In this document: positions 1 to 61,735 of the stretch, in pieces | How positions within the stretch are numbered: position 1 is the stretch's first letter | Layout of the letters: each line of letters begins with the position of its first letter | Origin: Patescibacteria group bacterium | GTDB lineage: Bacteria; Patescibacteriota; Patescibacteriia; UBA2196 | Assembly: GCA_036845805.1 (NCBI GenBank) | Contig: DAIUDD010000001.1 | Span: forward strand, 169,594 to 231,328 | DNA: 61,735 nt | Direction of reading: 5' to 3' | Program-made: the position numbers and the translations under genes | The notes under the pieces: generated by a model | Told to the model about the DNA's origin: nothing | The model's database searches: none | What the model saw: only the letters and a program-made list of their open reading frames with translations

Positions 1-113
1 CGTGCAGAAAATCAGCCACGCTGGCCAGCGTTTAGGTGGTATTGTGACACTATTGGCATTGACTGGCTTATGGCTCTTGAAAAAATAAATTCCGCCCCCA
101 AACTCTATTAATT

Positions 114-1046
114 ATGCTGCATCAAAAATCAATTTTTAAAATTTTTTCTTATCTTTTTATAATTGCTATCATCATCTTTTTGGTTTTTTATTTAAAGAAT
201 AATTGGTCAAAAATAACTTTCCCCGAGCTTAAATTTGATTACTTATACCTTATCATTTCTTTTATTCTTTTTGCACTCAGTTTAATTGGTTTAGCGCTTC
301 TTTGGGGTCTAATCCTAAAAAAATTAGAACCAGCAAATACCTTAACTAAACAAAAAATAATTACTATCTATCTGGCCAGTGAATTAGCCAAATACACCCC
401 AGGCAACATTTGGGCCATTGTCGGTCGGGTGCTTTGGGGTAATCAAGCTGGGGCCAGTAAAAAAAATCTTTTGATTAGTTCTTTCTTAGACAGTGTCTTG
501 GCGGCTCTTTCTGTTATTGAACTGGGCGTAATTTTACTTTTCATCGCCTTGGGGAAAAATTGGCCTAATCTTTACCCGCTCGCGCTGGTAGTAATTATTA
601 TTAGTTTAATAATTATTCATCCAAAAATTTTTTATCCTCTTTTTAATTGGTTTTTTAAAAAAATAAAAAAAGAACAAATATTACCAGAAAATTTCATTAA
701 TTATCTTGACATTATAAAAATTAATCTCTTCTACTTTATTGTAGCTATATTTTTTTCTTTATCATTTTTATTTTTTGTCCGTTCTTTTACTGCTTTTCCA
801 ACCCCTGTTAGTCTTGGTTTAATGTCTGCCTTTGCCTTAAGCGCCGGTCTTGGCACTATTGCTCTTTTTGCGCCAAGTGGTCTTGGCGTACGTGAAGGCA
901 TCCTGGTTTTAATTCTTAAAAATTTTCTACCCGCTGCTCTTTCTGTTTTCCTTTCTTTAATTTTTAGAATCTGGCTAACAGTTATAGAAATTTTACTTTT
1001 TTCAATTTTCTGGCTTTATAATTTTTTTACTTCACAAAAAAAATGA
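114..1046 (+). CDS. Lysylphosphatidylglycerol-synthase-like / UPF0104 flippase-like membrane protein
   Basis: Multi-TM 310 aa ORF with KYTPGNIW and APSGLGVREG motifs typical of the family. Confidence 0.7.
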   Translation: MLHQKSIFKIFSYLFIIAIIIFLVFYLKNNWSKITFPELKFDYLYLIISFILFALSLIGLALLWGLILKKLEPANTLTKQKIITIYLASELAKYTPGNIWAIVGRVLWGNQAGASKKNLLISSFLDSVLAALSVIELGVILLFIALGKNWPNLYPLALVVIIISLIIIHPKIFYPLFNWFFKKIKKEQILPENFINYLDIIKINLFYFIVAIFFSLSFLFFVRSFTAFPTPVSLGLMSAFALSAGLGTIALFAPSGLGVREGILVLILKNFLPAALSVFLSLIFRIWLTVIEILLFSIFWLYNFFTSQKK

Positions 1047-2875
1047 TTCTTAAAAAACATTATTCTAATTTTGTTTCCGCACAGACTACAACAATCTTTT
1101 TAAGCGGTTTATTTTTTGTTTTACTTTTTTTAGTTTTTAAATATCTATTAATAGATGCTTACTATTGGCAAAAAACGATCAATTTTATTACTGGTCATAC
1201 AGTCAGTTCTATTGGCCTTAATAAAATAAATAAACTCTATCTCTATCCTTTCAATTATTTCATTTTTTACAGCGGTCTTTTTTTGATTGTTTCAGCCTTG
1301 CTTTTAAAAATTCCGTCAATTATTAATTTTTTTTATTCTTGGCTACAAAAAATTTGGTCCTGGTTTAACAAATTATCTCTTAAACAGTTACTTTTACTTA
1401 TTTTAGGGATTAATCTAATTGGCAAAATATTATTGCTTATATTTACACCCGAACTTAAATTGGCTCACGACGGAGCCGAATATATTGATATTGCCCGAAA
1501 CTTACTTGCTGGTCATGGTTTTATCAGTCGTCTGGTTTATGATTTTACCTTAACCACCTCGGTGCCTTATGCATTAGCGCTTTTTCCACCCCTTTTTCCC
1601 TTTCTTTTATATTTTTCTTTTTCTTTTTTTGGTCCCAATCTTTTTGCTGCCGGACTAATTGGTGTCTGCGCTTCCACGTTAATTCCGGTCCTATTATATC
1701 TTTTAACTAAAAATTTAACCCAATCTAAAAACATCGCCTTAACCGCCGCATTTATTATTACATTTAATCAAATTATTATTGGTTGGAGTACACAAATTTT
1801 AACCGAACTGCCATATACGGTTTTTGTACTATTGTGTTTTATTTTTTTAATCCAAGAGAAAAAAAAATCACCCCTTGGAATTGGGCTTTTTCTGGGTTTA
1901 GCATTTTTAACTCGTTGGCAAGGCGCTCTTCTGCTTTTACCAACTATTTTTATTTTTTATCTTTTTAAGATTAAAAAAGAAAATTTTAAAAAATATTTTT
2001 TAAATTTTTTAATCATCTGTTTTGTGTTTTTAATTATTATTAGCCCTTGGTTAATTAGAAATTATCATGTTTTTGGCACCCCCCTTCACACCAGCCAATC
2101 GACCACTAGTTGGTTAAAAAATTTTCAACCCGGTATTAATTCCCCACAAAATTTTTCACTTATTATTTTAACTAAAAACACTTTTTATAATTTCTCAGAA
2201 TTAATCCGTCAAACACCAACTAAAATAATTGGTCACATTGTTTTATTTATATTAACTCTTAGCGGTCTTGTCATTTCCTGGCGTCAAAATAAAAAACAAT
2301 ATCTATTTATTTATTTTTATCTACTAATTAACTACCTATTCTTTTCTTTTTTTAAACCCCTACCACGCTACCTTTATGCCACCACACCCATCTATGTATT
2401 AATAGCTAGTTTGGGTTTCATAAATCTAAAAAGGATAATTAATAATAATTGGTTTAAAATTATTTCTCTTTTATTAGTCATCACCATGATATTGGGAACT
2501 TATCTGGGCATAAAAACAGCCACCGCTATACCAATTAATGATTATCTGCATCCTAACTCTATGGTTGCTGCTAAACAAGCTGCATTATTTTTTAAAAACA
2601 AAAATGATATAAAAACCATTATGTTTGCCAGTCGCCACCCCAATTATTTGAATTATTATTTACCAGGCACTAACATTGTCTTTTTTCCCTCCACTAATGA
2701 AGAATTTATTTGGGCCATCAAACAATTTGATGTTAATTATGTGGTAATTCCATATTATACCAATCCCCATCATGAACCAACCCATTATGCTCCCAAGATA
2801 ATAGGGGAGTATCAAAATAAAAATTTAATTACAGAAAATCAAGAGTTAGACTTAAAAATTTATAAAATTTGGTAA
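1043..2875 (+). CDS. GT-C fold membrane glycosyltransferase (PMT_2/ArnT-like, family 39-like)
   Basis: Many TM helices; HDGAEY..IARNLL, PPLFP, TELPY, GLAFLTRWQG, SPWLIRNY motifs. Confidence 0.7.
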   Translation: MILKKHYSNFVSAQTTTIFLSGLFFVLLFLVFKYLLIDAYYWQKTINFITGHTVSSIGLNKINKLYLYPFNYFIFYSGLFLIVSALLLKIPSIINFFYSWLQKIWSWFNKLSLKQLLLLILGINLIGKILLLIFTPELKLAHDGAEYIDIARNLLAGHGFISRLVYDFTLTTSVPYALALFPPLFPFLLYFSFSFFGPNLFAAGLIGVCASTLIPVLLYLLTKNLTQSKNIALTAAFIITFNQIIIGWSTQILTELPYTVFVLLCFIFLIQEKKKSPLGIGLFLGLAFLTRWQGALLLLPTIFIFYLFKIKKENFKKYFLNFLIICFVFLIIISPWLIRNYHVFGTPLHTSQSTTSWLKNFQPGINSPQNFSLIILTKNTFYNFSELIRQTPTKIIGHIVLFILTLSGLVISWRQNKKQYLFIYFYLLINYLFFSFFKPLPRYLYATTPIYVLIASLGFINLKRIINNNWFKIISLLLVITMILGTYLGIKTATAIPINDYLHPNSMVAAKQAALFFKNKNDIKTIMFASRHPNYLNYYLPGTNIVFFPSTNEEFIWAIKQFDVNYVVIPYYTNPHHEPTHYAPKIIGEYQNKNLITENQELDLKIYKIW

Positions 2876-2963
2876 ACAAAAAAGCCCTCCGATGCACGTC
2901 AAAGGGCTTTACTATTTAAAATAATTTTTCCTTAATTCATCATTCATTATACATTATACAAAT

Positions 2964-4346
2964 TTACTGTCCGCCACCAGACAAAACAGTTTTGATTGTT
3001 TTTAAAAGAATTGATAAATCTAATAATCCCGAACGATTTTTAATATAATACAGATCATATTGCAATTTCTCTAATGCATCGCTTTCACTGGCTCCGTAAG
3101 GAAAATTAATTTGTGCCCAACCAGTTAAACCCGGTTTAATTAACAATCTCTCATTATAAAAAGGAATTTTTTGCTCTAGTTTAGCAATAAATTCTGGTCG
3201 TTCTGGCCTCGGACCAATAAAACTCATCTCGCCTCGCAAGATATTAATTAATTGGGGAATTTCATCTAATCGTGTTTTTCTCAAAAATTTTCCTACTTTA
3301 GTTACCCGCGGATCATTTTTTTGCGCCCACTGTGGCCCGTTTTCTTCCGCATTTTTATACATTGTACGAATTTTAATTGCTAAAAATTTTTTACCCAAAC
3401 GACCCGTTCTTTGTTGCATAAAGAAAAAAGAACCTTCGCTTTCCATTTTAACAATCAAATAAAGTAGCGGCAAAAGAGGTAAAGACACCAATAAAAATAA
3501 AAATGAAAAAATAAAATCAATAGTTCTCTTCATAATTTCATAAATATTTTTTTGGCTTTCCTTCAAATTTTCTACAAACCATACTTGTCCAATTGAATTG
3601 ATGGGTACTTTGCCGGTAAATTTTTCCACAAATGTTGGTAAATCCCAAAAACTGATCTTTAGTGGCAGACATTCATATAGTTTATTAACCAACTGGGGAT
3701 TTTGATGGGGGTTTAAAGCGGTAATAATGGTTTTTATTTTTTTAATCTTTACCAATCCCGAAAGAGAATGGGGCGGATTAATAATTTCCACCGGGCGCAT
3801 TGTTTCGTCTGGCACCTCATTAGTTGCGCCCTCATTAATAATTCCAACCACCTTTAACCCAAGTTGGGGTGTGGCATTAATTTCTTTAGATAAATTTATT
3901 GTCTGTTCATTCAAACCAATAATTAAAACGTTATTTTGCCAAGGTTTAATTGTCACCAATAAATTAAAAATCTGCCGCCAGGCAATCAATAAAACAATCA
4001 CTATTATTAATTCTAATAGCAAATTAGTTTTCGGTGTAATGCCTGGTTTAATCAGATAAAAAACCGTGATGGCAATACCTGCACACCAAGCCATACCCTT
4101 TAAAATTGTGCTATAAAAAAGATAATTATTGCGCGCCAATTGTAGACTATAAATACCGGAAATATAAAAAATTAATAACCATACTGCAAAAATAAAAGTA
4201 AAGGGCAAAAAATGTTGCGTCCAGCGTTCGGCGATTTCTGATCCTTGATAGCGGAATAATAATGTTAACCACAAAGAAAAATAAAAAATGGCTAAATCGC
4301 CAACTATTAAAATTATCAGCTTTATTTTATTAATCCAATCACTCAT
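2964..4346 (-). CDS. Polyprenyl-phosphate sugar-1-phosphate transferase (WcaJ/WbaP-like)
   Basis: N-terminal TMs and C-terminal KIRTM..DPRVTKVGKFLRKTRLDEIPQ..GPRPERP..KPGLTGWAQ domain. Confidence 0.92.
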   Translation of the reverse strand: MSDWINKIKLIILIVGDLAIFYFSLWLTLLFRYQGSEIAERWTQHFLPFTFIFAVWLLIFYISGIYSLQLARNNYLFYSTILKGMAWCAGIAITVFYLIKPGITPKTNLLLELIIVIVLLIAWRQIFNLLVTIKPWQNNVLIIGLNEQTINLSKEINATPQLGLKVVGIINEGATNEVPDETMRPVEIINPPHSLSGLVKIKKIKTIITALNPHQNPQLVNKLYECLPLKISFWDLPTFVEKFTGKVPINSIGQVWFVENLKESQKNIYEIMKRTIDFIFSFLFLLVSLPLLPLLYLIVKMESEGSFFFMQQRTGRLGKKFLAIKIRTMYKNAEENGPQWAQKNDPRVTKVGKFLRKTRLDEIPQLINILRGEMSFIGPRPERPEFIAKLEQKIPFYNERLLIKPGLTGWAQINFPYGASESDALEKLQYDLYYIKNRSGLLDLSILLKTIKTVLSGGGQ

Positions 4347-4473
4347 ATTGTTTATACGAGTTATAATATAACATTTTTAGCTTTTTGGCAAATTTGATTT
4401 TTTAATCTTACCTTCTTTGCTTTTTTATTCAACTATACTATAATTTATAATATAATTTAAAAACATCAAATTT

Positions 4474-6699
4474 ATGACCCGCGCTCAAGTAGCTTCATAT
4501 CTAAAATACGCCCTACAAGGCGTCTTATATGCATTATTAATTACACCGTTATTAATATCTTCTAAATATCTCTTTCCTTTCATCACCACCAAAACCATGT
4601 TTTTTCGTTTATTGATTGAGCTGGCTGTTTTAATCTATATTGCCCTAGCTTTAATCTCAGAAAAATATCGTCCTAAAATGACACGTCTTTCGTGGTTAAT
4701 AGTAATTTTTGGTAGTTTAATATTTCTGACTGGAATTACTGGTGTTGATTTTTATAAAAGTTTTTGGGGCACCATCGAAAGAGGGGAGGGCTTTCTCACT
4801 TTAGGACATCTCATAATTTATTTTTTGTTATTGGCTTGGACTTTTAAAGAAAAAAAGGATTGGTTATATTATCTAGTCGGCTTATCTTTGGTTGGCTTTT
4901 TTGTTAATCTCTATGGCTTGTTGCAAAGATTAAATGTGGAACATTTTTTTCTTTTTGGTAATATTATTCATTCGGGTGCGGGCCGTCTTTCTGCCACCCT
5001 AGGCAATGCCGCTTTCATGGGCGCTTTTACCTTGGCCCAATTTTTTATCTGTCTTATTCTTTTCTTACAAAAAAAAGAATGGTGGTGGCGTTTGATTTTT
5101 ATTGTCTTTGGTCTATTAGATTTTTTCATCCTTTTTCAGACCCAAACTCGTGGCGCTCTCCTAGCCCTCTTAGCAGTAACTATTATTCTCTCCATATTTT
5201 ACACCTTTAAAGGATTTGATAAAAAAAGAAAAATCATCGGAGCTTCAATTTTAATTTTTGTTATTTTAGTGACTAGTTTTATTCTTTTAAATCGGGGCAG
5301 TAACTGGGTAAAAAACAACAGTACTTTAAATCGCTTGGTTAATATTTCAGCCAAAGATATCACCACCGAATCGCGCCTATTAGCTTGGGATACTTCCTGG
5401 AAGGGTTGGAAAGATCGTTTTTTATTCGGTTATGGCTGGGAAAACTATAACGTTGCTTTTAATAAATATTTTCACGCCGAAATTTTTAAAGATTCTGGCT
5501 CACAGCTCTGGTTTGATCGCGCTCACAATACTATTTTTGATATTGCGGTAGCCACCGGAATTTTTGGCTTAATTTCCTATCTTTCTATTTTTGGCTTGGC
5601 TTTATATCTACTATTAAAAAACAAAAATAAGGATTTTGATTTGTACTTATTATTTGCTGGATTATTATTGGCTCATTTTTTACAAAATATCTTTGTCTTT
5701 GATGTCTTATCAACATATATTATTCTTTTTTCAATATTTGCTATTGTTTCCTTTTTAACAGAACAACAAACCACCTTAATCAAGACTCCTAATCGAACTA
5801 TTAAAAATTTTAACTGGATTATTTTTTTGATTGCCACTATTTTAATTATTAGTGCGGCTTATGTCTTTAATTTCAAACCCATGAAAGCTAATGCTCTTGG
5901 TATTAAAGCCATGATTGCCAATAATTCTGGACAATTTAACAAGGCTATTGAAATATTTAATCAAGCTATTGCACTTGGCACCTATCAAACCATGGAAATT
6001 CGCCAAAAAATGGCCGATAATACCGTTGTTTATGCCAAGCCCCAAAACATGTCACAAAGCGATATGTTTAATAACTTGCAAGCCGCTGCTACTCAAATAA
6101 AAAATAATATCACCGAACACCCGTCAGACGTACAAAATTATCTTTATTTAATGGTTATTAATAATCGTTTGGGTCTGTTTGATCGTAAATTTTACGATGA
6201 AGTTATCGCCCTTGGTGATAAAGCATTAGCTCTTTCCCCAACTCGCCCCCAAATTTATTTCGAAATAGGTCAGGCCAAAATAAGTTTGGGTTTATATCAA
6301 GATGGCATTGATTATTTTAAAAACGCCCTTGCTCAATATCCTGATGCTGTTGAATCACATTGGAATCTAATGGCCGCCTATATTATTGCCAAACAAAATA
6401 AATTAGCAGAAGAAGAATATAATTATTTAGTATCTCGTAATTATAACTTTAACAATGCCGATACTCTAAATCGTCTGATTAATACTTACCTCATGGGTAA
6501 TGACAAGGAAAAAATCGCAGCTATCTTAGAAAAATTAGTAATTATAGAACCAACTGGTTCTAATTATGCTCGTCTAGCTGCTGCTTATCGTGATTTAGGT
6601 AAAAAAGACTTGGCTCGTCAAGCTGTTAAAAAAGCAGTTGAATTAGAACCATCGCTGCAAACTGAAGCTCAAAAATTTCTTGAGCTTTTAAATCAATAA
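4474..6699 (+). CDS. O-antigen-ligase-like (Wzy_C) membrane protein with C-terminal TPRs
   Basis: TQTRGA, RLLAW, GYGWENY, RAHN motifs followed by TPR-like helices. Confidence 0.8.
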   Translation: MTRAQVASYLKYALQGVLYALLITPLLISSKYLFPFITTKTMFFRLLIELAVLIYIALALISEKYRPKMTRLSWLIVIFGSLIFLTGITGVDFYKSFWGTIERGEGFLTLGHLIIYFLLLAWTFKEKKDWLYYLVGLSLVGFFVNLYGLLQRLNVEHFFLFGNIIHSGAGRLSATLGNAAFMGAFTLAQFFICLILFLQKKEWWWRLIFIVFGLLDFFILFQTQTRGALLALLAVTIILSIFYTFKGFDKKRKIIGASILIFVILVTSFILLNRGSNWVKNNSTLNRLVNISAKDITTESRLLAWDTSWKGWKDRFLFGYGWENYNVAFNKYFHAEIFKDSGSQLWFDRAHNTIFDIAVATGIFGLISYLSIFGLALYLLLKNKNKDFDLYLLFAGLLLAHFLQNIFVFDVLSTYIILFSIFAIVSFLTEQQTTLIKTPNRTIKNFNWIIFLIATILIISAAYVFNFKPMKANALGIKAMIANNSGQFNKAIEIFNQAIALGTYQTMEIRQKMADNTVVYAKPQNMSQSDMFNNLQAAATQIKNNITEHPSDVQNYLYLMVINNRLGLFDRKFYDEVIALGDKALALSPTRPQIYFEIGQAKISLGLYQDGIDYFKNALAQYPDAVESHWNLMAAYIIAKQNKLAEEEYNYLVSRNYNFNNADTLNRLINTYLMGNDKEKIAAILEKLVIIEPTGSNYARLAAAYRDLGKKDLARQAVKKAVELEPSLQTEAQKFLELLNQ

Positions 6700-6706
6700 A
6701 ATTTTT

Positions 6707-8917
6707 ATGTTTAAAAAAAAGCTTTTTATACTAATTATTATCTCGCTTATAAATTTAATTATTTATCCGCCTTTTTTAATTTTTTCTCCAGTTGAAGCGG
6801 CCCCTCTTTCTGTTTCTGCCCCCCATCGCCCCGGTGAGTTATTAGTTAAACTAAAAAATAGTTCTGAAATATATAAATTTAAATTTTCCTCAGAACAAGA
6901 ATTAAATGATATAATCAACCTCTATCAAAAAAATAAAGATGTCGAATTTGTCGAACCAAACTATCTTTATCAAACCTCTCTAATACCTAGTGATATTCTT
7001 TTTGATAGCCAGGATTATTTATTAACAATTAAAGCACATCATGCATGGAATTTATATACTGGTAATAATCGAGTTATTATTGCTTTTTTAGATTCTGGTG
7101 TTGACATTAATCACCCAGATTTAAAAAATAATCTCTGGGTTAATAATAAAGAAATACCTTACAATGGCATTGATGATGATGAAAACGGCTACACTGATGA
7201 CATTAATGGTTGGGATTTTACTCTAAATTCTTCTGATCCGCGCCCCAAATTAATTGTTCCTTTTTCTGAAACCGGCATTAAACATGGCACGGTAATTGCT
7301 GGCGTAGCCACCGCCGAAGGTAACAATAAAGAAGGTATTTCCGGCATCACTTGGCGTAGCCAAATTATGTCCTTGCGTGTGCTCGATGGCACTGGTACTG
7401 GCGACACCCAAACAGTAGCTAAAGCCATTGATTATGCTCGTTTGCAAGACGCCCAAATTATCAACCTCAGTTTTGTGGGTGAGGGTTATAGCCAAATTTT
7501 AGAAACTGCTATTAAAAAAGCCAACGAAGCCGGCATCTTAGTGGTTGCGGCTGTTGGCAATGAAGTTCATGATGGAGTCAATATGGATACCAATCCTCGA
7601 TACCCCGCTTGTCACAACGGTCCAAATGGAGAAAATTGGGTTATCGGTGTTGCCTCTGTTGATAAAAATAAACAAAAAGCCAGCTTTTCTAATTACGGCG
7701 CCAAATGTGTTGATATCTCTGCTCCGGGCGTTTCCATTATTAGCTCTGTTTATCACGATGAATTAAATACTGATTTTTCTGATTATTATGAAAGCGGCTG
7801 GACCGGAACCTCGGTCTCTGCACCTCAAATAACTGGCGCCGCTGCCCTTATTAAATCACTCAAACCCAACCTTTCCCTTAAGCAGCTTAAAAATATTATT
7901 ATTAATAGTGCTGATAACATCGATGCTCTAAATCCTGTTTTTGCCAAACAATTAGGTACTGGCTTATTAAATGTCTATCAAGCCATCTCTTTGGCAATTG
8001 ATGAAATTGAACGACCGGACATTGAAGTGCAAAAAATTATTAGCTCACCCATAAAAAACGGCGGTCCTCACGTGCGTATTTTTAAAAAAACACAACTAGA
8101 ACAACAATTTTTTGCTCACGATGAAAAATTTCGCGGCGGCGTTTCAGTAACCGGCGGCGATATTAATGGTGATGGCCAAAAAGAAATTATAGCTGCTCTC
8201 GGAAGTGGTACTTATCCTTGGATAAAAATATTTCAGGAAGATGGCACTCTTAAAGACAAAATTATTGCTTTTGATGAAAAATTTCGCGGCGGCGTTGAGG
8301 TCGCTTTGGGTCATCTAGACGATAAACCTGGATTTGAAATCATTGCCGTGCCACAAAGTAACGGCGGCCCACACATCAGAATTTTTAATGGCCAAGGCCA
8401 GCTTATTACTCAATTTTTTGCTTTTGATAAAAAAGAACGCACCGGTTTAAATGTCGCCACTGGTGATATTAATGCTGATGGTTTGGATGAAATTATTGTT
8501 GCTCGCAAATCAGGCCTTTCAGAAGTTAAAATTTTTAATCTAAATGGCCAGCTTATTAACACTTTTAAAATTGATCAAAAAAAGCGCCTTACAAATTTTA
8601 ATCTTGCCACCGGGGATATTAATGCCGATAATCAAACAGAAATAATTTTTAGTTCTTTAAATAATTCACAAATTAAAATTTTTACCTCTCAAGGCCAGCC
8701 CCTCTTAGAATTTTATCCCAATGGTAAATGGGGTGGGGGAGTTACGGTCAGTACCGGAGATATCGACGGGGACGGTGCGGTTGAAATTATCACTGGCAAC
8801 AATTCTGGCGGAGAACCATTAGTTAAAACCTTTAACACCTTAGGTCAACTAAAAAATCAATTCTATGCCTATGATAAAAAATTTCGCGGTGGTGTTAATG
8901 TAGAAATAATTAAATAA
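6707..8917 (+). CDS. Secreted subtilisin-like S8 peptidase with C-terminal FG-GAP-like repeats
   Basis: Catalytic DSGVD, HGTVIAG, GTSVSAP; repeated GDINxDG.EII and FRGGV units. Confidence 0.9.
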   Translation: MFKKKLFILIIISLINLIIYPPFLIFSPVEAAPLSVSAPHRPGELLVKLKNSSEIYKFKFSSEQELNDIINLYQKNKDVEFVEPNYLYQTSLIPSDILFDSQDYLLTIKAHHAWNLYTGNNRVIIAFLDSGVDINHPDLKNNLWVNNKEIPYNGIDDDENGYTDDINGWDFTLNSSDPRPKLIVPFSETGIKHGTVIAGVATAEGNNKEGISGITWRSQIMSLRVLDGTGTGDTQTVAKAIDYARLQDAQIINLSFVGEGYSQILETAIKKANEAGILVVAAVGNEVHDGVNMDTNPRYPACHNGPNGENWVIGVASVDKNKQKASFSNYGAKCVDISAPGVSIISSVYHDELNTDFSDYYESGWTGTSVSAPQITGAAALIKSLKPNLSLKQLKNIIINSADNIDALNPVFAKQLGTGLLNVYQAISLAIDEIERPDIEVQKIISSPIKNGGPHVRIFKKTQLEQQFFAHDEKFRGGVSVTGGDINGDGQKEIIAALGSGTYPWIKIFQEDGTLKDKIIAFDEKFRGGVEVALGHLDDKPGFEIIAVPQSNGGPHIRIFNGQGQLITQFFAFDKKERTGLNVATGDINADGLDEIIVARKSGLSEVKIFNLNGQLINTFKIDQKKRLTNFNLATGDINADNQTEIIFSSLNNSQIKIFTSQGQPLLEFYPNGKWGGGVTVSTGDIDGDGAVEIITGNNSGGEPLVKTFNTLGQLKNQFYAYDKKFRGGVNVEIIK

Positions 8918-8931
8918 TAACTAATAAATAT

Positions 8932-9945
8932 ATGTCTCAAACATTTTATCCCTCCGGTAAACCCAACGTCTTGATTACTGGCGCGGCCGGTTTTATTGGC
9001 TCTCATTTAGCTGAAGAACTCTTAAAAAATAACCACGTAATTGCGGTTGATAATTTTATTACTGGTTCTGTTAAAAACATTGATCCTTTACTTCAAAACC
9101 AAGATTTTGAATTTATTAAACACGATTTAACCGAACCTTTAGATTTTACCAAATTTCCCGAATTAAAAAAATTCAAAGCCGAGTTACAAGGTGTTCAAGA
9201 AATATATCATTTGGCTTGTCCTACTTCGCCCAAAGAATATAATAAATTTCCCCTGGAGACCTTAAAAGCTAATTCTCACGGTACTCTAAATGCCCTAGAA
9301 TTAGCCAAGCAGTATAAAGCTAAATTTTTATTTTTATCATCTTCGGCTATTTATGGTGAAAATTCTACTTCGGAACCAATTAAAGAAGATAACCGTGGCA
9401 ACGTTAATCCTATCGGCCCTCGCTCTTGTTATAATGAAGGTAAAAGGTTTGGTGAAAGCTTGGTTATGAATTACCATCTTAAATATGGTTTAGACACAAA
9501 AATTGCTCGCGTCTTTAATACCTATGGACCGCGCATGAAAATTGATGATGGTCGTATGTTGCCAGATTTTATTATTTCCGCGCTAAAAAACAACCCTCTC
9601 ACTATCTATGGCACCGAACAAGATGCTGGTAGTTATTGTTATATTGATGATATAATTGAAGCTCTCATTCGTTTAATTAAAAGTGAAATTAATACTCCCG
9701 TTAACATTGGCAGTATGCACGCCATGCGTTTTGTAGAAGTAGCTAAATTGATTATTGAATTAACCAATTCTTCTTCTAAAATTAAATTAACCGCGCCATT
9801 GCCATATACTGCTTCTCAGCTTATTCCAGACATTACTTTGGCTAAAGAATCTCTTGATTGGTTTCCCATAGTTTCCTTTGAAGATGGCCTCAAACGAACC
9901 ATTGAAGACATGCGCGTACATTTAAGAGAATATGACTCCATTTAA
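8932..9945 (+). CDS. NAD-dependent epimerase/dehydratase, UDP-glucuronate decarboxylase-like
   Basis: TGAAGFIGSHL, YHLACP.SP, RSCYNEGKR, ARVFNTYGPRM. Confidence 0.85.
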   Translation: MSQTFYPSGKPNVLITGAAGFIGSHLAEELLKNNHVIAVDNFITGSVKNIDPLLQNQDFEFIKHDLTEPLDFTKFPELKKFKAELQGVQEIYHLACPTSPKEYNKFPLETLKANSHGTLNALELAKQYKAKFLFLSSSAIYGENSTSEPIKEDNRGNVNPIGPRSCYNEGKRFGESLVMNYHLKYGLDTKIARVFNTYGPRMKIDDGRMLPDFIISALKNNPLTIYGTEQDAGSYCYIDDIIEALIRLIKSEINTPVNIGSMHAMRFVEVAKLIIELTNSSSKIKLTAPLPYTASQLIPDITLAKESLDWFPIVSFEDGLKRTIEDMRVHLREYDSI

Positions 9946-9996
9946 TAAAATCAATAATTATATCTAATATTAGCCAATTTTAATAAATAATCTAAC

Positions 9997-10043
9997 TTAT
10001 CCACAGTTTTACTATTGACAAAAATTTTAATCCATGCTATAAT
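9997..10043 (+). promoter_or_regulatory. DnaA box plus consensus sigma70 promoter
   Basis: TTATCCACA 9997-10005; TTGACA 10015-10020, 17-nt spacer, TGC-TATAAT 10038-10043. Confidence 0.7.
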
Positions 10044-10100
10044 AATTTATTAATATTTCAGAAAAATAAAATTTGAACTTTAATAAAAAATATATTTTTT

Positions 10101-10362
10101 AAGAAGAGAGATATAACTTGGGTGATAACATAATTTTTATATTGTGTTATTACCTAATAAAATAAGCGGTGGTTGAGCTTTCTCTTCTCATCGCTTATTT
10201 TATTTATCTTACTTGTCATTCCCGATCTAATCGGGAATCCAATTCTTATAATTACTTTTTTTCCTTCACTTTTCTAGAGAAGAGAGATCATCACTGGTTT
10301 ATTAATCTATAATTATTTTAACCAGTCACCGCCTTTTTCTCTAGAAGTGTGAAAGAAAAAAA
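10101..10362 (+). ncRNA. Candidate structured non-coding transcript of two related hairpin units
   Basis: No + strand ORF after a consensus promoter; AGAAGAGAGAT repeated at 10102 and 10278; 14-15 bp stems. Confidence 0.3.
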
Positions 10363-10368
10363 TTTTCA

Positions 10369-10845
10369 TCATTCATAAACCAACAAATTAATATCGTAAA
10401 ACGAGTTTGGGACGACAATATAAATAAATTTTTTCGCAGAAATGGAGATTAGTCGCAACCTTGATAAGGAATAATCCGGTGCAAACTTGATTAACTCCTT
10501 TGACTGGTTGCTCGGCGAACTTTCTTTTCTAAAGATAAGTTTGCCCCTATTGAGCATGGGTATTGGTGCGCTTTCTCTAGTCGCATCAATGCTAATCTCC
10601 AGTTCTGTGGAAAAAATAATAAGAAAGAGCTATAATATAATTGCCAAAAGTTGTGGATATGTTCTTTTGTAAATCCAACCGTTAGGTTTAACAGTAACTT
10701 TGGCCTCAAAAAGCTGCCTACCAAATCTGAACCCCGAAGACAACAAAAAAATCTCTCTTCTCAAAGTTCTGATAACTATCAGGACAAAACGTCTCTGGAG
10801 TTCATGGTCGGCAGCTTTTTGATTTATTTTTTTAAAAGTCATCAT
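10369..10845 (-). pseudogene. Hypothetical 158-codon frame interrupted by one TAG (10630-10632)
   Basis: ORFs 10630..10845 and 10369..10557 share a frame and the 24 codons between them are open. Confidence 0.3.
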
Positions 10846-10925
10846 AACAAAAAACCCTCTTTTGATTGTCTCAAATAGAGGGTTTTGTTAAATGTTGGTT
10901 AGCTCCATAAAGTCGCTCCTCTAAT

Positions 10926-11108
10926 TTATTTTTCTCCCCTGAAACGATAACCAATTTTCAAAGGATTTCGGTAAGTACCGCCATAAGCACCAGAAAATCT
11001 TTTATCCGGTACCTTTTTCTTGCGTCTATGCGGTGGCAAATAGTGATAAATTAAAAATTCTACCCGCTTCCGCATCAAACGCCCGCGAGAAATGTTTTGC
11101 CTGCACAT
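10926..11108 (-). CDS. Small very basic protein (60 aa)
   Basis: AAGGAGGTG Shine-Dalgarno just upstream of ATG 11108, directly after the prmC stop. Confidence 0.5.
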   Translation of the reverse strand: MCRQNISRGRLMRKRVEFLIYHYLPPHRRKKKVPDKRFSGAYGGTYRNPLKIGYRFRGEK

Positions 11109-11123
11109 TTTCACCTCCTTTCT

Positions 11124-12113
11124 TTAAAGGTGCTGCTTATATTTTATCATAATCAAACGATTTTGGCCACTTAAATCTTTTTTAAATTCAATTTTTGCCA
11201 ATGGTAAATATTTTTTGATTAACTTACTAATGCCCAATTTTTGCTCTGGGCCAATTTCTAAAAAGATAACCACACTTTTAAATTTGGAAATTGTATCTTG
11301 TTTCTTGGAAATTAATTCTTTTATTTGTTTTAATAACCTTCGATAATATTTTAACCCATCTTTACCAGCCAACAATGCCCGTGAGGGTTCAAATTTTAAA
11401 TTTTGATAATTTTTTTTATAAATACTCTCTGATAAATAAGGAAGATTGGCAGTCAAAATAATTGATTTATGATTTAAGAATAATGATTTAGAAATATTTT
11501 CCAATAAATCACTTTTAATAAATTTAATTTTTTTATCAACATTATGTAATTTGGCATTATTTTTTGCCACTGCCAAAGTTTTATCAGAAATATCTATTGC
11601 TAAAATCTTAAATCTTAAATTATAAATCTTAAATCTTTTTATTAAAGTTATTGGTATGCATCCACTGCCAACTCCTACATCAATAATCAGACAATCCTGA
11701 CACTCTGATACTTTGACGCTTTGACACTCTGACACTACATTATCCACCATCAGTTCTGTTTCTGGTCTCGGCACCAGCACTTCTTTATTAACTAAAAATT
11801 TCAAGCCATAAAATTCTTTATAACCTAAAATATATGCCACTGGTTCACCCTTAACCCGCTGTCTAATCATTTTTTTATATTTTAGTTCTTGGTTATTAGT
11901 TATTTTCTTTTCTGGATGTGCATAAAGAAAGGCTCTATCAATCGACCCCCTCTCCTTAAGTGAAAAACCGCCAGTGGCAGATTGAACGAAAGGGTTGGGG
12001 TGAGGTTTATTTAAAACTTCACTTAACAAAATCTCTGCATCTAAAACAGGCGAAACACTGTCCGCCTGTTTTAAAATTTCTCTTGCCCACATTAATACTT
12101 GGCCTATTGTCAT
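11124..12113 (-). CDS. prmC: Release factor glutamine methyltransferase, with repeat-derived insertions
   Basis: GEPVAYILG..FYG, VLVPRPETE, DVGVGSGCI, NLPY; downstream of prfA. Confidence 0.95.
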   Translation of the reverse strand: MTIGQVLMWAREILKQADSVSPVLDAEILLSEVLNKPHPNPFVQSATGGFSLKERGSIDRAFLYAHPEKKITNNQELKYKKMIRQRVKGEPVAYILGYKEFYGLKFLVNKEVLVPRPETELMVDNVVSECQSVKVSECQDCLIIDVGVGSGCIPITLIKRFKIYNLRFKILAIDISDKTLAVAKNNAKLHNVDKKIKFIKSDLLENISKSLFLNHKSIILTANLPYLSESIYKKNYQNLKFEPSRALLAGKDGLKYYRRLLKQIKELISKKQDTISKFKSVVIFLEIGPEQKLGISKLIKKYLPLAKIEFKKDLSGQNRLIMIKYKQHL

Positions 12114-12134
12114 ATATGATGTAAATTAAATCAA

Positions 12135-13178
12135 TCAGACATCTGCTTTTTTCAAACTCTCAATTATTTTACCTATCCCGCCATCCATAATAGTTGTCAA
12201 ATTGTGCCACGATTCTTTAATTCGATGATCAGTCACCCGATCTTGCGGAAAATTATAAGTTCGAATTTTTTCACTTCTGTCCCCAGTGCCAATTTGTGAT
12301 TTTCTGTCCGCCGAAATTGCTTGCCGTCTTTTTTCTTCTTCTTGTGCTAGCAGCCGCGAACGCAACACTTGCATTGCCTTTTCTTTATTTTGCAGTTGTG
12401 ATCGTTCGTCTTGACACGACACTACTAAACCGGTCGGTAAGTGGGTGATGCGTACTGCTGAATAAGTGGTATTAACCGATTGCCCGCCATGTCCGCCAGC
12501 ACAAAAAGTATCTATTTTTAAATCCTTAGCATTAATTTCTACATCAACCTCGTCTGCTTCCGGTAAAACCGCTACGGTCACCGCCGAAGTATGTACGCGT
12601 CCGGCTTTTTCGGTTTCTGGCACCCGCTGCACCCGGTGCGTGCCGCTTTCATATTTCATCAAACCATAAACATTTTGGCCATTGATTTCAAAAATTACTT
12701 CTTTAAAACCGCCAATCCCAATGCGGTTACTATCAATTAGTTTAACTTGCCAGCCCATCCGTTCGGCAAACCTTGAATACATCCGAAACATTTCTGCAGT
12801 AAATAAAGCTGACTCATCACCACCGGTGCCCGCCCTAATTTCCACAATCACGTCTTTTTTATCTAACGGATTTTTTGGTTGAAAATATTCTTGTAAAAAT
12901 TTCTGCTTTTCTTTTATTATTTTTAAAATTTTTTCTTTTTCTTCCTCGGCCAATTTTAATAATTCTCTATCTTTTTCTGTGGCCAATATTTTTTCATTCT
13001 CTGCCATTTTATTTTGCCATTTTTTTTCTTCTTCCAATACTAACAAAACCCCTTTTAACTCACTATATTCTTTTGATAAGGCGGTATACTTTTTAATGTC
13101 AGCTAAATTTTCCTTATTTTGTAAGCTTATTTCCAAGTCTTTCAGTTTATTTTTTAAATTTAAAATTTTTTCTTCCAT
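12135..13178 (-). CDS. prfA: Peptide chain release factor 1
   Basis: [12 protein letters not shown] (PxT), RIRAG-like [24 protein letters not shown]. Confidence 0.98.
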
Positions 13179-13283
13179 AAAAATTAATATTAATCTTCAT
13201 AATTAATAAATTAAGTTTATCACCATAATTAAATAACAAATTAAAAACCCGCTCCATCAGTTAAGCGGGTTTTTAAAAAATAG

Positions 13284-13583
13284 TTATTTTTCTTTTTTTA
13301 TTACTGTGTCACCGGTTGCTCGCGCCACTCTTTTTTGTTTCAATTCACGTCTTTTGGTGTTTTTTCCTTTTTTACTAGCATCTTTCTTAGCTGCTCGAGT
13401 TTCAAATTTTTCTACTCTTCTGGCGGTGTCTACCAATTTTTGTTTACCCGTAAAAAATGGATGACAAGCCGAACAAATCTCCACCTTAATTTCTGGCAAG
13501 GTTGAACCCACGGCAAAAACATTGCCACAAGCACAAGAAACCTTAGCCTCAGGATAATATTTGGGGTGAATATCTTTTTTCAT
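13284..13583 (-). CDS. rpmE: 50S ribosomal protein L31
   Basis: [23 protein letters not shown]. Confidence 0.97.
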
Positions 13584-13836
13584 ACAATAAAAATTGACTA
13601 CACAAGATTAATGTTAAAAGCAATAAAATTAAGTAACAACAAAATTACTATATCACTAACATTATTCTATGTCAAATATTAATTGTCAATCATTAAATTT
13701 TATTCGGTCTTGCCTTATTTTTTATTTATGTTATACTAAAAAACACTAATTAAAACACATGTCACTGGATTAATCGGCTCTCCTGTTTCTAAAAGCCTGA
13801 TTAAAAAGAAAGTGACAGCGGATTAAGGAGAAAAAT

Positions 13837-14550
13837 ATGACTATTCCAACCGAAAAAGAATTAATGCGGGCCGGAGCACATTTCGGCCACAAACCAGCCA
13901 GTTGGCACCCAAAGATGGCTGATTTTATTTATGGGCAAAAAAACAATGTTCACATTATTAATCTTACTAAAACAAAAGAACAATTGACTTTGGCACTTAA
14001 TATCATCAAAGAAACCGCCGCTCATGGCGAACAAATTTTATTAGTTGGTACCAAAATTCAAGCCCGTGATATTATTAAAAAATACGCTCTCGACTCTAAC
14101 ATGCCCTATATTATCGAGCGCTGGCTCGGCGGCACGCTAACCAATTTTAAAGTTATTAATGGTTTGGTAAAAAAATTGGAAAAACTAGAACAGCAAGAAG
14201 CCGCTAATGATTATGAAGAAAAATATACCAAAAAAGAACGCCAAGAATTTTCTTTAACTATGGAAAAATTACGTTTCTTAATTGCCGGCATTAAAAATAT
14301 GCAAAAATTACCCGCCTTGATTTTTGTTGCTTCTGCTCGTGAAGAAAAAACTGCTTTGCAGGAAGCGTTAAAAATGAAAATTTCCACAATCGCTATTTGT
14401 GATACCAACGCTGATCCATCTAATATCGACTATCCCATTCCAGCCAACGATGATGCTTCTAAAACTCTAGAATTGATCATCGGGCTCGTTGCCGAAGCAA
14501 TTAAAGATGGCCAAAAAGAATTATTGTCTACGGCCAACTCCACTAATTAA
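13837..14550 (+). CDS. rpsB: 30S ribosomal protein S2
   Basis: GAHFGH, RWLGGTLTN, DTNADP, IPANDD. Confidence 0.98.
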   Translation: MTIPTEKELMRAGAHFGHKPASWHPKMADFIYGQKNNVHIINLTKTKEQLTLALNIIKETAAHGEQILLVGTKIQARDIIKKYALDSNMPYIIERWLGGTLTNFKVINGLVKKLEKLEQQEAANDYEEKYTKKERQEFSLTMEKLRFLIAGIKNMQKLPALIFVASAREEKTALQEALKMKISTIAICDTNADPSNIDYPIPANDDASKTLELIIGLVAEAIKDGQKELLSTANSTN

Positions 14551-14562
14551 TAAAACAAAAAT

Positions 14563-15150
14563 ATGATCGATGCGCAAACTATACAAAAATTACGTCAACT
14601 TACTGGTGCCGGCATGATGGATGCTAAAAAAGCACTAACTGATGCTAATGGCGATGAAAATAAAGCTTTAGAAATACTTCGTTTAATGGGGCAAAAAATT
14701 GCGGCCAAAAAACAGCAAGAAAGAATTGCTAAGGATGGTTTGATTGAAGCCTACGTCCACATGAATGGCAAAGTGGCTGCTTTGGTTATGCTGGCCTGTG
14801 AAACAGATTTTGTTGCTAAAAATTCAGAATTTAAAACATTGGCTCATGATCTCGCGATGCAAACAGCCGCCATGAACCCTCTCTATATTTCCTCTGATGA
14901 TGTCCCAGAAGAAATTATTAATCAAGAAAAAAAAATATACGAGGAAGAGCTAAAAAATGATCAAAAACCATCAGAAATTAAAGAAAAAATTATTAACGGC
15001 AAACTCGAAAAATATTTTAGTGAAATCTGTTTGTTATCACAAAAATTTATTAAAGATGACAAACAAACTATCAAAAATCTAGTTGATTCATATACGGCCA
15101 AATTGGGCGAAAAAATAGAAATAAAAAAAATTGTTCGCTTAGAGATATAA
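14563..15150 (+). CDS. tsf: Elongation factor Ts (short form)
   Basis: LRQLTGAGMMDAKKAL, CETDFVA; follows rpsB. Confidence 0.97.
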   Translation: MIDAQTIQKLRQLTGAGMMDAKKALTDANGDENKALEILRLMGQKIAAKKQQERIAKDGLIEAYVHMNGKVAALVMLACETDFVAKNSEFKTLAHDLAMQTAAMNPLYISSDDVPEEIINQEKKIYEEELKNDQKPSEIKEKIINGKLEKYFSEICLLSQKFIKDDKQTIKNLVDSYTAKLGEKIEIKKIVRLEI

Positions 15151-15197
15151 ATTAAATTCCATGCCCAAAAAAGTGCTCAGACTTAAATTTAATTTTC

Positions 15198-15989
15198 ATG
15201 AAAATAGCTGAAATACAATTTACACCGCTCTCAAAAACTTATTGGTTTAATCCAGAAAATCATAATTTTAAAATCAATGATCAAGTAATTGTCAAAACAG
15301 ATCTCGGTACTGAAATTGGTAAAATTATTAATTTTAAAGAAATTAATGAAGCTGATTCCGAAAACGAAATCAAACCAATTATTCGTAGGGCTAATAAAGC
15401 AGATCTAGATAAAATTACCGAACGTCTAAAAAATAAAAATCACGACCTTGAAATTTGTCACCAAGTTATTACCACGCATCAATTAGACATGAAAATAATT
15501 GATCTTTATTATTCTTTCGATGGTGGCCGTCTAACAATTTATTTTACTGCTGAAGGCCGCGTTGATTTCCGACAACTAGTTAAAGATCTAACCCACACTT
15601 TTCAAAAATCAATTAGATTATATCAGATTGGCGTGCGCGATGAAGCTCGTTCTTTGGGCGAAATTGGCTCCTGCGGAAAAAAACTTTGTTGTAAAACTTT
15701 TTTGTCTGGTAAAATAAATCAAATTTCTTCTAATTATAGTGTTTCTCAACAAATAGCCCATCGGGGCAATGAACGTCTAACTGGTGTCTGCGGCCGTCTT
15801 AAATGTTGCTTAAAATTTGAACAAGAATTATACGAAGAATTAAGTAAAAAATTACCGGCCATCGGTTCAACTATCAATACGCCACAAGGTAAGGGCAAGG
15901 TTCTTTCCTGGCAAGTCCTTAAGCAAACAGTTGAAGTTGAATTAATCAAAGACCAAAGTATTATCACTGTTTCTATAGATAATAAATAA
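15198..15989 (+). CDS. PSP1-domain protein (RicT/YaaT-like)
   Basis: FTAEGRVDFRQLVKDL, IGVRDEA, CGKKLCC, CGRLKCCL. Confidence 0.9.
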   Translation: MKIAEIQFTPLSKTYWFNPENHNFKINDQVIVKTDLGTEIGKIINFKEINEADSENEIKPIIRRANKADLDKITERLKNKNHDLEICHQVITTHQLDMKIIDLYYSFDGGRLTIYFTAEGRVDFRQLVKDLTHTFQKSIRLYQIGVRDEARSLGEIGSCGKKLCCKTFLSGKINQISSNYSVSQQIAHRGNERLTGVCGRLKCCLKFEQELYEELSKKLPAIGSTINTPQGKGKVLSWQVLKQTVEVELIKDQSIITVSIDNK

Positions 15990-16065
15990 TCCCGTTTTCC
16001 ACGGGATTTTTTAAATTGACAAAATCAGGCTCTATCATCTAAAATTAAAGCACAAAACAAGCTTT

Positions 16066-17073
16066 ATGTTTATTAAAAAAATTGGCATTGATTTAGGCAC
16101 TACCTATACCCTGGTATACTTGCCAGGTAAAGGTATTATTATTAACGAGCCGTCGGTTGTTGCTTTATCTGTGGTTGATAAAAAGGTTTTAGCTGTCGGT
16201 GATGACGCCAAAGAAATGATTGGCCGTACTCCCGACACCATTATTGCTCAGCGTCCACTTAAAGAAGGTGTCATTGCTGATTACAAAACCACCGAAGCCA
16301 TGATTCGTTATTACATCAATAAAGCTTTGGGTGGTGTTCGTTTTTTTCGGCCAGAAGTTATGGTGGCTGTACCCGCTGGTATCACCTCCACTGAAAAACG
16401 AGCCGTCATTGATGCTACGCTAGCTGCCGGCGCTAAAGCCGCCTATATTATCAAGGAACCAATTGCCGCAGCGATTGGCGCCAATGTGCCGATTGGCTCA
16501 GCTTCTGGACACATGATTGTTGATATGGGGGGTGGCACTTCCGAAGTCGCCGTTATCTCTCTTGGTGGTATTGTTGCCAACACTTCAGTTCGTATTGGCG
16601 GCAACAAATTAGATTATGCTATTCAAGAATTTACTCGTAAAAGATATAACTTAGCAATTGGCGAACGTACAGCCGAAGAAACAAAAATAGAAATTGGTTC
16701 TGCTATGTATTTAGAAGAACCATTAAGGAGAGATGTTAAAGGACGCGACCTGGTTTCTGGTCTACCTAAAATAATTGAAATGACTTCTGATGATATTACC
16801 GAAGCTATTAAAAACGAACTTGAGGGCATTGTTAGTGCTGTAAAAAATGTTTTACATAAAACACCGCCCGAACTTTCAGCTGACGTTATGGATAAAGGTA
16901 TGGTTCTTTCTGGCGGCACCGCCCTATTGCGTAATATTGATAAACTTCTCGGTCAAGCTACTGGCGTACCGGCCTATGTGGCCGATGAGGCGCTTTTGTG
17001 CGTGGCTAAAGGCACTGGCATCGCCCTTGATAATTTAGACGCTTATAAGCGTTCGCTTCTAGCCACTAAGTAA
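16066..17073 (+). CDS. mreB: Rod shape-determining protein MreB (stand-alone paralog)
   Basis: IGIDLGT, NEPSVVA, VDMGGGTSE, GGTALL. Confidence 0.95.
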   Translation: MFIKKIGIDLGTTYTLVYLPGKGIIINEPSVVALSVVDKKVLAVGDDAKEMIGRTPDTIIAQRPLKEGVIADYKTTEAMIRYYINKALGGVRFFRPEVMVAVPAGITSTEKRAVIDATLAAGAKAAYIIKEPIAAAIGANVPIGSASGHMIVDMGGGTSEVAVISLGGIVANTSVRIGGNKLDYAIQEFTRKRYNLAIGERTAEETKIEIGSAMYLEEPLRRDVKGRDLVSGLPKIIEMTSDDITEAIKNELEGIVSAVKNVLHKTPPELSADVMDKGMVLSGGTALLRNIDKLLGQATGVPAYVADEALLCVAKGTGIALDNLDAYKRSLLATK

Positions 17074-17150
17074 AAAATTCAAAATTCTAAGCACAAAATT
17101 CGAAAAAATATTTTTTCGAATTTCGAATTTAGAATTTCGTGCTTAAACAC

Positions 17151-18197
17151 ATGGTTTACCTAATCATTCTCGTCTGGAATGGCCTTAAATATTTACCACG
17201 GCTTTTTCATGATCTGGAAAATTTAGCTTATCCGCCAGAAAAAATAAAAATTATCGCCCTTGATTCTAATTCTACTGATGGTTCTAGAGAATTTTTAGAA
17301 AAACTTAATTTGCCCAACTTTTCTTTAATCGAATTAGAAAAAAATTTTGGTTTTGCTTTAGGCAACAATATTGGCATGCAATACGCCCTGGCTCATGGCG
17401 CCGATTATCTTGTTTTGCTTAATCAAGATATCAGTGTTGAACAAAATTTTTTAACCGAGCTAGTCGATAAAACAAAAACCGATCCTAAAATTGGTGTTGT
17501 TCAACCGTTAATTTTATATTATCAAAATCACCAAGAAATAAATTCCTGTGGTAACGAACTTCATTACCTCGGCTATGGCTGGACTAATGGCAACCACCAA
17601 AAAATCAATAACTCTCCCCAATTAACATCCCTTGAAGATATTACTTACGCCTCTGGCGCTGCTGTCTTATATACCGCTTCCATGTTAAAAAAAATTGGTC
17701 TTTTTGATAAAAAATATTTCTCTTATCATGAAGATTCTGATTTATGTTTACGTGCTCGTTTGCAAGGCTATAAAATAGTTTTAGCCACAAAATCAGTTGT
17801 TTATCATGATTATCATTTTCCCACTCAAAAAAATCCACAAAGATATTTTTGGATGGAAAAAAATCGTTTATATTTAATTTTAAAATTTTATCAATGGAAA
17901 ACTTTATTTTTAATTTTACTCATGGAATTAATTATGTCTTTTGGCCAGTTACTTTTTAGCCTTAAAAATGGTTATTTTTGGCAATTTATTAAATCACGAC
18001 TTTGGCTTCTGTGGCATTGGTTTGAAATTATGACTGAAAGAAAAATTATTCAGGCTCAACGCCAAATAGGGGACAAAGAGCTTCTAAAAAACTTCCAGGC
18101 AGAAATTCGTTTTCAAGAAACTAAAAATTTTTTATTAGATAAAATTGGCAATCCACTAATGAAATGGTATTGGCAAATTATTAAAAAATTAATTTAA
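17151..18197 (+). CDS. Glycosyltransferase family 2
   Basis: DSNSTDGS, NFGFALGNN, LLNQD, YHEDSDL; start moved to ATG 17151. Confidence 0.9.
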   Translation: MVYLIILVWNGLKYLPRLFHDLENLAYPPEKIKIIALDSNSTDGSREFLEKLNLPNFSLIELEKNFGFALGNNIGMQYALAHGADYLVLLNQDISVEQNFLTELVDKTKTDPKIGVVQPLILYYQNHQEINSCGNELHYLGYGWTNGNHQKINNSPQLTSLEDITYASGAAVLYTASMLKKIGLFDKKYFSYHEDSDLCLRARLQGYKIVLATKSVVYHDYHFPTQKNPQRYFWMEKNRLYLILKFYQWKTLFLILLMELIMSFGQLLFSLKNGYFWQFIKSRLWLLWHWFEIMTERKIIQAQRQIGDKELLKNFQAEIRFQETKNFLLDKIGNPLMKWYWQIIKKLI

Positions 18198-18249
18198 ACA
18201 TTAAAACATAAAAAAATTTGCTTTAATGTTCTGGTGCTTTAATGCTTTC

Positions 18250-19398
18250 ATGAAAATTCTCATCATCCACGATCGTTTTATGTTTCGGGGCGGAGCCGAA
18301 CGCCTAGTTTTGATTATGGCTAAAGGACTCGGTGCTGATATCTGCACTGGATTTTGGAGCGATAGTGAATGTTATCCCAAAAGTGAAGTGCCCCACAAAT
18401 TATTTGTCCTGGGCAACCCCTCCCAAACCAGCGGCTGGCGCTATCTCAAGTTCCAGTGGCTTTTTTATTTCAAAACCAAATTTATCCGCGATTACGACTT
18501 GGTGATTTTTTCCGGCAATAATTGTTTGTCTGCGGCTCACAATGTTCGTCCGGGTGTAAAAAAAATATTCTATTGCCACACCCCAGTCCGCCACGCTTTT
18601 GACTTAAAAAATTATTATTTAAAAAATAAAGTTTGGTGGAAAAGAATCATTCTCTGGTGTGCTATTCCTTTTAGCCGTTTGGTTTACCAATGGGGATTTA
18701 ATCAGATGGACACCGTTATTGCCAATTCAAGAAATGTCCAAGATCGGATTAAAAAATACTTAAACCACAATTCTATTGTTGTTTGGCCACCAATTCAGAC
18801 TGACAAATTCCAATGGCTAGGACAAGGTGATTATTATTTATCTTTTTCCCGCGTTGACAAACTAAAAAGAGTAGGGGATGTGGTGCGTGCTTTTCAAAAA
18901 ATGCCCGATAAAAAATTAATTATCGCTTCAGCTGGTGATGATTTTGAAAATGTTAAAAAATTAGCCACTGGCTATAATAATATTAAAGTTATTGGCTGGG
19001 TTGATGATAAACAATTAGCTGAGCTTGTTGGACACTGCATTGCCTCAATCTATGTTCCGATCAACGAAGATGCTGGCATGACGCCCTTGGAATCAATGTC
19101 AGCTGGCAAGCCGTGTATTGGTGTTTTTGACGGTGGACTTAAAGAAACTATTATTGATGAAAAAACTGGTAAATTTATTTCAGCGTCCCAAGTCCTCCCC
19201 TTACCAAGGGAAGGTGCAGGGGGGGTTAATGAACAATTTATTGAAGATATTATCAAAGCGGTAGAATGGCTCACGCCAGAGACTGCCCTCAAAATGCGCG
19301 CTGGCTGCGAAGCCCAAGCTAAAAAATTTAGTGAAGAAAGATTTATTGACAGTATAATACAAATTACTAATCAATACGAATATACAAATAAAAAATAA
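18250..19398 (+). CDS. Glycosyltransferase family 4
   Basis: GGAERLV, YCHTP.R, EDAGMTPLESMSAGKP; start at MKILIIHD. Confidence 0.9.
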   Translation: MKILIIHDRFMFRGGAERLVLIMAKGLGADICTGFWSDSECYPKSEVPHKLFVLGNPSQTSGWRYLKFQWLFYFKTKFIRDYDLVIFSGNNCLSAAHNVRPGVKKIFYCHTPVRHAFDLKNYYLKNKVWWKRIILWCAIPFSRLVYQWGFNQMDTVIANSRNVQDRIKKYLNHNSIVVWPPIQTDKFQWLGQGDYYLSFSRVDKLKRVGDVVRAFQKMPDKKLIIASAGDDFENVKKLATGYNNIKVIGWVDDKQLAELVGHCIASIYVPINEDAGMTPLESMSAGKPCIGVFDGGLKETIIDEKTGKFISASQVLPLPREGAGGVNEQFIEDIIKAVEWLTPETALKMRAGCEAQAKKFSEERFIDSIIQITNQYEYTNKK

Positions 19399-19405
19399 AA
19401 ACAAT

Positions 19406-19786
19406 ATGGATAAAAAGGTTATTTATCCTGAATTAAGTTATAAAATAGTCGGTATTTTATACTCTGTTTTTAATAATCTGGGTTATGGTTATCAAGAAAA
19501 ATATTATCAACGTGCCTTAATAAAAGCTTTTACTAACGAGCATTTAAATTTTAAAAGCCAATTATATGCTAAATTAAAATATAAAGATGAAAATATTGGT
19601 TTTTATTTAGCCGATTTTTTAATTGAAAATAAAATAATTTTAGAAATAAAAGTTGGTGATCATTTTTCCCAGCAATACATCACTCAAACCTTTGCTTATC
19701 TAAAAGCAACAAAATTAAAACTAGCCATTTTAGCCCATTTTACCAATAAAGGAATCATTTTCAAAAGAATCTTAAATCTATATTAA
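19406..19786 (+). CDS. GxxExxY protein (PD-(D/E)XK-related)
   Basis: LGYGYQEKYY (G-x-x-E-x-x-Y), ADFLIENKIILEIK; 126 aa. Confidence 0.92.
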   Translation: MDKKVIYPELSYKIVGILYSVFNNLGYGYQEKYYQRALIKAFTNEHLNFKSQLYAKLKYKDENIGFYLADFLIENKIILEIKVGDHFSQQYITQTFAYLKATKLKLAILAHFTNKGIIFKRILNLY

Positions 19787-19825
19787 AATTGGTATATTTG
19801 TAAATATTTGTAATTCGTATTAATT

Positions 19826-20980
19826 ATGACTATCGGTGTCGATGCTTCACGTAGCATCTCAAAAATCAAAAAGACTGGAGTAGAAAAAGTGTCAGACGAA
19901 TTGCTGGGGGAAATTAAGAAATTAAGAAATAAAGAAATTAAGGGACAGGAAATTAATTTTATTTTTTACACTCCAGAAAAAATTGACTGGTTGCCAGAAC
20001 AAAACCAGCGGATTTTGAAATGGCCGTTTAAATTCTTTTGGACGCAAATCCGCCTCGCTTTTGAATTAATTTTACATCCGCCGCAGGTGGTGTTTTTTCC
20101 CGTCCACGCTTTGCCATTATTATTGCTTTTCCTGCATTACTCATTACGCATTACTCGTTACTATCGTATTATTCACGACATTGCTTTTAAGAAACAACCC
20201 CGACTATATTCTTTTAAACAGAAATTAATTCTCAATCTTGATTTATGGCTAGCTAAAAAGTTATGTGCCAAAATTTTTGTCCCAACCCAAGCGGTAAAGA
20301 ATGATTTATTAAAATATGCCAAAATTAACTCTGACAAAATTATCATCACTCCTTGGGGCTATAAAATACGGAATTATGAGTCTGGAATTACCCGCCTGAC
20401 ATCACCTGCTGGCGAAGCCAATGGCGGACAGTTGAATTATGGAGAAAAAAAGAAACAGATTCTCTATCTCGGTCGAGTGGAAGAAAAAAAGAATATTAAT
20501 AATTTAATCAAGGCTTTTGGGATATTTCATACCACACACCCGGATTACAAGTTGATTTTAGCGGGCAAAATTGATGAAGAATTTAAAAAAAACCATAATT
20601 CATTATTCATAATTCATAATTCAATCGAATTTCTGGGTTTTATTAGTGAAGAAAAAAAATACGAACTTCTCCGCGAATCCGCCGCTCTTGTTCTTGTCTC
20701 CAAAGAAGAAGGCTTTGGCTTTCCAATTTTAGAGGCCTTTGATTTTAGCCTGCCAGTTCTTGCTTCAGATATTCCAGTTTTAAAAGAAATCGGTGGCGAT
20801 GCCTGTCTGTATGCCGACCCCAATTCTCCTCTAGCCATTGCTGATAAATTAGAAAAAATTATTACTGATGAAAAACTACAGACAGATTTAATCATCGCCG
20901 GCCACGAACGACTCAAAAATTTTGACTGGCCAAAGACCGCGGAAAAAATATTAACTGAAATTTGTAACTCCGACCTTTAG
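19826..20980 (+). CDS. Glycosyltransferase family 4, with repeat insertions
   Basis: IGVDASR, LGRVEEKKN, EGFGFPILEAF. Confidence 0.9.
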   Translation: MTIGVDASRSISKIKKTGVEKVSDELLGEIKKLRNKEIKGQEINFIFYTPEKIDWLPEQNQRILKWPFKFFWTQIRLAFELILHPPQVVFFPVHALPLLLLFLHYSLRITRYYRIIHDIAFKKQPRLYSFKQKLILNLDLWLAKKLCAKIFVPTQAVKNDLLKYAKINSDKIIITPWGYKIRNYESGITRLTSPAGEANGGQLNYGEKKKQILYLGRVEEKKNINNLIKAFGIFHTTHPDYKLILAGKIDEEFKKNHNSLFIIHNSIEFLGFISEEKKYELLRESAALVLVSKEEGFGFPILEAFDFSLPVLASDIPVLKEIGGDACLYADPNSPLAIADKLEKIITDEKLQTDLIIAGHERLKNFDWPKTAEKILTEICNSDL

Positions 20981-21054
20981 GTCGGATTTTTAGTTTTGAC
21001 TATCTCGTCTTAAAAATGCTAAAATTTAAATAATTTAATTAACAGTATTATTTC

Positions 21055-22059
21055 ATGTCTAAAACCACCAAAACCATTATTTTTTTGATTATTATTTTTC
21101 TTATTATTCTTGTCGGCTTTATCATCTATCAAATCTATGTGCCTACTAATTTTTCAGGTGAAAAAGAATTTGTAATCGCCAGAGGAGAAAGTCTTAATCA
21201 AATCGGCCGTCATTTAGTATCTGAAAAAATAATCAAATCGCAGTTGGCCTTTGAATTTTATATCTATCTCGCTGGTCTAGAATCTTCTCTTCAAGCTGGT
21301 AATTATGTGCTAACTCCTATGAATATTGCCAAGTTGGCCACTACTTTTTCTGTTGGTAAAGTTGATAACGAAATTACTCTCACCCTTACTGAAGGGCAAA
21401 CAATAAACGACTTAGCTGATGTTTTATTACAAAATAAAATCATCGCCAACAAAAAAGATCTACTTGAATTGACAAAAATCAATAATTTTAAAAATGATTA
21501 TGATTTTCTGAAAGATATTCCAGAAAACAATCTAGAAGGTTTTTTGTTTCCGGATACCTATTTAATCTACAAAGATGCGTTATCTGAAGATGTTGTCAAA
21601 AAAATGCTAGATAATTTTAGTATCAAAATAACCCCCTTTCTCTTAACCGAAATAAAAGCTCAGGGTAAAAATCTTTATGAAATTTTAATCATGGCTTCTA
21701 TTTTAGAAAAAGAAGTCCAAACAGAAAATGATATGAAAATAGTGGCTGGAATCTTGTGGAAAAGATTAGATGCCAATATGGCTCTACAAGTTGACTCTTC
21801 ATTAAAATATATCATCGGCGGCGGCAACCCCAGTTTAACACTCAACGAATTACAAATAGATTCGCCATACAATACTTATAAATACCGCGGCTTACCGCCA
21901 ACCCCGATTGGCAATCCTGGTCTTTCTGCTATTCGGGCCGCCATCTATCCCAAAACTTCTGATTATTGGTTCTACCTTTCAAATCAAGAATCCAAGGAAA
22001 CAATCTTTTCTAAAACATATCAAGAACACGAAGCTGCCATTAATCAGCACCTCCGCTAA
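21055..22059 (+). CDS. mltG: Endolytic murein transglycosylase
   Basis: N-terminal TM, LEGFLFPDTY, ASILEKEV, YNTYKYRGLPPTPIGNPG. Confidence 0.95.
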   Translation: MSKTTKTIIFLIIIFLIILVGFIIYQIYVPTNFSGEKEFVIARGESLNQIGRHLVSEKIIKSQLAFEFYIYLAGLESSLQAGNYVLTPMNIAKLATTFSVGKVDNEITLTLTEGQTINDLADVLLQNKIIANKKDLLELTKINNFKNDYDFLKDIPENNLEGFLFPDTYLIYKDALSEDVVKKMLDNFSIKITPFLLTEIKAQGKNLYEILIMASILEKEVQTENDMKIVAGILWKRLDANMALQVDSSLKYIIGGGNPSLTLNELQIDSPYNTYKYRGLPPTPIGNPGLSAIRAAIYPKTSDYWFYLSNQESKETIFSKTYQEHEAAINQHLR

Positions 22060-22064
22060 AAAAT

Positions 22065-22952
22065 ATGCTTGTCTTTAAATCTGTCCTTTTAGTTTATAAT
22101 CATAAATCCGGTTTAAAATTGGGACCCAAATTTATTAATTTAATTCATAAAAAACTAACTCGCCAATTTCACCAAATAGAAACTTATGAAATAAAAGATT
22201 GGTCTGGGGAAATTTTTGAAAAATTTAAAAACAAAAACATTGATTTAGTGGTCGCCCTTGGCGGCGATGGCACGCTTAACACCTGCGCTAAACTTATTCT
22301 TGATTTTTTGCCAAACGCTGGCTTAAAAATAATTCCTGCCGGCTCCACTAATGTTTTGGCCCGCAGTCTAAATTTACCGCGTTCCTTAATAAAAAATATT
22401 AATAGCTTGGATAAAATAGGGGAGTGGCAACAAATAAAAATTGATGTTGGTGTTTTAAATGACAATTATTATTTTTTAGACGCGGTCATTATTGGCTATT
22501 TAGCTAAAGTTATTAATGCGACCGGCCAAAAATTAAAAAACTTATTTGGCTTTGGCGGCTATCTAATTAATTTTTTGCGTCATCGCAAACCACAAGCAGA
22601 AAATTTTACTATGACAATAAATGATAAAAAAATTTCTACCACCGCTAGCACCATTATTATTGCCAACACACTAAATATCTTGGGCTTTACTCCGCGCCAT
22701 AAATCAGATTTTACCGATGGTTTTTTAGAAGTAATGTTTATGGCTTATAATTCTTTTACTAAATTTTTATTCAGCGTCTGGCATTTCTTTTTTTCCACTA
22801 AAAAAGTAACGCGCCTGAGGGGTCAAAAAATAACCATTGCTCCTTTAGATATTTTTTCTCATCCTATTCAAATCGATGGCGATCCGATCACCAAAATTAA
22901 CCCGCCCTACCAAATTACCATCAGCCCCCAAGCTCTCAAGATCTGGCGATAA
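22065..22952 (+). CDS. Diacylglycerol kinase family lipid kinase
   Basis: GGDGTL, PAGSTNVLARSL, IQIDGD. Confidence 0.9.
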   Translation: MLVFKSVLLVYNHKSGLKLGPKFINLIHKKLTRQFHQIETYEIKDWSGEIFEKFKNKNIDLVVALGGDGTLNTCAKLILDFLPNAGLKIIPAGSTNVLARSLNLPRSLIKNINSLDKIGEWQQIKIDVGVLNDNYYFLDAVIIGYLAKVINATGQKLKNLFGFGGYLINFLRHRKPQAENFTMTINDKKISTTASTIIIANTLNILGFTPRHKSDFTDGFLEVMFMAYNSFTKFLFSVWHFFFSTKKVTRLRGQKITIAPLDIFSHPIQIDGDPITKINPPYQITISPQALKIWR

Positions 22953-23065
22953 TATTTAAATATTATAAAAATCTATAATTTCTTTCTCCATTATTTCTTA
23001 ATTTCTCTATTTCTATGTTTTTATTTGACTTCTTTTTTAAACCTGTTATAATTAATCCACAACTA

Positions 23066-23170
23066 ATTCCCAAGACTGCGGGTCTAAAAATAAATCCTGC
23101 ATAGGAAAATAATATTTGGCTTATTTAAGCCAATCTTTACTCGCAGTCTACCCCACCAGTAGATTTTTTT
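23066..23170 (+). promoter_or_regulatory. L10 leader-like autoregulatory 5' UTR
   Basis: AGACTGCGG/TCGCAGTCT stem and TAAATCCTGCATAGG upstream of rplJ, then hairpin plus T-run. Confidence 0.55.
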
Positions 23171-23210
23171 ATTTAAAATTTAAAATTAAAAATTTAAAAT
23201 TGTTATATAT

Positions 23211-23729
23211 ATGCCCAAAACCAAAGCTCAAAAACAAAAAGTGCTCGACACTGTTAATCAAAAAATTGGTCAATCAAAATCAATCATTTTTTCCACCTTT
23301 GAAAAACTGCCAGTAAATGATGACTTTGCTTTACGCCAGGAACTTAAAAAAGAAGGCGCCAATCATGAAGTTGTTAAAAAAACCCTGCTTAATAAAATTC
23401 TGGCTGATAAAAATATTACTGATTTAAAAATTGAAGATTTGCGCGGCAATATCACTGTCACTACTTCCCCAGATGAAATTGTTGGCGCTAAAATTTTAGC
23501 CAAATTTATTAAAAACAAAGAAAATTTCAAAATTATTGGCGGGATGCTAGAAAACAAATGGCTCAATGCCGAAAATATCATTGCTTTATCAAGATTGCCT
23601 TCCAAAGACGAATTGATTGCCAAGACTATTGGCACTATTAAAGCTCCGCTCGGTGGTTTAGTTAATGTCTTAGCTGGCAATCTGCGCAATTTAGTCAATG
23701 TCTTAAATGCTCTTAAAGATAAAAAATAA
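23211..23729 (+). CDS. rplJ: 50S ribosomal protein L10
   Basis: LRQELK..VVKKTL, LSRLPSKDELIA; precedes rplL. Confidence 0.95.
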   Translation: MPKTKAQKQKVLDTVNQKIGQSKSIIFSTFEKLPVNDDFALRQELKKEGANHEVVKKTLLNKILADKNITDLKIEDLRGNITVTTSPDEIVGAKILAKFIKNKENFKIIGGMLENKWLNAENIIALSRLPSKDELIAKTIGTIKAPLGGLVNVLAGNLRNLVNVLNALKDKK

Positions 23730-23809
23730 TTAATAATTAATTATATAATCTGTAATCAGTAACCAATAATCAATTCACTAATTACAAATTACTGATTACT
23801 CATAATTCT

Positions 23810-24217
23810 ATGTCAGAAGAAAAAAAAGAAATTCAAATTCCAGCCAAATTTCAATCTTTGGTTTCCGAGATTGAAAAAATGTCTGTTCTAGATCTTTCCG
23901 AATTAGTCAAAATTCTGGAAGAAAAATTTGGCGTTTCTGCTGCCGCCCCTGTAATGATGGGGGCCGTTGGCGCCCCTGGCGCTCAAGCTGAAGTCCAAGA
24001 AGAAAAAACCGACTTTACTGTAGAATTAGCTGCCGCTGGCGATAATAAAATCGCTGTAATTAAAGTGGTGCGTGAATTAACCGAAATGGGCTTAAAAGAA
24101 GCCAAAGATCTCGTTGAAGGTGCACCTAAGGTTTTAAAAGAACACGTAAAAAAAGAACAAGCCGAGGAAATGAAAAAGAAACTAACCGAAGCTGGCGCCA
24201 CGGTTAATTTAAAATAA
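23810..24217 (+). CDS. rplL: 50S ribosomal protein L7/L12
   Basis: [35 protein letters not shown]. Confidence 0.98.
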
Positions 24218-24291
24218 AATTTTGTTAATTTTATTTTATTTAAAACAACCGCTTTAAACGGTTGTTTTAAAATTATATTGATCACTGCTTG

Positions 24292-26343
24292 TTAATTATT
24301 TTCCCAATCAAACCGATAAATTTTCTTTCCGTCAGTAAAACAAACAGCGTTTACCATTATGCCGATACTCTTAGCTTGTCTCAAGTTTTCATTAATAAAC
24401 TGTTTTTGTATGTTGCCATTTTTATCTGATACAATCAGCCGTTGATTATCAGCGTCTAATATATAAATTAAGGAAATATCACTATTGGTTTCGATTAAAA
24501 TATTTTTTCCTAACGGTTTATCCAATTTTAATAACTGAAAATTTTCACTTTTTCCCTTAAATAATTTTATAACTTCTCCCTCTTTCGCTAACCAAATATT
24601 ACCATCAATGGCCATATCCTTAACTCCCAATAATATTTCTTTTTTGACTTCGTACCAACTTACCACTTCTGGAGCATCGCCCCAAGGGTTGTTAACCTTA
24701 ACTAAAAATGGCTTATTATTATCTAGGGCATAAATTCTATCATTATAAACGATGAATTTAGTAGCCGTGCCATTCAAAACCACATTAATTTTTTTAAACT
24801 CCCCCAAAATATTTCTCAACCAAAAATTATTATCTTGATCCTGACAAACAAATTGGCTTTTTTGATCAAAACCACAAATATTTATTTTGTCTTGTCGCCA
24901 AATTTCTTTTGTTGCATTATCAACTACCTGATACATTACGCCCAGATTAGTTAAAGCGTAAATATTATCCTTATCAATCATTATCTGATTAACCTGTTGT
25001 TCACCGGTTAAAAATAAATCTATTTCATTTTCTAATCCAATTTGATAAATATTATTAATTTTGTTCCACAAATTTAATACCTCAATTTGTTTTTTTTCTA
25101 ATTCCATTCGCCATTCTTCTGGCGTCTTAGTGGTTAAATTATTGCTTATCAATTCTTTGGCTACTGTCAAAAACTCCGTAGCCTTTTCTTTATCATTATA
25201 AATTAAAGCTGCTTCTGCTGCCGTTTTATTATCAGCCACCTCTCTAAAAATTTGCTGATAAAAATCAGACACTTTTACCTTATCTTGGTGCCATCTTAAA
25301 TATGCTACGCTACCGCCAATAGCTATAATTAAAACAATAATCACTATTAACAATAATTGACGGTTCTTAATCGAATTTGTTATTGTCTTTCCAATTAGGC
25401 CCCAAAAATTGGTAATTAAATTTTTAATTTTTTTAAAAATCTTAGCCGTATCTTTTTTTTCTTTTATTTGTGGTAATTTTAAATTTTTTGTCTCTTTTTT
25501 ATCGTCCTTGCGCCGATGTCGCCAAAAAAATAATAATCGTACAATTTTTTGAATATTAGGCCAAACAGATGCTGTCAGCGTTCTGCCCGTTCTTTTTTCC
25601 AAATTATCCAGCTGCTGCATTGATTCCCGTGAACCAAACCATTCTTCCAAATATTTACGGTTATCAACTTTGTTTTTTTCAATTTCTAATTCTACCCCAG
25701 AAGCTTTTAAAATAATACCGTTAATTAACGGCACATGTGCGCTTTCTTGTAGCAGGTTTTTAAAATGTTCGCTCGCCTGATCCGCATTTAATTTACTAAG
25801 CACTTCTCTTATTTTTTCCAAAGAAAAAAAATCAAACAAATTGTAATTAGCAAAAATAATTGCGTCTCCCGGTAAAATTTCTCCGCTAGTAATTTGCGTT
25901 AAGATTTTATCCTCTAAAGAAAACTGATTAGCTGCTAAAATAGAATTAATTTTTTTATTTCTCACTAAATAACCAGAGAAATGCCCGCTATTACTAAAAA
26001 CCAAAACATCATCAGCAATCACTCCCACCAAAATATTTACTTTCTGCAGCCACAAAGCTGGCTTATTAAAAAAATCAAACCAAGCTTGATTAATTTGCTG
26101 GCAAACCGTCTCTAAGGAACTTTCCACATTAGGCACTGGCGAGGCATAATAAGTTTTTTCTGCCCAATCAATAAATTCTTTAATTTTTTCTTTTAATCCT
26201 TTCTCCCGCGATTCAACGCTAATCATTATAAAAAAATGACCCAGGCCGGATTCTTCTGATTCTTCGTTATTCGCCACAAAAATCTCCGTTGTTTGTGACG
26301 GTTTAATTGGTTCTAAAAAAATTTTTGCTATATTTTCCACCAT
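24292..26343 (-). CDS. Single-pass membrane protein: degenerate PP2C-like N-domain, TM, beta-propeller-like C-domain
   Basis: PP2C-like strand pattern near SNSGHFSGYLVR and GDAIIFAN; one TM; DMAIDGNIW NHL-like unit; start moved to ATG 26343. Confidence 0.55.
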   Translation of the reverse strand: MVENIAKIFLEPIKPSQTTEIFVANNEESEESGLGHFFIMISVESREKGLKEKIKEFIDWAEKTYYASPVPNVESSLETVCQQINQAWFDFFNKPALWLQKVNILVGVIADDVLVFSNSGHFSGYLVRNKKINSILAANQFSLEDKILTQITSGEILPGDAIIFANYNLFDFFSLEKIREVLSKLNADQASEHFKNLLQESAHVPLINGIILKASGVELEIEKNKVDNRKYLEEWFGSRESMQQLDNLEKRTGRTLTASVWPNIQKIVRLLFFWRHRRKDDKKETKNLKLPQIKEKKDTAKIFKKIKNLITNFWGLIGKTITNSIKNRQLLLIVIIVLIIAIGGSVAYLRWHQDKVKVSDFYQQIFREVADNKTAAEAALIYNDKEKATEFLTVAKELISNNLTTKTPEEWRMELEKKQIEVLNLWNKINNIYQIGLENEIDLFLTGEQQVNQIMIDKDNIYALTNLGVMYQVVDNATKEIWRQDKINICGFDQKSQFVCQDQDNNFWLRNILGEFKKINVVLNGTATKFIVYNDRIYALDNNKPFLVKVNNPWGDAPEVVSWYEVKKEILLGVKDMAIDGNIWLAKEGEVIKLFKGKSENFQLLKLDKPLGKNILIETNSDISLIYILDADNQRLIVSDKNGNIQKQFINENLRQAKSIGIMVNAVCFTDGKKIYRFDWENN

Positions 26344-26463
26344 AGATATTAACCTTTTTATTATATCAATATTCATCAGCTCTGCCAAATTTTGACAAAC
26401 CATTAAAAGCTCTTTATAATTAAACTGTGGAAAAATATTTAAATCAAAAAATAAAAATAAAAT

Positions 26464-27276
26464 ATGAATCAAAATCAATTAATTGAGCTCAAACAATATA
26501 TTGAAACCGCCGAAATCGCCATTAATCAAGCCAAAGACATGATTGATTTGTTGGGCGGTAATGAAAAAAATCTTAACAAAATCGCCAAAAAAAGAGCCCG
26601 TGCTCTTACCCCGCTTTCAGAAGATAATGATACTAAAAGCATTGAAGGTGTTTTCAACGGCCAACACATGATTGGCACTGATGGCAAAGAATATAGCATT
26701 CCGGCTAATTATGCCTCCAAGTCAAAATTGGTCGCTGGTGATCAGATGAAATTGACCATCCAGCCAGACGGTACTTTTATTTACAAACAAACAAAGCCCA
26801 TTGAACAAGAACGCTTAACCGGGACTATTATTACCACTGAAGATGGTTATGCTGTTATTTCGGGCGATGGTCGAAAATTTAATGTCTTAACTGCTTCTAT
26901 TACCTATTTTAAAGGCCAGCCAGGCGACACGGCAGTCATTTTGGTGCCAGTTGATTATCCTTCTCTCTGGGCTGCTGTAGAAAATGTAATAAAAAAAGTT
27001 AATAACGAATCAGAAACCAATCTTACCCAACCAACTCTTGAAGCTCCACCAGAAGAAATGTTGCCACCAGTTAAAACTAACCTTCTGGAAACCGAAGAAC
27101 ACGAAGAATTGCCCTCGGGCGAATTAAAAAATAATCCGTCACCAACTTTTGAAAATTTTACTAATGATCAATCTCTTTCTACTCCTGATCATAATCAAAA
27201 AATAACAGCCCCAAAAATCAATGACTCCGCTTCCAATGAATTAGATATTGTTTCTGATGATTTGGAAGATTTATAA
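26464..27276 (+). CDS. Hypothetical protein with acidic low-complexity tail
   Basis: 270 aa ORF; IEGVFNGQHMIG..YASKSKLV.GD core resembles a CPR-conserved protein (from recall). Confidence 0.7.
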   Translation: MNQNQLIELKQYIETAEIAINQAKDMIDLLGGNEKNLNKIAKKRARALTPLSEDNDTKSIEGVFNGQHMIGTDGKEYSIPANYASKSKLVAGDQMKLTIQPDGTFIYKQTKPIEQERLTGTIITTEDGYAVISGDGRKFNVLTASITYFKGQPGDTAVILVPVDYPSLWAAVENVIKKVNNESETNLTQPTLEAPPEEMLPPVKTNLLETEEHEELPSGELKNNPSPTFENFTNDQSLSTPDHNQKITAPKINDSASNELDIVSDDLEDL

Positions 27277-27388
27277 AAAATCTTTTCTTATTTATAAATT
27301 CTTACAGCTATCAAGAGGGCTGTATTTTTTTTAAAAAAATGCTATAATAAAATCGGATTTCAAATTTGAAATTTATAATTTTAATTTA

Positions 27389-28156
27389 ATGTCACGCATT
27401 ATTTCTGTAGTTAATCAAAAAGGCGGGGTAGGGAAGACCACCACCGCTGTCAATCTGGCCGCCTATTTGGCGCACTTAGGTAATTTTGTTTTATTGGTTG
27501 ATTTGGATCCACAAGCCAATGCCACCTCTGGCGCTGGTATTGATCATAAAAACATTTCTGCTGGACTTTATGAAGTTTTAATGGGGCCTTATGGTTTACG
27601 TCAAGTATCCTTACCACTCGAACCACTGGGCTTAAAAATAATTCCCACCAATCAAAATCTAGCTGGCGCTAATATTGAATTAGCCAACGCCCCCCAGCGT
27701 GAATATCGCCTGCATCAAGAATTATTAGAAATTCGCCATGATTTTGATTATATTATTATTGATTCACCACCATCGCTTGGCCTTTTAACTATTAATGGTT
27801 TAGTAGCCGCTGATGACATTTTAATTCCAGTGCAGTGTGAATATTATGCCCTTGAAGGTTTGGGCCAGCTTCTAAATACCGTCAGTCTAATTAAAGAGCA
27901 CCTTAAACCAGATCTTAATATTTTAGGCGCGGTTATGACCATGTATGACGAACGTAACAAATTGGCTAAAGAAGTTTTTAATGAACTTTATCACTATTTC
28001 CCTAATAAAATTTTTCGCACCGTCATTCCAAGAAATGCTAAATTGGCCGAAGCGCCATCATTTGGCAAACATATTTTGCACTACGACCCTGCCGGCCGCG
28101 GGGCCAAAGCCTATGAACGCCTTGCCCGTGAATTATTAGCATACACTAAACATTAA
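27389..28156 (+). CDS. parA: Chromosome partitioning ATPase ParA/Soj
   Basis: NQKGGVGKTT, DLDPQANAT, DSPPSLG, LAEAPSFG. Confidence 0.97.
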   Translation: MSRIISVVNQKGGVGKTTTAVNLAAYLAHLGNFVLLVDLDPQANATSGAGIDHKNISAGLYEVLMGPYGLRQVSLPLEPLGLKIIPTNQNLAGANIELANAPQREYRLHQELLEIRHDFDYIIIDSPPSLGLLTINGLVAADDILIPVQCEYYALEGLGQLLNTVSLIKEHLKPDLNILGAVMTMYDERNKLAKEVFNELYHYFPNKIFRTVIPRNAKLAEAPSFGKHILHYDPAGRGAKAYERLARELLAYTKH

Positions 28157-28217
28157 CCATAAAATGTGAAAAATTAAAAAATGAATTATAATTATCTTAA
28201 CATGTTTTATAAATTTT

Positions 28218-29132
28218 ATGTCAATTCCAAATACTAAAACTCTTGGCCGAGGCTTGTCTTCTTTAATCGGTGGGCAAAACAATTCAACCAACACGCCCAA
28301 TATCAATTTTAATAATACCGAAGTGCCATATTTGCCTAAAATAAAACGCGGTAATGCTAATCAAATTTTATCTTTACCAATTAATCAAATTAAAACCAAC
28401 CCCTATCAGCCGCGTGAATCTTTTGAGGAAATTTCTCTGCAAGAATTAACCGCTTCCATAAAAGAGCATGGCATTTTACAACCGCTCTTAGTTACCCAGA
28501 CTCTGGCTGGCGAATATGAATTAATTGCTGGCGAAAGAAGATTAAGAGCTGGCAAACTGGCTGGTTTAAAAGAAGTTCCGGTTATTGTGCGCTCAGCTAA
28601 AGAATTAGAGAAATTAGAATTATCTCTCATTGAAAATATTCAGCGCCAAGACTTAAACCCAATTGAAAAAGCGGAAAGTTATAAAAAACTACTGGAAGAA
28701 TTTGGTCTTTCGCATGATGAGGCTGCCCGGCGCTTAGGTATTTCTAGATCACAATTTTCTAATACCCTGCGTTTATTAAGTTTGCCCCCAGACATCCAGC
28801 AAGGTCTCTCTAACTATAAAATTACACTTGGTCAAGCCAAAGTAATCTTAGAAGTAAAAGACGATCAAAAACGGGAGCAACTGTATCGTCGCGCTATTCA
28901 AACTGAGTTAACTGTTTCTGATATAAAAAAAGAAGCTGATAAAATTAAAGTTAAAAGTTATTCGCGGGAAATAAAAAAAGACCCCTTTTTAAGAGAGCTC
29001 GAATTGCGCTTGCAAGAAAAACTTAATACCAAAGTCATGATAAAAAAACGCGGTTCCTGGGGTGGTATAATAGAAATTGAATATTATTCTGATGAAGAAT
29101 TAAAAAATCTTATTACTGAATTAGTTGATTAA
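28218..29132 (+). CDS. parB: Chromosome partitioning protein ParB/Spo0J
   Basis: NPYQPR, GILQP, AGERRLRA, ENIQRQDLNPIE, HTH. Confidence 0.97.
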   Translation: MSIPNTKTLGRGLSSLIGGQNNSTNTPNINFNNTEVPYLPKIKRGNANQILSLPINQIKTNPYQPRESFEEISLQELTASIKEHGILQPLLVTQTLAGEYELIAGERRLRAGKLAGLKEVPVIVRSAKELEKLELSLIENIQRQDLNPIEKAESYKKLLEEFGLSHDEAARRLGISRSQFSNTLRLLSLPPDIQQGLSNYKITLGQAKVILEVKDDQKREQLYRRAIQTELTVSDIKKEADKIKVKSYSREIKKDPFLRELELRLQEKLNTKVMIKKRGSWGGIIEIEYYSDEELKNLITELVD

Positions 29133-30601
29133 TTTTTATTAAAAAATCTAAAAATATTCAACCGGCTTTCTTTGTTAAAGAAAGCCTTTATTTTATTTTT
29201 CGCCAAATGGGTTTGCGCGATGTTTAACCACCCTTCAGCCGGCCCGTGCCGATTTTTATCAATAATTATTTCCACCACATCACCACTCTTTAAGGCATGG
29301 CCCAGAGTCGCAATTTTATCGTTAATCCTGGCTCCCGCACATTTATTACCAACGTCTGAATGAATGTGATATGCAAAATCAATCGGTGTAGCGCCTTCTG
29401 GTAAATCAATTACATCGCCTTTGGGCGTAAAAACAAAAATACGATTCTTAAAAAAATCTAATTTTAAACTATTCAAATATCGTTTAGGAGTAACGTTTCT
29501 ATTTTGTTCTTCCAATAATTCTTGCATCCATTTTAATCTTTCTTTGGTTAATTTGGCATACTCTGATCCAAACTCTTTATAACCCCAATGAGCGGCAATA
29601 CCCAACTCTGATTCTTGATGCATCTTTTCTGTTCTAATCTGAAACTCAGTAATTCTGCCTTCTGGGCCAAAAACAGTCGTGTGCAGTGATTGGTAACCGT
29701 TTGGTTTGGGTTGAGCAATGTAATCTTTAATTCTACCTTTCACTGGCGCCCATAACTTATGAATATGCCCTAATACCTGATAACAATCATCAACCCCACT
29801 AACAATAATTCTTAATGCCACCAGATCATAAATCTTATCAATATCCATTTCCTTGCGCAACAATTTTTGATATAAAGAATAATACCTTTTAGCTCGGCCT
29901 TCAATTAAAACCAAACTAACATCGGAATTTTCCACTAATTCTTTTTTAATGATTTTAATAACCTGATCTGTAAATTTCTTTTGTTCTTCATATCTCTTTT
30001 TTGAAATCTGTAACACCCATTTATATTCTTCCGGATAAACATAGGGAAAAGATAAATCTTCTAATTCACCTTTAATTTCTTCCATGCCCAAACGATTGGC
30101 AATGGGAGCATATATTTCTAAACTTTCTCGAGCAATACGTTGCTGTTTAACGGGTGGCAGGGCATAAAGTGTTTTTAAATTATGGATCCGATCAGCAAAC
30201 TTAATAAACACTACTCGTACATCCTCGGCAATTGCCACAAACATTTTACGCAAATTCTCTGCATATCTCTCTAAACCGCGATATTTAATTTTTCCCAATT
30301 TTGTCACCCCCTCTATCAAATGGGCCACCTCTTCGCCAAAATCTTTTTCTATTTGATCTAAAGTTCTATCAGTCTCTTCTGGCACATCATGCAACAAGCC
30401 AGCAATAATAGTAGCCAAATCCAAGTTATATTCTGCCAATTTATAGGTTGTTTCCAACGGGTGTTGCAAATATTCCTCGCCACTCGATCTCTTTTGGCCC
30501 CGATGGGCTTCTTCTGCCATATCATATGCCAAACGCACCAAATCTAGATCTGCCTTTGGATTATTTTTCTTTATTAATTGAATAATGCGATCTATGGTCA
30601 T
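29129..30601 (-). CDS. RelA/SpoT homologue (HD, synthetase, TGS), C-terminally short
   Basis: ADRIHN, YAPIANRLG, KDYIAQPKPNGYQSLHT, VFTPKGDVIDLP. Confidence 0.95.
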   Translation of the reverse strand: MTIDRIIQLIKKNNPKADLDLVRLAYDMAEEAHRGQKRSSGEEYLQHPLETTYKLAEYNLDLATIIAGLLHDVPEETDRTLDQIEKDFGEEVAHLIEGVTKLGKIKYRGLERYAENLRKMFVAIAEDVRVVFIKFADRIHNLKTLYALPPVKQQRIARESLEIYAPIANRLGMEEIKGELEDLSFPYVYPEEYKWVLQISKKRYEEQKKFTDQVIKIIKKELVENSDVSLVLIEGRAKRYYSLYQKLLRKEMDIDKIYDLVALRIIVSGVDDCYQVLGHIHKLWAPVKGRIKDYIAQPKPNGYQSLHTTVFGPEGRITEFQIRTEKMHQESELGIAAHWGYKEFGSEYAKLTKERLKWMQELLEEQNRNVTPKRYLNSLKLDFFKNRIFVFTPKGDVIDLPEGATPIDFAYHIHSDVGNKCAGARINDKIATLGHALKSGDVVEIIIDKNRHGPAEGWLNIAQTHLAKNKIKAFFNKESRLNIFRFFNKN

Positions 30602-30732
30602 ATATTAAATATAGCACTTATAAAGCTTTATTTGTAGAGTTAACAAAAATCGATGAACTAAAAAACCTTGTTTTATCCATTAATTTATCTTTTAAATACC
30701 TGATTTTTGGGTTAAAATACTAAATTACCAAC

Positions 30733-30776
30733 TGTGGATAACTTATCTTGACATTTTATGTTTTTTTTGCTATAAT
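30733..30776 (+). promoter_or_regulatory. DnaA box plus consensus sigma70 promoter
   Basis: TGTGGATAA 30733-30741; TTGACA 30748-30753, 17-nt spacer, TGC-TATAAT 30771-30776. Confidence 0.7.
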
Positions 30777-30815
30777 TTCTTATTCTAAACTAAAATAATA
30801 AATTTATCCAAACAT

Positions 30816-32027
30816 ATGATTAAAATAGCTTTTATTGGCCAAAAGGGAATTCCTGTTTCTCAAGGCGGCGTAGAAACACACGTGGAAGAACTTTCTGTTC
30901 GGCTTGCTAAAATTGGACACGATGTCATTGTTTATACCCGAACCCCTTGGGTACCAAAAGAATATAAAAAATATGAGCAAGTGCACCTAATTAGCCTGCC
31001 CTCTTTAAAGACTAAAAATCTTGATGCTATTACGCACTCTTTTTTAGCTGTTTTCCATGCTATTTTTAAAGAAAAAGTAGATATTATTCATTTTCAAGGT
31101 GTTGGTCCTTCTCTTTTGTCTTGGTTACCAAAAATATTAAGCCGTAAGACAAAAGTGGTTGCCACTGTTCACTCTGCTGATTGGGAACACCAAAAATGGA
31201 GTTTTTTCGCCAAAAACATGCTAAAATTGGGTGCTCGTTTTGCCTGCCTTTTTGCTGATGATGCCATTGCTGTTTCTCGCAGTTTACAAAATTTCTGCCT
31301 CGCCAATTATCGTGGCGCTGCTACCTATATTCCCAATGGTGTCTCTATCCCCGAAAAAAACAATGCACAATCAGAAAAAATTCTTAAAGCTTTCAATCTA
31401 GAAAAAAACAAATATCTCTTAGTAGTTTCTCGTCTTGTTAAACACAAAGGCATTCATTATCTTATTGAAGCTTTTAAAGATATTAAAAGTAACAAAAAAT
31501 TTGCCGCTTACAAGCTGGTAATTGTTGGTTCAACTGCCTTTACCGAAGATTATCAAAAATTTTTATTAACCTTGACGCGCGGCCGCTCCGATATTGTTTT
31601 TACTGGCGTACAAACTGGAGCCAACCTAGACGTCCTGTTTCGTCACTCCTATCTTTATGTTCAACCGTCTGAATCAGAGGGTTTATCAATAGCTATCTTA
31701 GAAGCTATGTCCTATGGTAAAAGTATTTTGGTTTCCAATATTCCAGAAAATTTTGAATTAATTTCTGGTAACACAGAAACTGGAGCTGTTGGCTTCGATT
31801 TTGAAAATAAAAACGTTATCGACTTAACTAAAAAAATAATCCATCTTTTAAACGAGCCTCGATTGGTTCACCAGGTTGGTCTAAAAGCAAAAAACTATGT
31901 TCGTCTTTATTATAACTGGGAAGAAATAACTTACCGAACCGAAAAAATTTATCGTAATATTATCAAAATTAAAGATAAGTTAAAACAAGCCAAATCGCGC
32001 CTCTTGGTTATCGAACAAAAAGCTTAA
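30816..32027 (+). CDS. Glycosyltransferase family 4
   Basis: GQKGIP..GGVETHVEEL, SRLVKHKG, SESEGLSIAILEAMSYG. Confidence 0.92.
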   Translation: MIKIAFIGQKGIPVSQGGVETHVEELSVRLAKIGHDVIVYTRTPWVPKEYKKYEQVHLISLPSLKTKNLDAITHSFLAVFHAIFKEKVDIIHFQGVGPSLLSWLPKILSRKTKVVATVHSADWEHQKWSFFAKNMLKLGARFACLFADDAIAVSRSLQNFCLANYRGAATYIPNGVSIPEKNNAQSEKILKAFNLEKNKYLLVVSRLVKHKGIHYLIEAFKDIKSNKKFAAYKLVIVGSTAFTEDYQKFLLTLTRGRSDIVFTGVQTGANLDVLFRHSYLYVQPSESEGLSIAILEAMSYGKSILVSNIPENFELISGNTETGAVGFDFENKNVIDLTKKIIHLLNEPRLVHQVGLKAKNYVRLYYNWEEITYRTEKIYRNIIKIKDKLKQAKSRLLVIEQKA

Positions 32028-32135
32028 TTTCAACTTAAAAACTCCGTGCTAATAACGGAGTTTTTAAGTATTAGACAAAACAAAAAAATGATGTTAAATT
32101 GGTAGTTGAAGTTATTCTATTTTTAATTACCCAAT

Positions 32136-33176
32136 ATGTTTAAAAATTTACTCGGCAAATTCTCCTATGATCTGGGTATTGATCTAGGCACTTCTAACAC
32201 CTCTGTTTATGTCAAAAGCAAAGGTATTGTTGTTAACGAACCATCGGTCGTAGCTATTAATAACAAAAATCAACAAATTGTAGCTATTGGTGAAGAAGCC
32301 AAAAAAATGATTGGCAAAAATCCCGCCCATATTTCTGTGGTTAGACCCTTAATGGATGGTATTGTTTCTGACTTTGAAGTCACTGAAAAAACATTAAAAT
32401 ATTTTGTTGATCGCGTTCACCGTGAATCTTTTTTATCAGCTCCTCGACCCCGAGTAGTAATCGGCGTTCCTTTGGATATCACTGAAGTAGAAAGAAAAGC
32501 GGTCGAAGATGCTGCTCTTTCTGCCGGTGCCAGAGAAGTTTATATTATTGAAGAACCGCTGGCAGCTGCGATTGGTGCGCGTTTACCAATCACCGAAGCA
32601 ATCGGTAATATGATTATTGATTTTGGTGGCGGCACTACTGAAATCGCCGTTATTTCTTTGTCTGGCGTAGTTAGTTCCAAATCATTAAAAATTGCCGGCT
32701 CGGAATTAGACTGGGATATTATCAATTATGTCCGCGAAAAATATAATCTTTTTGTCGGTGAAAATTCGGCCGAAAACATTAAACACTATATTGGTTCAGC
32801 ATATCCTTTAGCTGAAAAAATGGTTATGGAAATCCGTGGCCGCGATCTTTATACCGGTCTACCACGAGCTATTAAAATAACCGATGAAGAAATCCGCTAT
32901 GCCCTTTCTAAAACCATTAATATTATCGTTGACAATATTAAATCTACTGTTGAAAATACGCCCCCCGATTTGGTTTCCGAAATCTATGAACGCGGCATGG
33001 TTCTGTGTGGTGGCGGCGCCCAATTAAAAGGCATCGAACGTTTAATTTTAAACGAAACAAAAATTCCCACTAAAATAATAGATGATCCCGCCACGGCCGT
33101 TGTCCGCGGCACCGGTATTGTCCTAGAAGATATAGAAAAAATGAAAGATTTGTTAATAAACATTAGTAAAGAATAA
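32136..33176 (+). CDS. mreB: Rod shape-determining protein MreB (mreBCD)
   Basis: GIDLGTSNT, IDFGGGTTE; followed by mreC and mreD. Confidence 0.95.
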   Translation: MFKNLLGKFSYDLGIDLGTSNTSVYVKSKGIVVNEPSVVAINNKNQQIVAIGEEAKKMIGKNPAHISVVRPLMDGIVSDFEVTEKTLKYFVDRVHRESFLSAPRPRVVIGVPLDITEVERKAVEDAALSAGAREVYIIEEPLAAAIGARLPITEAIGNMIIDFGGGTTEIAVISLSGVVSSKSLKIAGSELDWDIINYVREKYNLFVGENSAENIKHYIGSAYPLAEKMVMEIRGRDLYTGLPRAIKITDEEIRYALSKTINIIVDNIKSTVENTPPDLVSEIYERGMVLCGGGAQLKGIERLILNETKIPTKIIDDPATAVVRGTGIVLEDIEKMKDLLINISKE

Positions 33177-33179
33177 AAC

Positions 33180-33986
33180 ATGAAAAAATCTTTATCTAAA
33201 AATTATTTCTTCCAAACGGGTTTAATAGTCATCTTGATTATAATTGCCCATTATTTATCTATCTCAAAGCCTCTGGAAAATCTATTAATTTTTATTAGCT
33301 CTCCTCTTCACAGCCTGGGTTTCGATTGGGGTCATAACGTGGAAAAAAAAATAAACCCCCTGTTCAACAAAGTAAATCTGGCAACCGAAAACGCATCCTT
33401 AAAAAATAAAATTAGTGAGCTAGAAAAACAACTCTCTGATTTAAAAATATTTATTGAAGAACAAAATTTAATTAATGCTCAAAATTCTTATCTTCAAGCA
33501 CAAAAAATTAACTTCGTTAATGCACAAATAATAGCCAAAAGTTATGAAAACAATCCCTTTATTTACCTAATTAACCGTGGTGAAAAAGACGGCATTAAAA
33601 CTGGCATGGCAGTGGTTAACGAAAATGGCGCGGTCATAGGAAAAATTATAAAAACTAATCACAGCCAATCGTTTTTTCTACTCATAATCAGCACCGCCAG
33701 TCGATTAAGTGCTTCTTTGGCTGGTCAAAGCCAAACCTCTGGTATTGTAGCAGGCACTCACAACATTTCATTAGAATTAATCTATTTACTAAAAAACTCT
33801 ATTATTAAAACCCAAGATCTAATTGTCACTTCAGGACAAGATAATTATATTCCACCCGGTTTAATTATTGGGGAAGTAGGAGCTATTGTCGATGAAAAAA
33901 AAGATATTTTTAAAAGTGCCGAAATTGTTTCTCCGGCTAATTTTAAAAACATAAAAACGGTTGCTGTTATTTTAAGTAAAGAATAA
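33180..33986 (+). CDS. mreC: Rod shape-determining protein MreC
   Basis: TM, coiled coil, INRGEKDGIKTGMAV, VTSG..PPGLIIG. Confidence 0.9.
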   Translation: MKKSLSKNYFFQTGLIVILIIIAHYLSISKPLENLLIFISSPLHSLGFDWGHNVEKKINPLFNKVNLATENASLKNKISELEKQLSDLKIFIEEQNLINAQNSYLQAQKINFVNAQIIAKSYENNPFIYLINRGEKDGIKTGMAVVNENGAVIGKIIKTNHSQSFFLLIISTASRLSASLAGQSQTSGIVAGTHNISLELIYLLKNSIIKTQDLIVTSGQDNYIPPGLIIGEVGAIVDEKKDIFKSAEIVSPANFKNIKTVAVILSKE

Positions 33987-33988
33987 AT

Positions 33989-34492
33989 ATGTTAAAAAAA
34001 ATATTATTTAATTTTGCTCTGGCTTTTTTAACTTTTATTTTTAGTCAGATCATCATTGTTATTGATTGGCGTCTTAATCTTTGGCCGGCTTTAATAGCCT
34101 ATTTATTAATGATTTTTGGATTAGAAAAAAGCTTTCTCTGGTCGCTAAGCGCCGGTTTTCTTTTTGGTCTGTTTTCAATTTTTCCTTTTGGCCTACACCT
34201 GATTATCATGTACTTCGTTGTTACTATTTTATATCTGCTGACTAAAAATTTCCTCACCAATCGTTCCTTTATGTCTTTCGTGGTTCTTTCCATAGTTTCC
34301 AGTCTTTGTTTTCAGGGTTTAATATTTCTAAGCGAAAAAACCCTTGTCTCATTTAAGTTGCTAGACAAAATTTTAACATTTAATTTTTATGATCTTTTTA
34401 TTTATTTAATGGCCAATATTATTTTTATAATTATCGCTTTTCTTATTACTCTTAAATTTACTCGCCGTCTATCAGCAAGCGTAATCGAATAA
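33989..34492 (+). CDS. mreD: Rod shape-determining protein MreD
   Basis: Hydrophobic 167 aa ORF after mreC; GFLFGLFS..PFG. Confidence 0.75.
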   Translation: MLKKILFNFALAFLTFIFSQIIIVIDWRLNLWPALIAYLLMIFGLEKSFLWSLSAGFLFGLFSIFPFGLHLIIMYFVVTILYLLTKNFLTNRSFMSFVVLSIVSSLCFQGLIFLSEKTLVSFKLLDKILTFNFYDLFIYLMANIIFIIIAFLITLKFTRRLSASVIE

Positions 34493-34537
34493 AAAACGAG
34501 TTTAAAAACTCGTTTTTTGTTTCTCTTAATCTGTGAT

Positions 34538-35608
34538 ATAATTATTATATTAACCAATATGATATTTAATAATCTTGTTAAAAAAATAGAAAAACAAAAA
34601 CTTATTGGCCGTGGTTGCAATAATTTTCCAGTAGCTGCCAAATGGCAAACCGTTAAAAAATCAGCCAAAGAAAAATTTGTTATTTGCAATGTTTCCGAAT
34701 CAGAACCAGGTGTTTTTAAAGACAAATACATTTTAGAACGTTGGCCCGAACAAGTTATTACCGGCATGGGTTTAGCTATGAAAAACATTGGTGCTACTAA
34801 AGGTTTTATTTATCTTAATCCAGAATACTATCAGCAATTTAATGATTATCTAGTGCCAGAGATCGAAGTCCAAAAATTAAATATAGAAATTTATCAAAAA
34901 CCGCTGCATGATTATATCGGCGGTGAAGAAACCGCGCTTTTAAACGCTCTGGAAGGTCGACGTATAGAACCAAGACTTAAACCACCCTTCCCCACCACTA
35001 ATGGTTTTGAAAATCAACCCACCCTTGTTAATAACTGCGAAACTTTTTATGCTGTCTATCTGATCAGCAAAAACCAATATCAACATACTAGATTTTATTG
35101 TCTCTCCGGCGCCAATTTTAAAGCAGAAGTTAAGGAATTGCCTCTAAAAATCACGGTTAAAAAAATGCTGGAAAATTTTGGTCACAAACCCAACCCTAAA
35201 TATTTTTATCAAGTTGGCGGTGGCGCCGCTGGTTTTTGTTATAATTATCGTCAGCTTAATCGACCTTTTGACGGTATTGCTTCGGTTATAATTCATCAAA
35301 TTGATACGCCAGAAAAAGATTTAATTATACACTGGGCAAATTTTTTTGCCCACGAATCCTGCGGGCAATGTGTGCCTTGCCGCGAAGGCACTTATCGTTT
35401 AAAAATAATTTTAGAAAATTATTATACTAAAGGTATTATGGATCAAAAAATTTTTGATGATCTTATTTTTAGTTTACAAAATACCAGTTTCTGCCCCTTA
35501 GGTAAGATTTCTGCTAATGCTATTTTAAGCTATTGGAGAAATGTTAAAAAACCAATCACCAAAGCCCGAGATACGATTTCCAAACAAAATTTAAATTCCA
35601 AATTATAA
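34538..35608 (+). CDS. NuoF/HydB-like flavin and [4Fe-4S] NAD(H)-binding subunit (minimal)
   Basis: GRG..FP..KW, CNVSESEPG.FKD, YIGGEETALL, KPPFP, ESCGQCVPCREG..CPLG; exact start uncertain (34517-34559). Confidence 0.88.
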   Translation: MIIILTNMIFNNLVKKIEKQKLIGRGCNNFPVAAKWQTVKKSAKEKFVICNVSESEPGVFKDKYILERWPEQVITGMGLAMKNIGATKGFIYLNPEYYQQFNDYLVPEIEVQKLNIEIYQKPLHDYIGGEETALLNALEGRRIEPRLKPPFPTTNGFENQPTLVNNCETFYAVYLISKNQYQHTRFYCLSGANFKAEVKELPLKITVKKMLENFGHKPNPKYFYQVGGGAAGFCYNYRQLNRPFDGIASVIIHQIDTPEKDLIIHWANFFAHESCGQCVPCREGTYRLKIILENYYTKGIMDQKIFDDLIFSLQNTSFCPLGKISANAILSYWRNVKKPITKARDTISKQNLNSKL

Positions 35609-35659
35609 TTACTAAGATATTTTTAATCTTGTGTCTTGGAAATTATTAGTAACTATTTT

Positions 35660-37669
35660 ATGCCTCAAATAAAATTATCTATTAATAATAAAGAATATAC
35701 CGCCGAACTCAACGAAACTATTTTAGATGTCGCTTTACGTGAAAATATTTTTATTGCTCATCTGTGCAAACACCCGGATCTAAAAATCCAAGGCAATTGC
35801 CGTTTATGTCTAGTCGAAATCGATGGCCTTGGCCTCACCACCGCTTGCTCTACATTAGTTAAAGAAGGATTAAAAATAAAAACAGAAAGTCCAAAAATTG
35901 AGCGCGCCCGTAAAACCAATTTAGAATTAATTTTTTCCGAACACATTGAAAAATGCTCCACCTGTCTCTATCAAGACAACTGCGCCATTCTTAAATACGC
36001 GAAAAAATTTAATCTTAATATTGCCCGCTTTCCTGATCGCAAAAAAAATTATCCAGTTTGGCAATTTGGCGATAGTATCCAATTTGACAGTTCCAAGTGT
36101 ATTGATTGCCGCAACTGTGTGGAAGTCTGCCAAAAACAAGCTTGCAATTTCTATGAAATTTCCGAAAGGGGAGTAGAAACAATTGTCAAACCCAAAGGCA
36201 CTGCCTTAATTAATTGTCACCCTAATTCACCAGAAGACGAAGAAGGATCTTGTATAAATAATGCTAATGACGACAATAATATTGTCGATGCACTAAAAAA
36301 TAATTCCGATAAATTCGACTGCACCTATTGTGGTCAATGCGTTGTCCATTGTCCCGTGGGCGCCATTTCCGGCGTACCCCACCTTGGAAGTGTTGAAAAA
36401 CTCTTACAAAATAAAGACGATAAAATTTTAATCGCTGAAATTGCTCCCTCAATTCGCGTTTCTATTGGCGAAGAATTTGGAGTTGAACCTGGTAAAATTA
36501 TGACTGGACAATTGGCCGCCTCAATAAAATCTATGGGTTTTGATTGGGTGTTTGATGTTAATTTGGGTGCTGATTTTACCACTTATGAAGAAGCCAAGGA
36601 ATTGGTTGGCTGGCTTAATTCCGGTAAAAAACGCCCCATGTTCACTTCCTGCTGTCCTGCCTGGGTTAAATTTGTAGAATTTTATTATCCTGAATTTATT
36701 AATCATTTGACCACGGCTAATTCACCACACATGTGTTCTGGTCCAATTATTAAAACCTATTTTGCCAATTATCTTAAGGTCGATCCGCGTGATATTGTGG
36801 TTGTCTCCATCATGCCTTGCACCTCCAAAAAACACGAAATTAATCTTGATACCCACACCATTGATTTGGGTTGGTGCTTAGAAAGATTAAATTTGCCTAA
36901 TTTAAAAACTATTTGTCCGGATAGAAAAAATTTACAAGGCATTAAAATTAAAGCGGTCGATTATGTTTTAACCACTCGCGAATATGCCCATCTTTTGCAT
37001 AAACATAAAATCGATTTACCTAATTTAAAACCGCAAGATTTAGATTTGCCTTTGGGAGTTTATTCTGGTGCCGGCGCAATTTATGGCGCCTCTGGTGGCG
37101 TCATGGAATCAGCCCTAAGGAGCGCGGACTATTTTTTCCGAGTTATGGATGAAGTTGGTTCGCTTGATCCGGTTATTAACGGAGAAAATTATGAATTAAA
37201 AAATAAACGCTTTTCCAAATTAGAACGTTCGCGCGTTGAATTTAAAGAGGTTAGAGGACAAGCAGGCATAAAAAGTGCGGAAATCAAAGTGGGTAATAGA
37301 AAACTAAAAATAGCTGTGGCTAATGGTTTGGGTAATGCGGAAAAAATATTAAAAGATTTAAAAAATAATAAAGTTAATTATGATTATGTAGAAGTTATGG
37401 CTTGCCCCGGTGGTTGTGTTGGCGGTGGTGGACAACCAATTCCTACCAATGCCCAAATACGTGCTAAAAGAGCAGCGGCAGTTTATGAAATTGATAAAAA
37501 TTTACCGATTCGCACGGCGCATGAAAACCCCAGTGTTCTGGAAGTTTATCAAAAATATTTTAAAGGCGACGAAGATTTAATTGAAAAAATTTTACATAGC
37601 AAATTTAAACAACAAGAACGCGAAGGATTTTGTGTCATTTCCAACTCGATTGGGAATCCAGAAAAATAA
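35660..37669 (+). CDS. hydA: [FeFe]-hydrogenase catalytic subunit (group A) with N-terminal FeS domains
   Basis: H-cluster motifs TSCCPAW, MPCTSKKHE, EVMACPGGCVGGGGQP; 2Fe-2S, HxxxCxxCx5C and two CxxCxxCxxxC motifs. Confidence 0.93.
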   Translation: MPQIKLSINNKEYTAELNETILDVALRENIFIAHLCKHPDLKIQGNCRLCLVEIDGLGLTTACSTLVKEGLKIKTESPKIERARKTNLELIFSEHIEKCSTCLYQDNCAILKYAKKFNLNIARFPDRKKNYPVWQFGDSIQFDSSKCIDCRNCVEVCQKQACNFYEISERGVETIVKPKGTALINCHPNSPEDEEGSCINNANDDNNIVDALKNNSDKFDCTYCGQCVVHCPVGAISGVPHLGSVEKLLQNKDDKILIAEIAPSIRVSIGEEFGVEPGKIMTGQLAASIKSMGFDWVFDVNLGADFTTYEEAKELVGWLNSGKKRPMFTSCCPAWVKFVEFYYPEFINHLTTANSPHMCSGPIIKTYFANYLKVDPRDIVVVSIMPCTSKKHEINLDTHTIDLGWCLERLNLPNLKTICPDRKNLQGIKIKAVDYVLTTREYAHLLHKHKIDLPNLKPQDLDLPLGVYSGAGAIYGASGGVMESALRSADYFFRVMDEVGSLDPVINGENYELKNKRFSKLERSRVEFKEVRGQAGIKSAEIKVGNRKLKIAVANGLGNAEKILKDLKNNKVNYDYVEVMACPGGCVGGGGQPIPTNAQIRAKRAAAVYEIDKNLPIRTAHENPSVLEVYQKYFKGDEDLIEKILHSKFKQQEREGFCVISNSIGNPEK

Positions 37670-37809
37670 AAAATAATTACTTTGTCATGCTGATCCCGCA
37701 GTCGCGGGATCAGCATCTCTCTACCACAAGATTAACCGGTGTCTTGAGATCCCCAAACACCTGCCCGCAACGCTCTCGCTTGCAAGGCGAGCGGAAATTC
37801 GGGATGACA
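37633..37809. repeat. Cluster of TGTCAT...ATGACA REP-like palindromic elements with a nested hairpin
   Basis: Left arms at 37633 and 37683; right arm 37746-37809 with an insert at 37759-37794. Confidence 0.75.
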
Positions 37810-37828
37810 AAATTAAAATAATAATCTT

Positions 37829-38071
37829 ATGAACAACAAAACCAAACTCGAAATCTTAAAACAAATCTCTGCTCTCGCTTCAGCCGGCCTAGGCTTAGTG
37901 GCAGCTTTAGCTTGGAACGAAGCCATCCAAACTCTTTTTGCCTCTGTCTTTGGCAAACAATCGGGTTTGATTGCCATGTTTGTCTACGCCATTTTAATTA
38001 CTATTATTGTGGTTATTATTTCCATGCAACTTGGCAAACTTACAGAAAAATTAAAAAATGACGAAAAATAA
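37829..38071 (+). CDS. Small two-TM protein (DUF5654-like)
   Basis: GLGLVAALAWNEAIQ motif. Confidence 0.8.
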   Translation: MNNKTKLEILKQISALASAGLGLVAALAWNEAIQTLFASVFGKQSGLIAMFVYAILITIIVVIISMQLGKLTEKLKNDEK

Positions 38072-39365
38072 AATTTTTGTCAATATGCCATATTTACCTT
38101 CAATCAAATCAGCTAAAAACTTAAAAAATAAAACCGTCTTAGTCAGGTGTGATTTTGATGTACCCATCGACAATACTCAAAACTCAAATAGCAATACACA
38201 AAAAAAGAAAATAAAAATAAAAGACGACTCGCGATTAAAAACCTGTATTCCAACCATAGAATATTTACTTAAAAAACAAGTTAAGCAAATTATTTTAATT
38301 GGCCATCTTGGCCGACCAAAAGGACAAATTGTGCCTGAATTAAGTTTAGCACCAGTAGCCGAACATCTAGAAAAACTTTTAAATTCTTCTTTTTGTCATT
38401 CCCGCGAAAGCGGGAATCCCGTGGCAGACAAACTAAACATTAATTTTATAAAAAATGTAGATAATCTTAATAAAGAGATCCTGAAACAAGTTCAGGATGA
38501 CAAAAAATTGGTGATGATCGAAAATCTCCGCTTTAATCCTGGCGAGGAAAAAAATGATAAAAATTTTGCCAAACAACTCGCTTCACTAGCTGATATTTAT
38601 ATTAATGAATCCTTTGCTAATTCCCATCGTAATTCTGCATCAGTTGCTATTATTAAAAAATATTTACCATCTTATGCTGGTTTAAACTTAGAAGCTGAAA
38701 TGAAAAATCTTACCGCAGTTTTGCAAAAACCCAAAAAACCTTTTGTAGCCATTATTGGCGGCGCCAAAATTGAAACTAAACTGCCGGTTATTAATCAATT
38801 TTTAAAAACAGCTAATTATGTTTTAGTTGGCGGCGCAGTCGCTAATGATTTTTTATTAGCACAAGGAAAGGAAGTGGGGGAATCGCTTGTTGATAAAGAC
38901 TATATTGACGAAGCAAAAAAAATATTAAAGAAATTAAGAAACAAAGAAATAGAGAAATTAAGGGATAAAAAAAATAAAATTAAAAATTACAGATTACAGA
39001 TTACAGATTACGGATTACTTTTACCAACAGATTTTATTTGGCATAAAAACAAAATTTTAGACATTGGTCCAAAGACGATAAAAAAATATTGTGCTATAAT
39101 AAAATCAGCTAAAACCATTGTTTGGAATGGTCCCATGGGTTATTTTGAAGATAAAAAATTTGCTAAAGGCACCAACGAAATTGCCAAAGCAATTTTAAAT
39201 AGTAAAGCTCAAGCTGTTATTGGTGGTGGCGAAACAGGAGAATCTATAAAGTCAAAAGTAAAAAATCAAAAGTCAAAACAAAAGAAAAATATTTTTATAT
39301 CAACCGGTGGTGGCGCCATGTTGGAATTTTTAGGTGGTGAAAAATTACCCGGACTAAAAAAATAA
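38058..39365 (+). CDS. pgk: Phosphoglycerate kinase, with repeat insertions
   Basis: HLGRP, ENLRF, GGAKI..K, WNGPMG.FE, STGGGAMLEFL. Confidence 0.95.
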   Translation: MTKNKIFVNMPYLPSIKSAKNLKNKTVLVRCDFDVPIDNTQNSNSNTQKKKIKIKDDSRLKTCIPTIEYLLKKQVKQIILIGHLGRPKGQIVPELSLAPVAEHLEKLLNSSFCHSRESGNPVADKLNINFIKNVDNLNKEILKQVQDDKKLVMIENLRFNPGEEKNDKNFAKQLASLADIYINESFANSHRNSASVAIIKKYLPSYAGLNLEAEMKNLTAVLQKPKKPFVAIIGGAKIETKLPVINQFLKTANYVLVGGAVANDFLLAQGKEVGESLVDKDYIDEAKKILKKLRNKEIEKLRDKKNKIKNYRLQITDYGLLLPTDFIWHKNKILDIGPKTIKKYCAIIKSAKTIVWNGPMGYFEDKKFAKGTNEIAKAILNSKAQAVIGGGETGESIKSKVKNQKSKQKKNIFISTGGGAMLEFLGGEKLPGLKK

Positions 39366-39374
39366 TAATTTTAT

Positions 39375-40676
39375 ATGAACACTAATATTAAAACTATCAT
39401 TGCTAGAGAAATTTTAGATTCGCGCAGTAATCCCACCATAGAAACAGAAATCACTCTCGACTGTGGACTAAAAGCCAAGGCCTCGGTACCTTCTGGCGCT
39501 TCAACTGGCATTCATGAAGCTTTGGAACTTCGCGATCATAATAAAAAAAGATATCATGGTCAAGGCGTTTTAAAAGCTTGTGAAAATGTTAACAAAAAAA
39601 TCGCCAATTATTTAAAGGGTGGGGAGATTTTTAATCAAGAAAAAATTGACAATTTAATGCTTAAACTAGATGGCACTAAAAACAAAGCCAAACTTGGCGC
39701 CAATGCTATGCTTTCTGTTTCGCTTGCCGTTGCTCGCGCCGCTTCGCTCGCCAAAAATAAAGAATTGTATGAATACTTAAATTCAATTTACACATTACCC
39801 ATTACTCGCTACGCATTACCCACCCCCATGTTCAACATCTTTAATGGCGGCGCTCATGCCGATTCCAATGTTAACATTCAGGAATTTATGATTATTCCTG
39901 CCGGCCTTAAAAAATATTCTGATCAACTACGCGCTGGCTCGGAAATTTTTCATAGCCTTGGAGTTGTTTTGAAAAAAAATAATTTGGACACCGATGTGGG
40001 TAATGAGGGTGGCTATGCCTGTAATGTTAAAAAAACGGAAAAAATTTTTGATTTAATTATGGAAGCGATAAAACTTGCTGGCTATAAAGCCGGCAAAGAA
40101 ATATTTTTAGGTCTTGATGCTGGCGCTTCAGAATTTTATGATAAAAAATCTAAAAAATATAATTTAAAATTAGAGCAAAAAAAAATAAACGCCGAAAAAT
40201 TAATTAATTTATATAATTCTTGGTTAGCCAAATATCCCATAATTTCTCTTGAAGACCCACTAGCCGAAGACGATTTCTCTGGTTGGCAACTCCTTTCTAA
40301 AAAAATTAAAAAATCCAATTACACATTACCCATTACACATTACACATTACTCCTCGTTGGCGACGACCTTTTCACTACCAATACTGAAAGATTAAAAAAT
40401 GGTATAGAAAAAAACTTGGCCAATGCAGTTATTGTCAAACCCAATCAAATCGGCACTCTAACCGAAACTTTTAATTTTATTAAATTAGCTAAAGAAAATA
40501 ATTATAAAATAGTTGTCTCTCATCGCTCTGGCGAAACTAATGACGATTTTATTGCCGATTTAGCAGTTGCTGTCAATGCTGATCTTGTTAAATTTGGCGC
40601 GCCGAGTAGGGGAGAGCGCGTAGCTAAATACAACCGCCTTCTCGCCATTTCCAATGATCCTGAATTTAAAAATTAA
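39375..40676 (+). CDS. eno: Enolase
   Basis: REILDSR.NPT, PSGASTG, VGDDLF, SHRSGET, ERVAKYNRLL. Confidence 0.97.
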   Translation: MNTNIKTIIAREILDSRSNPTIETEITLDCGLKAKASVPSGASTGIHEALELRDHNKKRYHGQGVLKACENVNKKIANYLKGGEIFNQEKIDNLMLKLDGTKNKAKLGANAMLSVSLAVARAASLAKNKELYEYLNSIYTLPITRYALPTPMFNIFNGGAHADSNVNIQEFMIIPAGLKKYSDQLRAGSEIFHSLGVVLKKNNLDTDVGNEGGYACNVKKTEKIFDLIMEAIKLAGYKAGKEIFLGLDAGASEFYDKKSKKYNLKLEQKKINAEKLINLYNSWLAKYPIISLEDPLAEDDFSGWQLLSKKIKKSNYTLPITHYTLLLVGDDLFTTNTERLKNGIEKNLANAVIVKPNQIGTLTETFNFIKLAKENNYKIVVSHRSGETNDDFIADLAVAVNADLVKFGAPSRGERVAKYNRLLAISNDPEFKN

Positions 40677-40731
40677 AAATTTAAAATTATTTTAAAATTT
40701 GTACTTTAAAATTTAAAATTTTAAAAAAAAT

Positions 40732-41697
40732 ATGTCTTGGTTTGCCATTGCCATAATTGCTTATTTTCTCAATGCCATTGCCATGGTCATTGATAAAACT
40801 TTATTAAAAAAAGAAATCCCCAACCCCGTAGTCTATGTTTTCTATATTGCTCTTTTGGGCGCAATTTTAATACTTTTAATTCTACCTTTTGGTTTAACAA
40901 TACCCAATACCACCACTTTAATTATTGCGCTCATTTCCGGCGTTGTTTTTATTGCTGCTTTAATCTTAATGTTTCAAGCACTAAAAAAAGACGACGCCAC
41001 CCGCGTCACCTCTATGGTCGGCGGCCTAACGCCAATTTTTGTCTTTATTTTTGCTTGGTATCTGCTTGAAGAAAAATTCACTTCCCATCAACTGGGGGCC
41101 ATTATTCTCCTTATTATTGGCTCTCTTTTAATCGCTCTTGATTTTGAAGAACGCGGCCTTTGGCCTTGGATCGAAAAAAAAATGGGTTTTGCTAAAAATA
41201 TTTCTTTACCTTATTTAAGAAAAATAATTTGGTTCGCTTTACCCTCAGCTGCTCTTTTTGCTATTTCTTCTATTACTGCTAAATATGTTTACCAAAACAC
41301 CAGTTTTTTACCTGGCTTTATCTGGACCAGGGCCGGTTCTCTTTTGGCTGTTATTTTTTTATTATTATTTCCTAATAATTGGCATGCTGTTAAGGAAAGT
41401 TTTAAAAAAAACAAAGAAAACAAATCCGCCACAAAAAAAACTGGCGGCCGATTTCTCTTTGGCCAAGCTTGTGGTGGTGCTTCGGCACTCTTGCAACAAT
41501 ACGCTATTTTTTTAGGTTCCGTCGCCTTGGTTAATGCACTACAGGGGATACAATACGCCTTTGTCTTTTTAATTGTCATCATCTTAACATTTATCGCGCC
41601 CAAAATTCTAAAAGAAAATATTACCCGTTTAGTCTTAATCCAAAAAATTACAGCTATTTTACTCATTAGCGTTGGTCTCTATTTAATTGCTCTCTAA
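40732..41697 (+). CDS. EamA/DMT family transporter
   Basis: About ten TMs in two similar halves. Confidence 0.8.
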   Translation: MSWFAIAIIAYFLNAIAMVIDKTLLKKEIPNPVVYVFYIALLGAILILLILPFGLTIPNTTTLIIALISGVVFIAALILMFQALKKDDATRVTSMVGGLTPIFVFIFAWYLLEEKFTSHQLGAIILLIIGSLLIALDFEERGLWPWIEKKMGFAKNISLPYLRKIIWFALPSAALFAISSITAKYVYQNTSFLPGFIWTRAGSLLAVIFLLLFPNNWHAVKESFKKNKENKSATKKTGGRFLFGQACGGASALLQQYAIFLGSVALVNALQGIQYAFVFLIVIILTFIAPKILKENITRLVLIQKITAILLISVGLYLIAL

Positions 41698-41700
41698 TTT

Positions 41701-42699
41701 ATGCGCTTTAAAAAATCAACTCATTATAAAATTTTTTTTATCATTATTTTTATTTTTATATTTTTTCTCATTATTAGCACCTGGAACTTTAATGCTCGAG
41801 AAATAAAATGGGGGATTACCTTTAGTAAAAAACACGCTGCCGAACTTGGTCTTAATTGGTGGGAGGTCTATGACCGCGCCCTTAATGAACTTGTTTTTAT
41901 AAAAACCATCCGTTTACCCATCTACTGGCCAGAAGTGGAAAAAAATCCAGGTCAATATGATTTTACCGAATACGATTGGATGATTAAAGAGGCGGAGAAA
42001 AAAAATATTGAAATTATGCCTGTTTTGGGTCGCCGAGTACCGCGCTGGCCCGAATGTCATACTCCAACTTTTTATCAAGCTCTAACCGAAGCAGAAATTA
42101 AAACACATATTTTAAATCTCCTAACTGCCGAAATTAATCATTTTAAAAATTTTAATAATATCAAAAAATGGCAAATTGATAATGAACCTTTTGCTGATTT
42201 TTTTGGTGAATGCCCAATAGGCGATATAAACTTAGTAAACGAAGAAATTAACCTTGTTAAATCACTAGACACCCGCCCAATTGTTATTACTGAATCTGGT
42301 GAACTTTCTAATTGGCTTAAAGGCGCCAAACTGGCCGATATTTTAGGTGTCTCGATGTACCGTCAAACTTGGAATAAAAATTGGGGCTGGTTTAATTATC
42401 CTCTGCCCCCCGCCTACTATTTTTTTAAAACTCAAATCAATAAACTTCTGACGCCGATTAAAAAAATAATCAGTACTGAACTGCAAGTTGAACCCTGGGC
42501 TAAGCACAATGACATGAAAAATATGACGCTCTTTGACCAATATTACACTATGGATTTAAATCAAATAAAAAGTAACCTTAAATTTGCCAAAAAATCTGGC
42601 TTTGACGAAATTTATCTTTGGGGTATAGAATGGTGGTGGTGGCTAGGTGTTAAACACAATAACTGGACTTATTGGGAATATGGTAAAAACTTAAAATAA
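41701..42699 (+). CDS. Membrane-anchored clan GH-A glycoside hydrolase-like protein
   Basis: RLPIYW.EVE..PGQYDF, putative acid/base NEP and nucleophile TELQ. Confidence 0.7.
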   Translation: MRFKKSTHYKIFFIIIFIFIFFLIISTWNFNAREIKWGITFSKKHAAELGLNWWEVYDRALNELVFIKTIRLPIYWPEVEKNPGQYDFTEYDWMIKEAEKKNIEIMPVLGRRVPRWPECHTPTFYQALTEAEIKTHILNLLTAEINHFKNFNNIKKWQIDNEPFADFFGECPIGDINLVNEEINLVKSLDTRPIVITESGELSNWLKGAKLADILGVSMYRQTWNKNWGWFNYPLPPAYYFFKTQINKLLTPIKKIISTELQVEPWAKHNDMKNMTLFDQYYTMDLNQIKSNLKFAKKSGFDEIYLWGIEWWWWLGVKHNNWTYWEYGKNLK

Positions 42700-42742
42700 A
42701 ATTTAATAAAAAAAATCACAATTAACCAACGTTGGAGGAAAC

Positions 42743-42862
42743 ATGGCTCAAAAAATTACCACAAAGGAAATTTTGGAAATCATTAGATTTTTTTTAAAAA
42801 AGGTCTATTGTCTTCCTCCTAAACCTCGCCAAAGGGGTAGTCAAAAAATAATTTTCTATTAG
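42743..42862 (+). CDS. Unannotated 39-aa basic small protein
   Basis: GGAGG-AAAC-ATG; MAQKITTKEILEIIRFFLKKVYCLPPKPRQRGSQKIIFY; terminator follows. Confidence 0.5.
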   Translation: MAQKITTKEILEIIRFFLKKVYCLPPKPRQRGSQKIIFY

Positions 42863-42870
42863 CCCCTTCC

Positions 42871-42908
42871 GCCGTCTTTAGTTCTTAAAAGACGGCTTTT
42901 TTATTTTT
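42871..42908 (+). terminator. Intrinsic terminator
   Basis: GCCGTCTTT/AAAGACGGC stem then T-run. Confidence 0.7.
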
Positions 42909-42952
42909 CTAAAAAGAGGTATAATAAATTTGACTGTTTAAAACTTAAAAAT

Positions 42953-44938
42953 ATGGCCAACCTGGACCACCTAGAAGAAAAAATAAAAAAAGAAGCTCTC
43001 GAACTAGAAGAGCTGGTCGGATTTAAAAAAAAGCCCTGGTATAAAAAAATACACCTCTGGTTAATTTTTATTTTTTTTATTATTATTTTTGGTATCGCTC
43101 TGTTATATTTTATCTATTGGCGCCCATTACAAAATTCCATTAATCTAGCCATTCAAACACAAAATTATTTTCAACAAGCGCAAGAAAACCTCATGCGCGG
43201 TGATTTTATTCAAGCCAGAAACGCAATCGAAAAAGCACAAGCTAGTTTAGCTTCATTAGATAAAAACGTTAATAAATTAAATTCTCCCCTAATGGCTGGC
43301 TACCTAAAAAATCAATACGACGGAATCAAAAACTTGATCTCCGCTATCGATACCTTCAGTCAGGGGCTTTATCTCTTAACCAACCTCTCCCATGACGTTT
43401 TGTGGGGCAAAGACAACACTGCACCTAACAGCTCGCTTGTCTTAACCGCTGCCAAAAGACAAGAAATACTTAAAAGATTTGTAGAAGCAGCGCCGCAATT
43501 AAATGGCGCCAAAGCCCAAATTAATTTGGCTTTATTAAAATTACAAACCGGACCAGAATCTCTCCACCCTAAATTACAAGAATATTATCTCACCCTTAAG
43601 ACCAAGCTAGTAATTTTGCAAAGTTTTTTAATTAAAGCTCAAGGATTAGCCGAAATTCTGCCAGAAATGTTGGGTCTTGGGCAAGAAAAAACTTATCTAT
43701 TTTTACTCCAAAACAACCACGAGTTGCGACCTACCGGCGGTTTTATCGGCACGGTCGGTATTATTAAAATAAAAAACGGTGAATTAACCCATACCGAAAC
43801 TTCTGATGTCTACGATTATGATAAATTTGCCATTAACAAAATAAAAAACGCCCCGCCAGCACCTTTAAAAAAATATTTAAAAATTAATGAATGGTATCTA
43901 AGAGATAGTAATTGGTCAGCTGATTTTCCGACCGCTCTTAATGACATTGAAAAACTATTCCACAGTGAAGTCGCTTTTTCCAACGGTAAAATTAAAGATC
44001 AAAAATTTGACGGCATTATTGCCATTACCCCTAAAATAATCACTGATATTTTAGGTATTTTGGGAGCAATAGAAGTTGATTCCTTTATTTTTAACCAAGA
44101 TAATTTTGTTGACCAACTACAATATTTAGTTGAAGTTGGTTTTCAAGAACAAAATGTTCCTTACTTTCAAAGAAAAAACATCGTTGGTCACCTCACGGAA
44201 AAAATTGTCAAAAAATTAGAAAATATTAATTTAAATAATTTGGTAGATATTGGTAAAGCTGTTTTTAATAATTTAAACCAAAAACATATTATTATCCACA
44301 GCAAAAAACCCGTCATTCAAAATTTAATCGCCCAAGAAAATTGGGCTGGAAAAATTAACGAAACTCGCGATGATTTTATTTATGTTGTTGATGCTAATTT
44401 AGCCGCTCTTAAATCAAACCAATGTGTTGATCGTCAAATAAAATACTCTTTTGAACCGCTCACTGATCAAATTAAAGCGCGCTTAGACATTACTTATATT
44501 AATAATTGCACTTTTACCTGGCAATCTACCCGCTATCGTACCTATACCAGAGTCTATCTGCCACTCGGTTCCAAATGGATTTCTACCGCTGGTTCGATGG
44601 ATATGGATCGCTCTCCTAAACCCGGCACTACCGATATTTATGAAGAAAATAATAAAACAGTTTTTGGCACCTTCATTGCGGTAGAACCAAAAAAAACCGG
44701 CACACTCTCTTTTAATTACTATCTACCAGACTATTTAACTAAAAAGATACTAAGTGGCGAAGAATATCGTCTCTATGCTCAAAAACAACCTGGCACCTTT
44801 AACAATCAATTAATCTTAAATCTTAATTTTAACAATCCTATTAAGTTTTCTGAACCACTCGTCACTAATCTTGCCCCAAACTCTTACCAATTTAAAACCG
44901 ACTTGGAAATCGATCGCGACATAAAAATATCATTTTAA
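42953..44938 (+). CDS. DUF4012-like membrane-anchored protein
   Basis: YLFLLQNNHELRPTGGFIG, LRDSNWSADFP, Y.LYAQKQPG. Confidence 0.85.
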   Translation: MANLDHLEEKIKKEALELEELVGFKKKPWYKKIHLWLIFIFFIIIFGIALLYFIYWRPLQNSINLAIQTQNYFQQAQENLMRGDFIQARNAIEKAQASLASLDKNVNKLNSPLMAGYLKNQYDGIKNLISAIDTFSQGLYLLTNLSHDVLWGKDNTAPNSSLVLTAAKRQEILKRFVEAAPQLNGAKAQINLALLKLQTGPESLHPKLQEYYLTLKTKLVILQSFLIKAQGLAEILPEMLGLGQEKTYLFLLQNNHELRPTGGFIGTVGIIKIKNGELTHTETSDVYDYDKFAINKIKNAPPAPLKKYLKINEWYLRDSNWSADFPTALNDIEKLFHSEVAFSNGKIKDQKFDGIIAITPKIITDILGILGAIEVDSFIFNQDNFVDQLQYLVEVGFQEQNVPYFQRKNIVGHLTEKIVKKLENINLNNLVDIGKAVFNNLNQKHIIIHSKKPVIQNLIAQENWAGKINETRDDFIYVVDANLAALKSNQCVDRQIKYSFEPLTDQIKARLDITYINNCTFTWQSTRYRTYTRVYLPLGSKWISTAGSMDMDRSPKPGTTDIYEENNKTVFGTFIAVEPKKTGTLSFNYYLPDYLTKKILSGEEYRLYAQKQPGTFNNQLILNLNFNNPIKFSEPLVTNLAPNSYQFKTDLEIDRDIKISF

Positions 44939-45198
44939 TTTTTTCTGACTAAATATTATTTTGACAATATTTTTATTTCTGCAAGATTAAAATCCGCTCT
45001 TTAGAAATACTATCAACAGAACCACTTTAAAAAATAGAAAAATACATAAGGTGCTGCGGTGCTAACCGATCTTCCTTTGTCTGTCTTGTTAGTGGCTCAC
45101 TATTTTTATAGGCCGAAAAGACTAAAAATCAATTCGGTCTTTTTTTATAATTAAATTGCCAAAAACACAAAAATTCAGTAAAATTAAAACACAATTAT

Positions 45199-47022
45199 AT
45201 GACCGATAATATCAGAAACTTCTGCATCATTGCTCATATCGATCACGGCAAATCCACGCTGGCTGATCGCCTTTTAGAATTTACCCATACAGTCGAACAA
45301 AGAAAGATGAAAGAACAAATTTTAGACACCATGGATTTAGAACGCGAACGCGGTATTACTATTAAGCTTCAACCAGTCAGAATGGACTACCAAAATTATA
45401 TTCTGAATTTAATTGACACCCCTGGTCATGTTGATTTCACTTATGAAGTCTCGCGTTCACTCGCCGCGGTGGAAGGTGCTCTACTTTTAGTTGATGCCAC
45501 TCAAGGCATTCAAGCGCAAACCCTGGCTAATTATCATCTTGCCCAAGAACAAGGTCTAACCATTATTCCAGTTATCAATAAAATTGACTTGCCCTCCGCT
45601 CGGATTAAAGAAACAGCACAAGAATTAATTGATTTATTACACTGTTCCGCCACCGACATTGTTATGGTCTCCGGAAAAACAGGGCAGGGAATTGAAGAAT
45701 TATTAAAGACCGTTATTAATAAAATTCCGCCGCCACAGATTAAAAACAATCATTTGCAAGCCTTAATTTTTGATTCCATTTATAACGACTATAAAGGCGT
45801 AGTTGCCTATGTTAGAATTTTTGGTGGTGAAGTTAAGATGGGCGACAAAATTCATTTTATTGGCACCAACAAAACCAGTGAAATTTTGGAAGTCGGATAT
45901 TTCAAGCCACAATTTGTCAAAAGCGCGGTTTTAAAAACCGGTGAGATTGGTTATCTCATTTCTGGTATTAAAGACCTGTCTTCCTGTCGAGTTGGTGACA
46001 CAATTATTAATCACGATCAAATTCCAAATCAAAAAAATTTAACCCTGCCCGGCTATAAACAAATTAAATCCATGGTTTTTGCTGGCTTCTTCTGTAAAGA
46101 AGGCATTGAATATGTCGATTTGCGTGAAGGTTTGGAAAAAATAAAATTAACTGATGCCTCTTTATTTTTTGAACCAGAACATTCGCCAGCCCTTGGACCG
46201 GGTTTTCGTTGTGGTTTTCTTGGTCTGTTACACATGGAAATTATTCAAGAAAGATTAAGCCGTGAATATCAGTTAGACCTAATTGTCACCACCCCAAGCG
46301 TGGCCTATCAAATAAAAAAGAAAAATAACACCAACTATCTTATTATTCACTCGCCGCAAGAATTACCCAACAGCGGTGAAATAATAGAAACGCTGGAGCC
46401 GTGGGTTAAAGTTAGTATTATTACTCCTAAAGATTATCTCGGTAATTTAATGTCTTTAATGACCGAAAAAAGAGGTGTTTATCTTAATACCGATTATTTT
46501 TCTCATGATTCAGCGCGTTTAATTTTACACTACGAAATGCCCTTGAGTTCCGTCTTGACTGATTTTTATGATAAGCTTAAAAGCTCGTCCTCTGGCTATG
46601 CTTCGCTTAATTATGAATTAATCGGTTATCGTTCCTGTCAGGTTGAGAGATTAGACATTGTCATTGCAGAAGAAAAAGTTGATGCCCTGGCCACCATTGT
46701 TTATCAAGATGAAGCCTACCGCGTCGGCCGTAAAATTGTGGAATCATTAAAAGAAGTTCTACCGCGTGCCATGTTTGAAATTAAAATTCAAGCCGTTTTA
46801 GGTTATCAGGAACAAAACGCTAATAAAGGAGGGAAAATAATTGCCTCCGAAAGAATTCCGCCCATGCGTAAAGATGTGACTGGTTATCTTTATGGGGGAG
46901 ATATTACTCGTAAAAGAAAACTTTTGGAGAAACAAAAAAGAGGGAAGAAAAAAATGCGTGCTCTGGGCAAGGGTCGAGTTGACATACCCACTACCGCTTA
47001 TTTATCGGTCTTAAAAAGATAA
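45199..47022 (+). CDS. lepA: Elongation factor 4
   Basis: IRNFCIIAHIDHGKSTLADR, GFLGLLHMEI, RKDVT..LYGGDITRKRKLL. Confidence 0.98.
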   Translation: MTDNIRNFCIIAHIDHGKSTLADRLLEFTHTVEQRKMKEQILDTMDLERERGITIKLQPVRMDYQNYILNLIDTPGHVDFTYEVSRSLAAVEGALLLVDATQGIQAQTLANYHLAQEQGLTIIPVINKIDLPSARIKETAQELIDLLHCSATDIVMVSGKTGQGIEELLKTVINKIPPPQIKNNHLQALIFDSIYNDYKGVVAYVRIFGGEVKMGDKIHFIGTNKTSEILEVGYFKPQFVKSAVLKTGEIGYLISGIKDLSSCRVGDTIINHDQIPNQKNLTLPGYKQIKSMVFAGFFCKEGIEYVDLREGLEKIKLTDASLFFEPEHSPALGPGFRCGFLGLLHMEIIQERLSREYQLDLIVTTPSVAYQIKKKNNTNYLIIHSPQELPNSGEIIETLEPWVKVSIITPKDYLGNLMSLMTEKRGVYLNTDYFSHDSARLILHYEMPLSSVLTDFYDKLKSSSSGYASLNYELIGYRSCQVERLDIVIAEEKVDALATIVYQDEAYRVGRKIVESLKEVLPRAMFEIKIQAVLGYQEQNANKGGKIIASERIPPMRKDVTGYLYGGDITRKRKLLEKQKRGKKKMRALGKGRVDIPTTAYLSVLKR

Positions 47023-47150
47023 TAATTTGCTTAATTTATTCCTCTCTGCTACCAATTTTCTTACTCTGCAATCAATAAACAAAATTTAATTGTCTTTGTT
47101 TAAAAATAGCCTTATAATTAAATCTAACACAAACTAATTTATCACAGCTT

Positions 47151-47237
47151 ATGAAGTCTCGTAAATTAATTAAAATCTTTTGGATTATTATCTCAATTTT
47201 TGTTATTATTTCCATGCTCGCTTGGATTGCGGTATAA
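47151..47237 (+). CDS. Unannotated 28-aa single-TM peptide
   Basis: MKSRKLIKIFWIIISIFVIISMLAWIAV: basic N-terminus then hydrophobic helix. Confidence 0.5.
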   Translation: MKSRKLIKIFWIIISIFVIISMLAWIAV

Positions 47238-47326
47238 TTCTTAATATTTAATTTTGAATTTTAAATTTTATTGTTTCAAAATTAAATATTAAAAAATTGA
47301 AAATTATTTTAAAATTTTGAAAATTT

Positions 47327-48016
47327 ATGCCCTTCTACTCTTCCCATCTTCGTGATGGCGAACAAATTATTGCCATTATCCGTCGTCACTGGTTAACTAT
47401 TTTGCCACAGATTATTATTTGTGTGCTTTTATTTTTTATTCCTTTCTTTTTTATGTTTCCGCTCTTTGATTTAGGCACTATCGGTCAAATAATTTTTTCC
47501 TTGCTTTTGGGTATTGCTTTTTTATATCTCATTAAATTATCTATTTTAACCTATTATAACTGTTTGATTATCACCACTAAAAGAATCATTGACTTTCATC
47601 AAAAAAAATCTCTGGAACGAAAAGTCCAAGAGGCCGATTTTTTAGATATTGCCGATGTTTCTTATCAAATCAAAGGATTATTTCAAATTCTTTCTCGTTC
47701 TGGCAATTTAATGATCAAATCTAAAAATTTCGGTGCTGAACCAAATATTGTCATTGTTGGCATTAAAAAACCAATGCAGATTCAAAATTTAATCATTGAT
47801 TTAAAAAAATTAGCCGAGGAAGAAAATAAAATTAATAACAATCGTCATCAAGTTCAAGCATCATACCGTGAAATTTTACAAAAAATAAAAGCCGATATTG
47901 GACCAGATGGCGTCAAAAAATTATTAAGTAATCTCGAATCTACCACCGCCGATCAGACAGATAAAGATAAAAATAAAAATAATAAAAACGATATTGATTT
48001 AGAATTTTTAAAATAA
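47327..48016 (+). CDS. Membrane protein with bacterial PH-like domain
   Basis: IRRHW, two TMs, IITTKRIIDFHQK..DIADVSYQIKG. Confidence 0.7.
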   Translation: MPFYSSHLRDGEQIIAIIRRHWLTILPQIIICVLLFFIPFFFMFPLFDLGTIGQIIFSLLLGIAFLYLIKLSILTYYNCLIITTKRIIDFHQKKSLERKVQEADFLDIADVSYQIKGLFQILSRSGNLMIKSKNFGAEPNIVIVGIKKPMQIQNLIIDLKKLAEEENKINNNRHQVQASYREILQKIKADIGPDGVKKLLSNLESTTADQTDKDKNKNNKNDIDLEFLK

Positions 48017-48090
48017 ATTTTTTATTTAAATAAAAAATTTTATCCCAAGTCCTTATTTATCAAAACCAAAAATCTCATTCTGTTTTTTCT

Positions 48091-48465
48091 ATGCGTCACA
48101 TCCACCACACCACTAATTATTTTTCTACCAAGACATTATTTTGGCTCTTGTGCTTAATATTTTTATTTACCTCTTTTGCTATTTATAAACAACTTAATCG
48201 TCAAAAACAAATTGATCTAAGTAACGAAAAAATAAAAAATGACATTGTTCAATTAGAAGCACAAAATAAAGAATTAGAACAATTAATTGCTTATTTTAGT
48301 AGTTCGGAATTTGTGGAAAAAGAAGCCCGCGAAAAACTCAACATGGCCAAACCCGGTGAAAAAACCCTGGTTATCACTCAAGACAAAAACACAATCATAA
48401 ATAATCAAGAAAAAAAACAAACCTCTAATCCCCTTGGTTGGTGGCAATATTTTTTTGGTAAATAA
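48091..48465 (+). CDS. Septum formation initiator (FtsB/DivIC-like)
   Basis: TM, coiled coil, EKEAREKLNMAKPGE. Confidence 0.85.
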   Translation: MRHIHHTTNYFSTKTLFWLLCLIFLFTSFAIYKQLNRQKQIDLSNEKIKNDIVQLEAQNKELEQLIAYFSSSEFVEKEAREKLNMAKPGEKTLVITQDKNTIINNQEKKQTSNPLGWWQYFFGK

Positions 48466-48513
48466 ACTGAATAATTATTATAACTCTGAACTTTAATTCA
48501 GATATAAAGTAAC

Positions 48514-48588
48514 GCGGGTATCGTATAATGGCTATTATGTATCCTTCCCAAGGATAAAATACGGGTCCGATTCCCGTTACCCGCTCCA
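48514..48588 (+). tRNA. tRNA-Gly(CCC)
   Basis: GCGGGTA/TACCCGC acceptor, TATCC-TTCCCAA-GGATA arm, encoded CCA; T-loop TCCGATT is non-canonical. Confidence 0.9.
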
Positions 48589-48611
48589 CAATAAAAATTA
48601 ATTTTAAAAAT

Positions 48612-48923
48612 ATGTTAAATTCTAAATTTATTATGCGTGGTCTTATGCACAGTCTCTTAGTGATTCTATACATTGCCCTAGTTGCCTGTATTATGTCTAA
48701 TGCTGAACACTGGTTTGGCCAAATGAATGGCGCCATTGGTGCTTCTGCATTTTTACTTTTATTTGTCTTATCTGCTACCATTGTTGGTAGTTTGGTTTTA
48801 GGTAAGCCACTTTTACTTTATCTTGAAAATGAAAAGAAAAATGCTTTGACTTTGTTTTTTTATACTGTCACTTGGCTTTTTGTCTGGTTGATATTATATT
48901 TTATAATCCTGGCAATTATATAA
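48612..48923 (+). CDS. Small three-TM hypothetical protein
   Basis: 103 aa hydrophobic ORF, LLLFVLSATIVGSLVLGKP. Confidence 0.75.
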   Translation: MLNSKFIMRGLMHSLLVILYIALVACIMSNAEHWFGQMNGAIGASAFLLLFVLSATIVGSLVLGKPLLLYLENEKKNALTLFFYTVTWLFVWLILYFIILAII

Positions 48924-48930
48924 TTTAACC

Positions 48931-49199
48931 GCCACCTTAGCTCCGCCGCATTTTGCGGGGCAAGCAACTGGCCCGCCCGCAACGCCTCGCAAGCTCGGCT
49001 TGCGTGGCAGGCGAGTAGCCTCTGGCCCTACGGGCCATATGCTAGGGAGGGAGCAACGGTATCGCCCGCCTGCCAAAGCCATCTTAGCTCAGCTGGTAGA
49101 GCAACGCATTCGTAACGCGTAGGTCGTCGGTTCAAATCCGACAGATGGCTCTGGCGGGCAGGTAAACCAAGGTTCCCGGTTCAAGCCCGGGAGGTGGCT
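48931..49199 (+). pseudogene. Split outer tRNA-Thr enclosing hairpins and a complete tRNA
   Basis: GCCACCT/AGGTGGC acceptor, GCTC/GAGC D stem, CCCGG-TTCAAGC-CCGGG T arm; inserts 48944-49050 and 49065-49162. Confidence 0.7.
49078..49150 (+). tRNA. tRNA-Thr(CGT), intact, nested
   Basis: Full cloverleaf; ACGCA-TTCGTAA-CGCGT anticodon arm; GTCGG-TTCAAAT-CCGAC T arm. Confidence 0.93.
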
Positions 49200-49230
49200 T
49201 TTATAAAAAATAAAAAATCATAAAACTTTT

Positions 49231-50097
49231 ATGTCAATACCCAAATTATTACTTTATTACTTTATTACTTTATTACTTATTTCTTCTTATCATTCTGCTC
49301 ATGCTGCCGAACTTTCCACTTCCACTCCAACGACCACCGACCAAATAAATCCGGTTATCACCGAACCTTGGACAAAATACGAATCTATCCACGCAATTGA
49401 TAATAATATTAACAATTATTATTATCTTAATAATGGCCAAAATAATTTTTCTATTTATATTAAAAAAGAAACCAGCGCGCAAAATTTAAATCTGGTGCTA
49501 CGTGAACTTGGTTATAACTGGATTCCAACTGGTCCAACAATTGATGAAAAAGGCAATCAAACCAATTTGGAAAGGATTTCTTTTGCTTATGAATATGATT
49601 TCATTAGCGACCAAAAAATCAGACCATTTGCTTTACCCATTACTTTAAATTTCAAAACAGATATTCTTTATGATATTCACGGCAACACCGATATGCGCCG
49701 CAAAATTATTCACTATTGGGACAAAGGCAGGGGAGTCTGGCGCCCGCTGCCAACTGTCACTGATTTAGCGCACAATATTGCTGCCGCGCGAACTTATTTA
49801 CCCTATAGTATTCTTGCTGTTTTTATGGCGCAAAACGAATTTGATGCTTATGCTTCTTGGTATCCAGACTCACTCACGCCTAGTTCAAAATATAACGGTG
49901 CCTCCAATAATTATAAAATTGGCACTTATGTTAAGGTTTGCCGTTTAGATAATCTGGCAAAATGTGTTAAAATTAAAATAGTTTCTACTGGTCCTTATGT
50001 TGATAACCGCATTGTGGATCTAACCAAAACTGCTTTTCAAACCATTGGTAATCCCGGCGGCGGCATTGTCGGCGTCAGAGTTATCCCGGTCAAATAA
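49231..50097 (+). CDS. Secreted protein with C-terminal RlpA-like double-psi beta-barrel
   Basis: Signal peptide; YASWY..GTYVKV..TGPYVDNRIVDLTKTAF. Confidence 0.75.
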   Translation: MSIPKLLLYYFITLLLISSYHSAHAAELSTSTPTTTDQINPVITEPWTKYESIHAIDNNINNYYYLNNGQNNFSIYIKKETSAQNLNLVLRELGYNWIPTGPTIDEKGNQTNLERISFAYEYDFISDQKIRPFALPITLNFKTDILYDIHGNTDMRRKIIHYWDKGRGVWRPLPTVTDLAHNIAAARTYLPYSILAVFMAQNEFDAYASWYPDSLTPSSKYNGASNNYKIGTYVKVCRLDNLAKCVKIKIVSTGPYVDNRIVDLTKTAFQTIGNPGGGIVGVRVIPVK

Positions 50098-50175
50098 GTT
50101 TAATTTTTCTCCTTTATACTCTTAAATCTTAAATCATAAATCTTACCTCTAAAATTTTGTCCCTTAATTTCTTAT

Positions 50176-50229
50176 TTTCTGGTTGCTTCAGCAACCATCC
50201 CGCCGTGGCGGGATGAAAGCAGAGCTTTC
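50176..50229. repeat. 54-nt twin-hairpin element, copy 1
   Basis: GGTTGC-TTCA-GCAACC plus CATCCCGCC-GT-GGCGGGATG; second copy at 51952. Confidence 0.8.
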
Positions 50230-50255
50230 AATTTCTTAATTTCTTTATTTCCTTT

Positions 50256-50936
50256 ATGATCGAATTTCGTAATGTCACCAAAATCTATGAGCCCAATGTT
50301 CACGCGCTCAATCACGCCACTTTCCATATTAAACCCGGGGAGTTTGTTTTTTTAGTAGGCCAATCGGGCACTGGCAAAACCACTGCTGTCCGTCTTTTAA
50401 TTTCCGAAGAAAAAGTTAGTAATGGCCGGATTATCGTTGGCGGCTGGGACATTACTCATATTCGCCGCAAACATATTCCACTTTTACGTCGCCAAATTGG
50501 CGTGGTTTGGCAAGATTATAAATTATTACCCAAAAAAACAGTTTTTGAAAATGTGGCCTTTGCTTTAGAAGTTTCTGGCGCAGAAAAAGAACGTATTCAA
50601 AAAATTGTGCCACAGGTCTTAAAAATTGTCGGCTTGCAAGATAAAACCAATCGTTACCCAACGCAGCTTTCTGGTGGTGAGCAACAAAGAGTTTCCATTG
50701 CCCGTTCGCTTGTCCATCGCCCTAAAATTTTAGTCGCCGATGAACCAACGGGAAATCTTGACACCGTTAACACCCGCGAAATTATAGATATCCTGCAAAA
50801 AATAAATGAATTCGGCACTACTGTTCTTCTGGTTACGCACAACCGAGAAATTGTTAACTCTCTAAAAAAAAGAGTTATTACATTAGAAAAAGGTCTAGTT
50901 ATTTCTGATCAAGAAAAGGGCCGCTATATGTTATAA
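50256..50936 (+). CDS. ftsE: Cell division ATP-binding protein FtsE
   Basis: GQSGTGKTT, RRQIGVVWQDYKLL, LSGGEQQRV, ADEPTGNLD. Confidence 0.95.
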   Translation: MIEFRNVTKIYEPNVHALNHATFHIKPGEFVFLVGQSGTGKTTAVRLLISEEKVSNGRIIVGGWDITHIRRKHIPLLRRQIGVVWQDYKLLPKKTVFENVAFALEVSGAEKERIQKIVPQVLKIVGLQDKTNRYPTQLSGGEQQRVSIARSLVHRPKILVADEPTGNLDTVNTREIIDILQKINEFGTTVLLVTHNREIVNSLKKRVITLEKGLVISDQEKGRYML

Positions 50937-50995
50937 GTTAAATTTTACTTTATCTCTTAAATTTGATTTTTTAATTTTGAATTAATATTATTCCC

Positions 50996-51913
50996 ATGTT
51001 TCTTCTTTCTTTAACTCGCATTATCCGTTTTGCTTTGCAAAACTTCTATCGAAACATCTGGCTTTCATTGGTCACCATAACCATTATAGTTTTAACTTTA
51101 TTATCTCTTACCTCTCTTATTATTCTTAATGCTGGCGTTAATCAAACCATTATCACTGTCAAAAACAAAATTGATGTTTCATTATATTTTACGCCCAATA
51201 TTGATACCGAGACCGTCAGTTTAATTAAAGAACAAATTGGTAAATATGCTACTGTCGCCGAAGTAAATTTAATCAATGCCACTCAAGCTCTAGAAAAATT
51301 TAAAAACGCTCACGCCAATGATTCAACCATTAAGGAGGCTCTTAATCAACTGGAAACAAATCCTTTGGGGCCAACCTTGACGATCAAAGCTAAAAATGCT
51401 AATTTATATCCACAAATTTTAGAACAAATTAAAAAAGACAAGTTAGATACTCTCGCCGAGGAAATTGATTATGATGATAATAAATTAGTCATTGAAAAAT
51501 TGTCAGTCATTGGTCAAAAAATTAAAAAGGTTGGTTTTATCATCAGCATTGTCTTTACCATCATTTCTTTACTCGTGGTTTTTAATACTATCCGTATTGG
51601 AATTTATACGCATCGAGAAGAAATAAACATTATGAAACTGGTTGGCGCAGAAAATTGGTTTGTCCGTTTGCCATTTTTATTCGAGGGCGCGCTCTATGCT
51701 TTTATCGGTTGTTTATTTTTTTGGTTAATCTTTTATCTCGCCGTCAGTCTTATTCAACCCTTTCTTTCTAGTTTCTTAATTGATATCAATTTTAATATCA
51801 TGTCATATATTTGGGATCATTTTATTTATATTTTCGGCTTTGAATTAATTTTAATGATCGTGCTTAATACCATTTCCGGCTTTGTCGCGATTAGCAAATA
51901 TCTGCGCACCTAA
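50996..51913 (+). CDS. ftsX: Cell division permease FtsX
   Basis: Four TMs; NTIRIGIYTHREEINIMKLVGA..PFLFEG. Confidence 0.95.
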   Translation: MFLLSLTRIIRFALQNFYRNIWLSLVTITIIVLTLLSLTSLIILNAGVNQTIITVKNKIDVSLYFTPNIDTETVSLIKEQIGKYATVAEVNLINATQALEKFKNAHANDSTIKEALNQLETNPLGPTLTIKAKNANLYPQILEQIKKDKLDTLAEEIDYDDNKLVIEKLSVIGQKIKKVGFIISIVFTIISLLVVFNTIRIGIYTHREEINIMKLVGAENWFVRLPFLFEGALYAFIGCLFFWLIFYLAVSLIQPFLSSFLIDINFNIMSYIWDHFIYIFGFELILMIVLNTISGFVAISKYLRT

Positions 51914-51951
51914 TAAAAATTTTGTTTTTCCAGTATTTCTTAATTTCTTTA

Positions 51952-52005
51952 TTTCTGGTTGCTTTAGCAACCATCCCGCTATAGCGGGATGAAAACAGGG
52001 CTTTC
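51952..52005. repeat. 54-nt twin-hairpin element, copy 2
   Basis: Direct copy of 50176-50229 with a compensatory stem change. Confidence 0.8.
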
Positions 52006-52025
52006 TGTTTCTTTATTTCTCATAT

Positions 52026-52096
52026 TGCGGGGTCGTCTAGCGGTAGGACATCAGGTTTTGGTCCTGATTACCGGGGTTCGAATCCCTGCCCCGCAG
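52026..52096 (+). tRNA. tRNA-Gln(TTG)
   Basis: TGCGGGG/CCCCGCA acceptor, TCAGG-TTTTGGT-CCTGA arm, TTCGAAT T-loop. Confidence 0.93.
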
Positions 52097-52164
52097 AAAA
52101 TAAAAATCAGCTTGGGCTGTTTTTTATTTTGACTTTTTTCCTCTAAACAGAGATAATTAAATAT

Positions 52165-52356
52165 ATGCTCTGTGCCCAAACCGGAAATCTTAAACATTGT
52201 CCGTGCACTTATCCCAATTGCGACAAAAAGGGGAAATGTTGCGAATGTTTAAAATATCACCTAGCTAGTCAAGAATTACCAGCTTGTTGTTTTAATCAAA
52301 AAACCGAAAAAACTTTTGATCGCTCTTTTAGTCGTTTTATTATTGATCATCAATAA
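52165..52356 (+). CDS. Small Cys-rich protein (DUF6485-like)
   Basis: CPCTYPNC..KGKCCECLKYH...LPACCF. Confidence 0.75.
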   Translation: MLCAQTGNLKHCPCTYPNCDKKGKCCECLKYHLASQELPACCFNQKTEKTFDRSFSRFIIDHQ

Positions 52357-52359
52357 TTT

Positions 52360-53109
52360 ATGCCTGCCTTTTATAAAAAATCATTTCTGTTTGATCCAGA
52401 AAAAAAGGAACCTTTTCGTTTATCACGAACTAAATTAGAATTATTTATTAATTGTCCCCGCTGTTTTTATTTAGATCGCCGGCTTGGTATTAGCCGGCCG
52501 TCTGGTCCACCTTTTACTTTAAATTCGGCCGTAGATAAATTATTAAAAAAAGAATTTGACATTCATCGCGCCAAAAGCACCACTCATCCTTTGCTTAAAA
52601 ATTATCATCTTGATTTAGTGCCTTTTAACCATGAAAAAATTAATGAGTGGCGCGAAAATTTTGTTGGCGTTTCTTTTTTGCACCAAGCCACTAATTTAAA
52701 TATTTTCGGCGCCATTGACGATCTCTGGACTGATGGCAACGAACTCTATGTAGTTGATTATAAATCCACCAGTAAAAACGAAGAAATAACCGAGCTCAAT
52801 AGCGACTGGCATGAGGCATATAAACGGCAAATGGAAATCTACCAATGGCTTTTGCGCCATAATGATCTTAATGTTTCTGATACTGGCTATTTTGTTTATT
52901 GCAACGGCAATACCGATAAAGAAGCGTTTGACGGCCGCCTAGAATTTGATTTAACTTTAATTTCTTATCATGGCAATGACTCTTGGGTCGAACCAACTAT
53001 TATTAAAGCACATGAATGTTTAATCTCTACAAAAATTCCTGCTCCCAATAAAGAATGCGAATATTGTAACTATATTACTTCGCTTGAAAAAATAAATAAA
53101 AAAATATGA
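52360..53109 (+). CDS. PD-(D/E)XK nuclease (Cas4/RecB-like), stand-alone
   Basis: SRTKLE..CPRCF, GAIDD, VVDYKS, QMEIYQW, C-terminal CEYC. Confidence 0.85.
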   Translation: MPAFYKKSFLFDPEKKEPFRLSRTKLELFINCPRCFYLDRRLGISRPSGPPFTLNSAVDKLLKKEFDIHRAKSTTHPLLKNYHLDLVPFNHEKINEWRENFVGVSFLHQATNLNIFGAIDDLWTDGNELYVVDYKSTSKNEEITELNSDWHEAYKRQMEIYQWLLRHNDLNVSDTGYFVYCNGNTDKEAFDGRLEFDLTLISYHGNDSWVEPTIIKAHECLISTKIPAPNKECEYCNYITSLEKINKKI

Positions 53110-53348
53110 AAAGACTTCTCACCTCCCAACTCATCTTATTATTAATCGGCACACTTTTTGCCTGGACTAATTTTATTATTGAATTAATTCATTGGCTTAA
53201 CCAAACCACTAACCAGCTTGGCTGTTTTACTGCCACTAAAAACCCATTTTTGACTCCCTGCTTTTACGGCGCCATATTTTTTACTCTGGCCTTTATTTTA
53301 AGCGTTATAAGTGTCAAAAAATTTACTCATATTGAAGACAAAAAATAA
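53106..53348 (+). CDS. Small two-TM protein with a Cys pair
   Basis: 80 aa; GCFTATKNPFLTPCFYGAIFF; overlaps the upstream stop. Confidence 0.6.
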   Translation: MKRLLTSQLILLLIGTLFAWTNFIIELIHWLNQTTNQLGCFTATKNPFLTPCFYGAIFFTLAFILSVISVKKFTHIEDKK

Positions 53349-53394
53349 AAAACAAAAATACTTGACAAATCATACAGATTTACTTATACTTACA

Positions 53395-53527
53395 AATAAG
53401 TTGTGTCTGACCCAGCTAAGACGCGACTTTGACACACAACGCTGAGCTGGTTTTCTCGGTCAGCTTTAACAGCCGACCGATCATGCTTCACAGCGGAGAT
53501 GCAACCCAATGCACTCCGCTTTTTTAT
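53395..53527 (+). ncRNA. Candidate small structured RNA with its own promoter and terminator
   Basis: TTGACA-17-TATACT (53362-53390); pseudoknot-capable stems; AGCGGAG/CTCCGCT-T7 terminator. Confidence 0.5.
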
Positions 53528-53742
53528 TTTATAAAATTATCTTTTGTGTTTTACTTATTACATATTACAAATTATTTATTACACATTATAAGTTTTTCCC
53601 TTACTTTCTCTATTTCTTAATTTCTTATTTTCTTAAACTTTGACTTTTCCTCCACAAAATGAAATAATTATCTTGTTTTATTAATCTTTAATTTTGACTT
53701 TATTTTTAAGATTTGACATTTGAATTTCGAGTTCATAATTTT

Positions 53743-54798
53743 ATGTCCTTCCAAATCGGCATTGTTGGTTTGCCCAACGTTGGCAAGTCAACCCTTTTCA
53801 AGGCCCTAACAAAAAAACAAGTTGATGCTGCTAATTATCCTTTTTGCACTATTGATCCCAATGTTGGTGTGGTGGCAGTACCAGACCAAAGGCTAGACCA
53901 ATTAGCCAAGGTTTCTAATTCTGAAAAAATTATTCCGACTACCATTGAGTTTGTTGATATTGCCGGCTTAGTTAAAAACGCTCATAAAGGCGAAGGGCTT
54001 GGCAATCAGTTTTTGGCACACATCCGCGAAGTTGATGCGATTATTGAAGTTGTCCGCGAATTTAAAGATGAAAATGTCATTCATGTGGAAGGTTCAGTTG
54101 ATCCCAAGCGCGACCAAGACATTATTCACTTAGAATTAATTATGGCTGATTTGCAAACCATCACAAAAAGAATTCACTCGGCTGAACATGAAGTAAAATC
54201 TGGTGATAAAGAAGTGATAAAATTATTAAACATTCTGCAATCTTTAAAAAATACTTTAGATCAAGGCAAATTGGCCAGCGAAGCTAATTTAACCGAAGAA
54301 GAAAAAAAATCGATTAAAGAACTTTCGCTTTTAACTCTAAAACCAATTATTTATGTCAAAAACATTGATGACACTTTGACGCTTGACACTCTGACACCTG
54401 ACACTATCGCCATCAATGCCAAATTGGAAGCCGAATTAGCCGAACTTAAAGATGAAGAATTAAAAGATTATCTTAAAGAATTAGGCATAGAAAAAACCGG
54501 CCTTGATAAATTAATTGTGGCCAGTTATAATATTCTTGATTTAATTACTTTTTTAACTTCCGGCCCTAAAGAATCGCGCGCCTGGACCATTCAAAGGGGG
54601 ACCAAAGCGCCGGAAGCCGCTGGTGTTATTCATACTGATTTTGAAAAAAATTTTATTCGCGCTGAAGTTTGTAATTGGCAAGATTTTGTTAAATTAGGTG
54701 GCGATGCCGGCGTCAAAGAAAAAGGCTTAATGCGTCTGGAAGGTAAAGATTATGTGATGCAAGATGGTGACACAGTATATTTTAGAGTCAATACTTAA
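53743..54798 (+). CDS. ychF: Ribosome-binding ATPase YchF
   Basis: GIVGLPNVGKSTLF, DIAGLV..GEGLGNQFL, APEAAGVIHTDFE; start at MSFQIG. Confidence 0.97.
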   Translation: MSFQIGIVGLPNVGKSTLFKALTKKQVDAANYPFCTIDPNVGVVAVPDQRLDQLAKVSNSEKIIPTTIEFVDIAGLVKNAHKGEGLGNQFLAHIREVDAIIEVVREFKDENVIHVEGSVDPKRDQDIIHLELIMADLQTITKRIHSAEHEVKSGDKEVIKLLNILQSLKNTLDQGKLASEANLTEEEKKSIKELSLLTLKPIIYVKNIDDTLTLDTLTPDTIAINAKLEAELAELKDEELKDYLKELGIEKTGLDKLIVASYNILDLITFLTSGPKESRAWTIQRGTKAPEAAGVIHTDFEKNFIRAEVCNWQDFVKLGGDAGVKEKGLMRLEGKDYVMQDGDTVYFRVNT

Positions 54799-54927
54799 TT
54801 AAAAATAATCAAGAAACAAGATACAATTTCCAAATAAATTTCAAACCTCAAATTTCAATTACTAAATTTTTTGGTTATTGATTATTGTTTGGAAATTGGA
54901 ATTTGTATCTTGGAAATTTATTACTTT

Positions 54928-55530
54928 ATGTCTCATCCCAAAACAGAACGCACCTTAGTTTTAATCAAACCCGATGGTGTGCAGCGCTCGCTCATTGGTG
55001 AAATAATTCACCGCTTAGAAAGAACTGGCCTTAAACTGGTGGCTGCTAAATTTATTATGGCCACCAAAGAGCAGGGCTATGAACATTATAAAAAAGAAGA
55101 AGATTGGCTCGAAGAAAAAGGCGCCAAAAGAATTACCCAAAGGCAAGCTGAAGGTAAACCAATTGAAAAATCAGCCCGTGAATATGGCCTCGATATTGTT
55201 AATGCTAATGTCAGTTTTATTACTGCTGGTCCAATTGTGCCGATGATCTGGGAAGGAAATAAAGCGGTGGGTATTATTAAAAAAATTGTCGGCGGCACCG
55301 AACCTTTAACTTCCGACGTCGGCACAATCAGGGGCGATTTAACTATGGATTCTTATGATATTTCGAATTTAGACGAACGTTGCGTCCGTAATCTTATTCA
55401 TTGCACCGATGATCCAAAAGAAGCCGCGCGTGAAATAGCGATTTGGTTTAAACCAGAAGAAATTTTAAATTATCGTCTTCTTAATGAAGCTATTCTCTAT
55501 GATATTAATCTAGATGGCATTAAAGAATAA
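54928..55530 (+). CDS. ndk: Nucleoside diphosphate kinase (long form)
   Basis: ERTLVLIKPDGVQR, GTIRGD, RNLIHCTD; start at MSHPK. Confidence 0.93.
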   Translation: MSHPKTERTLVLIKPDGVQRSLIGEIIHRLERTGLKLVAAKFIMATKEQGYEHYKKEEDWLEEKGAKRITQRQAEGKPIEKSAREYGLDIVNANVSFITAGPIVPMIWEGNKAVGIIKKIVGGTEPLTSDVGTIRGDLTMDSYDISNLDERCVRNLIHCTDDPKEAAREIAIWFKPEEILNYRLLNEAILYDINLDGIKE

Positions 55531-55630
55531 TTTCTTTCTCCTTAATTTTAATCTCTTTTTTTTCTTGACACTTTGACACCGGACACTCTGACACTTATTT
55601 TGACCGCTCTCCCTAAAACTGTTATTATAA

Positions 55631-55866
55631 AAGCGCCTCGCAGAAACCATTTTCCTCAATCATTTCTACAACCATTTCTCGTTGGAAAACATATTTTGCC
55701 GCTCTTCTGGTTAGACCAGGGAATGCCAATGAGTTTTCCCGCGATCATTATCACGGCCTTTGGTTTGCCCGGACTCGGATTTACTAAGTCTGCGGCAAAA
55801 CACTGGCCAGATCCGTTTCTTAAACGGAATTGATTGTTGTGATTTTGTCATCCTGCGGGGTGTTTT
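55631..55866 (+). ncRNA. Candidate ~235-nt rod-like structured RNA (6S-like?)
   Basis: TTGACC-17-TATTAT promoter; 5'/3' closing stem; inner TTTTGCCGC/GCGGCAAAA stem. Confidence 0.35.
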
Positions 55867-55876
55867 AATTATTTAT

Positions 55877-56163
55877 CGGGGTGTCGTATACCGGTAGTAC
55901 GCGTCCATGGGGGTTGAAGCGATTAGCTTCAACGGGCGAGGAGGTTTGCCTGTGGCAAACCACCACAAGCCCAGGCTTTTATTTTTTATTTCGGGCTATA
56001 GCGCAGTTGGCTAGCGCGCATGCATGGGGTGCATGAGGTCGGCAGTTCAAATCTGCCTAGCCCGAAAGAAAAAATAAAAGATGTAGACGGGGTTCACCCT
56101 GCACCATAAAGGTGCATGGTAGCCCTAAACCTTTATGGTTTAGGACAATTCACCGCACCCCGA
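55877..56163 (+). pseudogene. Split outer tRNA-Pro enclosing hairpins and a complete tRNA
   Basis: CGGGGTG/CACCCCG acceptor, GTAT/GTAC D stem, CGTCC-ATGGGG; inserts in anticodon and T loops. Confidence 0.7.
55992..56065 (+). tRNA. tRNA-Pro(GGG), intact, nested
   Basis: Full cloverleaf; CATGC-ATGGGGT-GCATG arm; GGCAG-TTCAAAT-CTGCC T arm. Confidence 0.93.
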
Positions 56164-56179
56164 TAAAAGTGTAGAATGA

Positions 56180-56346
56180 GGGTGCATGAGGGTTTAAAAG
56201 ACACACTGTGTCTTTTAAACCAGTTCAAATCCGGCTACCCCGATAATTAAGACATTAAAATTATAGATCGGGTTCACCTTGCACCATAAAGGTGCAAGGT
56301 AGTCCTAAACCTTTATGGTTTAGGGCAATTCCCCGCACCCCGACCA
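56180..56346 (+). repeat. Two further tRNA-Pro 3'-half fragments with hairpin inserts
   Basis: TTCAAATCCGGCTACCCCGA ending 56243; near copy of 56084-56163 at 56264-56346 ending ACCA. Confidence 0.7.
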
Positions 56347-56384
56347 ACTGAAAGAAAACAAACTTATGGTTTGTACTACTTATT

Positions 56385-56960
56385 ATGCCACCTAATCTAA
56401 TCTGCCAAGATAAAACCGACGAAGACTTGGTTTCCTTGACACTTAAAAATAATGATTACTTTTCTTGTCTGATGAGCCGCTATGAACAGCGACTTTTGTT
56501 TTATATTATCCGGCTCTCCGGTTTTAAAAAAGATGAAGCGGAAGATGTTCTGCAGGAAACATTTATCAAAACTTTCTATCATTTAAGTGATTTTGACAAA
56601 AAACTTAAATTTTCTTCCTGGCTTTATCGAATTACCCATAACGAAACCATTAATGCATTGAAAAAAAAGAAAAGTAAAATAATTATTAACTTAACAACCG
56701 AAGATTGGCAAAACATTGCCACTAAAAACAATCTCAAAGAAGAAATCGCGGCAAAAATTAATCAAGAAAAAATTAAACAATTAATTAACCACCTGGAACC
56801 AAAATATCAAGAAGTTATAATTTTAAAATTTTTAGAAGATTATAGTTATGAAGAAATTTCAGATATTTTGCAAAAACCAACTGGCACTATTGCGACCCTG
56901 CTTAATCGCGCTAAAAAAAAATTAAAACAAGAATTTATAAAAATTAATTTTACCTATTAA
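56385..56960 (+). CDS. ECF RNA polymerase sigma-70 factor
   Basis: AEDVLQETF, KFSSWLYRITHN, YSYEEISDIL..GTIATLLNRAKKKL. Confidence 0.93.
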   Translation: MPPNLICQDKTDEDLVSLTLKNNDYFSCLMSRYEQRLLFYIIRLSGFKKDEAEDVLQETFIKTFYHLSDFDKKLKFSSWLYRITHNETINALKKKKSKIIINLTTEDWQNIATKNNLKEEIAAKINQEKIKQLINHLEPKYQEVIILKFLEDYSYEEISDILQKPTGTIATLLNRAKKKLKQEFIKINFTY

Positions 56961-56965
56961 CTTAT

Positions 56966-57694
56966 ATGATAGTCCAAGATCGGGTCCTCAGAAAAATTAA
57001 ACAAGAAAAAATAAAACCGTTGCCACCAACCATCTTTTTAATTAAACGAGTTGCTTTTTGGTTTTTAACCATTCTTTCATTTTTGTTGACCGCTCTTATT
57101 ACTTCTCTGGTTATTTTTTTATTAGCTAATCAAGATTGGGATATCTATCAAAAATTTACTTCCCATCAAACCTTATTCCTTTTTTGGGTTTTGCCATATT
57201 TTTGGCTAATTATCTGGTTTATTTTTATCTGGTCACTTTATTACAACTACCGCCACACCAAATATGGCTATCGCACTAAAATCAGCCAACTTACGATCTT
57301 TTCTTCTACATTGATTTTAATATTCGGCTATACTTTTTATTCTTTTGGCTGGGGTTATAAAATAGAAAATTACTTTTTTCAAAAATCAAATTTTTATAAC
57401 CAAATCAACAATAACCGTCTAATATGGGACAACGCTACTAAAGGACTCTTGGCTGGACAAATCATTAAAACAGAAAAAAGCCAAATTATTTTAAAAGATT
57501 TAAAAAATAAAGAATGGCAAATTATTTTTAATCAATTGGATACCAATAGTAATTTAATACCTGGGCAAAAAATAAAAATAATTGGCCAACCAGTTGACTC
57601 GCAAACATTTTTTGCTTCCGAAATAAGAAATTGGTGCGGTTGTGGCGGCTGTCTTGAAAGTAATAATCTTTGCGCCAATGGCTGTAATCATTAA
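56966..57694 (+). CDS. Membrane protein (possible anti-sigma) with beta domain and Cys-rich tail
   Basis: Three TMs directly after the ECF gene; ends WCGCGGCLESNNLCANGCNH. Confidence 0.65.
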   Translation: MIVQDRVLRKIKQEKIKPLPPTIFLIKRVAFWFLTILSFLLTALITSLVIFLLANQDWDIYQKFTSHQTLFLFWVLPYFWLIIWFIFIWSLYYNYRHTKYGYRTKISQLTIFSSTLILIFGYTFYSFGWGYKIENYFFQKSNFYNQINNNRLIWDNATKGLLAGQIIKTEKSQIILKDLKNKEWQIIFNQLDTNSNLIPGQKIKIIGQPVDSQTFFASEIRNWCGCGGCLESNNLCANGCNH

Positions 57695-57781
57695 AATTGA
57701 AAGAAAAAAAATTGAAAGAAAAAACAAAATTTTGATGTATTATTATAATGAGGCCTCTCATTTATAATTAAAACTATTTTT

Positions 57782-58015
57782 ATGAATAAACTCTGGTATT
57801 TTGGCGGCTTATTAACTTTTATCGTTGCCGCTGTCGTCGTTATTGGCGCCGTTAACGCTTCTGACAATAAAAATTTGCCGGCAACAGAAAAAAGCTCTAC
57901 CCCAACAGTCCAAACTAAAAGCTGTGGTTGCCAGGTTAAATCTCAATGTGGCGGCACTTGTCAAGCCAACAACTGTCAATGCGGTTCTTCTTGTGCCATG
58001 AATCAAGCTAAATAA
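57782..58015 (+). CDS. Exported Cys-rich small protein (7 Cys)
   Basis: Signal peptide; SCGCQVKSQCGGTCQANNCQCGSSCAM; terminator at ~58027-58056. Confidence 0.65.
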   Translation: MNKLWYFGGLLTFIVAAVVVIGAVNASDNKNLPATEKSSTPTVQTKSCGCQVKSQCGGTCQANNCQCGSSCAMNQAK

Positions 58016-58078
58016 AAAATATTTTTAAAAACCCTGCCATTAAAGCAGGGTTTTTATATTATATTTATTTTTTTGCGT

Positions 58079-58258
58079 TCACTTTGTCATCTTTTTCTTC
58101 AATGTTCTAATACAACGGGTGCAAACATTTTTCTGTTTGCCATCAATGGTCTTTTTTTGTAAATTTAAATATTGCCGACGTAAAGTTTTAATCTGAGAAT
58201 GAGATCTGGTTTGAGACCGCTGTGAACCGCGACCACAAATATCGCAACGAGTAGCCAT
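58079..58258 (-). CDS. rpmB: 50S ribosomal protein L28
   Basis: MATRCDICG..SHS.IKTLRRQYLNLQ..VCTRCIRT. Confidence 0.93.
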   Translation of the reverse strand: MATRCDICGRGSQRSQTRSHSQIKTLRRQYLNLQKKTIDGKQKNVCTRCIRTLKKKMTK

Positions 58259-58415
58259 AAAATTTAAAAATGACAAATGTCAAATAATTAATTGCAAAAA
58301 TAGTATAACATGATAGAATAATAAAAGCAAGGAGTTATTGAAATCCTAAATTCTAAACTCGAAATCCAAAAAAATTTTCGAATTTCTAATTTAATTATTC
58401 GAATTTTTAATATTT

Positions 58416-59003
58416 ATGTCTGATCTTATCTTTTTTCTCTTTATTATTATTGGTGCTATTATCCATGAATATGCTCACGGCTGGACCGCTGACAAACTAG
58501 GGGATCCAACCGCCAGAAACGCCGGCCGTTTAACTTTAAACCCATTGGCCCATATTGATATTTTTGGCACCATTATCTTACCATTTCTAATGGTCCTAAG
58601 TTTTGGTTCAGCTTTTGGTTATGCCAAACCCGTGCCCTATAATCCCTATAACTTGCGCAATCAAAAAATCGATCCGGCTCTAATTGGTCTTTCTGGCCCT
58701 CTTTCTAATTTAATTCTTGCACTTATTTTTACCCTAATTATTCGTCTCTCTCCTTATTCTACTCTTAATTTAATCCTAAGTCTTGGTGTTTTGGCTAATT
58801 TAGCTTTATTAATCTTTAACCTAATTCCCATTCCACCCTTAGATGGCTCAAAATTACTTTATGCGCTTCTGCCCGCCGATTCCTGGCGCCTCAAAGCATC
58901 ATTAGAAAAATATGGTATTTTCATTTTAATCTTCTTTATTTTTTCCCTATCGCGCCTCATCAGTCCTTTAATTTTCTGGTGCTACCAACTATTAATGCCC
59001 TAA
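58416..59003 (+). CDS. Site-2 protease, M50 family
   Basis: HEYAHG, NPLAHID, AGP-like LSGP, NLIPIPPLDG. Confidence 0.93.
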   Translation: MSDLIFFLFIIIGAIIHEYAHGWTADKLGDPTARNAGRLTLNPLAHIDIFGTIILPFLMVLSFGSAFGYAKPVPYNPYNLRNQKIDPALIGLSGPLSNLILALIFTLIIRLSPYSTLNLILSLGVLANLALLIFNLIPIPPLDGSKLLYALLPADSWRLKASLEKYGIFILIFFIFSLSRLISPLIFWCYQLLMP

Positions 59004-59157
59004 AAAAAGAAATTCCTTGCCTTTTTTATTTTTCCCTTTATTTCTTAATTTCTAATTTCTTTATTTCTTATCTTTTGACATTTGACATCCTTTAATTTAT
59101 AATCTATAATCATATTAATGCTTTTTATAAAGCTTTTTTTGTAAACTTTTAATATCT

Positions 59158-59577
59158 ATGCCAACTATTAGTCAATTAATTAAAAAGGGACGTTCTTCCA
59201 AAAGCAAAAAAACCAAAACACCGGCTTTGCAGTCAACCTTGAACGCCTTAAAAAGAACTAGCCGCGAACTGCCCAAGGGTTCGCCTTTTAAACGTGGCGT
59301 CTGCCTTAAAGTCACTACTAAAACGCCAAAAAAACCTAATTCTGCCTTAAGAAAAATAGCCCGTGTACGTCTTTCTAATGGTCAAGAAGTTACTGCCTAT
59401 ATTCCCGGCGAAGGTCATAATTTGCAAGAACACTCCATTGTTATGCTGCGCGGTGGCAGAGTAAAGGATTTGCCCGGCGTGCGCTATCATATTGTCCGTG
59501 GCCGTTATGACACTCAAGGCGTGGAAAACAGAAAACGCGGTCGCAGCTTATACGGTGTTAAAAGAGGTAAAAAATAA
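59158..59577 (+). CDS. rpsL: 30S ribosomal protein S12
   Basis: [23 protein letters not shown]. Confidence 0.99.
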
Positions 59578-59663
59578 ACTTCTATGTTTATTTTCTATGT
59601 TTAAAAATTAAAAATTGAAAATTATTTTAAAATTTAAAATTAAAAATTCAAAATTTGAAAGTT

Positions 59664-60137
59664 ATGCGTGGTAAACCAGCACCCAAAAAATCAATCCAAC
59701 CCGATCCTAAATTCAACCGCCTTGATATCGCTAAATTTATCAACTATATTATGCAGCGCGGCAAAAAAACAGTAGCTCAAAAAAACATCTACCGCGCTTT
59801 TGAAATTATTCAAGCTAAAGAAAAAAAAGATGCCCTGCAAGTTTTTGACCAAGCGATTAAAAAAGTCGGGCCTAGTGTGGAAGTACGTGGTAAACGTGTT
59901 GGCGGCGCTAATTATCAAGTGCCTTTCCCTGTACGTGATGACCGCCGCTTCACCTTAGCCTGCCGCTGGATTTTAACTGCTGCCAAAGCGCTTAAAGGCA
60001 AGCCCTTGGCCGAACGTCTGGCCCAAGTTCTGATTGATTCCTCTAATGGTGAAGGTCCGGCTGTTAAAAAACGCGAAGATGTCCATCGTATGGCCGAAGC
60101 TAATAAAGCTTTTGCCCATTTTGCCAAATTCGGCTAG
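59664..60137 (+). CDS. rpsG: 30S ribosomal protein S7
   Basis: RVGGANYQVP, HRMAEANKAFAH; start at ATG 59664. Confidence 0.97.
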   Translation: MRGKPAPKKSIQPDPKFNRLDIAKFINYIMQRGKKTVAQKNIYRAFEIIQAKEKKDALQVFDQAIKKVGPSVEVRGKRVGGANYQVPFPVRDDRRFTLACRWILTAAKALKGKPLAERLAQVLIDSSNGEGPAVKKREDVHRMAEANKAFAHFAKFG

Positions 60138-60296
60138 TTTTTACGTTAAACAAAAATTGAACTGCTTCAATTTTTGTAGCAAAAACGAACACTTTGTTAT
60201 CCTGCCTTGGTGGGATCAAGGTGACCTACACTTTAAAACTTTAAAATCAATTTCTATTTAGAATTTAAAATTAAAAATTTAAAATTTTTTTTATTT

Positions 60297-61735
60297 ATGC
60301 CCCGTGAATATTCCTTAGAAAAAACTCGAAACATTGGCATTATGGCCCATATTGACGCTGGTAAAACCACCACAACCGAGCGTGTTTTATTTTACACTGG
60401 TAAAAAACATAAAATTGGCGAAGTCCACGAAGGCGAAGCCGAAATGGACTGGATGGACCAGGAAAAAGAACGGGGGATTACTATTACTTCGGCTGCCACG
60501 ACCTGTTTTTGGAAAGATCACCGTATTAATATTATTGATACTCCCGGCCACGTCGATTTTACTGTCGAAGTTGAAAGATCACTACGGGTACTTGATGGCG
60601 CGGTGGCTGTTTTCGATGCTTCCCAAGGGGTGGAACCACAATCTGAAACTGTTTGGCATCAAGCCGAAAAATATCAAGTGCCGCGCATTTGTTATGCTAA
60701 TAAAATGAAAAAATTGGGCGCAGACTTTTATATGACTTTAAATTCTATTAAAAGCCGTCTCACCGACAAAGCCGTTGCTATCCAATTGCCCATTGGCATG
60801 GACAGTACTTTTGAAGGCATGATTGATTTAATAGAAAAAAAGGCCTATCATTTTGAGGGTACCCGCGGCGAACAAGTTGTAGAAATTCCCGTGCCCGAAA
60901 ATATGACTGCGGAAGTAAAAAAATATCATGATCTAATAATTGAAAAAGTGGCCGAAACCGATGAAAAATTAACTCACAAATATTTAAATGGCGAAGAAAT
61001 AACAATTGAAGAAATTAAAAAAGCCCTGCGCGCCGCAGTAATTAAAAATGATTTATTTCCAGTGATGTGTGGTGATGCTTTGGATAATAAAGGCATTCAG
61101 TTGGTTTTAGACGCTGTTGTGGAATATTTACCCGCCCCGACCGATATTCCCGCCATTATTGGTTTTGAACCAGGCAAAGAAGAAAATAAAATTGAAAGAC
61201 ATGCATCAGATACAGAACCATTTTCTGGTTTGGCTTTTAAAATTGCTACTGACCCTTATGTTGGTACTTTAACATTCTTTCGAGTTTATTCTGGCACTGT
61301 CAAAGCTGGCAGTTACGTTTATAATTCCACTTCTGGTCAAAAAGAAAGATTTGGACGTCTTTTAAGAATGCACGCCAACCACCGTGAAGATGTGGAAGAG
61401 GTCTATGCCGGTGAAATTGCCGCCGCTGTTGGTTTAAAAAACACCACTACTGGTGATACGCTTTGCGATGAAAACCAACCTATTATTTTAGAAAAGATTA
61501 TCTTCCCCGAGCCTGTCATTCAAATTGCGATCGAACCCAAAACAAAAGCTGACCAAGAAAAAATGGGGTTGGCTCTTCAAAAACTGGCTCAAGAAGATCC
61601 CACTTTTAAAATATCAACCGACGAAGAAACATTAGAAACCATCATTGCGGGTATGGGTGAATTACACTTGGAGGTTTTAGTGGAAAGAATGCGCCGAGAA
61701 TTTAGTGTTGATTGTAATGTTGGCGCCCCGCAAGT
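60297..61735 (+). CDS. fusA: Elongation factor G (partial, runs off the window)
   Basis: [50 protein letters not shown]; absent from the ORF track because it has no stop in the window. Confidence 0.97.

Follow-up and report, generated by a model that had tools for sequence, protein, structure and literature searches.

Small DNA repeats of two classes in the variable loops of a Patescibacteria PrmC

The STRR heptanucleotide tandem repeats of heterocystous cyanobacteria were reportedly described by Mazel and colleagues in 1990, and textbooks, to our knowledge, describe only for Rickettsia how selfish or structural DNA repeats have colonised housekeeping proteins in frame. One account of the cyanobacterial repeats places STRR inside the RNase P RNA gene (PMC2858038). 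The Rickettsia palindromic elements (RPEs; Ogata et al. 2000, Science 290:347), as presented in a further account, are small repeats located in frame in housekeeping genes that are unrelated to one another, in a reduced genome; these elements measure approximately 100–150 bp, form sequence families of their own, also occur as intergenic copies and are described there as confined to Rickettsia (PMC10969869). In E. coli, the BoxC/PIT/TMECO class II intrastrand-triplex repeats consist of 37-nt units and are always intergenic (Holder et al. 2015, PMC4666352). A literature search of limited coverage yielded no paper on such repeats in proteins or genomes of the Candidate Phyla Radiation (CPR).

The DNA analysed here, hereafter the window, is a stretch of 61,735 nt (C1:169594–231328) of a 773-kb genome with approximately 36% GC, represented by a metagenome-type assembly of 13 contigs. 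The top named protein matches of the window are from Patescibacteria, including Kuenenbacteria. An original prediction, made from the letters of the window, held that its prmC gene carries five in-frame insertions derived from repeats. All five sequence features behind that prediction are present and exceed chance expectation. The reading we favour, and regard as fairly probable, is that prmC, which encodes an essential enzyme of translation termination in this ultra-small bacterium, is a working gene and that two classes of small repeat make up its five most variable surface loops, as in an RPE-like colonisation by repeats.

The prmC gene and the lengths of its loops

The gene and the repeat-bearing segments within it are distributed as follows.

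11124–12113, reverse strand: prmC (release factor N5-glutamine methyltransferase), 990 nt, 329 aa, intact.
11282–11320, unstranded: heptamer array TTGGAAA TTGTATC TTGTTTC TTGGAAA TTAATTC, encoding ISKKQDTISKF in the C-terminal loop (exact match and alignment).
11463–11490, unstranded: heptamer array of TGATTTA type, encoding SKSLFLNHKS in the pre-NPPY loop (TRF period 7, 4.0 copies, 71% matches).
11603–11637, unstranded: heptamer array, five copies of AAATCTT, encoding KRFKIYNLRFK in the post-SAM loop (TRF period 7, 5.0 copies, 85%).
11697–11736, unstranded: octamer array, five copies of CTGACACT, encoding VSECQSVKVSECQD in the pre-SAM loop (TRF period 8, 5.0 copies, 81% matches).
11946–12005, reverse strand: GC-rich "hairpin plus mirror tail" element, 60 nt, in frame, PHPNPFVQSATGGFSLKERG (zero occupancy in orthologues; nhmmer family).
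11958–11984, reverse strand: nested small hairpin, 27 nt, in the loop of the GC-rich element (blastn-short, sequence comparison and architecture script).

The prmC gene ends the run rpmE–prfA–prmC, in which prfA (12135–13178) lies directly upstream on the same strand and is itself preceded by rpmE. Its product scores 213.1 bits against the equivalog model TIGR03534 (cut-off 199.1) and 67.7 bits against Pfam PF17827, PrmC_N (vs 23.4), the latter match being split into two by the N-terminal insert. A sequence search with the product matched HemK/PrmC crystal structures in the PDB. The AlphaFold2 model (mean pLDDT 91, pTM 0.88) is predicted to adopt a two-domain fold, comprising a helical N-terminal domain and a Rossmann methyltransferase domain. 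Foldseek superimposed this model on 2b3t_A, the E. coli PrmC chain of a complex with RF1 (target-normalised TM-score 0.90), and on 1nv8 (0.85–0.87). The (N/D)PPY catalytic motif reads NLPY at residues 223–226, as in all close orthologues. Residues N223, L224, P225 and Y226 are invariant in a 22-sequence alignment; among 120 sequences, N223 and P225 remain invariant, and L224 and Y226 are at least 90% conserved. These alignments suggest that NLPY is a clade-wide variant of the PrmC catalytic motif.

A metagenome-type assembly in 13 contigs leaves room for the view that the repeats were spliced into prmC by misassembly or binning. However, the complete 990-nt gene is identical on seven metagenome contigs from six different samples (ENA, JGI and Logan), and for this reason prmC is not an assembly artefact; moreover, its reading frame is open and its model folds as PrmC. 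The misassembly explanation is effectively refuted, and prmC is a genuine, intact gene. The identity among the contigs covers all the flanking DNA as well, indicating that the populations are nearly clonal and that the identity is uninformative about selection. No array copy-number polymorphism is present inside prmC across the seven identical contigs. One contig carries a 7-nt deletion immediately downstream of the gene, and this natural indel demonstrates that the population undergoes changes of one unit in length.

PrmC was aligned with 21 and then with 119 orthologues (42–59% identity), and the lengths of the five loops were measured. The loop at the N-terminal site comprises 25 residues vs an orthologue median of 3, and the C-terminal loop 22 vs 16 (+6). 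The corresponding values are 20 vs 18 for the pre-SAM loop, 18 vs 19 for the post-SAM loop and 16 vs 18 for the pre-NPPY loop. Residues 37–58 (nt 11940–12005) have zero occupancy in the 119 orthologues, and a low-occupancy stretch of the 120-sequence alignment, K270–K277, consists of precisely the residues covered by a 26-mer described below. These comparisons point to one clear insertion of 20–22 aa at the N-terminal site and a modest insertion of approximately 6–8 aa in the C-terminal loop, while the three other segments appear to fill variable loops shared with the orthologues, without a meaningful gain in length. Accordingly, of the five insertions originally predicted, the N-terminal one (~22 aa) stands clearly and the C-terminal one (+6) in modest form. 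The remaining three align with loops that the orthologues already have and show no gain over the 119 sequences, an outcome that the prediction itself had named as counting against insertion.

In the AlphaFold2 model, the large insert is predicted to be coil with a pLDDT of approximately 50, located between helices 22–34 and 60–65, and the C-terminal loop to be coil with a pLDDT of approximately 71. The three remaining array loops coincide with turns or helix termini (pLDDT 80–94). The proposed surface placement of the segments was borne out by this mapping, in which they occupy coil or low-confidence surface loops of a model with a mean pLDDT of 91. No close relative with an empty insertion site was present in the collections, in which the nearest orthologue is 53–59% identical; at this distance, the insertions can be neither dated nor observed directly.

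The GC-rich element, its family and its sites

The segment at 11946–12005 had been described as a palindrome. It is indeed a repeat element with genomic relatives, but its form is that of a degenerate GC-rich hairpin element and not a simple palindrome: CCCTCTCCTT is followed by the 27-nt nested hairpin, AACGAAAGGG, TT and GGGGTGAGG. A search with blastn-short and an nhmmer profile identified 19 related loci genome-wide, 12 of which lie within ORFs. The canonical unit is ACCTCACCCC-AA-CCCTCTCCTT-nnnn-AAGGAGAGGG, with a length of 37–40 nt, and double units of 81–83 nt, which begin with ACCTC and finish with GAGGT, are also present. On the opposite strand, the canonical unit has a pyrimidine arm that a loop separates from a purine arm; TT then leads to a G-rich tail, the mirror image of the purine arm. 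These layouts were scored by an architecture script that reads sequence only and allows the triads G.G-C, A.A-T and T.A-T, antiparallel to the purine arm. Six canonical copies show 9–10 of 11 stem pairs and 7–10 valid purine-motif triads of 9–10, and the prmC copy shows 8 of 10 stem pairs (2 mismatches), a 27-nt loop and 7 of 9 triads. In sequence, the family thus scored has the architecture of the BoxC/PIT/TMECO class II intrastrand-triplex repeats. The RNA fold of 11946–12005 is weakly better than those of shuffles (z = −1.8). The nested hairpin is common to the prmC copy and the intergenic locus C5:11594–11636, with 95% identity over 43 nt.

Double elements of this family occur in UvrB, UvrC and GltX, and single elements in Fpg, FolD, RsmA and a TIGR00375 protein. 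All these hosts were assigned by NCBIfam, and the elements are read through in frame. The likeness to Rickettsia palindromic elements that had been proposed gains from this distribution, with eight or more further conserved genes containing the GC-rich family in frame. No target-site duplication is visible at the uvrB, uvrC and prmC junctions when they are compared with empty sites, and neither the GC-rich nor the array class yielded a target-site duplication, an associated enzyme or a linked transposase. We propose that prmC acquired a 60-nt GC-rich copy, complete with a nested hairpin of 27 nt, by in-frame insertion at the position between helices 2 and 3 of the N-terminal domain, where it would add approximately 20 disordered residues to PrmC.

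Of the 120 PrmC sequences, 12 have inserts at the N-terminal site, and similar numbers have them at each of the other four loops. Many of these inserts show the peptides VIPAQAGIQ, CLAGRQA, SPLSKGRRGG and LDSRFRGND, which we take to be other GC-rich repeats. Within the order, inserts at the N-terminal site are found in 4 of 23 genomes and comprise at least three unrelated sequences. One of these genomes (G004) carries a double element of the prmC GC-rich family at the identical site and in the identical frame of PrmC. The best PrmC tree joins the protein studied here with that of an insert-less genome, G006 (77% support), and a clade uniting the present protein with that of G004 is not rejected by the AU test (p = 0.17). 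The shared element fits either one old insertion or a preference for the site. UvrB served as an independent test case. One of its sites is empty in four genera and occupied in five others, each time by a different insert. Besides the double element of the present genome, these inserts comprise one made of a heptamer array and three further GC-rich elements, two of which are hairpins of other types. The pattern in UvrB and PrmC is as expected if many insertions occurred and survived only in tolerant loops, and a target preference is possible too. Permissive loops can thereby be identified in both proteins.

The same observations bear on the idea that the 20–22-aa insert, and perhaps other loops, are adaptive extensions of PrmC that, for instance, contact release factors or a CPR-specific ribosome. 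The insert is unchanged in the seven metagenome contigs, and the N-terminal site is occupied in the 12 of 120 orthologues mentioned above. However, the inserts that different lineages have at this site are related neither in sequence nor in length, and the one in the present PrmC is predicted to be disordered (pLDDT ~50). Its sequence is a DNA element that also occurs in unrelated proteins and between genes, and the identity of the contigs, extending as it does into the flanking DNA of near-clonal populations, is silent on selection. We give the adaptive explanation very little credence. Under the favoured reading of colonisation by repeats, the loop peptides themselves are probably passengers.

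The heptamer and octamer arrays

The second class of repeat comprises AT-rich tandem arrays of 7- and 8-nt units, which under our proposal would make up the four other PrmC loops. The two 7-mer arrays and the five-copy 8-mer array, originally noted from the letters alone, were confirmed by Tandem Repeats Finder (TRF). Genome-wide, TRF detects 1292 arrays vs approximately 460 in an order-5 Markov control, and 209 vs 10 at scores of at least 50. The most enriched periods are 7 and 8, along with their doubles. The arrays are over-represented between genes, and about half of all ORFs hold at least one. Among ORFs with at least three arrays, prmC ranks approximately sixteenth by array density and is not unique in this respect. 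The same array units recur at different loci of the genome; the octamer array of prmC, for instance, is found again in tsaB (C1:34598–34629) in the identical reading frame, as ESKCQSVKVSKCQG. The pre-SAM loop that contains this array in prmC exceeds that of the orthologues by approximately 2–4 aa. A similar density and similar periods were recorded in loci of 23 related genomes (1.74 arrays per kb; 48 vs 4 at scores of at least 50), indicating that the arrays are a property of the order.

The array in the C-terminal loop has a partner elsewhere in the window:

54808–54920, unstranded: intergenic ychF–ndk palindrome of inverted heptamer arrays, whose left arm (54810–54835) is the partner of the 26-mer.

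The first 26 nt of the prmC array (11282–11307) are the exact reverse complement of 54810–54835, as originally claimed; in dinucleotide shuffles of the window, 0 of 100 matched the 26-mer even when up to three mismatches were allowed. The proposed genome-wide count returned two places only, these being the prmC site and the intergenic array, in the 773-kb genome. The 17-nt core of the 26-mer, TTGGAAATTGTATCTTG, occurs in six copies; of the five copies outside prmC, four belong to heptamer arrays in intergenic DNA immediately 5′ of genes. The spacer at 54800–54930 is a long imperfect palindrome (DNA fold z = −3.59, with 0 of 200 shuffles as good). A variant, GTATCTTGTTTCTTG, is common to prmC and this spacer and absent from the other four core copies, and this shared variant points to a recent exchange of 26 nt between prmC and the ychF–ndk spacer, in either direction. 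The idea that non-coding repeats are captured into surface loops can be retained in so far as the segments are repeat-derived, in frame and located in coil or low-confidence loops. The direction it assumed, from non-coding DNA into the gene, would be only one of two possible ones.

It may also be argued that nothing moved, and that the loops represent the low-complexity, AT-rich kind of coding sequence that is ordinary for a 36% GC genome, with arrays that arose by slippage in place and a similarity to other loci that is coincidental. Three of the five segments bring no net gain in length, and low-score TRF arrays arise in the Markov controls too, at approximately one third of the observed number. 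However, an exact identity of 26 nt was never reached in shuffles, the octamer array stands in the identical frame in tsaB, and strong arrays exceed the control by 209 to 10. The GC-rich segment, in addition, is far from the genome composition and has 18 relatives. Little credence can be given to this explanation.

The two arrays that flank the core of the methyltransferase domain form an inverted repeat (I1), in which 11464–11489 and 11603–11628 are complementary at 22 of 26 positions (85%). These arms bracket approximately 110 nt that encode the conserved strand–helix–strand core after the SAM motif. The two loops were extracted from 22 genomes of the order and are complementary in three of them (29/34 in L002, 25/27 in L040 and 16/18 in L007), with unremarkable complementarity in the other 19. 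For a further orthologue, P0013 (L065), the pairing was predicted from the peptide before the DNA was seen, and the DNA then showed 25/28; the arms of P0002 (L066) are complementary at 28/33, and P0006 has none. Each of the six complementary pairs was reached by 0–2 of 500 shuffles, and the other 20 of the 26 orthologues are not significant. This shuffle null destroys the tandem structure and is therefore lenient, so that a cross-species matrix provides the fairer control. In this comparison, the arms fall into three types, with the units GAATTAT, TGTATAA and GATTTAA, and they pair within a genome, with no pairing across types. Relative to type A, the two arms of the prmC arrays have changed identically in several units, from GAATTA to GATTTA. 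At least three of the five other orthologues with paired arms come from other genera of the order, and two other unit types are represented; the spacer between the arms is kept at 103–133 nt.

A new point that emerges is that the two heptamer arrays are inverted complements whose loops are also paired in five other orthologues. The original treatment of the two as independent captures does not hold. The pairing across genera, together with the mirrored unit changes, suggests that the arrays are the arms of one old inverted repeat in concerted evolution. Such co-evolution is explicable either by selection for a helix or by templated correction between the arms.

The first of these options leads to an explanation in which the arms are a selected nucleic-acid structure, namely a long-range mRNA helix such as a ribonuclease III or translation-control site, or else an invertible ON/OFF segment, with the loops merely carrying the arms. 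Consistent with it, complementary arms occur in six orthologues from at least four genera and in three unit types, with mirrored unit changes and a spacer of 103–133 nt, and the arms take part in the minimum free-energy fold of a 211-nt RNA (−33.1 kcal/mol, z = −1.8, with 5 of 200 shuffles as good). However, both arms are kept in only 6 of the 26 orthologues examined, and the z-score of the fold is weak. RNAalifold, applied to seven orthologues, returned a fold of −1.4 kcal/mol from which the arms were missing, since they are shifted in register from one lineage to the next; given this result without a position-fixed consensus, a conserved RNA structure is not claimed for the region. Inversion of 11464–11628 would create five stop codons and could only switch prmC off, and the flipped orientation is absent from the seven contigs, all of which carry the gene in the ON orientation. 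Furthermore, templated correction between the arms would give an equal pattern without function. We consider a selected structure decidedly unlikely.

Across the genome, array partners at distances of 20–320 nt show no excess of inverted over direct pairs (5 vs 5 at scores of at least 14), from which it follows that the prmC pair, taken alone, is only modestly significant within its genome. A search for known RNA families returned a sub-threshold GcvB match outside prmC, which was dismissed as chance. A bolder extension would regard the paired arrays as an order-conserved nucleic-acid device, in which a DNA or RNA helix around the core of the methyltransferase fold "owns" the two loops and stays complementary as its sequence drifts. 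Such a helix would serve in mRNA processing or translation control, or else would be a switch for prmC that works by inversion or recombination. The extension would also see in the heptamer arrays and triplex-type elements a general CPR mechanism for rewriting surface loops in housekeeping proteins, possibly driven by small nucleases. This proposal is speculative and, in our estimation, unlikely.

Proposed process and comparison with described repeats

The features, their family relationships, their positions in the loops, the integrity of the gene and the recurrence of inserts in these loops among relatives are established by the above comparisons, and from them we infer the process itself. 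Under the favoured reading, the repeats of both classes would spread by insertion or by ectopic templated copying, through gene conversion or template switching, and would be modified by replication slippage. Purifying selection would then retain only those copies that are in frame, free of stop codons and located in permissive loops. Repeats of this kind may explain part of the odd length variation of CPR proteins and the peptides of the "PHPxP...KERG", "VIPAQAGIQ" and "CLAGRQA" types found in them. Peptides derived in this manner matter for the annotation, alignment and structure prediction of CPR genomes. In addition, inverted arrays that co-evolve within a coding sequence offer a tangible example in which templated mutation might be told apart from selection that acts on nucleic-acid structure.

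Several described systems share parts of this behaviour. Like the small non-autonomous repeats found within genes, the elements in prmC are read through as peptide; unlike those with defined terminal inverted repeats and their usual target-site duplications, no duplication is visible here. The arrays resemble the cyanobacterial STRR in being genome-wide families of tandem 7-nt repeats that an essential gene product tolerates in a variable region. They differ in phylum and units, in occupying protein-coding loops, in the commonness of 8-nt units and in the presence of inverted array pairs.

The GC-rich elements share with BoxC/PIT/TMECO the succession of a pyrimidine arm, a loop, a purine arm, a loop and a G-rich third strand, as well as a length of approximately 37 nt, multiple copies, richness in G/C and inverted tandem pairs. 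In contrast to the E. coli repeats, which are always intergenic, 12 of the 19 loci here are in ORFs, and at least nine are in frame in conserved genes. The prmC copy also departs from the canonical form in being degenerate, with two stem mismatches and a 27-nt nested loop, and the triplex likeness is one of sequence architecture.

The closest likeness in behaviour is to the RPEs. In both cases, inserts add peptides in frame at fold-compatible sites of unrelated conserved genes, and copies occur between genes as well. Unlike the 100–150 bp RPEs, the elements described here span 37–83 nt, have a hairpin-plus-mirror-tail form and belong to Patescibacteria, so that the likeness is one of behaviour and not of family, and no relationship in sequence is expected. 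These findings suggest that RPE-like behaviour extends to a free-standing lineage of the Candidate Phyla Radiation, in which it would involve two different classes of element.

Loop inserts and catalytic motif of PrmC

Long loop inserts occur in PrmC orthologues across Patescibacteria, as observed in the 120-sequence alignment in P0010, P0043, P0053, P0013, P0004, and other proteins. The peptide signatures CHSRPVSPYRGTGQAPYGVNSSGNPEKNFLNPDFRQDD, LDSRFRGNDM, VIPAQAGIQ, GYPPLSKGRRGGVV, and CLAGRQA recur in these inserts, apparently as the translation products of several further families of GC-rich repeats. The catalytic motif of the window's PrmC is NLPY (window 11445–11456, in the region of codons 220–223), as opposed to the canonical NPPY. 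NLPY shows no variation among the 22 closest Patescibacteria orthologues; in the 120-sequence set the N and P of the motif are invariant and the L and Y are conserved at ≥90%.

Direct and complementary repeat arrays

In the prmC of G004, a related genome of the order (locus L005), the pre-SAM and C-terminal loops share one octamer array (CAATTAAC/AATAAACA). The two copies are directly oriented, and their 31 nt match was equalled in none of 300 shuffles. A direct array pair between loops is also present in locus L038, and is weaker than that in L005. These pairs indicate that the loops of one gene can hold direct as well as inverted copies. In the prmC genes of G001 and G010 (loci L004 and L030), the complementary pair comprises the pre-SAM and post-SAM loops, with scores of 16 and 13, respectively, and these loops flank the SAM-binding GxGxG segment, instead of being the pre-NPPY and post-SAM loops that form the inverted heptamer arms in the window's prmC. 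An octamer array of the prmC type is found elsewhere in this genome:

C1:34598–34629, AGTGTCAR octamer array of the prmC type, within a tsaB-like ORF (C1:34309–34764)

This array is read in the same frame as that of prmC, yielding the peptide ESKCQSVKVSKCQG. A third, short copy of the array lies at C7:881–904.

Basic ORF downstream of prmC

Window 10926–11114, minus strand, small arginine/lysine-rich ORF of 62 aa, following prmC behind a strong ribosome-binding site

The 7 nt GAATTTT at window 11054–11060 are absent from one metagenome contig, L017, which is otherwise identical over approximately 2.9 kb. This deletion, which provides direct evidence that heptamer-sized indels are present in the population, frameshifts the ORF; either the ORF is dispensable or non-coding, or L017 represents a natural knock-out. 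On the opposite strand, the ORF is overlapped by an Rfam match to GcvB (window 10839–11020, plus strand), which is sub-threshold (21 bits; gathering score, 42; E = 0.047) and probably due to chance.

In-frame inserts in UvrB

C3:33157–33238, uvrB insert of this genome, double triplex-type element

Comparison with loci L042, L043, L045, and L048 revealed that the UvrB inserts occupy a single loop, located between RPTGLxDPEVxxxPI and SQIEDLL. This loop carries five different in-frame inserts across five genera. One is a double triplex-type element, a further three are GC-rich hairpin elements of other kinds, and the fifth is a 34-aa heptamer-array insert. In four additional genera, the loop is present without an insert.

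Follow-up and report, generated by a model that had tools for sequence, protein, structure and literature searches.

A complete tRNA-Thr(CGU) gene nested in the anticodon loop of a split tRNA-Thr(CGU) gene in a Patescibacteria bacterium: an apparent case of tRNA gene replacement

Organization of the locus

The stretch of Patescibacteria group bacterium DNA analysed here (61,735 nucleotides, hereafter the window) carries at positions 48931-49199 a complete tRNA-Thr(CGU) gene nested in the anticodon loop of a second, split tRNA-Thr(CGU) gene, between anticodon positions 35 and 36 of the latter. The following parts can be distinguished:

48931-48943, plus strand: 5' piece of the outer tRNA-Thr(CGU) (acceptor GCCACCT, then TA and the D-stem 5' strand GCTC)
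48944-49050, plus strand: GC-rich D-region insert of 107 nt with three hairpins (sequence and fold)
48946-48958, 48984-49008 and 49023-49037, plus strand: stems of the D-insert hairpins (sequence and fold)
48972-49015, plus strand: complete hairpin-family copy in the D insert, which aligns with hairpins of L185, L187 and L191 that are adjacent to GIY-YIG genes or lie in relic tRNAs
49051-49064, plus strand: outer middle piece GAGCAACGGTATCG (D-stem 3' strand GAGC, A26, anticodon-stem ACGGT, loop ATCG to G35)
49065-49077, plus strand: frame 5' arm CCCGCCTGCCA (49065-49075) and an AA spacer; the arm forms an inverted repeat with 49152-49162
49078-49150, plus strand: inner tRNA-Thr(CGU), CCA-less (ARAGORN 118.2; Rfam 67.1 bits)
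49151-49162, plus strand: C spacer and frame 3' arm TGGCGGGCAGG (49152-49162), the other half of the inverted repeat (leader/trailer duplex, -23.5 kcal/mol)
49163-49199, plus strand: outer 3' half TAAACCAAGGTT CCCGG TTCAAGC CCGGG AGGTGGC T (sequence; ARAGORN on the spliced construct)

All elements listed in the initial annotation were found where it had placed them when the sequence was re-read and analysed with ARAGORN and Rfam, including an 11-bp imperfect stem around a whole 73-nt tRNA, which both programs identify as tRNA-Thr(CGU). The insert between anticodon nucleotides 35 and 36 is 98 nt long, just 25 nt of which are not tRNA, and its insertion point between ATCG and TAA is shared by the window, L001 and L182. 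The nest region has about 60% G+C in a genome of 35% G+C and folds with a z score of -5.4 against shuffles. A looser tRNA-Pro nest also lies inside the window.

The outer gene can be followed piece by piece in relatives. Its 5' piece is homologous to GCCGACTTAGCTC of the intact genes of L003, L011 and L016; the acceptor strand forms 7/7 pairs with 49192-49198, and the ARAGORN call on the spliced construct begins at 48931. Hairpin 1 of the D insert (48946-48958) is followed by GGGGCAAG. The middle piece has 13/14 identities to GAGCAATGGTATCG of the intact L003 gene, and the 3' half, which consists in order of T36 A A, a degenerate anticodon-stem strand ACCAA, a GGTT variable loop, the T arm, the AGGTGGC acceptor strand and a discriminator T, can be aligned to TAAACCATAGGTTGTCGGTTCGATTCCGACAGTCGGCT of L003, the T and acceptor stems differing by paired changes.

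Recognition of the outer gene

The inner gene is a canonical bacterial tRNA, scoring 67.1 bits with Rfam RF00005 against a gathering score of 29. The outer gene as encoded receives no ARAGORN call, intron mode (0-400 nt) included, where the inner gene alone is found, and no Rfam match at E <= 10. Rfam searches at the gathering threshold and at E <= 5-10 returned four tRNAs and nothing else: no group I intron, tmRNA, YrlA or other family. The outer gene becomes recognisable as a tRNA only after removal of its two inserts by hand. With splice boundaries chosen by enumerating 1056 combinations, removal of 48940-49040 and 49065-49162 yields an ARAGORN call of tRNA-Thr(CGU) spanning exactly 48931-49199, with an acceptor stem of 7/7, a T stem of 5/5 and an anticodon stem of 3 bp; its score of 105.4 compares with 109.6 for an intact tRNA-Gly and 118.2 for the inner gene. 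The earlier expectation that excision would give anticodon CGT with a 3-bp anticodon stem holds with these D boundaries but not with the splice originally proposed (removal of 48944-49050 and 49065-49162), which leaves no D loop and is rejected by ARAGORN.

The initial annotation had named two ways in which the arrangement might prove spurious, misassembly and outer halves that pair no better than chance, and the results go against both. The 380-nt locus is 100% identical across independent assemblies from different samples (L007 from ENA, L008 from JGI and, in part, L009 from Logan). Excision around approximately 30 isolated, non-nested tRNAs gave no junction-spanning tRNA call; these isolated genes alone form the clean control, as the wider one is partly confounded by neighbouring tRNAs. 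An intact tRNA-Thr(CGU) occupies the same syntenic position in relatives L003, L004, L011, L015 and L016. Together, the syntenic intact orthologues, the negative excision control and the identical independent assemblies exclude chance and artefact, and the nested arrangement is confirmed.

Nests in related genomes

A search of CPR genomes, as the initial annotation had proposed, revealed a recurring family of nests in related Patescibacteria, comprising 11 distinct framed nested tRNAs (Thr, Gly and Asn). About one third of the sampled lineages have a nest at the tRNA-Thr(CGU) locus. Leader/trailer duplexes of nested tRNAs range from -16 to -30 kcal/mol, while those of about 40 plain tRNAs are all -11 kcal/mol or weaker. 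The inner and outer genes of a nest always have the same anticodon. One of the nests is also polymorphic within a population: L003 has a nested tRNA-Gly where L004 has a plain one, next to the same RlpA protein and with aligned flanks that are otherwise identical, so that this one filled-versus-empty pair documents a precise insertion. Several inserts are precise and without target duplication. A fixed target sequence of the kind used by IS200/IS605 elements was considered and rejected, as the 5' and 3' flanks of 17 insertions show no consensus; the targets look structural, namely loops.

Protein-anchored contig scans gave 13 relevant loci in genomes and 8 in metagenomes, the remaining matches being unrelated RlpA-domain proteins. 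A pattern scan of metagenome DNA for the right-hand junction returned 0 matches; since the same pattern does match six known loci, the collection scanned appears to lack these contigs. A scan of viral contigs for a T loop followed by GGCGGGYAGG gave 9 matches, and those that were read lay in phage tRNA arrays or GC-rich contigs and represented a chance motif after tRNAs, none of them a nest. A literature search found no published description of such a nest.

The frame, a hairpin family and GIY-YIG genes

The Thr, Gly and Asn nests share a conserved frame sequence, which is found in empty hairpins as well. Copies in the window lie at 48972-49015, at 37760-37794 and in the frame itself (49065-75/49152-62); others are found in L018, L024, L183, L185, L187 and L191, including unrelated contexts, and the same hairpins occur in intergenic DNA. 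With multiple copies in an AT-rich genome, conserved stems, variable loops and precise insertions, they have the properties of a repetitive GC-rich hairpin family. The irregular pairs of the window frame, C.A at position 3 and T.G at position 7, are those of the L187 hairpin, which lies 14 nt downstream of a GIY-YIG gene. Such irregular pairs always fall at positions 3 and 7. The possibility that the frame is inverted relative to its cargo, raised by comparison of the window with L018, was discarded because the inner tiers of the two frames align without inversion; the better explanation for the swapped C.A and T.G pairs is that alternative transitions arose in a perfect CCCGCCCGCC stem like that of L185. 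Compensatory changes (G-C to A-T in the L183 Thr frame and, in the Gly frames, two double changes that distinguish L001 from L183) indicate that the frame is under some selection; a view of the frame as pure junk offers no explanation for them.

In L011, L185 and L191-L200, a GIY-YIG gene separates a relic tRNA from an intact one with the same anticodon. Open reading frames for such endonucleases beside the tRNA loci of relatives are:

L011, 5751-6026: GIY-YIG ORF
L185, 6941-7189: GIY-YIG ORF
L191, 1501-1749: GIY-YIG ORF
L001, 6715-6861: GIY-YIG ORF, truncated

The 82-aa protein comprises nothing but a UPF0213-type GIY-YIG domain, with no DNA-binding domain, and is at most a candidate homing endonuclease; nucleases of this size are abundant in CPR phyla and 70-78% conserved across them. 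A tblastn search at E <= 1 detected no GIY-YIG gene in the window, and none lies inside the GC-framed nests found, so the link between framed nests and the nuclease is drawn from hairpin sequence similarity and analogy.

Predicted expression of the nest and decay of the outer gene

Two putative signals, both identified by consensus scan and predicted in function, flank the nest:

48880-48907, plus strand: promoter-like site TTGTCT - 16 nt - TATAAT (10/12 matches)
49173-49203, plus strand: terminator-like site formed by the outer T arm and a T run

The first is the sole promoter-like site placed to drive the whole nest; the scan found nothing downstream of 48907, and thus no site within the outer gene ahead of the inner tRNA. 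The intact L003 gene has TTTTT directly 3'. The inner tRNA probably uses the promoter and terminator of the outer gene.

The outer gene shows several signs of decay. Its anticodon stem has 3 bp with A.A and C.A mismatches, its variable loop is one nucleotide short, and its D loop has been replaced by 101-107 nt of hairpins. In the window, neither the acceptor stem nor the T arm has lost its perfect pairing, which could reflect a recent event or a residual function, for instance as a terminator. Stages of decay vary among relatives, from the fresh L001, whose outer exons match the L003 gene save for the T loop and one acceptor base, to L182, L109 and L183, in which parts have been lost or scrambled. 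Between the orthologous tRNA-Gly nests of L001 and L003, 0/71 positions of the inner tRNA differ, against 19/146 in the remainder (Fisher p = 5e-4); these nest parts are 13% diverged against 28% in the upstream flank.

The initial annotation had proposed that the outer gene may be a relic or a processing scaffold. The first proposal agrees with the broken stem, the replaced D loop, the decay in relatives and the conservation of only the inner gene in the tRNA-Gly nest, and this comparative evidence favours a relic as the best reading of the outer gene. The second, in which the outer remnants and the frame are retained as a promoter-proximal leader, an RNase III-type processing stem, a folding clamp or a terminator, is an improbable reading that would account for several observations: the frame pairing kept through compensatory changes, the strong leader/trailer pairing specific to nested tRNAs, the terminator-like score of the outer T arm and T run together with a sole promoter-like site upstream of the outer gene, and the slower divergence of nest parts than of the upstream flank. 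However, in silico folding lends it no support, since the predicted probability of the inner cloverleaf at equilibrium is 0.88-0.89 in every construct, with or without frame and D insert. The same result gives no support, at least at equilibrium, to an insulating function whereby the frame and D hairpins would block mispairing of the outer half with the inner tRNA. Moreover, plain tRNAs in sister genomes need none of these parts, L109, L182 and L183 have lost pieces of their outer halves, and the same hairpins stand in intergenic DNA.

Lineage of the inner tRNA

The earlier view that the nest is not a simple duplication is borne out by identity: the inner gene of the window is 70% identical to the spliced outer gene and 86-88% identical to inner tRNAs of other genomes, its nearest relatives being the inner tRNA-Thr genes of L183 (88%) and L182 (86%). 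The outer gene has the type A anticodon arm of the syntenic genes of L003, L011, L016 and L018. By this identity comparison the incoming copy at the window locus is foreign and the displaced copy native, and the inner tRNA is, on sequence grounds, of a different tRNA-Thr lineage from the outer. Replacement has occurred in both directions, with type B nested in type A in the window and L182, and type A nested in type B in L018 and L109; in L001, type A is nested in type A.

These data bear on a quite unlikely alternative in which the resident gene was rearranged locally, by duplication of its halves or by self-insertion followed by divergence, with neither a mobile cassette nor a foreign tRNA. 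The order of 5' half, 5' half, 3' half and 3' half is obtainable by two tandem duplications, and the inner tRNA-Thr of L001 equals its outer gene except in the acceptor stem; the latter identity is, however, equally explicable by gene conversion between the copies. The closer relationship of the window's inner gene to inner genes elsewhere than to its own outer gene stands against such an origin, as do the reciprocal replacements (A in B and B in A) and the homology of frames across Thr, Gly and Asn nests, in distant genomes and also in tRNA-free form.

RNA splicing and other explanations

If the outer gene were instead functional and multiply interrupted, with the inserts cut from the RNA and the exons ligated at an exon-exon junction of ACGGUAUCG and UAAACC, each transcript would give two tRNA-Thr(CGU). 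Like the introns of archaeal multi-intron tRNAs, the inserts do interrupt the D and anticodon loops and, in L001, also the T loop; several are precise and lack target duplication; and the spliced outer sequence scores as a tRNA. Nanoarchaeum split tRNAs have complementary leaders, which the GC stem joining the halves may resemble by analogy. Splicing is nevertheless very unlikely. A bulge-helix-bulge, taken as two 3-nt bulges holding the splice sites with a 4-bp helix between them, is absent: the G35/C and G/T36 junctions lie on the two sides of a 4 x 3 internal loop at the base of the 11-bp helix, directly facing one another, and the exon bases before the 5' junction are unable to pair with the 3' end of the insert. 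Rfam detects no group I intron core at any threshold, and of the group I features the terminal G alone fits, the base before the junction being G or C and not U. After cleavage by RNase P and RNase Z, the halves would still carry the 11-bp frame. The degenerate outer anticodon stem, the chimeric or incomplete outer genes of relatives (the L001/L003 Gly nest, L109 and L182) and the much faster evolution of the outer parts than of the inner tRNA all point the same way. Among the mechanisms considered, a DNA-level invasion by a replacement-carrying cassette, and not RNA splicing, appears the most likely.

Assembly of a chimera from two tRNA-Thr alleles in a mixed population, which the coexistence of nested and plain alleles in related populations (L003, L004) might suggest, can be dismissed given the identical locus in contigs from different samples and pipelines, the homologous nests in many other genomes, and a frame and hairpins that belong to neither tRNA allele. 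Two further candidates were rejected. Insertion by an integrase does not fit a 98-nt insert that has no ORF, relics on both sides and ends that are inverted rather than direct repeats. Interpretation of the outer RNA as a tmRNA or tRNA-like molecule fails, as neither ARAGORN nor Rfam makes a tmRNA call and the acceptor has C3:G70, not G3:U70.

A proposed model for tRNA gene replacement

The data presented above have led us to propose that the tRNA-Thr(CGU) gene was replaced in situ, the inner gene being the working copy and the outer halves decaying, a reading to which we assign a probability of about 0.75. The proposed cassette consists of the 11-bp GC-rich inverted-repeat frame and a complete tRNA-Thr(CGU) of another lineage, and would have entered between nucleotides 35 and 36 of the resident anticodon; one hairpin of the resident D-region block is a copy from the same family as the frame. 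Transcription of the inner tRNA probably starts at the resident promoter and gives an RNA of ~290 nt that probably ends at the resident T arm and T run. Maturation of the inner tRNA would follow the usual bacterial route, with cleavage by RNase P and by a 3' endonuclease such as RNase Z and addition of CCA, and would leave the outer halves as non-functional, decaying leader and trailer.

Framed tRNA cassettes recur in this Patescibacteria clade, each at a loop or D-stem position of a tRNA gene whose anticodon it shares. Insertion into an essential single-copy tRNA gene would be lethal unless the cassette supplied a replacement, which would explain why inner and outer genes always share their anticodon. 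That the cassettes spread at the DNA level is plausible at somewhat below even odds, with the hairpin family and minimal GIY-YIG nuclease genes as candidate machinery and homologous recombination (allele exchange) possibly moving finished nests between strains. More tentatively still, the nest may be the footprint of an undescribed bacterial mobile element, a self-rescuing GC-hairpin cassette mobilised by GIY-YIG nucleases now or originally, and such elements may be a main driver of tRNA turnover and horizontal exchange in CPR bacteria.

Comparison with known systems

In fungal mitochondria, mobile GIY-YIG or LAGLIDADG ORFs make gene hybrids, as in atp6 of Allomyces macrogynus and in atp6, atp9, cox2 and nad3 of Glomus (PMC3630166). 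As at the window locus, a foreign gene copy arrives there with a mobile element and assumes the function, the native part stays as an unexpressed adjacent relic, and sequence matches point to close relatives for the native part and to distant ones for the inserted part (PMC3630166). The tRNA-Gln and tRNA-Thr(UGU) loci of L011, L185 and L191 have exactly this gene-hybrid layout with a GIY-YIG ORF. Unlike the fungal hybrids, the target here is a bacterial tRNA, a whole gene is nested with relics on both sides, the window nest contains no endonuclease ORF, and the associated nuclease is a bare 82-aa predicted GIY-YIG domain.

SegB of phage T4 is reportedly a free-standing homing endonuclease encoded in a tRNA gene cluster. 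It offers a parallel in a GIY-YIG gene among tRNA genes whose own tRNA region is favoured in inheritance by cutting of the rival allele, but it acts in phage co-infection rather than on a cellular chromosome, and involves neither a nested tRNA nor relic halves nor a hairpin frame. The topic of SegB is also treated in PMC2988022 and PMC13096335.

Integrative elements that target tRNA genes carry a replacement segment and leave fragments, for example at the Caldiarchaeum tRNA-Thr locus (PMC3293823); prokaryotic tRNA gene fragments are also discussed in 10.1101/2022.07.05.498093. Such elements likewise land in a tRNA gene, supply tRNA sequence so that function survives, and leave an orphan fragment. 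They measure kilobases, however, encode an integrase or recombinase and leave a one-sided fragment, whereas the insert described here has 98 nt and no protein, with both halves in register.

Rickettsia palindromic elements are comparable repetitive hairpin-forming elements. We know of no report of such a hairpin element with a functional gene in its loop. The RHEs of sponge mitochondria are hairpin-forming repeats of AT-rich genomes (PMC2800124). Like these RHEs, the GC clusters of yeast mitochondria and the double-hairpin elements of Allomyces, the present family consists of short GC-rich palindromes in an AT-rich genome, with conserved stems and variable loops, which form precise insertions in intergenic DNA and at times within RNA genes, stay in the transcript and are found near the boundaries of mobile ORFs. 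Unlike them, the frame holds a whole tRNA in its loop, and insertion sites are concentrated in tRNA gene loops.

Disrupted tRNA genes of archaea and red algae include multiply intron-containing, split and permuted forms (PMC4033280, PMC4390854, PMC3218864). There, too, the D, anticodon and T loops are the interrupted sites, and the halves are held together by a complementary GC-rich stem. Those genes, however, are spliced via a bulge-helix-bulge to a working tRNA, whereas here the host is a bacterium, the motif is absent and the interrupted gene looks dead.

Implications

At such loci tRNA finders report the inner gene alone and miss the relics, and the halves can be mistaken for pseudogenes or split tRNAs. 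In the nests, the disrupted archaeal tRNA genes have a bacterial counterpart without splicing, which bears on the debate over an ancient versus a mobile-element origin of interrupted tRNA genes. CPR bacteria have tiny genomes and single-copy tRNA genes. Replacement of tRNA genes by nesting recurs in related genomes, with an apparent link to GC-rich hairpins and small GIY-YIG genes, and would provide a route by which essential single-copy tRNA genes of CPR bacteria are swapped for foreign alleles with no intervening loss of function. If the link between the hairpins and GIY-YIG genes is true, the cassettes would represent a new, very small kind of selfish element, and the abundant, uncharacterised UPF0213-type GIY-YIG proteins of CPR bacteria may have found a possible role.

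The tRNA-Thr nest

The window is part of an AT-rich (35% G+C) genome of the Patescibacteria (CPR) and carries four tRNAs by ARAGORN and Rfam. Genes around the nest run in the order lepA, a bPH-like ORF, a divIC-like gene, tRNA-Gly(CCC), a 103-aa membrane ORF, the tRNA-Thr nest, an rlpA-like gene, ftsE, ftsX and tRNA-Gln.

Features of the nest
48880-48907: promoter-like site, TTGTCT-16-TATAAT
48931-49199: split outer tRNA-Thr and its contents, ~60% G+C
48944-49050: three-hairpin insert in the D region
49065-49075 / 49152-49162: imperfect 11-bp stem (the frame) enclosing the inner tRNA
49078-49150: inner tRNA-Thr(CGU), 67.1 bits

Re-reading of the sequence located every element that the initial annotation had listed for the nest at its assigned position; the splice it proposed for the outer gene leaves no D loop, and ARAGORN calls no tRNA from it. 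When 1056 combinations of excision boundaries were enumerated and scored with ARAGORN, removal of 48940-49040 and 49065-49162 yielded a tRNA-Thr(CGU) starting at 48931 and ending at 49199, with a score of 105.4 (inner gene, 118.2; neighbouring intact tRNA-Gly, 109.6). This spliced tRNA has a 7/7 acceptor stem, a 5/5 T stem, the T loop TTCAAGC, a 3-bp D stem, a 4-nt variable loop and an anticodon stem of only 3 bp, with A.A at 27:43 and C.A at 28:42. In the minimum-energy fold of the native nest (z = -5.4) the acceptor stem of the outer gene forms, as do the frame and the inner cloverleaf.

The 380 nt spanning the nest are 100% identical in independently assembled contigs from other samples (L007, ENA, SPAdes; L008, JGI; and, in part, L009, Logan). 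Excision and rescanning of ~30 isolated, non-nested tRNAs gave no junction-spanning tRNA in any, a control that is confounded where a second tRNA lies within 100 nt. Together with the fold, these results confirm the nest, which is neither chance nor artefact.

Syntenic loci from ~20 related lineages, retrieved through the rlpA-like neighbour, identify both genes. An ordinary tRNA-Thr(CGU), termed type A after its anticodon arm ATGGT/ACGGT ATCGTAA ACCAT/ACCGT, occupies the nest position in L003, L004, L011, L015 and L016. The outer pieces in the window align piecewise with it, substitutions in both the acceptor and the T stem being paired, which identifies the outer gene as a tRNA-Thr(CGU) that has been disrupted. 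In L005, L010, L019, L020 and L024 the position is taken by a type B tRNA-Thr(CGU), with the arm ACGCA TTCGTAA CGCGT, and the inner gene of the window is of this type. It is 70% identical to its own outer gene, 88% to the inner gene of L183 and 86% to that of L182; therefore it is not a local copy of the outer gene, but an intact tRNA of a different lineage.

A family of nested tRNAs

Nests in related genomes (insertion site by tRNA position or stem)
Thr, L001/L002/L013: type A within type A, extra hairpins in D and T loops; ATCG|TAA (35/36)
Gly(CCC), L001/L002/L013 and L003: nested; 35/36
Thr, L018/L106: type A within type B, opposite to the window; D stem
Thr, L109: L018 arrangement, decayed; D stem
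Thr, L182: type B within badly decayed type A; 35/36
Gly, L182: framed tRNA, outer gene mostly decayed
Thr, L183: nested; D stem
Gly, L183: nested, plus an empty second hairpin in tandem; 35/36
Asn, L024: nested; 34/35

In every nest the anticodon of the inner tRNA is that of its host. The leader/trailer duplex has an energy of -16 to -30 kcal/mol in 11 distinct nested tRNAs, while all of ~40 plain tRNAs are at -11 or weaker. The tRNA-Gly(CCC) gene is nested in L003 (3340-3556) and plain in L004 (440-515); the two share one RlpA protein, and their aligned flanks show no other difference, indicating that the two forms coexist in a population or were exchanged between close strains. Since its frames are already degenerate, the L003 nest probably arrived complete, through recombination, and did not form in place. 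The nested arrangement is thus real, recurrent and polymorphic.

Fate of the outer gene and expression of the inner gene

Relatives hold outer genes at several stages: nearly intact (L001 Thr), chimeric (L001/L003 Gly, with a D arm of the incoming type in the 5' half) and fragmentary (L109, L182, L183). In the Gly nest common to L001 and L003, the inner tRNA shows 0/71 differences versus 19/146 for D hairpin, frames and outer halves combined (Fisher p = 5e-4); 31/112 is the figure for the flank upstream. The outer parts of nests therefore decay, and this contrast, the staged decay and the stem defects of the window gene bear out the suggestion of the initial annotation that the outer gene is a relic. 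Its implication that the outer tRNA is spliced is not supported: the window nest has neither a bulge-helix-bulge motif nor a group I core (Rfam), and cuts by RNase P and RNase Z would leave the frame joined to the outer halves, precluding a spliced product.

The window tRNA-Gly(CCC), at 48514-48588, is intact with an encoded CCA after it; its orthologue in L001 and L003 is the outer, relic tRNA-Gly, so the same gene is alive here and overwritten in relatives.

A consensus scan found a sole promoter-like site, upstream of the outer gene, and the outer T arm plus TTTT gives a terminator score; a T run also directly follows the plain tRNA-Thr gene of L003. Because these signals flank the outer gene, the inner gene is most likely expressed from them, its tRNA being released from a ~290-nt transcript by ordinary tRNA-processing enzymes; CCA, which it does not encode, would be added afterwards.

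Frame and hairpin elements

The frame sequence (5' arm CC[CT]GCC[CT]GC[CA], 3' arm G[CG][GA]GGC[GA]GG) is conserved even between distant genomes and whether the nested tRNA is Thr, Gly or Asn. In the frames of the window, L001, L018, L024 and L183 Gly, positions 3 and 7 hold irregular pairs, one C.A and one T.G. Compensatory changes preserve the pairing: G-C to A-T in L183 Thr, and two double changes that distinguish the Gly frames of L001 and L183. Copies that hold no tRNA place the frame in a hairpin family; they lie in intergenic DNA (L018 4733-4762; window 37760-37794), inside the window's own D-region insert (48972-49015) and, in L183, next to a frame as a tandem copy.

Relic Gly, Gln and Thr genes carry a second, conserved hairpin type with two tiers, CCCCGTAAA - variable hairpin - ACGGGGCA(N)RG, as a precise insertion following nucleotide 12 (L001 3534-3567, 3747-3783 and 6651-6688; L003 3354-3387 and 6991-7029), with complete covariation of the inner stems (GTCAG/CTGAC, GACGG/CCGTC, TCCCGC/GCGGGA, CACTC/GAGTG). 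The first D-region hairpin of the window (48946-48964, ending GGGGCAAG) may be a reduced copy. Seventeen insertion sites compared share no fixed target sequence and cluster in tRNA loops. A protective role of frame or hairpins in the folding of the inner tRNA found no support in equilibrium folding calculations.

Other repeats in the window
37681-37811: GC-rich structured intergenic block between 13-nt inverted repeats, with no Rfam match; perfect 13-bp hairpin at 37687-37716, partial family copy (CCTGCCCGCAACGC...) at 37760-37794
50181-50229 and 51957-52005: 49-nt three-hairpin element, GGTTGCTTYAGCAACC ATCCCGC NNNN GCGGGAT GAAARCAGRGCTTTC, upstream of ftsE and of tRNA-Gln
55877-56243: second, looser nest; outer acceptor strands CGGGGTG (55877-55883) and TACCCCG (56236-56242)
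55992-56065: its intact inner tRNA-Pro(GGG)
56069-56163 and 56249-56343: ~95-nt unit, 86% identical copies, one within the tRNA-Pro nest and one just downstream

In its middle hairpin the 49-nt element is similar to the variable hairpin that the relic tRNA-Gln of L003 carries in its D insert; Rfam matches the element to a CRISPR repeat model weakly and below threshold. Around the inner tRNA-Pro, a 15-bp AT-rich leader/trailer stem replaces the GC frame (arms 55976-55998 / 56058-56080, 96% complementary). The outer tRNA-Pro is chimeric, its 5' anticodon-stem strand CGTCC being unpaired with the 3' strand GCATG, which matches the inner gene, and its T stem is broken by a perfect 15-bp hairpin (56191-56221). 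The ~95-nt units have tRNA-Pro-like ends (CGGGGT...CACCCCGA), two internal hairpins and C.A versus T.G swaps in their stems, and might represent either additional shells of relic tRNA-Pro or a small repeated RNA.

GIY-YIG nuclease genes

In relatives, a GIY-YIG ORF of 82-92 aa adjoins intact and relic tRNA-Gln genes.

tRNA-Gln loci, in order
L011: relic 5' half with hairpins, GIY-YIG (5751-6026, extending into the 5' end of the intact tRNA), intact tRNA
L001: relic 5' half, N-terminally truncated GIY-YIG (6715-6861), intact tRNA
L003: relic 5' half, 16-nt spacer, intact tRNA
L185: intact tRNA, GIY-YIG (6941-7189), relic with hairpin CCCGCCCGCATCGC...TGCGGGCGGG

This protein consists of a bare UPF0213-type GIY-YIG domain (PF01541; PDB 1zg2 and 1ywl) with >800 homologues at E <= 1e-8, the best 120 of which are 68-78% identical, those with a named source coming from several CPR phyla. 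Two homologues, picked solely for abundance, were examined for context. The first (L191-L200; L191 1501-1749) is flanked on one side by a relic tRNA-Thr(UGU) 5' half whose D loop holds a family hairpin and on the other by an intact tRNA-Thr(UGU). The second (L187-L190; L187 1501-1746) follows glyS, and 14 nt downstream of it is CCCGCCTGCATCGC...TGCGGGCAGGG, the window frame sequence including C.A at position 3 and T.G at position 7, which ties the window frame to the nuclease-associated hairpins. Hairpin family and GIY-YIG genes thus accompany relic/intact tRNA pairs at other loci. No GIY-YIG gene is present in the window or within any framed nest among those found. The loci, from intact through truncated to no ORF, look like the usual life cycle of a homing endonuclease gene.

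A model for tRNA gene replacement

These data have led us to propose a model whereby a cassette would be inserted at the DNA level by machinery comprising the hairpins and the GIY-YIG protein, perhaps a structure-specific nuclease acting at extruded loops. Because tRNAs appear single-copy in these genomes, other insertions would be lethal and only a cassette bringing the same tRNA would be tolerated, hence the strict anticodon match. Finished nests could then pass between strains by homologous recombination through the conserved tRNA halves and flanks. The closest precedents are the endonuclease-ORF 'gene hybrids' of fungal mitochondria (PMC3630166), T4 SegB within its tRNA cluster, integrative elements that target tRNA genes and leave fragments behind (PMC3293823) and GC-rich hairpin repeats in AT-rich genomes (PMC2800124). 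Full-text searches on nested, disrupted or intron-containing CPR tRNAs turned up no account of the nested arrangement, an absence from the library searched that is not proof of novelty. The nest would be a case of mobile-element-driven gene replacement, a known process, acting here on bacterial tRNA genes; the new part is the distinctive nested architecture that this replacement would leave behind.

Follow-up and report, generated by a model that had tools for sequence, protein, structure and literature searches.

In an ultra-small bacterium of the Candidate Phyla Radiation, two tRNA genes are each split by a compact insert that consists of inverted repeats and a working copy of the same tRNA. 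Relatives repeat this pattern at several of their tRNA genes. It thus seems to be a means, so far undescribed and probably mobile, by which essential tRNA genes are replaced. No published description of such a nested replacement tRNA was found in the literature. We assign a probability of about 60% to the reading that, in each nest, a compact cassette has broken a resident single-copy tRNA gene, the cassette being a complete tRNA with the same anticodon between inverted repeats. The window analyzed here is the whole stretch of 61,735 nucleotides. An earlier note on this DNA had proposed a loop-targeting insertion that complements the gene it disrupts; its observation was confirmed, and its interpretation was partly supported.

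tRNA genes in the window

ARAGORN and Rfam called only four tRNAs, Gly-CCC, Thr-CGU, Gln-UUG, and Pro-GGG, in the window. The Gly and Gln genes were located as follows:

48514–48588, tRNA-Gly(CCC), called by ARAGORN and Rfam
52025–52097, tRNA-Gln(UUG), called by ARAGORN and Rfam

No self-similar fragments were found at the Gly and Gln loci of the window, which are plain, as had been described. At the other two of the four loci, Thr and Pro, a complete tRNA with the same anticodon was placed on an inverted-repeat stalk between the halves of an outer gene, in agreement with the nested design first noticed. The inner tRNAs scored 67.1 bits (Thr) and 62.2 bits (Pro) with RF00005, for which the cut-off is 29, indicating a cloverleaf with a standard anticodon loop. 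The Thr and Pro loci folded far better than shuffled sequence, with z = −4.4 and −12.3, respectively, and the minimum-energy fold of the Thr nest retained the stalk and the inner cloverleaf.

The tRNA-Thr nest

The Thr nest was composed of the following parts:

48880–48907 (+), promoter-like site TTGTCT-16-TATAAT, 24 nt upstream of the 5′ end of the outer tRNA-Thr
48931–48943 (+), positions 1–13 of the outer (resident) tRNA-Thr(CGU), GCCACCTTAGCTC, with the acceptor strand complementary to 49192–49198
48944–49050 (+), inserts in the outer D region (hairpin, D-loop remnant, and multi-hairpin insert)
48944–48964 (+), D-region hairpin of the outer tRNA-Thr
48965–48971 (+), D-loop remnant CAACTGG of the outer tRNA-Thr
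48972–49050 (+), 79-nt GC-rich multi-hairpin insert with a second, degenerate arm pair, CCCGCCCGCA...GGCAGGCGAG
49051–49064 (+), outer tRNA-Thr positions 22–35, GAGCAACGGTATCG, ending after the second anticodon base
49065–49077 (+), left arm CCCGCCTGCC (49065–49074) and AAA spacer
49078–49151 (+), inner intact tRNA-Thr(CGU), the presumed working gene (ARAGORN; RF00005), or 49078–49150 in the breakdown of the nest
49152–49162 (+), right arm (T)GGCGGGCAGG, with the arm proper at 49153–49162
49163–49199 (+), outer tRNA-Thr positions 36–73 (TAAACC...GGTGGCT)

The inverted repeat (49065–49084 and 49143–49162) was 20 nt long and 85% complementary, and the non-tRNA part of the anticodon-loop insert amounted to only about 25 nt. 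Relative to the L005/L100-inner type, the 3′ strand of the outer anticodon stem carried one substitution and a 1-nt deletion. The left arm was found again in the Thr nest of the relative L092 and, in reverse-complement form, in that of L100. The start of the 79-nt insert resembled the leader upstream of tRNA-Gln#2 in L103. The D-region inserts at 48944–48964 and 48972–49050 had gone unmentioned in the earlier note.

The tRNA-Pro nest

The Pro nest contained the following parts:

55877–55912 (+), 5′ half, positions 1–36/37, of the outer resident "type A" tRNA-Pro(GGG)
55913–55972 (+), two hairpins at the anticodon-loop break, HP1 (55913–55933) and HP2 (55934–55972)
55976–55990 (+), AT-rich left arm CTTTTATTTTTT and ATT
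55991–56066 (+), intact inner tRNA-Pro(GGG) of "type B", presumably the working gene (ARAGORN; 62.2 bits)
56069–56080 (+), AT-rich right arm AAAAAATAAAAG
56081–56163 (+), type A 3′ fragment, copy 1, family D12 (variable region, T arm, and acceptor 3′ strand)
56180–56243 (+), type B-like 3′ half, GGGTGCATGAGG...AGTTCAAATCCGGCTACCCCGA, with a 31-nt perfect hairpin instead of the T-stem 5′ strand
56262–56343 (+), type A 3′ fragment, copy 2, at the ancestral site, with CCAACTG directly after it (likewise in L005 and L004)

The outer 5′ half was 94% identical to positions 1–36 of the intact tRNA-Pro(GGG) of L005 (E = 2e-10), and the inner tRNA was 93% and 90% identical to the tRNAs of L004 and L095, respectively. 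The inverted repeat (55976–55998 and 56058–56080) was 23 nt long, including the acceptor stem, and 96% complementary, and a remnant of the right arm, AAAATAAAA, was retained in L004. The nest first described at this locus is present, but the locus is messier than that description, with three 3′ fragments after the inner tRNA, within 280 nt of tRNA-Pro and with no island between. No further tRNA-Pro fragment was found beyond the variable downstream genes. Copy 1, which has a double-hairpin insert of about 50 nt in its T loop, was orthologous to L005 positions ~41–73 and to a fragment in L004. The resident tRNA-Pro originally had copy 2, the ancestral partner of the 5′ half, as its 3′ half, and the type B-like 3′ half is a relic of an earlier replacement. 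In silico joining of AGTTCAAATCCGGCTACCCCGA to the outer 5′ half did not restore a tRNA.

Nests in related genomes

A cross-genome scan, which the earlier note had suggested, revealed that the nested pattern recurs in other genomes and at other isoacceptors. Among the relatives, "Ca. Kuenenbacteria" and their neighbours, the design was found at Thr (two more nests, in L092 and L100), at Gly, and partly at Gln and Pro. The cargo anticodon was that of the disrupted gene in all 11 tallied instances, full nests as well as partial duplications (listed as three Thr, two Gly, one Pro plus two partial, and five partial Gln), and the isotypes were thus concordant throughout. The proposal of a replacement tRNA carried into its cognate gene was also supported, the outer halves being the resident cognate gene and the tRNA between the inverted repeats a complete replacement. 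The anticodon loop is not the sole target, however, as the homologous Thr cassette of L100 lies at a different site, where it splits the D stem at the 23/24 boundary.

By sequence comparison, the cargo belonged to a different lineage of the same isoacceptor, and the outer halves were orthologous to the intact tRNA of relatives. The outer and inner tRNA-Thr of the window were of types I and II, respectively, and those of L100 were reciprocal; in both genomes, the two copies were of different lineages with 70–77% identity. In two of the three Thr nests, the cargo was closer to tRNAs of other lineages than to its own outer gene. The inner tRNA-Thr of L092 and L100 were 89% identical and shared the acceptor GCCCYTT. 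The outer exons of L092 differed from the intact tRNA-Thr of its sister L089 at two bases only, of which one is in the T loop and the other is position 72.

The Thr and Gly inserts had common GC-rich arms, CCYGCCYGCC/GGCRGGCRGG. The form CYCGCCTGCC/GGCGGGYAGG was present in the Thr nests of the window and L092 and the form CCTGCCCGCC/GGCAGGCGGG in that of L100, and the Gly nest (L089 and L092) had the same right arm as the Thr nests. Helix 2 of the cassette covaried, with GCCA/TGGC versus GCCT/AGGC. The arms were also detected at L004 11929–11948; within the window, the exact arm motif was confined to the Thr nest. Empty or small-cargo versions of the arms occurred in the T loop of L004, at L100 11303–11336 (an intergenic hairpin), and at 48972–49015 of the window, and small cargo-less hairpins were present in the D region and T loop of outer genes. 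The terminal inverted repeats were thus conserved in several copies and contexts, as in REP- or MITE-like elements. There was no target-site duplication, the outer tRNA sequence being continuous across the insert in the window, L092, and L100. At the Pro nest, the AT-rich arms were unrelated to these GC-rich ones, as the earlier note had observed for the two repeats of the window, so that the evidence for a single element family does not reach to Pro.

Nests might instead arise locally without a mobile element, if palindrome-stimulated template switching or replication slippage duplicated a tRNA gene into itself and gene conversion followed. The inner and outer tRNA-Thr of L092 differed in the acceptor stem only, their bodies being identical, so that local duplication or gene conversion would fit this nest as well. 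GC palindromes, known hot spots for template switching, abound in these genomes, and quasi-palindrome correction can mimic compensatory hairpin changes without selection. We nevertheless regard a local origin as unlikely. The reciprocal, divergent tRNA-Thr lineages of the window and L100, and the type B tRNA inside a type A gene at the Pro locus, argue against it, as does the presence of the same arms and helix 2 around the cargo in three genera and two isoacceptors.

Spread and machinery

At tRNA-Gly, both alleles exist in one species: the gene is intact in L090 and L091 and nested in L089. Downstream, L089 and L090/L091 were 99.99% identical across 11.4 kb; upstream, they shared 97.1% identity across 452 bp, and the outer Gly 5′ half of L089 was partly of the donor type. 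As in homing, one site has alleles with and without the insert, and its flanks are co-converted, but ordinary recombination is an equally good reading, since the tract extends for at least 450 bp on one side. The loop-targeting insertion proposed in the earlier note gained no support here: the one transfer that could be documented replaced an allele by homologous recombination across 450 bp or more and was not a loop-specific transposition.

Neither a nuclease nor a transposase nor an integrase was detected in or near either nest of the window; we therefore assign no machinery to the insertion step, the mechanism of which is inferred. The suggested search for co-occurring nucleases or transposases was negative in the window, including a tblastn search for GIY-YIG proteins, and positive only at tRNA-Gln duplications of relatives. 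There, a UPF0213-type GIY-YIG protein (PF01541) was encoded between the 5′ fragment and the complete tRNA-Gln in L095, L103, L225, and L235; it was truncated in L092 and gone in L089. The linkage was limited to these Gln units, which are 5′-fragment duplications and not full nests, and the UPF0213 GIY-YIG family has no demonstrated homing activity. No tyrosine or serine recombinase was found within about 10 kb of any nest examined, by Pfam annotation covering ~46–61.7 kb of the window and ~5 kb of the source contig past its end; nor did Pfam scans reveal one in the ORFs that follow the nest in the window and in L004.

This last result bears on whether the fragments are scars of integrase-mediated island integration and excision at tRNA genes, that is, att-site duplications. 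Three tRNA-Pro 3′ fragments lie downstream of the working gene, the genes downstream of tRNA-Pro vary among the window, L004, L005, L100, and L102, and L074 contains a tandem 214-nt unit ending in the 17-nt 3′ end of tRNA-Glu, all of which would agree with such scars. Integrase scars, however, are 3′ fragments only and would leave the upstream 5′ halves, the complete cargo tRNAs, and the inverted-repeat stalks unexplained; the inserts are about 100 nt long, with no island between the halves. Together with the lack of a recombinase near the nests, this makes the explanation decidedly improbable.

Which tRNA works

The inner tRNA is very probably the working gene, given the lesions and additional small hairpins of the outer genes. 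The outer T loop of L092 could not be restored to TTCGATT, and the outer Gly gene was damaged in the acceptor in L092 and in the arms in L089. When the outer Thr pieces were joined in silico and the inserts removed, ARAGORN called tRNA-Thr(cgt) in the window, L092, and L100; in silico joining did not restore a tRNA from the own sequence alone of the outer Pro and Gly genes. The sole promoter-like site of the Thr nest was upstream of the outer 5′ end, and none was found between that end and the inner tRNA-Thr. Judged from this arrangement, the TTGTCT-16-TATAAT site presumably drives the whole nest, and the inner tRNA could plausibly be released from a nested precursor.

Two comparisons, which weigh against the cassette reading, show the outer parts to be more than neutral junk. 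The non-inner parts of the Gly nest were 87% identical between L089 and L092, as against only 59–60% at four-fold sites, and the double hairpin of the Gln 5′ fragment was near-invariant, with one compensatory change, while the host GIY-YIG proteins were 67–73% identical. Two readings are left: constraint on the outer parts in the role of leader, trailer, or homology arms, or nests of more recent origin than their hosts.

Another possibility is that the outer tRNA is functional, with the hairpins and the tRNA-bearing insert removed from the RNA so that one precursor gives two tRNAs. The inserts lie at or beside loops, as in archaeal multi-intron tRNAs, the outer gene of L100 is otherwise perfect, and evolution of the outer parts is slower than that of four-fold sites. 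The rRNA genes of the Candidate Phyla Radiation, too, have many short inserts that are not introns, at the tips of stem-loops (PMC11270868). Lesions would remain after splicing, however, in the window (Thr and Pro), L092 (Thr and Gly), and L089 (Gly), which makes splicing of the outer tRNA unlikely. The outer tRNA would be redundant, as its anticodon is that of the inner one, some loci keep one half only, and the junctions lacked a bulge-helix-bulge (BHB) motif and a group I/II ribozyme. We consider a functional outer tRNA very improbable.

Covariance models over 48400–56500 gave no Intron_gpI or group II match at E ≤ 5. A BHB, in which a 4-bp helix is flanked by 3-nt bulges on opposite strands, would be expected at both exon–insert junctions; inspection of the window, L092, and L100 showed no staggered bulges there. 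Between the anticodon stem and the 10-bp helix that abuts the junction lies a 4 × 3 internal loop, and this helix is followed in L092 and L100 by a 3 × 3 loop, a 4-bp helix, and a 2 × 1 loop. The view that integrase scars and group I/II introns fit poorly thus stood, with no recombinase and no ribozyme match, and it applies to archaeal BHB introns likewise.

The window was assembled from a metagenome, and assemblers can be misled by repeats of tRNA-like sequence. An artefact of assembly or binning is nevertheless effectively refuted, because the nests are identical in independent assemblies: the Thr nest base for base in ENA ERZ795056 and JGI 3300009783, the Pro region in ERZ795056 NODE_7200 and JGI 3300010355, and the L092 nests in three data sets (ENA, JGI, and Logan). 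The nests are therefore not the chimeras that the earlier note had kept in mind, and more cases exist in relatives.

Comparison with known systems

Like the nests, integrative elements and islands with tyrosine-integrase att sites in the anticodon or T loop target tRNA genes; their incoming sequence keeps the tRNA functional, displaced fragments form direct repeats, and adjacent genes vary. The nests differ in that they bring a whole tRNA and not a 3′ part alone, and both resident halves remain. The insert is about 100–350 nt long, with inverted-repeat arms and no integrase nearby.

Group I introns occur in the anticodon loops of bacterial tRNAs. Homing-endonuclease elements resemble the nests in invading an essential conserved gene with its function preserved, flanks serving as homology arms, and, at tRNA-Gly, in presence and absence alleles with co-converted flanks; the Gln duplications of relatives share with them an embedded GIY-YIG gene. 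Unlike these elements, a nest preserves function by a spare gene and not by splicing, and has no ribozyme. The nests of the window have no endonuclease gene, and the GIY-YIG proteins of relatives are single-domain UPF0213 proteins with no demonstrated site specificity. Besides the group I introns, homing-endonuclease elements comprise free-standing GIY-YIG genes, such as SegB in the tRNA cluster of phage T4 (PMC2330249), and "fractured genes" (PMC2677866).

In archaea, disrupted tRNA genes (multi-intron, split, and permuted, with intron transposition in Thermoproteales) likewise have inserts in the D, anticodon, and T regions, related inserts in different tRNAs, and GC-rich complementary sequences flanking the break, and the box C/D RNA in the tRNA-Trp intron is a second functional RNA inside a tRNA gene. 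The nests, in contrast, occur in a bacterial host and lack a BHB; their outer gene is redundant as well as damaged, and the embedded RNA is a full tRNA with the same anticodon. The rRNA inserts of the same radiation, many of them short, ORF-less, non-intron, and placed at the tips or bases of stem-loops, are similar to the nest inserts, and some encode GIY-YIG proteins; they must be removed or tolerated, whereas the nests target tRNA and carry a replacement gene. REP/BIME and MITE-type repeats resemble the arms in being imperfect palindromes, short and GC-rich, that occur in several copies and vary in the centre. REP-type elements, like the nests, make no target duplication. Such elements are not known to carry a tRNA between their arms or to lie inside the cognate tRNA gene, and no RAYT or transposase was identified for the nests in the DNA covered, which for the contig of the window was about 72 kb of 722 kb.

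Proposed mechanism

Under the cassette reading, only insertions into a cognate gene would survive, because the cargo complements the gene that is broken. The inner tRNA would be transcribed from the resident promoter inside the nested precursor and freed by RNase P and 3′ processing, and the stalk would stop it from mispairing with the near-identical outer halves. Once formed, a nest could move between genomes by homologous recombination, in which the conserved ends of the outer tRNA and the flanking DNA would serve as homology arms; a nuclease-made double-strand break may drive this transfer, for which the UPF0213-type GIY-YIG protein is a candidate. Hairpins of the same kind but without cargo would persist solely in copies already dead, and this would account for their abundance in the D, anticodon, and T loops of the outer halves. 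With time, the loss of one or both outer halves would leave a plain but replaced tRNA gene.

tRNA genes of the window and the nested tRNA-Thr locus

Searches of the whole window by ARAGORN and Rfam yielded four tRNA genes, all on the + strand. In 48400-56500, Rfam (gathering score and E ≤ 5) found these four tRNAs alone, with group I/II introns, tmRNA, and other families absent from the flanks. The gene neighbourhood was bacterial (LepA, DivIC, an RlpA-like DPBB protein, FtsE, FtsX, YchF, and Ndk). The nearest genomes found were Patescibacteria, one of them labelled Candidatus Kuenenbacteria, with FtsX identities of 63-67%. The window is a portion of a contig 722 kb long (JGI sample 3300010355).

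tRNA genes in the window (ARAGORN, Rfam)
48514-48588, +, tRNA-Gly-CCC
49078-49151, +, tRNA-Thr-CGU
52025-52097, +, tRNA-Gln-UUG
55991-56066, +, tRNA-Pro-GGG

The tRNA-Thr locus is a nest, in which the halves of an outer, disrupted resident tRNA gene surround an inner complete tRNA with the same anticodon, flanked by inverted-repeat arms. The resident gene is broken between anticodon bases 35 and 36.

Features of the tRNA-Thr nest (outer positions in the tRNA numbering of the resident gene)
48931-48943, +, outer tRNA-Thr positions 1-13, GCCACCTTAGCTC
48944-48964 and 48972-49050, +, two D-region inserts, with the D-loop remnant CAACTGG between them
49051-49064, +, outer tRNA-Thr positions 22-35, GAGCAACGGTATCG
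49065-49074, +, left arm CCCGCCTGCC, then AAA
49078-49151, +, intact inner tRNA-Thr, after the left arm and AAA and before CT
49153-49162, +, right arm GGCGGGCAGG, preceded by CT
49163-49199, +, outer tRNA-Thr positions 36-73, TAAACC...AGGTGGCT

The arms and the inner acceptor stem form an inverted repeat of 20 nt with 85% complementarity, and the minimum-energy fold of the locus retains both the stalk and the inner cloverleaf (z = -4.4). When joined in silico, the outer pieces were called as tRNA-Thr(cgt) by ARAGORN. Even so, the outer gene carries damage: its anticodon-stem 3′ strand reads ACCA- instead of the required ACCGT. Because of their several inserts, the outer genes went uncalled when ARAGORN was run with introns permitted. 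The sole promoter-like site at the locus precedes the outer 5′ end by 24 nt, a position that fits a leader role for the outer 5′ part. The nested arrangement described in the earlier note was confirmed, and the entire Thr locus was base-identical in the ENA ERZ795056 and JGI 3300009783 assemblies. Short tandem repeats occur at the start of the DPBB gene (8-mer TTATTACT, 49244-49288) and, as ATTACNC-type heptamers, in intergenic DNA at 53550-53599 and 40304-40353.

Nested tRNA-Thr and tRNA-Gly genes in relatives

Syntenic loci (L numbers) were obtained through FtsX and DPBB-protein homologues; a genome-collection scan with FtsX as the query gave four relatives only. Nests recurred across genomes, for tRNA-Thr in L092 and L100 and for tRNA-Gly in L089 and L092. 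Plain Thr genes were present in L005, L006, L089, L095, L098, and L103; that of L088 is cut by the contig start, and an outer 3′ half is absent downstream of it.

The tRNA-Thr of L092, a locus identical across three data sets, is split at 35/36 like that of the window, by CTCGCCTGCC-AAA-GCCAGA-[tRNA-Thr]-GTGGC-GAT-GGCGGGTAGG, and has additional hairpins in the D region and the T loop. Its outer exons differ from the uninterrupted gene of L089, a sister species, at one T-loop base and position 72 only. A homologous cassette (arms plus inner tRNA) in L100, CCTGCCCGCC-CTA-GCCTGA-[tRNA-Thr]-AAGGC-GAT-GGCAGGCGGG, occupies a different resident tRNA-Thr at a different site, the D stem, which it splits between positions 23 and 24. 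L092 and L100 share 89% identity in their inner tRNAs, and the second helix of the cassette covaries (GCCA/TGGC in L092 versus GCCT/AGGC in L100). The anticodon loop is not the sole target: the breaks of the window, L092, and the Gly nests are at 35/36, and that of L100 is in the D stem.

tRNA-Thr(CGU) falls into two lineages; the window has type I outside and type II inside, and L100 has the reverse. The cargo, at least in the window and L100, therefore derives from another lineage rather than from a local copy.

The nested tRNA-Gly(CCC) genes of L089 and L092 are broken at 35/36 and have an 8-bp second helix, and their right arm matches that of the Thr nest (ATT-GGCGGGCAGG|CAAGG). Outside these cassettes, such arms form a free-standing intergenic hairpin in L100 (11303-11336) and lie within a D-region insert of the window. 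Scans of viral contigs for the arm pair with a tRNA-sized gap, the double hairpin of the Gln units described below, and the CCCCGTAAA...ACGGGG hairpin gave chance matches only, with tRNA-bearing arms absent, and a phage origin of the cassettes is therefore without support.

A hairpin whose outer stem is conserved, TCCCCGTAAA(A/G)...ACGGGGCA, and whose inner hairpin varies was observed in the D region of Gly, Thr, and Gln 5′ fragments, at the same D-region position within one genome (L089 9340-9375 and 12990-13030; L092 9515-9550, 9756-9790, and 12650-12685). Two readings fit: a small mobile palindrome that favours one position, or a conserved RNA motif.

Fragment and complete gene shared the anticodon in all 11 instances (Thr ×3, Gly ×2, Pro ×3, and Gln ×5, partial cases counted). 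A same-strand self-similar piece within ≤450 nt accompanied 13 of 44 tRNAs at 14 Patescibacteria loci versus 6 of 43 tRNAs in 80 mostly unrelated loci, the latter mainly at tandem genes or in further Patescibacteria; this comparison is a rough one only. The control set came from one metagenome scan with a YchF query, and its 80 loci were mostly from unrelated bacteria, none syntenic with the window.

The tRNA-Pro locus

The outer Pro 5′ half (55877-55912) matches, at 94% identity, positions 1-36 of an intact gene, the tRNA-Pro(GGG) of L005, designated type A. The inner tRNA-Pro is intact and of a second type (type B), 93% identical to the L004 tRNA and 90% to the L095 tRNA. Three 3′ fragments lie downstream of it.

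Features of the tRNA-Pro nest
55913-55933 and 55934-55972, +, two hairpins 3′ of the outer Pro 5′ half
55976-55987 and 56069-56080, +, perfect 12-bp AT-rich inverted repeat around the inner tRNA-Pro
56081-56163 and 56262-56343, +, two type A 3′ fragments, 86% alike
56180-56243, +, type B-like 3′ half, with a 31-nt perfect hairpin in place of the T-stem 5′ strand

The type A fragments consist of the variable region, a T arm with a double hairpin of ~50 nt in the T loop, and the acceptor 3′ strand. The fragment at 56262-56343 is at the ancestral position, being followed by CCAACTG as in L005 and L004. Among the relatives, L005 has the intact type A gene and an additional 5′ fragment, whose D loop bears a hairpin; in L004, a type A 3′ fragment comes after type B; and L095 has type B only. 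The T loop of the L004 fragment contains a perfect palindrome, CCTGCCTGCC|GGCAGGCAGG, that is, arms without cargo. Of the design that had been read at this locus, the 5′ half, the inverted repeat, and the inner tRNA stood; AGTTCAAATCCGGCTACCCCGA was rejected as the partner of the 5′ half on in-silico joining. The design is present, yet the locus is a record of more than one replacement round.

A noncoding stretch of ~240 nt between ndk and the Pro nest (55630-55872, +) is shared, in conserved form, by the window, L004, L005, and L095. A strong promoter-like site (55600-55628; TTGACC-17-TATTAT with TG) and a terminator-like hairpin accompany it, and its consensus fold contains 55 pairs, 18 of which show compensatory changes. 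Since this stretch had no Rfam match, it is probably an undescribed structured RNA. A near-identical GACAC-rich sequence of ~30 nt (GACACTTTGAC...CTCTGACAC) occurs inside the ychF CDS (54378-54412) and in the promoter region upstream of this RNA (55564-55597). Between the Pro nest and rpmB, 56385-58015 encodes an ECF-type sigma factor and two ORFs without a family match; no recombinase was found there. The same spot holds XRE-type regulators in L005 and L004 and almost nothing in L100.

Intact and nested alleles of tRNA-Gly

One species has alleles of both kinds. The three loci L089, L090, and L091 encode the same DPBB protein; tRNA-Gly is nested in L089 and intact (GCGGGTATCGTATAGTGGCTATTATGTGTCCTTCCCAAGGATAAGATACGGGTTCGATTCCCGTTACCCGCT) in L091 and in L090, which comes from the sample that also yielded the window. 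L089 and L090/L091 are 99.99% identical over 11.4 kb downstream of the nest and 97.1% identical over 452 bp upstream, and the D-arm 3′ side and anticodon stem of the L089 outer 5′ half are of the L092 type, not that of L090. One tRNA-Gly allele was therefore exchanged for the other through homologous recombination; the tract has one of its ends within the tRNA 3′ half and extends leftward.

In a comparison of L089 with L092, identity is 59-60% at four-fold degenerate sites, 71/71 positions in the inner tRNA-Gly, and 127/146 (87%) in the nest outside it. The structure-breaking differences are in the arms in L089 and in the acceptor in L092. The outer halves are not entirely junk, since they diverge at less than the neutral rate: either horizontal exchange has made the nest more recent than the separation of the two species, or constraint acts on the outer parts in the role of transcribed leader and trailer or of homology arms.

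The tRNA-Gln units and the GIY-YIG gene

In L095, L225, and L235, a unit was found that consists of a tRNA-Gln 5′ fragment (positions 1-21), a double hairpin (TCGCC-N5-GGCGA CCCRCC-N5-GGYGGG), GACA, and an intact ORF of 83-91 aa, with a complete tRNA-Gln 12 nt after the ORF. The second stem in L225 is CCCACC/GGTGGG, a compensatory change. The unit follows ftsX in some genomes and dnaX in others, and its ORF encodes a GIY-YIG domain protein (PF01541) of the UPF0213 family. This gene is truncated in L092 and lost in L089, and L103 has two tRNA-Gln genes around it. The pattern looks like the cycle of invasion, decay, and loss of a homing endonuclease gene; the UPF0213 protein is a candidate nuclease from a family not known for homing activity. 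A GIY-YIG gene accompanies the Gln units of relatives only, and a tblastn search found none in the window. Recurring 82-aa ORFs beside tRNAs in relatives were rejected as nucleases; they encode Transgly_assoc, membrane, or unknown proteins.

Several further elements were noted. An 82-nt element with three GC-rich hairpins occurs in two copies at 87% identity (50163-50244 and 51939-52020), one directly upstream of ftsE and the other 4 nt upstream of tRNA-Gln; the loops and one stem diverge with pairing retained. Between tRNA-Gln and ychF, 52165-53348 encodes a DUF6485 protein, a Cas4-like PD-(D/E)XK nuclease (249 aa), and an 80-aa ORF; ychF directly follows tRNA-Gln in L005, and this is a second variable segment adjoining a tRNA gene. 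The GC-richer intergenic region 53380-53515 (+), which contains several hairpins and terminates in a hairpin and T-run (AGCGGAG...CTCCGCTTTTTT), may encode a small RNA; it had no Rfam match. L225 (1852-3100) and L231 differ by the presence and absence of a methyltransferase gene just downstream of the GIY-YIG/tRNA-Gln unit, the contigs being otherwise identical. Downstream of tRNA-Glu in L074 (7580-8020, - strand), a 214-nt unit is present twice in tandem; each copy contains a terminator-like hairpin and has the final 17 nt of the tRNA at its end, as though a miniature element had integrated on two occasions at the tRNA 3′ end. L100 (3423-4330) has a tandem duplication of a gene for an 82-aa membrane protein and tRNA-Val, the second tRNA-Val copy being decayed with extra sequence in the T arm.

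Proposed mechanism and relation to known systems

We propose that a tRNA on a palindromic stalk inserts into the cognate resident gene. The inner tRNA would use the resident promoter, ordinary tRNA-processing enzymes would cut the nested precursor, and the stalk would insulate the inner tRNA from the near-identical outer halves. Only cognate nests would be seen because insertion of a non-cognate tRNA would be lethal. Cargo-less hairpins of the same kind would pile up in the dead outer copies, nests may pass between genomes through recombination on conserved tRNA ends, possibly nuclease-driven, and the outer halves would eventually be lost. The interpretation in the earlier note was upheld in part. 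The sequences show the nested architecture, the orthology of the outer halves, the heterologous cargo, the arms in common, the polymorphism of alleles, and the lesions; we infer transcription, processing, the selection filter, and the insertion chemistry.

In how they work, the nests come closest to integrative elements that target tRNA genes and to homing elements of essential genes. They belong to neither class; no integrase or ribozyme was found at the nests, and no endonuclease in the window. That neither a classical integrative element nor a ribozyme intron fits agrees with the earlier reading, no group I/II intron having been found and no integrase downstream of tRNA-Pro in the window or L004. 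The insert positions are like those of archaeal disrupted tRNAs, but the nests have a redundant, damaged outer gene and lack the BHB motif, which was not found by eye at any junction. The arms behave like REP/MITE palindromes, without target duplication. The nests also echo the short non-intron inserts at stem-loop tips in rRNA genes of the same radiation (PMC11270868). In full-text literature searches on tRNA genes of this radiation that are nested or interrupted, we found no description of a complete tRNA nested in a cognate bacterial tRNA gene.

In its widest form, our reading is that Patescibacteria have active 'disrupt-and-complement' selfish cassettes, in which a palindromic-stalk tRNA inserts in stem-loop-coding DNA and is fixed only in the cognate essential tRNA gene that it replaces, with interspecies spread by break-induced recombination on conserved tRNA halves and a UPF0213 GIY-YIG protein as the starting nuclease. 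This is tentative, with a probability of roughly 0.3.

Significance

Streamlined bacteria have, as a rule, one copy per tRNA gene. The nests point to a route of exchange, in which a foreign tRNA with the same anticodon inside the resident gene would take over promoter and function while the old halves decay. For annotation, half-tRNAs and hairpin-laden pseudo-tRNAs in MAGs can be mistaken for introns or split tRNAs, or a tRNA can be scored as missing. Occupants of essential genes otherwise rely on splicing (introns, inteins) or on 3′-end restoration (integrases); if the cassettes are mobile, carrying a complete spare gene would be a third way. The findings give the UPF0213 GIY-YIG family a testable role and tie tRNA genes to the unexplained short inserts at rRNA stem-loop tips in the same radiation. 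If the full reading is true, it would establish a new class of mobile element and a general mechanism of tRNA-gene turnover in streamlined genomes, and would provide the widespread, functionless UPF0213 GIY-YIG proteins with a role as starting nucleases.
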